UHGV virus genome: UHGV-0136196
From: a virus
Reading direction: 5' to 3' (one strand)
Length of the DNA: 10,610 nucleotides
In this document: one piece after another, positions 1-10,610 of the stretch
How the letters are laid out: the number at the start of each line of letters is the position of its first letter
Position numbering within the stretch: the stretch's first letter is position 1
Program-made: the position numbers and the translations under genes
Notes under the pieces: generated by a model
Seen by the model: only the letters and a program-made list of their open reading frames with translations
Database searches by the model: none
What the model was told of the DNA's origin: nothing

Positions 1-99
1 ATCATTGAGAACGCCCATAGGAATATCATCAGAAACAACCTCTACTACAGGGAAAAGCTGCATTTGATGCAGGGATTCGCTATTGCTGTTAATCGACAT
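1..99 (-). CDS. Hypothetical protein, N-terminal 33 codons only (gene runs off the window start); sits downstream of cI where lambda has rexA
   Basis: Minus-strand ATG at 99..97, preceded by an AAGGA Shine-Dalgarno-like motif in an AT-rich leader. The reading frame is open to position 1 (MSINSNSESLHQMQLFPVVEVVSDDIPMGVLND...). It does not resemble lambda RexA as I recall it. Absent from the ORF track because it is truncated. Confidence 0.35.
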   Translation of the reverse strand, partial: MSINSNSESLHQMQLFPVVEVVSDDIPMGVLND

Positions 100-185
100 A
101 TCTTAATGATTTCCTTATTTTTATTGTAGGGATCTTCTTTTTTATTTCCTACATCTAGATGCGTATAAAGTCTCTTGCTGCGGAC

Positions 186-932
<747 letters not shown>

Positions 933-934
<2 letters not shown>

Positions 935-949
935 ACACCGTGCGTGTTG
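933..949. promoter_or_regulatory. Operator OR2
   Basis: TAACACCGTGCGTGTTG, a 17-bp site identical to lambda OR2 as I recall it, spaced 6 to 7 bp from OR3 and OR1. Confidence 0.85.
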
Positions 950-982
950 ACTATTTTACCTCTAGCGGTGATAATGATTGCC
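947..982 (+). promoter_or_regulatory. PR promoter (-35 TTGACT at 947..952, -10 GATAAT at 970..975, 17-bp spacer) driving cro
   Basis: Consensus-like sigma70 hexamers overlapping OR2 and OR1, followed by the strong Shine-Dalgarno AAGGAGG (989..995) and the cro ATG at 1000. Confidence 0.85.
957..973. promoter_or_regulatory. Operator OR1 (variant)
   Basis: TACCTCTAGCGGTGATA. Lambda OR1 as I recall it is TACCTCTGGCGGTGATA, so position 964 is A rather than G. Confidence 0.8.
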
Positions 983-999
983 TGTACTAAGGAGGTTGT

Positions 1000-1200
1000 A
1001 TGGAACAACGCATAACCCTGAAAGATTATGCAATACGCTTTGGGCAAACCAAGACGGCTAAAGATCTCGGCGTATATCAAAGCGCGATTAACAAGGCCAT
1101 TCATGCAGGCCGAAAGATTTTTTTAACTATAAACGCTGATGGAAGCGTTTATGCGGAAGAAATAAAGCCCTTCCCAAGTAACAAAAAAACAACTGCATAA
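1000..1200 (+). CDS. cro: Cro repressor
   Basis: The 66-aa translation ([66 protein letters not shown]) is essentially lambda Cro, with a strong RBS upstream. Confidence 0.96.
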
Positions 1201-1207
1201 GTAACAC

Positions 1208-1253
1208 CGCTCTTTTCACAATGGACATTCGTCCTACGTCGCTGACAAAGCGA
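1208..1253 (+). promoter_or_regulatory. nutR-like N-utilisation site: boxA (CGCTCTTTT, 1208..1216) and a boxB hairpin (TCGCT-GACAA-AGCGA, 1239..1253)
   Basis: A boxA consensus-like element sits immediately after the cro stop, followed about 22 nt later by a 5-bp stem with a 5-nt purine-rich loop. The loop/stem resembles the P22-type boxB (GCGCU GACAA AGCGC) rather than lambda boxB (GCCCU GAAAA AGGGC). Confidence 0.6.
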
Positions 1254-1338
1254 GCCCCAAGATATCTGACCAACTAAGGCCATATGCGTTTCCACGCATA
1301 CCTTTCAACTAACTATTCACTATTGGAAATATTAAGAA

Positions 1339-1635
1339 ATGACACAAACAAGTTACAGCAAACTATCCCAGCGCGACGTTGATCGCGCTGAAACTGATTT
1401 ACTCATCAACCTGTCAACGCTTACCCAGCGCGGTCTGGCAAAGATGATTGGCTGTCATGAATCGAAGATAAGCAGAACGGACTGGCGGTTTATTGCTTCG
1501 GTCCTGTGTGCTTTCGGAATGGCATCAGACATCAGTCCGATTAGCAGGGCTTTTAAGTATGCGCTTGATGGAATCACCAATAAAAAACGCCCGGCGGCAA
1601 CCGAGCGTTCTGATCAAATACAAATGGAATTTTAA
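1339..1635 (+). CDS. cII: CII-like transcriptional activator (lysogeny establishment)
   Basis: 98 aa. The C-terminal 20 residues (ITNKKRPAATERSDQIQMEF) match the lambda CII C-terminus almost exactly. The N-terminal two thirds, including the HTH-like region, are divergent. Position after cro and nutR is as expected. Confidence 0.8.
   Translation: MTQTSYSKLSQRDVDRAETDLLINLSTLTQRGLAKMIGCHESKISRTDWRFIASVLCAFGMASDISPISRAFKYALDGITNKKRPAATERSDQIQMEF
1348..1361 (-). promoter_or_regulatory. Candidate CII-binding -35 element of a PRE-like promoter (TTGC-N6-TTGT on the minus strand)
   Basis: The minus strand reads TTGCTGTAACTTGT inside the first codons of cII, the same position and orientation as the lambda PRE TTGC-N6-TTGC motif. 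One mismatch to the consensus repeat. Confidence 0.4.
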
Positions 1636-1657
1636 CAACATCCAACGAGGTAATTAT

Positions 1658-1801
1658 ATGCGAAAAACGCAGGAAAATAAACGCGTTAATCACCGAAAAG
1701 ATGTGCTACGTGACCAGTTTTATCAGGGGGTTAATCCAGCAATAGCTGTGCCACTGAGAGAAATACTTAACAGGTACAAAACTTTGGAGAAGTCAAAATG
1801 A
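1658..1801 (+). CDS. Hypothetical small basic protein (47 aa)
   Basis: ATG at 1658 with a GAGG RBS 8 nt upstream. The stop overlaps the downstream initiator gene start (ATGA at 1798..1801). The longer 1493 start in the ORF track would overlap cII out of frame and is not preferred. Confidence 0.3.
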   Translation: MRKTQENKRVNHRKDVLRDQFYQGVNPAIAVPLREILNRYKTLEKSK

Positions 1802-2595
1802 GCATGAATCTTATGGCTAAGGCCATGAATATAAAGGTTGGCAACCCACTGAGAAAACTGGTTCTGATTAAACTTGCCGATAACGCCAATGATAATGGCG
1901 AATGCTGGCCTTCATATCAACATGTCGCTGACCAGTGTGAGGTGAGCAGATCGACAGTAAAAAGTCACATTAGGGCACTGGAAGAGATGGGGCTTTTGAA
2001 AAGGGAATTCAGAAGAAAAGGAGAGCTTAACCAGTCAAACGTTTTTTATCTGACGCTGGATAATGCACAACAAATCCAACCAGAATCAGGTGGGGCAGGA
2101 GATGCCCGGGGTGGGGCAGGAGCTGCCCGGGGTGGGGCAGGAGCTGCCCTAGGGGGTGGGGCAGGAGCTGCCCCCAGAACCTATCACTCTTTTGAACCAG
2201 TCAATGAACCTAAAAACATTATGTTCGAACATGTCCGAACGGAGTGGGAAAAAACTCCTGACCGTCACGAAGAAACCGACAAGGCATTCGAGGAAATATT
2301 CTGGTGTGCAGGCATGCGGAAAGCCGGGAAGAAAAACGCAGCTTCAGCATTCAGAACACAGTTCAGGGAATGGCGTAAAACTACCAGGGGTACGGCAAGC
2401 GAGTTTGCCACGATGCTGGCAGAAGACATCGCATGCAGGAATGGTAAGCAGTTCGGATTCGACAGGTTGTTACCATCGAGCTACCTGAACGGTCAACGCT
2501 GGAACGACGAGAAGCCAGAAACTATTCAACCACAATCCAAACCATCATCCGCAATCACCGTATCGAAAACTGGCTACGTGTTTTTCGACAGGTGA
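1798..2595 (+). CDS. Replication initiator protein (lambda O-like function; N-terminal helix-turn-helix DNA-binding domain, Gly/Ala-rich linker encoded by iterons)
   Basis: 265 aa with a GGAG RBS upstream. The N-terminal region has an HTH-like segment (SYQHVADQCEVSRSTVKSHIRALEEMGLLKRE). The gene contains a direct-repeat iteron array, as lambda O does, and sits at the O position between cII and the helicase gene. The sequence is not lambda O. Confidence 0.75.
   Translation: MSMNLMAKAMNIKVGNPLRKLVLIKLADNANDNGECWPSYQHVADQCEVSRSTVKSHIRALEEMGLLKREFRRKGELNQSNVFYLTLDNAQQIQPESGGAGDARGGAGAARGGAGAALGGGAGAAPRTYHSFEPVNEPKNIMFEHVRTEWEKTPDRHEETDKAFEEIFWCAGMRKAGKKNAASAFRTQFREWRKTTRGTASEFATMLAEDIACRNGKQFGFDRLLPSSYLNGQRWNDEKPETIQPQSKPSSAITVSKTGYVFFDR
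2089..2175. repeat. Four tandem ~21-bp iterons (GGTGGGGCAGGAGCTGCCCGG-like), putative replication origin embedded in the initiator gene
   Basis: Direct repeats start at 2089, 2110, 2131 and 2155. Each contains an internal inverted repeat (GGGCAG..CTGCCC). A moderately AT-rich stretch follows (2176..2230). This mirrors the lambda ori arrangement inside O. Confidence 0.7.
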
Positions 2596-2598
2596 ACC

Positions 2599-2706
2599 AT
2601 GAAATCCAGAATCAAATCGTTACTTATCGCTGGCTATAACCATGGCTGGCTTAGTTCTGCATTCGTTGAGTTCTGGTTTAACCGTCTCGATCTGAGGTCA
2701 GCGTAA
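2599..2706 (+). CDS. Hypothetical small ORF (35 aa) between the initiator and primase-helicase genes
   Basis: ATG at 2599 with an AGGTGA RBS 5 nt upstream. The stop overlaps the primase-helicase start (TAATG). No recognisable similarity; could be a coupling ORF or spurious. Confidence 0.25.
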   Translation: MKSRIKSLLIAGYNHGWLSSAFVEFWFNRLDLRSA

Positions 2707-4586
2707 TGACTCCAAGTGAACTGAGCGACCTGCTTTGGGCGCAGGTTGACAGGGTGGCTCCGCACCTGTTGCCAAACGGCAAGAAAGAGGGGCATGAGTG
2801 GGTTGCCGGTAATGTCAACGGTGACAAGGGAAACAGCCTTAAGGTCAACCTTAGCGGCAAGAAAAAATGGGCTGATTTCGCCGAGGGAGACGGCGGTGAC
2901 ATGCTTGATTTGTGGATGGCATGTCGTGGAATTAACCTGCATCAGGCTATGCAGGAAGCGAAAGCATTTCTCGGTATCAAGGATGACGATCACCATTTCG
3001 ATGCCAGACGTGAGAAGAAATTCTCCAGACCTGATCGCAAGAAAATCGCCCGCTACGTTACCAGAACAGAATCCCATCTTGAGTACCTGCAATCGCGTGG
3101 CATATCGCCAGAAATCGTAAAGCGCTACGAGGTTGTCAGCGGCAAGGTGTGGAATGGAGAGCGGGAACTGGATGCTCTGGTGATTCCGTACAAACGCGAT
3201 GGTGAGTTGTTGCAGGTCAAGCGAATCAGCACTGAGCGCCCGGACGGGAAGAAAGTCATTATGGCAGAAGGTGATTGCGAACCTTGTCTGTTCGGATGGC
3301 AGGCTCTGGACGCTGGCGTGAGGGCGGTTGTACTTTGCGAAGGCGAAATTGATTGTATGAGCTATGCGCAATACGGCATCTCGGCGTTATCCGTACCGTT
3401 TGGTGGAGGGAAAGGCGCTAAGCAACAGTGGATTGAGTTTGAGTATCACAACCTCGACAGGTTTGAGGAAATATTCATCTCGATGGACGTTGATGATGTT
3501 GGTCGTGAAGCCGCAAGGGAAATCGCAAGCCGACTCGGTGAACATCGTTGCCGTCTTGTTACTCTGCCGTACAAAGACATCAACGAATGCCTGATGAACG
3601 GTGTTACCGAGGATGCAATCTGGCAGTACATCGGCACGGCATCCTACTTTGATCCTGAAGAACTCTACAGCGCGCGAGAGTTTTACCAGGACACTATCAA
3701 CGCTTTCTACGGCAAGCAGCAGTATCTGTTTAATCCACCGTGGGAATCTCTGGCAGATAAATTCCAGTTCCGTGAGGCCGAGTTGACGCTGGTCAATGGT
3801 GTGAACGGTCACGGAAAAACGGAGGTTGTCGGGCATATGGCACTTGAGGCAATGCGTCAGGGTGTGAAGACGTGCATCGCGTCACTTGAGCTGAAGCCTG
3901 GTATTCTCCTTAAGCGCCTTACCCGTCAGGCAACGTGCTGCAAGATGCCGCCAGTGCTGGAAATTGACTCTGCATTTAAATTTTATGACGAAAGACTTTG
4001 GGTGTTTGGCCTGACCGGAACGGCGAAAGCCGACAGGCTGATCGAAATATTCGACTACGCTCGCCGCCGATACGGGATCCAGTTATTCATCATCGACAGC
4101 CTGATGAAATGTGGCATAGGCGACGATGACTATAACGGGCAGAAAGCGTTTGTTGACTCGATATGTGACTTCAAAAATAAAACAAACTCCCACGTCATTC
4201 TCGTTACTCACTCGCGAAAAGGAGACAGCGAAGAAAAACCAACCGGGAAAATGGACGTAAAAGGCTCTGGAGCGATAACAGACCTGACAGACAACCTTTT
4301 CATCATCTGGCGTAACAAGGCTCGCGAGAGAGCGTTACAGAGAGTTCAGAGTGGTGAAAAGATGTCAGAGAAGGACGAACAGCTACTGGCATCTCCGGCA
4401 TCTGTTTTGATGCTTGAAAAACAACGTAACGGCGAAGGTTGGGAAGGTGGTGTCCCGTTGTTCCTTGACGAGCAATCGCACCAGTTCCTGCAACTTGAAT
4501 CAGGATCGCCATATAGCTACATCGCCAATATGCCGAAATCGGAATATGACGAGGCGTGGCGACAGGAAAACGTGACGGAGTATTAA
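2706..4586 (+). CDS. Bifunctional DNA primase-helicase (TOPRIM-type primase domain fused to a DnaB/RecA-like P-loop helicase domain)
   Basis: 626 aa with a GAGG RBS upstream. TOPRIM-like motifs are present (conserved Glu in VVLCEGEIDCMS; DxD in ISMDVDDVGREAA). Walker A is GVNGHGKTEV and Walker B-like is LFIIDSLMK. It occupies the position of lambda P. Confidence 0.85.
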   Translation: MTPSELSDLLWAQVDRVAPHLLPNGKKEGHEWVAGNVNGDKGNSLKVNLSGKKKWADFAEGDGGDMLDLWMACRGINLHQAMQEAKAFLGIKDDDHHFDARREKKFSRPDRKKIARYVTRTESHLEYLQSRGISPEIVKRYEVVSGKVWNGERELDALVIPYKRDGELLQVKRISTERPDGKKVIMAEGDCEPCLFGWQALDAGVRAVVLCEGEIDCMSYAQYGISALSVPFGGGKGAKQQWIEFEYHNLDRFEEIFISMDVDDVGREAAREIASRLGEHRCRLVTLPYKDINECLMNGVTEDAIWQYIGTASYFDPEELYSAREFYQDTINAFYGKQQYLFNPPWESLADKFQFREAELTLVNGVNGHGKTEVVGHMALEAMRQGVKTCIASLELKPGILLKRLTRQATCCKMPPVLEIDSAFKFYDERLWVFGLTGTAKADRLIEIFDYARRRYGIQLFIIDSLMKCGIGDDDYNGQKAFVDSICDFKNKTNSHVILVTHSRKGDSEEKPTGKMDVKGSGAITDLTDNLFIIWRNKARERALQRVQSGEKMSEKDEQLLASPASVLMLEKQRNGEGWEGGVPLFLDEQSHQFLQLESGSPYSYIANMPKSEYDEAWRQENVTEY

Positions 4587-4691
4587 ATGACCATCTACAT
4601 CACTGAGCTAATAGCAGGGTTATCGTTACTAATGGTTCTTACTGTATATATTATTAAGTATATTCTTTATGCGAATAAAAAAACCAATTGA
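4587..4691 (+). CDS. Hypothetical small hydrophobic peptide (34 aa)
   Basis: The ATG overlaps the primase-helicase stop (TAAATG). The translation MTIYITELIAGLSLLMVLTVYIIKYILYANKKTN looks like a single transmembrane helix. Lies in AT-rich DNA, and its 3' end overlaps the HNH gene start. Confidence 0.2.
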   Translation: MTIYITELIAGLSLLMVLTVYIIKYILYANKKTN

Positions 4692-5280
4692 TCACGATGA
4701 GCTTCTGTCAACATTATCATATGACTCAGAAACAGGAATATTTAAATGGCTAAAAACAAATTCAGTAGTAAGAGTAAAAGGTAGTATTGCTGGAGGTGTT
4801 AGTGGTGGTTATATATGCATTAGCATAAATAATGTTTTGTATTATGCGCATAGGCTTGCTTGGTTCTATGTATACAAAAAATGGCCTCCTAAGTTTATTG
4901 ATCATGTAAATGGGAACAGACTTGACAATAGGATTTCAAATCTAAGACTGGCAACAGAGGAGCAGAATGCAAGAAACATTGTAGGTAATAGGTTAAACAC
5001 ATCCGGTGCGATTGGAGTGTCTTGGGATAAGACAACTGGCAGGTGGAAGTCTTATGTTGGTTATAAAAATAAGACAATATCGTTAGGGTATTTCGATAGC
5101 AAAGAAGATGCAGCATTCATAGCAGCACTAGCAAGAAAGAAACTATATGGAACTTATGCGAGTAAAGCACTTAATTGCGAGCATGAGCTTTTATCTCAAT
5201 TTAATAATGATGAGGATAAACTTGCGGAATATCTTAAGGAAAAATCTAAAAGGACTCGAAAGCGTGTTAAAAAAAGATAA
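4669..5280 (+). CDS. HNH family endonuclease with AP2-like DNA-binding domain (homing-endonuclease-like)
   Basis: 203 aa. HNH motif region (IDHVNGNRLDNRISNLRLATEEQN), an AP2-like segment (GVSWDKTTGRWKSYVGYKNKTISLGYFDSKEDAA), and a basic C-terminal tail. The gene is markedly AT-rich compared with its neighbours. Confidence 0.8.
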   Translation: MRIKKPIDHDELLSTLSYDSETGIFKWLKTNSVVRVKGSIAGGVSGGYICISINNVLYYAHRLAWFYVYKKWPPKFIDHVNGNRLDNRISNLRLATEEQNARNIVGNRLNTSGAIGVSWDKTTGRWKSYVGYKNKTISLGYFDSKEDAAFIAALARKKLYGTYASKALNCEHELLSQFNNDEDKLAEYLKEKSKRTRKRVKKR

Positions 5281-5313
5281 AGGCCTGCTGGTAATCGCAG
5301 GCCTTTTTATTTG
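5281..5313 (+). terminator. Intrinsic terminator (tR2-like)
   Basis: Perfect 8-bp stem AGGCCTGC / GCAGGCCT with an 8-nt loop, followed by TTTTTATTT. The sequence matches the lambda tR2 hairpin as I recall it. It sits immediately after the HNH stop codon. Confidence 0.85.
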
Positions 5314-5327
5314 GGGGAGAGTAAATC

Positions 5328-5534
5328 GTGGTTGAGTTGATTTTCTCTGCATTGAGGCTTCTCGGTGCTCTGTGGATGGTGGCGACGTTCATTGTGGTTG
5401 CTGGCTGTTTTGTCCGGTTGGTAGGCGAAGGTAAAGACCTGGTGGGTGTGCTTTTCGGTAGCATTTTCCTGTGGGTGATTATCGGTGTTATGCCTGTCGC
5501 TGTAGCAAAAATGGCGTGGCGTTTTGTGAGTTGA
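5328..5534 (+). CDS. Hypothetical small membrane protein (68 aa, two predicted transmembrane helices)
   Basis: GTG start at 5328 with a GGGGAGAG RBS 6 nt upstream (this RBS resembles the lambda ninB RBS). The translation is strongly hydrophobic (LLGALWMVATFIVVAGCFVRLV ... VLFGSIFLWVIIGVMPVAVA). Confidence 0.5.
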   Translation: MVELIFSALRLLGALWMVATFIVVAGCFVRLVGEGKDLVGVLFGSIFLWVIIGVMPVAVAKMAWRFVS

Positions 5535-5551
5535 ACTGAGGGTAAGTACCG

Positions 5552-5872
5552 ATGGACGAATCAAGAAAGCAGTTTGAAGAAAGCTGGTTGCGACGTGGGG
5601 GCGAATCTTCAGACCTTATCCGTTACCCTGAAAATCACCATGAAATTGGCAGCGGTAATATTGGTGGTCAATACGTGATGGACGATGTTCAAGGCCACTG
5701 GCAAACGTGGCAGGCATCGCGAGCAGCTATTGAAATAACCGCGCCAAAGTTTATCGACAGCAGAGAAGCCTTAGCCAAAGGGTTTACTGTTGATTATTCC
5801 AATGGCTTCGGTGATGCAATGGATGCTTATGAGGAAAACATCCGCGCTGCTGGAATCAAAGTGAAGGAGTGA
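5552..5872 (+). CDS. Hypothetical protein (106 aa, acidic, soluble)
   Basis: ATG at 5552 with a GAGG RBS about 10 nt upstream. Codon usage matches its neighbours. No motif I can assign. The stop overlaps the next ORF. Confidence 0.55.
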   Translation: MDESRKQFEESWLRRGGESSDLIRYPENHHEIGSGNIGGQYVMDDVQGHWQTWQASRAAIEITAPKFIDSREALAKGFTVDYSNGFGDAMDAYEENIRAAGIKVKE

Positions 5873-5874
5873 GC

Positions 5875-6060
5875 ATGAGTCGACGAAGTAGCTTTTTGGG
5901 GTTTGTAATATTCCTGTCCTGCACTGGTTACATCGTAATCTGGTCAATTTCGAACATTGACCGTGGCGGGGAATATCTCATTGTAATGTTCTTTCCTTTG
6001 TTTCTTGGGTGGTACGCCGCAAGGTTGCTGGAAGAATGGGGTTACAGGCATAAAAAATAA
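5875..6060 (+). CDS. Hypothetical small membrane protein (61 aa)
   Basis: ATG at 5875 with an AAGGAG RBS 5 nt upstream (the ORF track starts at an in-frame GTG at 5869). Hydrophobic segments (FLGFVIFLSCTGYIVIW and LIVMFFPLFLGWYAA) are followed by a basic C-terminus. Confidence 0.5.
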   Translation: MSRRSSFLGFVIFLSCTGYIVIWSISNIDRGGEYLIVMFFPLFLGWYAARLLEEWGYRHKK

Positions 6061-6071
6061 AGGAGTATTCA

Positions 6072-6482
6072 GTGAAGCAAACAATCTTCCTCCGAACTAA
6101 GCAACAACAGCAAGCCGCAATAAATGCCATCCTCGCAACACCACTCGATAAAGACAAGCCAGTCACCATCCGCATTACTGACTACAAGCGAAATCTTGAC
6201 CAGAACGCAAAATTTCACGCGATGGTCGCAGATATCGCCAGGCAAGTTCAGTGGCGCGATAAATGGTTAAAACCAGAACAATGGAAGGTTTTGTTGATCA
6301 GCGGTCATGCAGTGGCAACAAAGCAGGAAGCTGATGTTTTGCCCGGGCTTGAAGGCGAATACGTCAACATCCGCGAAAGCAGCGCGCAGATGAGTGTAAA
6401 GCGTATGGCAAGTCTTATCGAGTACACAACAGCCTGGGCTATTGGTCATGGTGTCAGATTTACCGACAGGAGGTACGAATGA
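6072..6482 (+). CDS. ninB: NinB (Orf family recombination mediator)
   Basis: 136 aa. GTG start with a TAAAGGAG RBS. Conserved NinB/Orf motifs relative to lambda NinB are visible (RNLDQN, QVQW..KWL, EQWK), but overall it is divergent from the lambda allele. Confidence 0.75.
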
Positions 6483-6655
6483 GACGACAGCGACGAAGTA
6501 TCACCGACATCATCTGCGAAAACTGCAAATACCTTCCAACGAAACGCTCCAGAAATAAACGCAAGCCAATCCCAAAAGAATCTGACGTAAAAACCTTCAA
6601 CTACACGGCTCACCTGTGGGATATCCGGTGGCTAAGACATCGTGCGAGGAAATGA
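6479..6655 (+). CDS. ninD: NinD
   Basis: 58 aa ([58 protein letters not shown]), matching lambda NinD as I recall it. The ATG overlaps the ninB stop (ATGA). Below the length cut-off of the ORF track. Confidence 0.7.
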
Positions 6656-6657
6656 CA

Positions 6658-7017
6658 ATGGATTATTCACAGTTAAGTGATTTTGAAATTAACGTGGCGG
6701 TATTCGAAGCCATTCATAACGGATCACCGGATTACAAAGAAGGTGAGAATGGCGATATGGTGTTTGTCTCATTTGAGGGAGACATTGTAAACGGAGACGC
6801 AGTTGAAGTAGAAGTTGAGCGCGGATCATTCAACCCATGCGTAAACCCAGCAGACGCATGGCCGATTATTGAAAAATACAGGATTAGCATTATCAATCTC
6901 GATGAAGACGAGTGGGGTGCACGCGGTGTGGCCTACTGTAAATCTAAGCGAGCTATACATGAAAATCCCCTCCGCGCCGCTATGATTGTCTTTCTCATGA
7001 TGCAGAGAATCCAATAA
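6658..7017 (+). CDS. Hypothetical nin-region protein (119 aa; possibly NinX-like)
   Basis: ORF track frame 6616..7017. The preferred start is the ATG at 6658, with a GAGG RBS 8 nt upstream. Alternatives are the ATG at 6652 and the GTG at 6616, which lies inside ninD. The stop overlaps the ninF start. The sequence is acidic; the family assignment is uncertain. Confidence 0.55.
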   Translation: MDYSQLSDFEINVAVFEAIHNGSPDYKEGENGDMVFVSFEGDIVNGDAVEVEVERGSFNPCVNPADAWPIIEKYRISIINLDEDEWGARGVAYCKSKRAIHENPLRAAMIVFLMMQRIQ

Positions 7018-7193
7018 TGCTTAGCCCATCCCAATCCCTTCAATACCAGAAAGAAAGCGTCGAGCGGGCTTTAACGTGCGCTAACTGCGGTCAGAAGCTG
7101 CATGTGCTGGAAGTTCATGTATGTGAAGCGTGCTGCGCAGAACTGATGAGCGATCCGAATAGCTCAATGTACGAGGAAGAAGACGATGGCTAA
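7017..7193 (+). CDS. ninF: NinF
   Basis: 58 aa ([58 protein letters not shown]), matching lambda NinF as I recall it, with Cys-rich motifs. The start overlaps the upstream stop (TAATG). Confidence 0.7.
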
Positions 7194-7791
7194 ACCAGCG
7201 CGAAGGAAATGCAAAATATGCAAGGAATGGTTTCACCCGGCATTCTCAAATCAGTGGTGGTGCTGCCCGGAACACGGAACTCAGTTAGCACTCAAACTAC
7301 AAAGTAAACAGCGAAAAAAAGCGGAAAAAGCAGCAGAGAAGAAACGACGACGAGAGGAGCAGAAACAGAAAGATAAACTGAAGATTCGAAAACTCGCCTT
7401 AAAGCCCCGCAGTTACTGGATTAAACAAGCCCAACAAGCCGTAAACGCCTTCATCAGAGAAAGAGACCGCGACTTACCATGTATCTCGTGCGGAACGCTC
7501 ACGTCTGCTCAGTGGGATGCCGGACATTACCGGACAACTGCTGCGGCACCTCAACTCCGATTTGATGAACGCAATATTCACAAGCAATGCGTGGTGTGCA
7601 ACCAGCACAAAAGCGGAAATCTCGTTCCGTATCGCGTCGAACTGATTAATCGCATTGGGCAGGAAGCAGTAGACGAAATCGAATCAAACCATAACCGCCA
7701 TCGCTGGACTGTCGAAGAGTGCAAGGCGATCAAGGCAGAGTACCAACAGAAACTCAAAGACCTGCGAAATAGCAGAAGTGAGGCCGCATGA
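7186..7791 (+). CDS. ninG: NinG (Rap-like recombination-associated structure-specific endonuclease)
   Basis: 201 aa with Cys clusters ([18 protein letters not shown]; CISCG; [11 protein letters not shown]) and a lysine-rich coiled segment. Close to lambda NinG as I recall it. Overlaps ninF by 8 nt. Confidence 0.85.
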
Positions 7792-7994
7792 CGTTCTCAG
7801 TAAAAACCATTCCAGACATGCTCGTTGAAGCATACGGAAACCAGACAGAAGTAGCACGCAGACTGAAATGTAGTCGCGGTACGGTCAGAAAATACGTTGA
7901 TGATAAAGACGGGAAAATGCACGCCATCGTCAACGACGTTCTCATGGTTCATCGCGGATGGAGTGAAAGAGATGCGCTATTACGAAAAAATTGA
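7788..7994 (+). CDS. ninH: NinH
   Basis: 68 aa ([39 protein letters not shown]...) with an HTH-like segment, matching lambda NinH as I recall it. The start overlaps the ninG stop (ATGA). Confidence 0.8.
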
Positions 7995-8643
7995 TGGCAG
8001 CAAATACCGAAATATTTGGGTAGTTGGCGATCTGCACGGATGCTACACGAACCTGATGAAAAAACTGGAGACGATAGGATTCGACACCAAAAAAGACCTG
8101 CTTATCTCGGTTGGCGATTTGGTCGATCGCGGTACAGAGAACGTCGAATGCCTGGAATTAATCACATTCCCCTGGTTCAGAGCTGTACGTGGAAACCATG
8201 AGCAAATGATGATTGATGGCTTATCAGAGCGCGGAAACGTCAATCACTGGCTGCTTAATGGCGGTGGCTGGTTCTTTAATCTCGATTACGACAAAGAAAT
8301 TCTGGCCAAAGCTCTTGCCCATAAAGCAGATGAACTTCCGTTAATCATCGAACTGGTGAGTAAAGATAAAAAATATGTCATCTGCCACGCCGATTATCCT
8401 TGTGACGAATACGAGTTTGGAAAGCCAGTTGATCATCAGCAGGTAATCTGGAACCGCGAACGAATCAGCAACTCACAAGACGGGATCGTGAAAGAAATTA
8501 AAGGCGCTGACACGTTCATCTTTGGTCATTCGCCAGCAGTGAAACCGCTCAAATTTGCCAACCAGATGTATATCGATACCGGCGCAGTGTTCTGCGGAAA
8601 TCTCACATTGATTCAGGTACAGGGAGAAGGCGCGTGGGCATAA
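7972..8643 (+). CDS. ninI: Ser/Thr protein phosphatase (lambda PPase, NinI)
   Basis: Metallophosphatase motifs are present (GDLHG, GDLVDRG, GNHE). The N-terminus [23 protein letters not shown] matches the lambda phosphatase start as I recall it. The ORF track begins upstream at 7897, but that start overlaps ninH and lacks an RBS; the ATG at 7972 has an AAAGAG RBS. Confidence 0.88.
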
Positions 8644-9152
8644 GAGAACTAAACCTCACCAAAGAACAGCATGAGTGGCTGAATGGCTGGCTTGAACTGT
8701 GGGGCGCATGGGTTTATTCAGGTCGTCTGGAAAAGCGCATGAGCAGCGTAATAGCGAAGTTCATGGAGAGCGTAGAGCCGGGAAGAGTTATGACAAGGCC
8801 AATGTGCAATGATGATGATGGAATGTTGATTTCTCAGGTCGTTGATTCCGTCATGTACATTGACAAGAAAGCCTTTGGCATCCTCCTCAGCTACTACGCT
8901 CATGGTTCATCTAAGCGAGCAATTGCATCCTACTATCACGCGACTGCAAAGCCACGCAAGATGTGTGGACGTGGTGGCGAGGGATGGAGAAAACCTTCAC
9001 TGGCAACCTGTAGAAACGAAATTGACGACATCCTGAAAGCGTCATTATTTGTTTTATACCAGCCAATGCAAAATGCTTTCAAAATGCGTAAACGTGTTGA
9101 GAAAGTTAAGCATGTTGCTGTTAAAAACCTTGACATGCAATTATCCATTTAG
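8634..9152 (+). CDS. Late-gene antiterminator Q-like protein (not the lambda Q sequence; resembles the QuuD / phage 21-82 type)
   Basis: 172 aa. GTG start with a GGGAGAAGG RBS. It lies between the phosphatase gene and the PR'-like promoter, exactly where Q sits in lambdoid phages. The N-terminal LELWGAW and PMCNDDDGM motifs are reminiscent of QuuD-type Q proteins. No similarity to lambda Q as I recall it. Confidence 0.6.
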
Positions 9153-9159
9153 CCATAAT
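9130..9159 (+). promoter_or_regulatory. PR'-like late promoter (-35 TTGACA at 9130..9135, -10 CATAAT at 9154..9159, 18-bp spacer), presumed Q loading region
   Basis: Near-consensus sigma70 hexamers overlapping the 3' end of the Q-like gene, followed about 20 to 50 nt later by an intrinsic terminator. This is the canonical PR'/qut/tR' arrangement. Confidence 0.6.
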
Positions 9160-9170
9160 TAGAAGGTAAG

Positions 9171-9213
9171 CTGCCGTTAGTGACTCTTAAGTTGCAACGG
9201 TGGCTTTTTTGTT
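9171..9213 (+). terminator. tR'-like intrinsic terminator downstream of PR'
   Basis: Stem CTGCCGTT (9171..9178) pairing with AACGGTGG (9196..9203, including G-U pairs), followed by CTTTTTTGTTT. The downstream sequence GCACAACAGGTAAGAGCATTGA matches what follows tR' in lambda as I recall it. Confidence 0.55.
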
Positions 9214-9748
9214 TGCACAACAGGTAAGAGCATTGAACCCGCAGACCTCGCGGAATTGGTGAAAGGTGCCGCGCAGTACTCTTATCGTTGTGGTGAATAC
9301 GCAGGCTGATGCGTTAATCAGGTGAACGAGACACCCGCCGGTCCGTGATATGGCACACCGTGCCGGTCATATCTGCCGCGGTTAGGTTTACGAGGATTTC
9401 GTAAAGCTGGTCTAGGGTGAAGCCGTGAAAGCGGAGGAAGTAAAACGAGGCGTCGGTACACGCCTATCGTCATTAAGTCGGAGTTCAGCACCGACCGCCA
9501 CAACCCAACCTGAGCCGTAGCCACTGGCTATCCTGAATTCATCAGTGATAGTTATGCTGCGGCTTTCTACACATGACCTTCGTGAAAGTGGGTGGCAGGA
9601 GGTTGCGCTAACAACCTCATGCCGTTTTGCCCGTGCATATCGGTCACGAACAAATCTGATTACTAAACACAGTAGCCTGGATTTGTTCTATCAGTAATCG
9701 ACCTTATTCCTAATTAAATAGAGCAAATCCCCTTATTGGGGGTAAGAC

Positions 9749-10072
9749 ATGAAGATGCCAGAAAAACATGACCTGTTAGCCGCCATTCTCGCGGCAAAGG
9801 AACAAGGCATCGGGGCAATCCTTGCGTTTGCAATGGCGTACCTTCGCGGCAGATATAATGGCGGTGCGTTTACAAAAACAGTAATCGACGCAACGATGTG
9901 CGCCATTATCGCCTGGTTCATTCGTGACCTTCTCGACTTCGCCGGACTAAGTAGCAATCTCGCTTATATAACGAGCGTGTTCATCGGCTACATCGGTACT
10001 GACTCGATTGGTTCGCTTATCAAACGCTTCGCTGCTAAAAAAGCCGGAGTAGAAGATGGTGGAAATCAATAA
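9749..10072 (+). CDS. S: Holin S (class I holin; dual-start S107 antiholin / S105 holin)
   Basis: The 107-aa translation is essentially lambda S ([62 protein letters not shown]...), with the Met1-Lys2-Met3 dual-start motif. The upstream leader TAAATAGAGCAAATCCCCTTATTGGGGGTAAGACATG matches the lambda sdi region. Confidence 0.97.
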
Positions 10073-10532
10073 TCAACGTAAGGCGTTCCTCGATATGCTG
10101 GCGTGGTCAGAGGGAACTGATAACGGACGGCAGAAAACCAGAAATCATGGTTATGACGTCATTGTAGGCGGAGAGCTATTCACTGATTACTCAGATCACC
10201 CTCGCAAACTTGTCACGCTAAACCCCAAACTCAAATCAACAGCTGCAGGCCGTTACCAGCTTCTTTCCCGTTGGTGGGATGCCTATCGTAAGCAGCTTGG
10301 CCTGAAAGACTTCTCTCCGAAAAGCCAGGACGCTGTGGCACTGCAACAGATTAAAGAGCGTGGCGCTTTACCGATGATTGATCGCGGTGATATCCGTCAG
10401 GCTATCGACCGTTGCAGCAATATCTGGGCTTCACTTCCGGGGGCTGGTTATGGTCAGTTCGAGCATAAGGCTGACAGCCTGATTGCAAAATTCAAAGAAG
10501 CAGGCGGAACGGTCAGAGAGATTGAGGTATGA
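10056..10532 (+). CDS. R: Endolysin R (lytic transglycosylase)
   Basis: The 158-aa translation ([39 protein letters not shown]...) is essentially lambda R. The start overlaps the S 3' end, as in lambda. Confidence 0.96.
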
Positions 10533-10610
10533 GCAGAGTCACCGCGATTATCTCCGCTCTGGTTATCTGCATCATCGTCTGCCTGTCATGGGCTGTTAAT
10601 CATTACCGTG
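10529..10610 (+). CDS. Rz: Rz spanin (inner-membrane subunit), N-terminal fragment; gene continues beyond the window end
   Basis: The ATG at 10529 overlaps the R stop (ATGA). The translation [27 protein letters not shown] matches the lambda Rz N-terminal transmembrane region. Confidence 0.85.
   Translation, partial: MSRVTAIISALVICIIVCLSWAVNHYR

Follow-up and report, generated by a model that had tools for sequence, protein, structure and literature searches.

The closest described systems to the locus studied here are the BstA phage defence proteins and the Rex system of phage lambda. The bstA gene lies downstream of the prophage repressor gene, and the lysogen makes the protein (Owen et al. 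2021, PMC8585504). On infection by a heterologous phage, foci of BstA form at the replicating phage DNA and replication is blocked; the cell in which the infection was aborted dies without release of progeny (PMC8585504). A short DNA element, aba, overlaps the start of bstA, and BstA is suppressed by its cognate aba DNA when this is carried on a replicating element (PMC8585504). With its cognate BstA silenced by aba, the prophage replicates after induction (PMC8585504). Owen et al. mapped aba in a single allele (PMC8585504). The mapped element, aba-BTP1, is 63 bp long, consists of 29 bp upstream of bstA and the first 34 bp of the gene, and acts as DNA (PMC8585504). Its function depends on the direct repeat CCCGCC, one copy of which lies at each end, and is abolished by one G-to-T change in either copy (PMC8585504). 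Aba elements give no cross-protection between alleles (PMC8585504).

The BstA homologues tested by Owen et al. came from BTP1, K. pneumoniae and E. coli NCTC10963 (PMC8585504). The E. coli protein, BstA-Ec (E4V89_RS07420), is 41.7% identical to BstA-BTP1, and bstA-Ec expressed in Salmonella LT2 gave phage defence (PMC8585504). P22 carrying the 1052-bp bstA-Ec locus was immune to BstA-Ec specifically (PMC8585504), therefore the cognate aba must be located within the 1052-bp fragment. Owen et al. located aba-Ec no finer than this (PMC8585504).

In this work we analysed a prophage segment in which bstA appears to occupy the place of the lambda rex genes, with a predicted aba element at positions 71-133; we give this overall explanation a probability of about 0.9.

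The open reading frame downstream of cI

The window, by which we mean the whole stretch of 10,610 nucleotides analysed (UHGV virus genome UHGV-0136196), spans the immunity-to-lysis part of a lambdoid prophage with a mosaic structure; replication, nin, Q and lysis genes follow cro, and there are no tRNA genes. The features at its left end are the following.

1..99, minus strand: 5' part of bstA, 33 codons, bstA-Ec allele type (from the translation; 301 codons in identical loci)
100..185, minus strand: bstA leader, with AAGGA at 116..112 and a cloning-primer match at 185..162
186..899, minus strand: cI repressor of lambda immunity specificity (237 aa, 97.5% identical to lambda cI)
1000..1200, plus strand: cro

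The cI gene ends with a TGA at 188..186 of the minus strand. After an AT-rich intergenic leader of 86 nt, the ATG at 99..97 is the earliest start past an in-frame TAA (105..103), and it is preceded by the AAGGA, whose end lies 12 nt from the ATG. From here the frame is open for 33 codons, up to base 1, the edge of the window (MSINSNSESLHQMQLFPVVEVVSDDIPMGVLND). An earlier note, made from the window alone, had described this as a well-initiated gene running off the edge, and the gene is real: it is intact in identical loci elsewhere. A consensus scan of the minus strand within 100-185 found neither promoter-like nor terminator-like sites. This is weak evidence; because such sites were absent between cI and bstA, we infer that bstA is co-transcribed with cI from PRM. 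The two genes presumably form an operon, and read-through from PRM/PRE would fit a leader of this kind.

The leader also contains short direct repeats (106-150, minus strand): AATAAAAA occurs twice, 21 nt apart, and AGGAAAT twice, 35 nt apart, the second copy of the latter making up the ribosome-binding site of bstA. The BTP1 leader also has a repeat, CAAGGAAA, with the copies 46 nt apart. Two genes of the replication region deserve mention. The ORF at 1798-2595 (plus strand) encodes a protein of 265 aa with an HTH-type N-terminus and a Gly/Ala-rich tandem stretch (GGAGDARGGAGAARGGAGAALGGGAGAA). The ORF at 4669-5280 (plus strand, 203 aa) comes after a toprim primase/helicase gene (2706-4586) and before the nin region. 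An HNH endonuclease is among the RefSeq features that the matching genomes have under this segment, so that the ORF may represent a mobile element inserted into the replication module.

Identity of the gene

Among 5,426 genomes, positions 1-185 of the window were found with 100% identity in seven complete E. coli chromosomes and with 99.5% identity in three more. They are 98% identical to phage CL707, whose immunity region (EF120459.1) is 98.3% identical to the window over positions 1-899. In all three matching loci inspected (L001, L002 and L092, two of them chromosomal) an intact coding sequence of 301 aa is annotated. The one in L002, which is 100% identical to the window over 1-185, extends from 5194 to 6099 and encodes WP_000026554.1, a protein that RefSeq names 'BstA C-terminal domain-containing protein' or 'hypothetical protein' in the chromosomal loci.

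The earlier note had proposed homology and PADLOC searches with the complete ORF, and these, done with the protein from the identical loci, led to BstA. The full-length protein matched the PADLOC model PDLC02356 (BstA) with an E-value of 1.3e-105 (residues 8-286, profile positions 4-281 of 292) and PHROG 6287, 'BstA abortive infection system, replication inhibitor', with an E-value of 6e-133. By BLASTP it is 42% identical to BstA-BTP1 over residues 2-300 (E 5e-84). Even the 33 amino acids visible in the window gave a single PADLOC match, BstA, with an E-value of 0.0015 at profile positions 3-29. Local scans of the full-length protein against Pfam-A (E up to 0.1) and NCBIfam matched no family, and precomputed tables assign PF26567 (BstA_C) to every homologue; the local Pfam-A copy is probably older than the PF26567 model. 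A PDB sequence search with the full-length protein gave nothing meaningful, the best hit being an 'Abi family protein' with an E-value of 0.47. Judged by the similarity to full-length profiles and the homology to BstA-BTP1 across both halves, the protein is a member of the BstA family.

The location of the gene, directly downstream of the prophage repressor and on the same strand, is also that of bstA, and the order repressor, bstA, N is common to the relatives. In CL707 a Timm-like terminator comes after the corresponding ORF, CL70704, and then oL and N. What is expected after the 906-nt bstA ORF is a hairpin (CCCGGCATCTGCGCCGGG) with a T-run, and then oL. We are highly confident that the gene following cI is bstA, which belongs to the BstA family and encodes an abortive-infection defence consisting of a single protein.

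Because the window shows 33 codons only, the intactness of bstA is deduced from the identical loci. It is conceivable that in the source genome the gene is truncated or inactivated past the window edge and encodes nothing functional. The window does end at codon 33, partial or fragmentary members of the cluster exist in databases, and CL707 has an IS10 near, though outside, the ORF. Against this, the coding sequence was intact in every matching locus inspected and the exact protein is present on 645 contigs, which makes truncation very improbable.

An AlphaFold model is available for a related protein, P0002, which over residues 9-301 shares 93% identity with the window-type protein. The model (mean pLDDT 84) agrees modestly with the KilA-N-like assignment that Owen et al. 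gave to the N-terminal domain of BstA (PMC8585504), and adds little to it. For the C-terminal half of the model no strong match was found.

Replacement of rexAB

Lambda and other imm-lambda phages align with the window only between 179 and 899, the homology stopping 7 nt past the cI stop codon. This point defines the right boundary of the bstA cassette.

178..179, no strand: right boundary of the bstA cassette (end of lambda homology)

In L002 the homology to lambda restarts 11 nt beyond the bstA stop (5183/5184), at lambda position 35826, the end of rexB. Since the homology breaks at both edges, a cassette of approximately 995 bp cleanly replaces rexAB (1.4 kb) between cI and Timm. The suggestion of the earlier note that this slot would hold a defence gene other than RexA was therefore correct, given the full-length match to BstA.

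A divergent RexA-like exclusion protein was considered and dropped. Its sole support is the position in the rex slot. A tblastn search with the full-length protein in 50,697 phage records, several lambda records among them, matched 13 records, none of them lambda; the DNA homology to lambda is gone 7 nt after cI, and the BstA models are matched end to end. We consider a RexA-like identity practically discounted.

Relationship to the tested allele bstA-Ec

The 3' part of the primer NW_761/NW_764, GTCCGCAGCAAGAGACTTTATACG, with which Owen et al. cloned bstA-Ec (PMC8585504), matches the window exactly at 185..162, and the match begins at the first base past the cI stop. The reverse primer for bstA-Ec matches L002 exactly, and the amplicon predicted from the two is 1052 bp, equal to the length of the NCTC10963 fragment in PMC8585504. 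Furthermore, strain 2012C-4431, which is in the homologue table of PMC8585504, is 99.5% identical to the window over 1-185 and encodes the same protein. Because the primers match exactly, the amplicon length is equal and the 2012C-4431 protein is the same, we regard the window as carrying the 5' end of a bstA-Ec-type locus. The allele type would be bstA-Ec of NCTC10963, presumably identical to it residue for residue. The gene, which the earlier note had called unknown, is thus not novel: it has been named bstA, and the bstA-Ec type has already been characterised experimentally (PMC8585504). The sole new element in our analysis is the predicted position and architecture of aba-Ec.

A predicted aba element in the window

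On the minus strand the hexamer ATCCCT occurs as a direct repeat at 133-128 and 76-71, 57 nt apart, straddling the start codon of bstA. The features derived from it are the following.

71..133, minus strand: predicted aba-Ec, 63 bp bounded by ATCCCT (from the position and spacing of the repeat compared with aba-BTP1)
128..134, minus strand: first copy of the predicted aba repeat (GATCCCT, with a GATC site), located in untranslated leader sequence (repeat scan)
71..77, minus strand: second copy of the predicted aba repeat (AATCCCT), in bstA codons 8-10 (repeat scan)

This is the only such pair in the window, and none was found in 200 shuffles. The segment overlaps the start codon and has terminal direct repeats, in other words it has the hallmarks of aba at the level of a sequence signature. 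The position of the repeat also agrees with that in BTP1. Distances were taken to a conserved reference point, the MGVL codon (18..16 in the window): the start of copy 1 precedes it by 115 nt in BTP1 as in the window, and the start of copy 2 by 59 nt in BTP1 and 58 nt in the window. Copy 2 falls within coding sequence, which we counted against the prediction. The residues encoded at copy 2 are predicted to be disordered (pLDDT <50, model residues 1-13) and vary within the family.

In the coding region of bstA, at 72..58 (minus strand), we noticed a hairpin resembling a terminator (CTGCATcaaATGCAG, then CTTTTCC), whose first base lies 1 nt inside the end of copy 2. It was set aside as a terminator; it is weakened or absent in relatives, and because of this lack of conservation we think that it is probably a chance feature.

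Could the ATCCCT pair also be a chance repeat, with the true aba of this bstA lying elsewhere in the locus or having another form? The repeat is only 6 nt long and lies within an AT-rich leader, and in the locus of the window 6 of 91 spacings score as high, so the repeat is weak by itself. In addition, the repeat contains one mismatch (GATCTCT instead of GATCCCT) in two close relatives, L004 and L005, L085 shares ATCCC only, and the mapping by Owen et al. stops at 1052 bp. On the other hand, the placement of copy 1 relative to the MGVL codon and the nearly equal spacings (57 and 56) in the window and BTP1 speak against chance, and relatives retain an imperfect repeat of 7-10 nt at the same two positions.

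Direct repeats across the bstA family

Because a 6-nt repeat is weak evidence on its own, the idea was tested across the bstA family. The sample consisted of 79 bstA loci, one genome per species, and 10 close relatives obtained by exact protein look-up; the 160 nt before the MGVL codon were scanned for repeats at spacings of 20 to 110. Exact repeats of at least 6 nt had a spacing of 56 in 18 and of 57 in 7 of the 45 non-redundant loci, while every other spacing was found in 0-4 loci. When mismatches were tolerated, 32 of 53 non-redundant loci had a repeat at 56/57, compared with 2.7 loci on average and 8 at most in 200 trials with shuffled sequences. It must be noted that the scanned loci are related, hence these are not independent observations, and that approximately 40% of the loci lack a clear 56/57 repeat. 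In BTP1 the pair recovered by the scan was the published, mutationally essential CCCGCC repeat. The repeated words differed between groups.

Alphaproteobacteria: TTGGTCACC, GAGCACC, CACCACC
Klebsiella type (L091): AGAACAGCT
L016: GATCGCCA
Yersinia nurmii (L006): GATCCC
Second common E. coli allele (L089, L090): GATCGC

Between copy 1 and the start codon there are 8-46 nt in most loci, and between the start codon and copy 2 there are 11-49 nt; the two distances add up to 56/57. Since this sum is constant while the start codon shifts, what is conserved is the spacing and not the position relative to translation signals.

In eight enterobacterial loci (L004, L006, L016, L083, L084, L086, L087 and L089) both repeat copies open with GATC; in these loci the spacing is 57 nt (56 in L016) and copy 1 lies exactly 116 nt before the MGVL codon. 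In the window GATC is present in copy 1 (131-134), copy 2 has AATC (74-77), and in BTP1 neither copy has it. GATC in both half-sites was therefore rejected as a rule, the window allele type having AATC in copy 2 and BTP1 having none. As both half-sites usually start with GATC in the enterobacterial alleles, Dam methylation or the replication state of the DNA could affect recognition.

The recurrence of the 56/57 spacing in 32 of 53 loci, against 2.7 in shuffles, is the reason why we predict that positions 71-133 of the window are aba-Ec. That this segment is a functional aba-Ec seems to us probable, and it is somewhat less strongly, although still on balance favourably, that we judge the wider proposal, namely that aba is a family-wide bipartite site with allele-specific half-sites 56-57 bp apart across the start codon, aba-Ec of the window being one example. 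A chance repeat, which would not be expected to peak at 56/57 alone across the family, is the less likely explanation, with perhaps less than half the weight of a functional element. In the literature searched we found no report of a family-wide aba pattern or of an aba mapped in other alleles.

A natural recombinant

Residues 1-110 of the protein P0002 (locus L093) are exactly those of the second E. coli allele, while over residues 94-301 only three positions distinguish P0002 from the window-type protein. From this pattern it follows that P0002 is a natural recombinant with a crossover between residues 94 and 110, and that a protein cluster made at 90% mixes alleles with different predicted aba elements. 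The leader of P0002 bears the repeat type of the second E. coli allele. As leader and repeats are of the type of the second allele, the leader, aba and the N-terminal domain appear to move together, which is only weakly informative because physical linkage alone predicts joint movement.

Possible mechanism

A scheme consistent with these data is as follows. In the lysogen bstA would be transcribed together with cI from PRM, and the 63 bp at 71-133, bounded by ATCCCT with 57-nt spacing, would serve as the aba of the window allele. Its repeat would be one case of the family-wide bipartite site with half-sites 56/57 bp apart. The bipartite site is probably read by the N-terminal winged-helix/KilA-N-like DNA-binding domain; if so, binding of two DNA sites by this domain may be the off-switch. 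Our literature search found no later mechanistic work on BstA or KilA-N. The earlier note had suggested looking for any partner gene of the ORF. Instead of a second gene, the predicted partner is a short DNA element that overlaps the start codon and is located inside the window.

It can be asked whether the main role of the gene in the lysogen is phage defence at all, or rather lysogenic conversion or an effect on virulence, as was first proposed for st313-td/bstA in Salmonella. Earlier reports of a virulence or anti-virulence role of bstA are cited in Owen et al. (PMC8585504), and the BTP1 gene is still labelled st313-td in one record. A self-immunity element is, however, hard to explain without a phage-directed activity, and we find such a main role highly unlikely and retain phage defence.

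Significance and comparison with known systems

The locus clearly illustrates how another abortive-infection system can fill the rex slot in a prophage of lambda immunity. For annotation, the gene should be called bstA (BstA-Ec type) and not hypothetical. The predicted self-immunity element falls entirely inside the window. Our results suggest that aba might be located in any bstA locus by a simple rule, namely to look for a direct repeat 56/57 bp apart over the start codon. If confirmed, this rule would make it possible to predict, for each BstA prophage, the BstA proteins to which it is immune, and it would provide a defined DNA ligand for the biochemistry of the BstA switch-off.

It is useful to compare the locus with its relatives. 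CL707 is said to have been sequenced first by Degnan et al. in 2007, among imm-lambda wild phages. Its ORF CL70704 encodes an identical 301-aa protein and the order cI, ORF, Timm, oL, N is also the same; unlike the gene here, which we label BstA, CL70704 is annotated merely as a hypothetical protein.

With the BstA-Ec locus the window shares the primer-covered leader, the 1052-bp amplicon and the 86-nt gap after the repressor stop, and the identity of BstA-Ec to BstA-BTP1 is about the same as that of the window-type protein (42%). To the right of cI, in contrast, the window has a different mosaic as its prophage backbone. In BTP1, similarly to the window, a single gene directly follows the repressor and a hexamer direct repeat straddles the start codon. 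The two differ in the repeated word (ATCCCT in the window, CCCGCC in BTP1), in the spacing (57 and 56, respectively) and in the distance between AAGGA and ATG (12 nt and 7 nt), and the window has a leader longer by 6 nt and an N-terminus shorter by two codons.

In lambda the slot between cI and the Timm terminator is occupied by RexAB, likewise an abortive-infection system expressed in the lysogen, but one without sequence similarity to BstA. Rex consists of two proteins, whereas BstA consists of one protein and a DNA element. The modes of action are also different: BstA blocks phage DNA replication, while RexB is reportedly a membrane ion channel triggered by RexA.

Follow-up and report, generated by a model that had tools for sequence, protein, structure and literature searches.

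The window analysed here, the whole 10,610-nt stretch of virus genome UHGV-0136196, opens onto an immunity region of lambda type, to the right of which lie a very probable nutR site at 1208-1253 and then cII (Table 1). The cI repressor was 98% identical to that of lambda and 99% identical to those of HK97 and mEp234, and Cro was 97% identical to lambda Cro (HK97 Cro is of lambda type as well, at 95%). OR3 and OR2 have the lambda sequence, and OR1 departs from it at one of 17 positions (G to A). A preliminary description of this DNA had called cI, cro and the OR operators lambda-type, and these comparisons bear it out.

Table 1. Features at the left end of the window, with positions in the 10,610-nt stretch
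Feature	Position	Strand	Basis or remarks
Start of leftward gene	1-99	minus	first 33 codons only in window
cI repressor, 237 aa, lambda immunity type	186..899	minus	Pfam HTH_3 and Peptidase_S24
Operator OR3	910-926		comparison with lambda
Operator OR2	933-949		comparison with lambda
PR promoter, TTGACT-17-GATAAT	947..975	plus	consensus scan; position as in mEp234 annotation
Operator OR1	957-973		comparison with lambda
cro, 66 aa, lambda type	1000..1200	plus	Pfam Cro PF09048; stop codon 1198-1200
Boundary sequence with right-hand junction (last cro codons, stop, first 6 nt of boxA)	1193..1213	plus	alignment and 20-nt identity profile
nutR boxA, CGCTCTTTT	1208..1216	plus	annotated putative boxA in mEp234
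nutR spacer, 22 nt, CACAATGGACATTCGTCCTACG	1217-1238	plus	
Spacer hairpin, GGAC-AUUC-GUCC	1223..1234	plus	in both MFE and centroid folds
nutR boxB, UCGCU-GACAA-AGCGA	1239..1253	plus	predicted target of the N arginine-rich motif
nutR-cII intergenic region, tR1 equivalent	1254..1338	plus	95-100% identical to H-19B nutR/tR1 region
PRE -10	within 1254..1338	minus	by homology, position from mEp234 annotation
Hairpin, TATGCGT-TTCC-ACGCATA	1283-1300		between boxB and cII
cII, chimeric	1339..1635	plus	about 80 first codons of HK97/H-19B type, C-terminus NKKRPAATERSDQIQMEF of lambda type

The window is itself a metagenome contig from ENA, and the closest complete E. coli genome matched it at 97%. The locus could be followed leftward on a Logan assembly contig (L012), which we reached by an identity look-up of the 265-aa replication protein. 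This contig showed 0 mismatches to the window over an overlap of 10,585 nt and runs 5.1 kb further left, where it carries OL1-3 and PL of lambda type; HK97 has a lambda-type OL/PL as well. OR1 and OL2 (L012 4104-4120) differ from lambda by the same substitution of one G by A (CTGGCGG to CTAGCGG), and OL3 has one difference too. In the assembly collection, 2,600 indexed blocks contain exactly this cI protein. Downstream of cI, in the slot that holds rexA/rexB in lambda, is a gene whose 301-aa product has a BstA_C domain (PF26567) and which is complete at L012 4325-5230; in other prophages with an identical cI, this spot is taken by HicA/HicB, a KilA-N protein, a CbiA/AAA_31 ATPase or a DUF1828 protein.

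The boxA of the nutR site begins 8 nt past the cro stop. Both boxA and boxB agree in position, base for base, with the "putative nutR boxA/boxB" of GenBank EF120460 (the mEp234 immunity region), and the boxB hairpin that had been noted right of cro in the preliminary description is present at the positions annotated in that record. Relative to the P22 nutL boxB, the nutR boxB matches at 13 of 15 positions, the two differences being a compensatory change of the outermost pair from G-C to U-A. Between boxA and boxB lies a second hairpin that the preliminary description overlooked and that is typical of H-19B-type nut sites; it is identical in the nutR of g341c, SPN9CC and VT2-Sakai. Subtracting its 12 nt from the 22-nt spacer leaves 10 nt; the P22 spacers measure 10 nt in nutR and 11 nt in nutL, and those of lambda 8 nt and 7 nt, respectively. 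Spacer dyads of this sort are reportedly the "reducer" elements that Neely & Friedman (Mol Microbiol 2000) described in the H-19B nut sites, and the same work is said to have found that H-19B N requires NusA but not boxA, NusB or S10. The locus has the attributes of a nut site: it is located between cro and cII, a boxA close to CGCTCTT(T/A)A precedes a boxB hairpin that has a 5-bp stem and an A-rich pentaloop beginning with G, and a cognate N and nutL are found in the same genome. A scan of the whole window at Rfam gathering thresholds matched no family, a result that neither supports nor refutes a nutR because curated RNA models do not cover nut sites.

On L012, the order leftward is OL/PL, a nutL leader containing GCGCTGACAAAGCGC and, about 180 nt later, a gene for an N protein of 127 aa. 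The nutL boxB of this phage (GCGCUGACAAAGCGC) is the P22 nutL boxB at all 15 nt. This nutL has two spacer hairpins (fold z = -2.04), and a search within it for a consensus boxA, that of P22 included, found none. N was 98% identical to N of H-19B, HK97 and mEp234 and 100% identical to N of 933W/EDL933-Stx, Min27 and several Stx1 phages. It matched the Pfam family N_peptide (PF25694) at 57.5 bits, the family that P22 gp24 matches end to end at 152 bits, and it does not fall in N36 (PF11438), the family of lambda N. RefSeq annotation of E. coli genomes does not show the intact gene for a 127-aa N of this type as a normal CDS (L002 7354-7839 and L003 7382-7765); the only call there is a 69-nt pseudogene fragment at its 3' end, named as an incomplete antitermination protein/regulator.

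The arginine-rich motif (ARM) of this N has the core RSRRRER and reads GNSRSRRRER where P22 has GNAKTRRHER. Over the longer stretch, FKGNSRSRRRERLKAKALAN of this phage aligned without gaps to FAGNAKTRRHERRRKLAIER of P22, with F, G, N, R, R, E, R and A identical and K/R, T/S, H/R and I/L as conservative replacements. Set against the residues through which P22 N(14-30) contacts its RNA, the first half of the motif is conserved (N, K to R, T to S, R, R, H to R, E, R), and the second half has diverged from the solved P22 peptide (R10 to L, R11 to K, I15 to L, R17 to N). The RNA in that structure is the P22 nutL boxB 15-mer itself (PDB 1A4T; contacts listed in PMC11480772). When N was searched against PDB sequences, the short N-peptide entries of P22, lambda and phi21 did not come up, and the sole match was a spurious one to citrate lyase (E = 1.5). 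The preliminary description had proposed that boxB was P22-like and not lambda-like, and that N, which it expected outside the window, would have a P22-like RNA specificity in turn. With a GACAA loop, a boxB one compensatory pair away from that of P22 nutL, and an N that belongs to the Pfam family of P22 N and shares F-x-G-N-x-x-x-R-R-x-E-R with its ARM, the genome supports that proposal.

The RRRER core of the ARM is common to lambda N as well, and ARM similarity alone is therefore no proof of P22-like specificity. Together with a boxA and preceding 20 nt that are nearly identical to lambda, and with flanking immunity genes of lambda type, the shared core would also suit a nutR that has diverged from lambda's and still works with a lambda-type N. 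We consider this extremely improbable, given that the same phage has no lambda-type N and carries one of PF25694 instead, that its loops are GACAA and not GAAAA or GAAGA, and that identity to lambda is 35-65% from position 1220 onward. The GACAA loop and the non-N36 N rule out a strict lambda N/nut system.

The likeness to P22 might also be taken literally, with the module being P22's own N/nut, gained in a recent recombination event with a Salmonella phage like P22, and its N being a gp24 orthologue fully interchangeable with P22 N. An identical nutL boxB, the GACAA loop in both nut sites, the common Pfam family and the near-identity of the C-terminal 22 residues of N are all as such an origin would predict, and we nonetheless judge it very unlikely from the remainder of the comparison. 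N was about 38% identical to gp24 overall in a MAFFT alignment and is 27 aa longer, and BLASTP aligned only the C-terminal 30 residues of the two proteins (residues 99-127, 20 of 30 identical). The flanks of the nut sites are unrelated, the spacer has 22 nt with a hairpin and not 10-11 nt, nutL lacks a P22 boxA, and the module is 97-100% identical to those of the E. coli phages HK97, H-19B and 933W. These sequence comparisons largely refute a strict gp24 orthologue, no full-length similarity having been found.

Judged by its sequence, then, the module is not P22's own and is of the HK97/H-19B/933W N-nut type. Its nutR is identical to that of HK97 and mEp234 at 46 of 46 positions, the full 46-mer recurs exactly in many E. 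coli prophages, and H-19B differs from it only at boxA position 5 (C to A). The leader from nutR to cII was 96.6-99.3% identical to those of H-19B, 933W, HK97 and mEp506 (96.6% for the H-19B nutR region). We are highly confident that 1208-1253 is the nutR of an HK97/H-19B/933W-type system in which antitermination depends on N. From the loop and the motif we infer that its ARM/boxB pair falls into one recognition class with P22 N and boxB, with an RNA specificity that would be P22-like. In the searchable literature we found neither an explicit comparison of H-19B and P22 boxB nor a reciprocal binding or antitermination experiment with P22 N.

The combination of lambda immunity with an N/nut system of the HK97/H-19B/933W type is already known and is common in E. 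coli prophages. Two wild phages, mEp234 and HK106, were deposited as lambda-immunity phages with their nut sites annotated, and these deposits are said to be those of Degnan et al. (Mol Microbiol 2007). The segment from OR through cro and nutR to PRE was present at a coverage of at least 80% in 118 of 5,426 complete E. coli genomes.

We fetched 80 IMG/VR loci through alignment of N, 72 of which carry this N with both nut sites. N was 99-100% identical across the 80 loci, and they inform on linkage and on the immunity cassette and hold no within-type covariation. Both boxB sequences were invariant in all 72 loci, and the interval between the nut sites held five Cro types, the lambda type in 21 of the 72. 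The spacer stem read GGGC in place of GGAC in seven of the 72 loci, with pairing kept as G.U, and the C-to-A variant of boxA (CGCTATTTT) was present in 42.

Hairpins with a 5-bp stem and a 5-nt loop occur 12 times per strand in the window, so that the boxB hairpin taken by itself is not unusual, and the fold energy of 1201-1262 is unremarkable (z = -1.16), hairpins of 4-5 bp being too small for thermodynamic significance. In H-19B, moreover, the nut site overlaps the rut site of the Rho-dependent terminator tR1 (PMC3526286). On these grounds the hairpin might be incidental, or might serve only tR1/rut with no role in recognition by N, a reading we find barely credible. By chance, 0.02 hairpins with a 5-bp stem and a GACAA loop would be expected per window, and the only one found sits at the canonical nut position; its sequence does not vary among the 72 loci and is paired there with a nutL of the same loop; and loop type co-varies with the ARM across the N family. 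For H-19B, the spacer and boxB were protected by N plus NusA/G (PMC3526286), which contradicts a chance or terminator-only hairpin in that phage, and we reject such a hairpin here.

The covariation that could be found comprised the comparison of nutL, nutR and P22, the single G.U variant of the spacer stem, and a switch of loop and ARM in more distant members of the N_peptide family. Among the latter, g341c has an N that is 70% identical to that of this phage, and its nutL spacer hairpins are conserved. Both g341c and VT2-Sakai keep the nutR scaffold, with the spacer hairpin GGACATTCGTCC, a TACG linker and the UCGCU/AGCGA stem, and both have a GAAA loop, one C fewer than GACAA, at nutL and nutR (nutR of g341c at L105 2460-2473; VT2-Sakai in L107). 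Their ARMs, NGSAAGRRRERR and KGTAASRRRARR, follow the pattern G[ST]AA[GS]RRR as opposed to GN[SA][RK][ST]RR, and this pair of loop and motif presumably stands for a different N specificity. SPN9CC has an N 86% identical to this one with the ARM KGTSRARRRER, and its pentaloops are GACAA at nutR and GUCAA at nutL, the latter with a C.C apposition like that of P22 nutR. On a scaffold that is otherwise conserved, a change of loop type goes with a change in the residues immediately preceding the arginine run, and this phage and P22 both combine GACAA with G-N-x-[KR]-[ST]-R-R. This covariation is the best available sequence-level support for the P22-like RNA specificity suggested above.

A stronger proposal, to which we give an even chance, is that the ARM and both boxB loops were switched together as a coupled specificity pair within one N/nut scaffold, in which the N sequence around the motif, the boxB stem and the spacer hairpins are conserved. 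There would then be two classes, one of GACAA with GN[SA][RK][ST]RR (this phage, HK97, 933W and P22) and one of GAAA with G[ST]AA[GS]RRR (g341c and VT2-Sakai), the two loops being one C apart at nutR. If true, the N of this phage would cross-react with nut sites of P22 type and not with those of VT2-Sakai type, and co-resident Stx, HK97-like and P22-like prophages would sort into trans-activating and insulated groups by one loop nucleotide.

The lambda-type immunity genes and the nut site meet in a short boundary sequence. In a 20-nt profile, identity to lambda was 85-100% up to about 1200 and 75% in 1200-1219, before the values already given from 1220 on; identity to H-19B, which has a different immunity, rose from about 45-65% (up to 1199) to at least 95% (1200 onward). 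At three diagnostic positions (1194, 1201 and 1206) of the stretch shared by the phages (CTGCATAAGTAACACCGCTCT), the window has the bases of H-19B/HK97, which places the junction in the last cro codons through boxA. A mosaic junction had been proposed between cro and nutR, and the one we found, at about 1193-1213, is essentially there. The left junction is CATCAGCAGGACGC, a conserved sequence in the opening stretch of the PL transcript that all six phages compared have in common, P22 included. The immunity cassette, from OL/PL through cI to OR/PR and cro, is an interchangeable module flanked by two nut sites, and these go together with N. The last Cro codons (1193-1200) are part of a boundary sequence, CTGCATAAG, that is conserved across immunity types, and the five unrelated Cro types that precede this nutR end in ...A-A-stop or ...T-A-stop (Cro C-termini in L021-L100).

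Further right, the hairpin between boxB and cII has an equivalent in g341c and SPN9CC, TATGCGC-CAGT-GCGCATA, with a compensatory change of T-A to C-G; it is a "putative tR" in the g341c annotation, and the dyads of lambda and P22 at the equivalent position differ from it. The cII protein was 87% identical overall to that of HK97, 86% to that of H-19B and 41% to that of lambda. A second junction lies near 1575, where the sequence is lambda-like again at the 3' end of cII and in an oop-like terminator; the lambda-type end of cII coincides with an oop-terminator-like stem and T-run on the minus strand at 1584-1611. Within the gene for the 265-aa replication initiator (HTH_36), 3.9 tandem copies of a 21-bp unit (GGTGGGGCAGGAGCTGCCCGG) at 2089-2173 encode a GGAGAA(R) peptide repeat, and by analogy with the ori inside lambda O these repeats may be origin iterons. 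An ORF of 203 aa at 4669-5280, between the primase/helicase gene and the nin region, has HNH_3 and AP2 domains and is homing endonuclease-like; it is absent from several otherwise similar prophages. The late antiterminator Q at 8634-9152 is of PF06530, as against PF03589 in other prophages with an identical cI, and the holin after it is of the lambda holin family. The make-up of Q and holin is further mosaicism downstream.

For this N-nut type, readthrough of downstream terminators under the action of N has experimental backing in the H-19B orthologue. Its nutR has two hairpins, replacement of the ARM arginines of 12-RSRRRER-18 by alanine abolished antitermination on a nutR/tR1 template, and the N mutants R3H, S11F, R15C/P and R18P were defective for antitermination at tR1 (PMC3526286). 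All residues mutated in that study are present in the N of this phage.

In the mechanism we favour, nutR would be transcribed from PR right after the lambda-type cro, and boxB in the nascent RNA would form a 5-bp hairpin with a GACAA pentaloop, to be bound by the arginine-rich N-terminus of the 127-aa N, whose gene lies some 3.5 kb leftward, beyond the window, with a matching nutL between PL and N. NusA would bind the spacer. The spacer hairpin would take 12 of the 22 spacer nucleotides out of the linear path, bringing boxA and boxB to the P22 distance of about 10 nt. N would then modify RNA polymerase through its C-terminus, leading to readthrough of the Rho-dependent tR1, which overlaps and follows nutR, and of later terminators. 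By that readthrough cII, the replication genes, the nin region and Q would be expressed. The lambda-type cassette between the nut sites, bounded by short conserved sequences, would be one of several interchangeable cassettes.

For annotation it is useful to know that lambda-immunity prophages in metagenomes usually come without lambda's own N/nut system, and that N of the present type is intact in these elements, though automated pipelines often miss it or call it a pseudogene. Cross-recognition of boxB between HK97/933W-type N and P22 N would bear on cross-talk between co-resident prophages.

In P22 (NC_002371), nutL consists of boxA CGCTCTTTA, 11 nt and boxB GCGCTGACAAAGCGC, and nutR of the same boxA, 10 nt and boxB CCGCC-GACAA-CGCGG. 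The present module resembles it in the GACAA pentaloop of both nut sites, in the boxA core CGCTCTTT, and, in the protein, in the ARM pattern F-x-G-N-x-[KR]-[ST]-R-R-x-E-R and the C-terminal LP-VA-YAAG-RKSKQ-TAR. It differs from P22 in the middle region of N and in the flanks of the nut sites, which are unrelated, in a spacer with a hairpin where that of P22 is unstructured, and in its host, E. coli as opposed to Salmonella. With the N/nut system of lambda it has in common the genomic position and logic, a nearly identical end of cro and start of boxA, a 5-bp boxB stem and the RRRER core, whereas lambda boxB (GCCCTGAAAAAGGGC in nutR and GCCCTGAAGAAGGGC in nutL) has GAAAA and GAAGA loops on a GCCCU/AGGGC stem in place of GACAA. 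The phages of the HK97/H-19B/933W group have the nutL boxB, both nutL spacer hairpins and the cII leader as they are in this phage, and in HK97, mEp234 and HK106 the same N/nut type is also paired with lambda-type cI, cro and operators. HK97 itself differs from this phage in the 3' end of cII, which is lambda-like here, in the gene downstream of cI, which here encodes the BstA_C protein, and in the replication module.

Follow-up and report, generated by a model that had tools for sequence, protein, structure and literature searches.

Four direct repeats of about 21 bp lie inside a putative replication initiator gene of the virus genome UHGV-0136196, within the 10,610-nucleotide stretch of DNA analyzed here (the window). 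The question raised by this locus is whether the repeats are bound by the initiator itself and form the core of the phage replication origin, or whether they act as a coding linker, as regulatory sites, as hairpins or as part of a recombination boundary. Based on domain searches and on comparisons with related phages and prophages, we consider the first of these readings likely. The genes of interest in the window are:

186-899, minus strand: cI
1000-1200: cro
1339-1635: cII
1658-1801: 47-aa ORF between cII and the initiator ORF
1798-2595, plus strand: initiator gene, 265 aa (ORF list, translation, HTH_36 match, PHROGs)
2599-2706, plus strand: 35-aa ORF between the initiator and the primase/helicase, homologue of ES18 gp60 (phrog_21848, E=2.4e-28)
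2706-4586, plus strand: bifunctional primase/helicase, 626 aa (Pfam Toprim_2, E=3e-12; AAA_25; DnaB_C)
4669-5280: HNH endonuclease

Positions 1600-2800 show 97% nucleotide identity to the Stx2a phages Stx2a_F403, F451, phi24B and Min27 (97.4% for the Stx2a_F403 record AP012529.1), in which the initiator and primase/helicase genes are annotated as 'O' and 'P'. The initiator gene is itself 97% identical to 'O' of phi24B, Min27 and Stx2a_F403. The primase/helicase matches phrog_239, 'DNA primase/helicase' (E=2.7e-171), and the homologue of the 35-aa ORF is annotated gp60 in ES18 and gp51 in epsilon34. Stx2a_F403 is the type phage of Eru5 (Table 1, PMC8951638). Both proteins next to cI that define this type, the HTH_36 protein and the primase, are present in the window as they are in Stx2a_F403, and by sequence the locus can be assigned to Eru5 among the Stx phages and its initiator to the HTH_36 'O-like' group. 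An Rfam search of the whole window gave zero matches.

Within the initiator gene, the following features were delineated:

1798-2088, plus strand: N-domain, aa 1-97, putative origin-binding domain (winged-helix profile matches)
about 1945-1989: predicted recognition helix SRSTVKSHIRALEEM, about aa 50-64
2089-2174: four iterons, dyad cores at 2092-2108, 2113-2129, 2134-2150 and 2158-2174, consensus T-GGGGCAG-nnn-CTGCCC(C)
2212-2592, plus strand: C-domain, aa 139-265, putative recruiter of the primase/helicase (94% identical to ES18 gp59 aa 156-282, over 127 aa)

Tandem Repeats Finder reported an array at 2089-2173 (period 21, 3.9 copies, 93% matches, score 136), whose copies begin at 2089, 2110, 2131 and 2155 and are thus spaced 21, 21 and 24 bp apart. 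A 17-nt core, GGGGCAGGAGCTGCCCC, was found at 2092, 2113, 2134 and 2158 with 2, 1, 1 and 0 mismatches, respectively, and both approaches confirmed the four repeats described in the initial annotation. The core reads GGGGCAG-GAG-CTGCCCC and has five matches in the window compared to 0.01 expected from 200 shuffles; one of the five is on the minus strand owing to the dyad. The internal dyad GGGCAG..CTGCCC was previously ascribed to every copy; the right arm of copy 1 is imperfect, with ATGCCC in place of CTGCCC. As had also been noted, the repeats lie inside the initiator ORF and encode a linker peptide; the translation of ORF 1798-2595 contains GGAGDARGGAGAARGGAGAALGGGAGAAP exactly. The GC content of the array is 77.6%, against a window mean of 46.8%. 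No further iteron copies, which might have served as operators, were found elsewhere in the window at up to three mismatches.

The initiator carries a Pfam HTH_36 domain (PF13730) at aa 17-67 (E=5.6e-14; 52.1 bits versus a gathering cut-off of 25) and matches PHROGs 4617, 270, 8540 and 391, 'replication initiation (O-like)'. A profile of the N-domain built from 16 homologues matches GntR, MarR and ArsR winged helices in the PDB. Conservation is uneven along this domain: aa 1-48 are nearly invariant, and aa 49-64, which comprise the predicted recognition helix, are variable. In the Pfam search the initiator gave no match to Phage_rep_O (PF04492), a family that ES18 gp59 matches with E=1e-35, and the locus is therefore placed outside the lambda O family; the alignment of the N-domain profile to the lambda-type N-domain with hhalign likewise indicated no relationship (probability 1.4%). 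A Rep_3-type domain was absent from the Pfam, NCBIfam and PDB matches of the initiator. The N-domain showed a weak profile match to the DnaD N-domain 2vn2 (E=0.008) and a match to phrog_186 (E=7.5e-9 over aa 16-92), and the initiator had no match to the DnaD C-domain. The N-domain of DnaD serves oligomerization rather than sequence-specific binding. A single-sequence AlphaFold2 model of the 265-aa protein reached a mean pLDDT of 35 and was unusable.

Since the array is translated, its repeats could simply be a slippage-prone Gly/Ala-rich coding linker devoid of any role in cis, with the identity of the DNA explained by recent duplication. The window alone is compatible with such a linker, as all units are in frame with spacings that are multiples of 3 and the encoded peptide resembles a flexible linker. 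Scanning IMG/VR with a 16-mer motif yielded 119 loci. Most are arrays within complete ORFs that share 70-100% identity with the window ORF in their N-domain. Among 68 non-redundant arrays, four copies, the number also found in lambda, is the mode (40 arrays), and units are spaced mostly by 24 (101 cases), 21 (69), 22 (14) or 17 (10), with 23 also occurring. In 14 of the 68 arrays, at spacings of 17, 22 or 23, a single intact ORF reads the motif in two different frames, and the same 16 nucleotides yield GAGAA from one unit but GQELP from the following one. The repeat is thus conserved as DNA and not as peptide, and this use of multiple reading frames was the ground for rejecting a pure coding repeat. 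Moreover, the arms of the motif do not vary, in contrast to the central bases and, with them, the encoded amino acids; the motif class follows the recognition helix; and ES18 and Sf101 have unrelated iterons at this very location. The linker explanation is very unlikely in our estimation, even though copy number ranges from 1 to 6 among near-identical prophages. This range emerged from the comparison of repeat number across related prophages that the initial annotation had suggested, and it includes true one-copy alleles. In lambda, the minimum for unwinding is two iterons plus the AT-rich tract (PMC7466680), and one-copy alleles may accordingly be defective. One iteron is probably insufficient for an O-some-like complex; the one-copy prophages may be defective, or the array may be dispensable.

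The preferred reading, in which the repeats are protein-binding sites, makes demands on the shape of the unit, and a unit profile was derived from 196 units with the search-bait unit excluded. G2, G3, C15 and C16 are invariant, and C5, A6 and T12 are 99% conserved. The central 3-4 bases are free to vary, and flipped units such as GGGGCAG-CTC-CTGCCC were seen. Hardly any variation is seen in the left half-site, the right half is degenerate, and only 81 of the 196 units retain the full dyad; the second commonest unit, GGGGCAGGAGATAACC, cannot form a hairpin. Conserved arms, a free spacer and a degenerate right half together point to a duplex protein-binding site and argue against an obligatory hairpin.

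A binding site would be expected to change with the protein that reads it. Two samples were chosen without regard to repeats, namely 12 phages from a tblastn 'spread' list and 80 IMG/VR loci, the best 80 of about 600 homologues by N-domain profile. In both samples, an array is found at the same position in every complete ORF of the closer homologues. Among the best 80 of the about 600 loci, the class of the recognition helix predicts the half-site in a block-diagonal table, with off-diagonal means of about 0. The matched classes, with the mean number of half-sites per array, are:

Helix RS[TS]VK.H[IV][RK]: half-site GGGGCRG, mean 2.7
Helix [KR][ST]AVR.H: half-site RTGCCR, mean 4.1
Helix KSAVK.HI: half-site RTGCCR, mean 3.6
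Helix [KR]RSVM.H: half-site RGTGCA, mean 3.8
Helix DRSTVR.HI: half-site GTAGGC, mean 4.0
Helix KRT[AV][MI]R: half-site GTGAC/GTCAC, mean 6.3

Between classes, both arms often change symmetrically (GGGGCAG/CTGCCCC versus GGTGCAG/CTGCACC), as expected of a dimer on a dyad. From this covariation we infer that the N-domain recognizes the repeats through its recognition helix, and the proposal that this origin has its own initiator specificity gains comparative support. With its many natural pairs of recognition helix and matching iteron, the family represents a large data set. As a separate observation, the G-runs between units of the window array could in principle fold as a G-quadruplex, and other iteron classes of the family are without G-runs.

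The dyads might alternatively act as hairpins rather than as duplex sites, either in single-stranded DNA as a primosome-assembly or priming signal, or in mRNA through translational pausing. Every unit here is a dyad of 6-7 bp, single-stranded 2085-2180 folds to -26 kcal/mol (z=-2.5), and some variants are symmetric (GGGTCAG..CTGACC, GGTGCAG..CTGCACC). The loss of the full dyad from most non-bait units, together with a common unit unable to pair, speaks against this, and a model based purely on hairpins would not lead one to expect covariation with a protein helix. The chance that hairpins account for the repeats appears to us very slim; the hairpin reading, for single-stranded DNA and RNA alike, was rejected on the count of units that retain the dyad.

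If the array belongs functionally to the N-domain, the two should move together between genomes. The gene is mosaic, and its features downstream of the array are:

2174-2210: conserved 37-bp box CCAGAACCTATCACTCTTTTGAACCAGTCAATGAACC, with GAACC at 2177, 2194 and 2206, in the position of the AT-rich unwinding tract of lambda
2180-2230: mildly unstable duplex, about 39-43% GC, overlapping the box and the joint (40-mers from 2180-2200 at the 90th-95th percentile)
2211/2212: mosaic joint, where the N-domain/array/box module gives way to the C-domain module and the homology of ES18, epsilon34, Oslo, Sf101 and SEN22 begins
2223-2240: dyad/direct repeat GTTCGAACATGTCCGAAC in the C-module (Tandem Repeats Finder, period 10, two copies; hairpin followed by a T-run on the minus strand)

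ES18, epsilon34, Oslo, Sf101 and SEN22 are homologous to the window from AAAAACAYTATGT onward. Homology ends at the same joint in SI5 and in many IMG/VR loci, and partial matches to E. coli genomes are interrupted at query position 262, equivalent to window position 2211. Upstream of the joint, the N-domain of ES18 gp59 and epsilon34 gp50 is of the Phage_rep_O type, and it is accompanied by four lambda iterons, which carry rep_origin or protein_bind annotations, and by an AT-rich tract. Both proteins are 94% identical to aa 139-265 of the window protein from AAAAACATTATG on and are followed by the same 35-aa ORF and primase/helicase. The two phages thus share the C-domain, the joint and the downstream genes with the window and differ in the entire module of N-domain, iterons and spacer. 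Sf101 and SEN22 carry a third type of N-domain with TGTCAC...GGTGACA iterons and an A-rich tract, joined to the same C-module at AAAAACAYTATGT. The distance from array to joint is 37 bp in the window and 39 bp in ES18. Three unrelated cassettes of N-domain, array and spacer at one joint indicate that these are interchangeable. The position of the ES18 and epsilon34 iterons, the HTH_36 N-domain unlike Phage_rep_O, the independence of reading frame and the covariation of repeat and recognition helix all support the suggestion that the ori-inside-O logic of lambda is reproduced here with a different protein and different repeats.

The reciprocal chimera exists as well. In locus L049, a window-type N-domain with GGGGCAG iterons is joined to a C-domain that shares 56% identity with aa 159-268 of lambda O, and the gene is followed by a lambda-P homologue. 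Overall, the N-domain and array are fused to at least five C-domain types, and the next gene varies with the C-domain: a primase/helicase in the window, a lambda-P-like gene in five loci (L049 among them) and a DnaC-like gene in two. C-domains of the ES18 type pair with the primase/helicase, lambda-O-like C-domains with lambda P, and others with DnaC-like proteins. This pairing suggests that the C-domain may recruit the helicase or loader specified by the adjacent gene. On a 28-kb circular Arsenophonus plasmid, a homologue adjoins parMR and has an array of its own as well as a variant of the box, which would fit a role of the cassette as a replicon.

The box is the second conserved element of the cassette. 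Its consensus is CCAGAACC(A/T)(G/A)TCACTCTT(T/C)TGAACCAGTCAAnGAACC, with GAACC at 17- and 12-bp intervals, and it follows the array in phages of E. coli, Pectobacterium, Vibrio, Aggregatibacter and Pseudomonas, with any iteron class or C-domain. Codons of 15 diverse representatives were compared pairwise at degenerate sites with the same amino acid. Identical codons were used at 95% of such sites in the box (960/1006) versus 41% in the N-domain, where no window of 13 codons exceeded 48%. The amino-acid identity of the box is lower than that of the N-domain (74% versus 77%), and the box is thus constrained as DNA. It may be an opening site, a helicase entry site, a host-factor site or a recombination boundary. 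In a by-eye comparison with the consensus sequences of the DnaA box, IHF and Fis, no convincing match was apparent.

Under the last of these roles, the conserved sequences of the locus, and the 37-bp box in particular, would be a boundary that promotes homologous recombination between mosaic modules and not an origin. The box is located exactly at a recurrent mosaic joint, and conserved junction sequences have reportedly been proposed for lambdoid mosaics in work on HK620 and HK97. The same box codons are, however, present in Vibrio, Aggregatibacter, Pseudomonas and Enterobacteria phages that otherwise differ at 59% of synonymous sites, the joint lies to the right of the box, and the iterons and their covariation with the helix are left unexplained. 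We therefore give a boundary in place of an origin hardly any credence. A tentative idea, which we regard as possible but rather less than probable, is that the box is a new sequence-specific origin-opening or helicase-entry element that replaces the AT-rich tract and is recognized, as duplex or as one melted strand, by aa 1-48 of the N-domain. Such an element would explain why the box travels with the N-domain across iteron class, host genus and helicase system, why its synonymous sites are frozen, and why it is placed where lambda has its unwinding tract. If this were true, the box and the helix-iteron table together would amount to a naturally occurring code, spanning hundreds of phages, for DNA recognition by a winged-helix initiator. 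A conserved box that is not AT-rich may also show how such origins open.

Duplex stability provides a milder signal. The more AT-rich stretch that the initial annotation placed after the repeats exists insofar as 2174-2240 has a GC content of 38.8%, below the window mean, but the difference is modest, and the conserved, non-AT-rich GAACC box is found there instead; the tract following the lambda-type iterons of ES18, by comparison, has 28% GC over 39 bp. By nearest-neighbour stability, the least stable 40-mer nearby starts at 2190 and ranks at the 95th percentile of the window, and 2180-2230 would be the most plausible site of first opening. The least stable DNA of the window lies elsewhere, at about 4640, 90 and 1300.

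These values also bear on a regulatory role, in which the repeats would bind the HTH protein for autorepression or a roadblock of its own gene, copy control or handcuffing, with the true origin elsewhere. Plasmid iterons also serve copy control and autoregulation, the flank is not strongly AT-rich, and less stable DNA is present elsewhere in the window. Against this, the array stands in for annotated lambda-type ori iterons at the same joint, and array and box accompany the N-domain in at least five different C-domain/helicase systems, in whose vicinity no further conserved cis element is present. We judge a purely regulatory role to be improbable.

Further into the C-module, the position of the 2223-2240 dyad is occupied in ES18, epsilon34, Sf101 and SEN22 by a perfect inverted repeat of 7 bp, GTCCGAAAG(T/C)GTTCGGAC. 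The window dyad may, with some uncertainty, be an accessory origin element that travels with the C-domain of the primase/helicase type.

If the repeats are the origin, a mechanism covering binding, the unwinding site, helicase loading and origin firing can be inferred from sequence. The initiator would be expressed as part of the early rightward operon, after cro, cII and a small ORF. Its N-terminal winged helix would use the recognition helix to bind each dyad-like iteron; it would probably do so as a dimer for which the left half-site dominates. Four sites about two helical turns apart would allow an O-some-like nucleoprotein complex to form, which would stress the adjacent GAACC box and the mildly unstable DNA at 2175-2230. 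The C-terminal domain would then recruit the phage primase/helicase (2706-4586) directly, without a loader of the lambda-P or DnaC type.

The arrangement resembles lambda ori and O in several respects. The array lies inside the initiator gene, between the N-terminal DNA-binding and the C-terminal recruiting domains, both putative in the window, and comprises four dyad-like copies about two helical turns apart (spacing 20, 24, 23 in lambda versus 21, 21, 24 in the window); the initiator gene likewise follows cII in the pR operon. Unlike lambda, the window has an HTH_36 N-domain in place of Phage_rep_O, iterons of 78% GC and unrelated sequence, the conserved GAACC box and no strongly AT-rich tract, and a primase/helicase as partner, where lambda has P and host DnaB recruited by the O-some. 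In O of 933W and P27, the encoded peptide lengthens with iteron copy number (PMC7466680), and the peptide encoded by the array likewise grows with copy number. The initiators of lambda, P22 and L each bind their own iterons within their own coding region (PMC8022706). P22 gene 18 and phage L gene 18 have their own repeats inside the initiator gene, as in the window; the repeat sequences differ, those of phage L being six 11-bp copies of TGTCCAACGGA. Iteron plasmids (RepE of F, pi of R6K, TrfA of RK2) similarly combine a winged-helix initiator with tandem iterons of about 20 bp beside an unwinding element, but their iterons are intergenic, whereas those of the window are inside a gene whose product is without a Rep_3-type Pfam match. 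Rep proteins can bind one strand of the DNA unwinding element (DUE) sequence-specifically (PMC4081077), a possible analogy for the conserved box.

According to the Eru literature, nothing is known of replication in these phages (PMC8951638). That paper, an earlier Eru paper and the phi24B genome paper name the genes and never mention repeats or an origin (0 occurrences). Full-text searches for the iteron and box strings retrieved irrelevant papers only, and a literature search on the Eru5/24B origin found no description of an ori. The candidate origin, the iterons and the box are thus undescribed in the searchable literature, while the kind of origin, with its own iterons in the initiator gene, is already known.

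Phages of the phi24B/Eru5 type carry stx2a in outbreak E. coli O157:H7, in which the amount of toxin produced depends on replication of the phage. The candidate origin at 2089-2210 with its cognate initiator and helicase offers the Stx-phage field a starting point and a possible target. Within this type, small differences were seen: the primase/helicase gene of the window is free of the intein carried by the phi24B helicase gene, and F403 and phi24B have three iteron copies each compared to four in the window.

Several sequence elements accompany the four-iteron array (2089-2174) and the primase/helicase gene. They are listed here in window coordinates:

1584-1611, minus strand: hairpin with a T-run behind it, resembling a terminator and lying antisense to the cII 3' end
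1658-1801: 47-aa ORF overlapping the initiator start (ATGA), with a match to phrog_1913
1713-1732 and 1843-1862: arms of a long-range stem (20 nt, 90% complementary) that encloses the RBS and start codon of the initiator
2174-2210: 37-bp GAACC-repeat box, also found after the arrays in loci L006-L216, L124-L128 and L132
2223-2240: dyad/direct repeat GTTCGAACATGTCCGAAC, just right of the mosaic joint (2211-2212)
4669-5280: HNH_3+AP2 homing-type endonuclease gene, after the primase/helicase gene

Phages of several genera share the GAACC box, with conservation at the level of the DNA. Its codons were 95% identical at synonymous sites, whereas the adjacent N-domain reached 41%. The box is not AT-rich.

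Right of the joint, ES18, epsilon34, Sf101, and SEN22 carry a perfect 7-bp inverted repeat, GTCCGAAAG(T/C)GTTCGGAC, at the place equivalent to 2223-2240. This dyad may be an origin element of the primase/helicase-type C-module. In Sf101 and SEN22 (L217 and L218), the left side is a third N-domain/iteron cassette, consisting of TGTCACnnnnnnGGTGACA repeats and an A-rich tract; it is fused, at the joint shared with ES18 and the window, to the C-domain that these also carry.

The primase/helicase gene of the window (2706-4586) spans 1881 nt, compared to 2907 nt for the P gene of phi24B (L001). An intein has been reported in the phi24B gene (PMC3430580); the window gene has none.

In L013, L085, and L140, foreign DNA (…CTAGGGGGTGCCCCTATTAAGTTGTCAAGCATGTTATGACCCC…) splits the array after the second repeat, and the initiator ORF is thereby truncated. 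In two high-GC viral contigs (L032 and L104), the N-domain is only ~31% identical to that of the window, although its recognition helix (SERTVRTALRSLE) resembles the one in the window. Behind this N-domain lie GGGGCAGGAGCTGCC-type repeats, spaced by 33, 23, and 22 and falling in two reading frames. Conservation of the iteron core seems to persist after most of the protein sequence has diverged. The circular 28-kb Arsenophonus nasoniae plasmid paNv_CH13 (L221) encodes an HTH_36 initiator homologue that has an array of its own (GTGACAAAAAYGACA / GGTGACACAGTGTCACC) and a variant of the box. The neighbours of the homologue are parM/parR and a DnaC-like gene, an arrangement suggesting that the cassette is used there as a plasmid replicon.

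At the initiator start, the RNA fold of 1700-1875 yielded -49.3 kcal/mol (z=-3.25). The long-range stem is present in close relatives and absent from most diverged loci; in L159 and L214, it is retained with arms that are changed yet still complementary (0/200 shuffles). The stem may act in translational coupling or in controlling the initiator. The 5' arm of the stem lies inside the upstream 47-aa ORF.

The matched family of this ORF, phrog_1913, carries the label 'tail protein'. As the gene sits between cII and the initiator, this label is almost certainly wrong for it. The minus-strand hairpin occupies the place where lambda has its oop RNA terminator.

Follow-up and report, generated by a model that had tools for sequence, protein, structure and literature searches.

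Genes that encode an N-terminal HNH nuclease domain followed by a C-terminal AP2 domain form a class of homing endonuclease genes that has been described previously (PMC10448857, which cites Magnani et al. 2004). Among these, the "IPA-HNH" genes of the Vibrio phage ICP1 (PMC10448857) are free-standing phage genes that have the same domain order as the gene analyzed here and are also located at the boundary of an exchangeable module. However, the ICP1 genes are too divergent to be recognized by the HNH_3 profile (PMC10448857), whereas the present gene matches it strongly and belongs to a lineage found in temperate lambdoid phages at one fixed site, the foot of the tR2 terminator. The seg and mob genes of T-even phages (e.g., T4 mobE, PMC2790892) are likewise small intergenic nuclease genes that are polymorphic for presence/absence, lack a promoter or terminator of their own, and have low or controlled expression. 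These genes differ from the present one in belonging to other nuclease subfamilies and in having virulent hosts. For the catalytic domain, the D-H...N...N catalytic residues of I-HmuI from the Bacillus phage SPO1 (PDB 1U3E) can be aligned with those of the protein described below. The coding sequence of I-HmuI lies in a group I intron that interrupts a DNA polymerase gene, and its product carries a helix-turn-helix at the C-terminus, whereas the present gene is free-standing in an intergenic linker and encodes an AP2 domain instead; the sequence identity is only ~20%. Enzymes of the I-HmuI type are nickases. The nicking activity of I-HmuI has been demonstrated, and homing with co-conversion of the seg/mob genes has been shown experimentally, whereas the corresponding activities of the present protein are predicted.

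The gene itself is already known from annotation. It is recorded as a "putative endonuclease" in HK022 (HK022_57; NP_597900.1) and as a "homing endonuclease" in PA28; it is also annotated in Stx2 phage 1717, and the corresponding RefSeq entry is WP_001220570.1 ("HNH endonuclease"). The copies in these three phages share 97.7–100% DNA sequence identity with the one examined here, occupy the same site, and do not differ from it materially. A literature search found no publication that characterizes this specific gene. Because the gene is annotated in several records, its novelty is low; what is new is a junction-level description of the locus and several side observations.

The window analyzed, i.e., the whole 10,610-nucleotide stretch of the UHGV virus genome UHGV-0136196, covers the early-right and late-control region of a phage resembling lambda. 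In phages without the gene, a micro-ORF of 26–27 codons starts at or overlaps the stop codon of the upstream gene and continues across the tR2 hairpin (its lambda version is MTIYITELITGLLVIAGLFIWGRGKS; phrog_5907). An insert carrying the gene splits this micro-ORF after codon 11. The features are as follows.

186–899, minus strand: cI, lambda-type.
Downstream of cI in window order: cro, then a cII-like gene.
1798–2595: O-like initiator gene.
2706–4586, plus strand: bifunctional primase/helicase gene, 626 aa (Pfam Toprim_2, AAA_25, and DnaB_C; phrog_239, E 3e-171).
4577–4580, plus strand: GGAG Shine-Dalgarno motif in the terminal part of the helicase gene, with 6 nt separating it from the micro-ORF ATG, as read from the sequence.
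4587–4618, plus strand: left half of the ancestral target, i.e., the first 32 nt of the tR2-spanning micro-ORF, outside the insert.
4587–4691, plus strand: chimeric 34-aa hydrophobic ORF, overlapping the start of the HNH gene by 23 nt.
4614, plus strand: target polymorphism G (AATAACAGG to AATAGCAGG), linked to the insert.
4619–5283 (or 4616–5280), plus strand: insert of 665 bp, with an ambiguous terminal AGG.
4619–4668, plus strand: AT-rich leader of the insert, 50 nt, GC 0.22.
4669–5280, plus strand: HNH-AP2 endonuclease gene, 203 aa, with a TAA stop codon at 5278–5280 that abuts the foot of the terminator.
4840–4983, plus strand: HNH (beta-beta-alpha-metal) catalytic core, aa 58–105, with the D78-H79 codons at 4900–4905; N91 and N100/N103 are also present.
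5002–5163, plus strand: AP2-type DNA-binding domain, aa 112–165.
After the AP2 domain: C-terminal helices and a Lys/Arg-rich tail, aa 170–203.
5279–5313, plus strand: tR2 intrinsic terminator, a 10-bp stem with an 8-nt loop (5279–5306), then a T-run.
5284–5321, plus strand: right half of the ancestral target, i.e., the remainder of the micro-ORF and tR2.
Between the insert and NinB: ORF of 68 aa (phrog_1165).
6072–6482: NinB, then further nin-region ORFs.
After the nin-region ORFs: lambda-type S and R lysis genes.

We consider it likely that this feature is a free-standing HNH-AP2 homing endonuclease gene that was inserted in the replication-nin linker of lambdoid phages. The identity and anatomy of the gene are secure, whereas cleavage of the empty linker by its product and homing are inferred. 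The primase/helicase gene provides the context for the insert and is outside of the element.

For the boundaries of the insert, the junctions were fixed to the base by the alignment with insert-free lambdoid genomes that the sequence-only reading had proposed; the comparison included three empty alleles (lambda among them) and an isogenic empty allele. In mEp043, which has the same primase/helicase gene without the insert, the equivalent of window positions 4200–4618 joins 5281–5321 directly, and the site in Min27 is empty as well. Lambda has an uninterrupted site right after ren, with ATGACCATCTACATTACTGAGCTAATAACAGG on the left and CCTGCTGGTAATCGCAGGCCTTTTTATTTGGGGGAGAG on the right of the insertion point, followed by ninB. 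The segment 4587–4618 is present and contiguous with tR2 in lambda, mEp043, Min27, and ~150 sampled viral contigs. Since lambda, mEp043, and Min27 have these 32 bp and lack the gene, this segment is ancestral, and the earlier placement of the left boundary at the helicase stop codon is off by 32 bp. The spacing between the micro-ORF ATG and CCTGCTGG is 697 bp in the occupied allele and 32 bp in empty alleles, which gives an insert of 665 bp; its ends are ambiguous by a 3-bp AGG (4619–5283 or 4616–5280). Insertion occurred at the 5' foot of the tR2 hairpin, between AACAGG and CCTGCTGG and inside the micro-ORF; no unique triplet of the insert follows the stop codon of the HNH gene. HK022, PA28, and several Stx phages contain positions 4587–5321 at ~98% identity according to a megablast search against phage records, which also matched phages that share the primase/helicase but lack the HNH gene. 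Homology among different occupied contexts ends at 5321, and the 73-bp linker is near-invariant among relatives without the gene, such that the target is conserved where the gene is absent.

The flanks of the insert contain an imperfect 9-bp direct repeat (AATAGCAGG ... GATAA-AGG, compared to the target AATAACAGG). Repeats of this kind are not characteristic of homing, and this one hints at an illegitimate or microhomology-mediated founding event. The G at position 4614 was found in all eight occupied alleles and in none of the 119 empty alleles of a first sample. In an extended sample, one empty allele among ~150 (L135) also has this G, which ruled out the possibility that G4614 is part of the insert and identifies it as a linked target polymorphism. 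Phage 1717 was considered as independent support for a left boundary at 4618 and was rejected, as its break corresponds to an ISEc8 insertion that has a target duplication (GGTTATCG) located 8 bp inside the insert.

For nucleotide composition, the insert (4619–5280) has a GC content of 0.340, compared to 0.476 ± 0.025 elsewhere in the window (z = -5.4; the reference consists of 855 equal-sized windows with a minimum of 0.417). The HNH gene has a GC3 of 0.256, whereas those of neighboring genes are 0.44–0.57, and the rare codons AGA, AGG, ATA, and CTA account for 10.3% of its codons, compared to 1–6% in the neighbors. The insert is compositionally foreign, and the AT-rich island that had been perceived by eye is thus confirmed by computation of both GC content and codon usage as significantly different from its flanks.

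The product of the ORF at 4669–5280 matches the Pfam profile HNH_3 (PF13392; E 8e-16, 57.8 bits compared to a cut-off of 24.8) over aa 58–102, which covers all profile positions (1–46 of 46). The match to AP2 (PF00847; E 1e-7) scores 32.6 bits, which is 0.7 below the gathering threshold of 33.3; a precomputed AP2 match exists for the identical cluster (P0001) and for most homologs. The protein also matches phrog_99 ("HNH endonuclease", E 4e-72), and a search of NCBIfam profiles gave no match. The fold is similar to that of a solved HNH_3/I-HmuI-like member, and the AP2 region has a three-stranded sheet packed on a helix that is superposable on solved AP2 domains. The protein thus combines an I-HmuI-like half, comprising DNA-binding and HNH segments, with an AP2 domain and a basic tail. 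These results agree with the earlier assignment of the gene as an HNH/AP2-type endonuclease. In the alignment with I-HmuI, D78, H79, N91, and N100 are placed on D74, H75, N87, and N96, which we take to be the catalytic Asp-His pair and the structural or metal-binding Asn residues of that enzyme. Among 55 aligned homologs, H61, R62, L63, A64, W65, D78, H79, N87, N91, R93, and N103 show no variation, and conservation of N100 is at least 90%. The catalytic residues are thus intact rather than mutated. The allele in the window has three private amino acid differences (P6, D120, and T122).

The protein family is very large (1,783 database proteins), occurs in 3,423 phage records, and is often present in multiple copies per genome in T5-like and Felix-O1-like phages. 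No DNA relatives of the insert were found at 80–97% identity, the real protein relatives are ~40–50% identical, and no true relative of the lambdoid lineage exceeds ~50%. One protein with 62% identity (P0004) was considered as an independent and older ortholog at the same position and was rejected as a fusion; its first ~65 codons and its left junction are from the same element, joined to a different HNH gene beside rusA.

The terminator that follows the gene is the resident tR2. A hairpin at 5279–5306 with a T-run was detected by a terminator scan, its RNA fold has an energy of -19.4 kcal/mol (z = -2.1), and the 41 bp at 5281–5321 are base-for-base equal to the tR2 region of lambda, in accordance with the perfectly conserved tR2-type hairpin described previously. 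The first bases of the stem (AAA) are provided by the end of the insert, and the final bases of the insert lengthen the stem. No promoter-like site was found on the plus strand in 4300–5700. The insert has neither its own promoter nor its own terminator, tR2 being the only terminator, and the gene therefore lacks the flanking promoter and terminator that define a moron. Because it is located upstream of tR2, the HNH gene is part of the pR early-right transcript.

For translation, the 50-nt leader (4619–4668) lacks a Shine-Dalgarno motif, a promoter-like site, and any notable RNA structure, and no Shine-Dalgarno motif for the HNH ATG was found in the sequence. An RNA structure controlling the HNH start was considered and rejected, as the region 4570–4720 folds no better than shuffled sequence (z = 0.31). 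The 34-aa ORF that overlaps the HNH start begins at the helicase stop codon (TAAATG), has a GGAG at 6-nt spacing, and ends 23 nt past the HNH ATG. Given that the HNH ATG lacks a Shine-Dalgarno motif and is overlapped by a leader ORF with a good one, the HNH protein is most likely expressed at a low level by termination-reinitiation from this leader ORF. The missing Shine-Dalgarno motif counts against the homing interpretation, since expression then rests on this inferred coupling.

The distribution of the insert was examined in viral and bacterial genomes. The exact 38-mer of the right half-site is present in at least 120 viral contigs. Among the IMG/VR matches listed with this exact tR2 half-site, 116 of 120 are empty and four carry this insert. 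In the extended sample, which was anchored on the left half-site, ~150 sites are empty and seven are occupied; neither viral sample contains any other cargo at the insertion point. Among 5,426 complete E. coli genomes, 126 have the insert, with a total of 138 copies that are all at least 97.7% identical, and 119 have an intact HNH-to-tR2 junction. The right half-site, matched from window positions 5250–5321, occurs at 2,848 places in 1,954 of these genomes. In addition, 19 phage records carry the insert. In a species-representative collection (one genome per species), the gene was found only in E. coli, which points to no donor lineage. Pairwise distances among the copies reach at most 14/665, and the copies form a single young lineage. 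Taken together, ~4–5% of the tR2 sites are occupied, and essentially all copies are located at this one site with the same junctions in all occupied alleles. The gene is embedded in neither an intron nor an intein, has no autonomous transcription unit, and lies between the helicase gene and tR2 in the window. Most phages with the same primase/helicase lack it, so its homologs are not a constant part of the replication module. This presence/absence polymorphism at a single site, together with the foreign composition, is consistent with the homing-element character that had been attributed to the gene.

The occupied alleles are found behind upstream genes of at least five unrelated kinds (HK022 P, Ren, an 89-aa ORF, an HK97-type helicase, and the primase/helicase) and in front of at least five downstream contexts, and every context class also exists empty. 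The insert of W224N is 100% identical to that of the window, and the downstream genes differ. Moreover, identical 665-bp copies are present behind unrelated genes: the copy behind HK022 P is the same as one in a helicase context (L071), and the copy in the PA28 Ren context is the same as that in the 89-aa ORF context of Stx2_16002. This context diversity was considered as evidence of endonuclease drive and was rejected after comparison with controls. The five upstream and five downstream context classes spanned by the insert are no more than those of neutral linker SNPs or of seven random empty sites (4.0 ± 0.9 and 3.8 ± 1.0 classes). Because the context spread equals that of the neutral controls, ordinary module shuffling could explain the distribution without drive. 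The linker is a general recombination joint.

These patterns raise the possibility that the gene is a passive passenger, which entered once by an illegitimate or microhomology-mediated event, was subsequently carried by homologous recombination at the 73-bp linker, and encodes a nuclease that is inactive on the site, aimed elsewhere, or decaying. The imperfect direct repeat at the junctions and the low occupancy (~4–5%) are compatible with such a history, as are the neutral linker SNP alleles that reassort across contexts as widely as the insert and the 28 distinct upstream 40-nt contexts that all meet the linker at one and the same ATG. Split or truncated copies also exist in E. coli (H42 and H70). 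However, all eight full-length copies examined are intact, and their variable codons include eight synonymous and six amino-acid-changing ones, which suggests purifying selection on the HNH ORF. The agreement of the catalytic residues with the invariant positions of the family and the behavior of this family as multi-copy mobile genes in virulent phages also argue against a passive role. Furthermore, the occurrence of identical copies in unrelated contexts that share only the 32-bp and 41-bp arms would be easier to explain with break-stimulated recombination. On balance, we regard passive carriage as rather unlikely.

Under the preferred homing interpretation, the HNH protein would be synthesized in small amounts during lytic growth, with termination-reinitiation from the leader ORF as the probable route. 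Binding as an elongated monomer, it would recognize the intact linker of a lambdoid genome that shares the cell and has no copy of the gene, and would nick or cut this empty linker. Red/RecA-dependent repair could then copy the 665 bp from the occupied template, with the 32-bp and 41-bp flanks serving as homology arms. Since the insert splits the target site, occupied alleles would be immune. The linked G4614 and the identical copies in unrelated contexts fit a super-Mendelian mode of spread with co-conversion of the flanks, although the context diversity equals that of neutral SNPs. An occupancy of ~4–5% is low for an efficient homer; repression of pR in prophages would limit the opportunities for homing.

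Alternatively, the enzyme may be a nuclease for inter-phage competition or exclusion that cuts the DNA of competing lambdoid or other phages lacking the protective allele, with homing as a by-product or absent. The gene would then be retained for the advantage it gives to the phage or lysogen that carries it. Its position in the early operon predicts expression upon co-infection by a competitor, target-like linkers are present as prophage sites in the 1,954 E. coli genomes mentioned above, and the ORF has signs of purifying selection. On the other hand, repression of the pR operon in a lysogen implies that a prophage copy would not protect the cell, and the gene has no partner genes. A search with PADLOC gave only a weak match to a "homing endonuclease" (PDLC03687, E 1e-3) and none for the neighboring genes, such that the defense or anti-defense role raised in the sequence-only reading is not supported. 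Exclusion also overlaps with homing mechanistically, and the two are inseparable at the sequence level. We consider exclusion as the primary function to be very improbable.

For the relationship with ren, the gene had been described as sitting exactly where lambda carries ren, which is inaccurate. In lambda, the empty target is within the 73-bp ren-ninB spacer, downstream of ren, and PA28 has Ren followed by the HNH gene, such that the two are not mutually exclusive. Pfam and PHROG searches found no similarity of the HNH protein to Ren. Lambda ren and the insert gene share only a rough map position from the replication genes to tR2; the Ren protein is unrelated, and ren is located upstream of the insertion site. 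The absence of ren from the window reflects its primase/helicase-type replication module, which, as in mEp043, has none. [quoted passage not shown] In other phages, AP2 domains have taken on repressor roles (bioRxiv 10.64898/2026.02.23.707548; PMC10448857). However, the CasPR-type AP2 repressors lack a nuclease domain (bioRxiv 10.64898/2026.02.23.707548), whereas the HNH core is intact and conserved here. In addition, PA28 has Ren and this gene side by side, the protein is unlike Ren, and the gene is missing from ~95% of the sites, including those in phages with the same replication module. A role of this type thus has hardly any likelihood.

The 34-aa hydrophobic ORF predicted upstream of the HNH gene does exist (4587–4691) and is already annotated as HK022_56 in AF069308. 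However, it is a chimera of the ancestral micro-ORF and insert sequence rather than a gene of the island: its first 10–11 codons are from the micro-ORF, and codons 12–34 (LSLLMVLTVYIIKYILYANKKTN) are encoded by the insert. The GRAVY value is 1.15 for the lambda micro-ORF and 1.01 for the 34-aa ORF. A GGAG, GAGG, or AGGA motif is present at positions -15 to -4 relative to the micro-ORF ATG in six of the seven unrelated upstream gene classes, compared to a background of 7.2% (P about 9e-7), which suggests that the ancestral micro-ORF is probably translated. The polymorphic sites in the micro-ORF include seven synonymous and five non-synonymous changes (P = 0.02), compared to five and seven in one alternative frame. 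This synonymous excess is weak, and the Shine-Dalgarno test is the stronger evidence.

These observations may be combined into a broader reading, which we consider distinctly unlikely in its entirety. In this combination, the natural target of the enzyme would be the tR2 linker, a near-universal joint for the exchange of lambdoid replication and nin modules, and breaks there would help to drive the mosaicism of the replication and nin regions. At the same time, the micro-ORF would be truly translated through tR2, with its tail swapped for another hydrophobic one by the insert, such that ribosome traffic over the terminator and N-independent read-through would differ between occupied and empty alleles.

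The significance of the locus is modest, as it represents one more selfish nuclease gene at a module boundary of temperate phages; several Shiga-toxin phages carry this gene. If the enzyme cuts the intact tR2 linker, it could be a natural tool against the lambdoid prophages present in 1,954 of 5,426 complete E. coli genomes and a plausible contributor to recombination among Stx phages. In that case homing could also be studied in temperate phages with a simple system, since lambda itself has an empty site. The junction anatomy, namely the position of the insertion, the linked SNP, and the micro-ORF split by the insert, defines the exact candidate substrates for such cleavage; the gene is otherwise an ordinary annotated one.

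Two further observations were made at this locus. An alternative terminator cassette starts at the same breakpoint, immediately after AACAGG. Separately, a second HNH paralog has recombined with the gene described here, deleting the region from tR2 through ninF.

The 665-bp HNH insert of the window divides a hydrophobic micro-ORF of 26–27 codons, which is conserved among lambdoid phages, including lambda, and mostly lacks annotation. It starts where the gene upstream of it ends, and its reading frame continues through the hairpin and T-run of the terminator tR2. The segments are as follows.

Window 4587–4618 and 5284–5335, + strand: micro-ORF, in two parts
Lambda (L006) 1068–1148: micro-ORF

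The micro-ORF is probably translated, because six of seven unrelated genes found upstream of it provide a Shine-Dalgarno motif (P ~9e-7). Ribosomes passing over tR2 could affect termination there. In five viral contigs (L136, L138, L148, L151, and L153), the tR2 hairpin is replaced by a second terminator version, GGGCTATTTACACAGTAGCCC followed by a T-run, with which the micro-ORF is still open and hydrophobic (MTIYITELITGAIYTVALFYW...). The first base of this version lies exactly at the HNH insertion point (AACAGG|). The second terminator and the HNH insert thus begin at the same nucleotide, which is therefore a recurrent breakpoint.

Further elements near this site are an additional ORF in the phages Min27 and Stx2_16002 and an insertion sequence in the Stx2 phage 1717.

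Min27 (L004) 2788–3057: extra 89-aa ORF
Stx2_16002 (L005) ~2788–3057: extra 89-aa ORF
Phage 1717 (L127) 59–2500, equal to NC_011357 14876–17317: ISEc8

The 89-aa ORF follows the stop codon of the primase/helicase gene and precedes the ATG of the micro-ORF. Stx2_16002 has this ORF stacked together with the HNH insert, indicating that small accessory genes accumulate upstream of tR2. In phage 1717, ISEc8 has entered the HNH insert 8 bp in from the left end, with a target duplication of GGTTATCG, so that the nuclease gene is cut off from both the leader ORF and the operon upstream.

The HNH gene itself is chimeric in one Logan contig and carries private substitutions in the window.

Logan contig SRR10380363 (L128) 3919–4516: chimeric HNH gene
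Window 4684–4686, 5026–5028, and 5032–5034, + strand: private codons 6, 120, and 122 of the HNH gene

In the Logan contig, the tR2-site element contributes the left junction, the leader, and the initial ~65 codons. At the conserved AHRLAW motif, the sequence changes over to a different HNH-AP2 gene, which adjoins rusA. Both tR2 and ninB through ninF are absent in between, and recombination between two HNH paralogues appears to have created this gap as a natural nin-type deletion. Phage mEp043 has a short HNH ORF immediately upstream of rusA. Compared with the other seven alleles, the window allele has three private amino acid differences (P6, D120, and T122), of which D120 and T122 fall in the first AP2-domain strand.

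Elsewhere in the window, the O-like initiator gene contains 3.9 repeats of a 21-bp unit (GGTGGGGCAGGAGCTGCCCGG; 2089–2173) that encode a Gly/Ala-rich stretch. By analogy with the lambda ori inside O, these are probably origin iterons. The segment of ~600 bp that separates the Q-like gene from the holin (9153–9748) has the highest GC content in the window (0.54). It contains no long ORF, a search for tRNA genes found none there, and it presumably corresponds to the late promoter and leader region.
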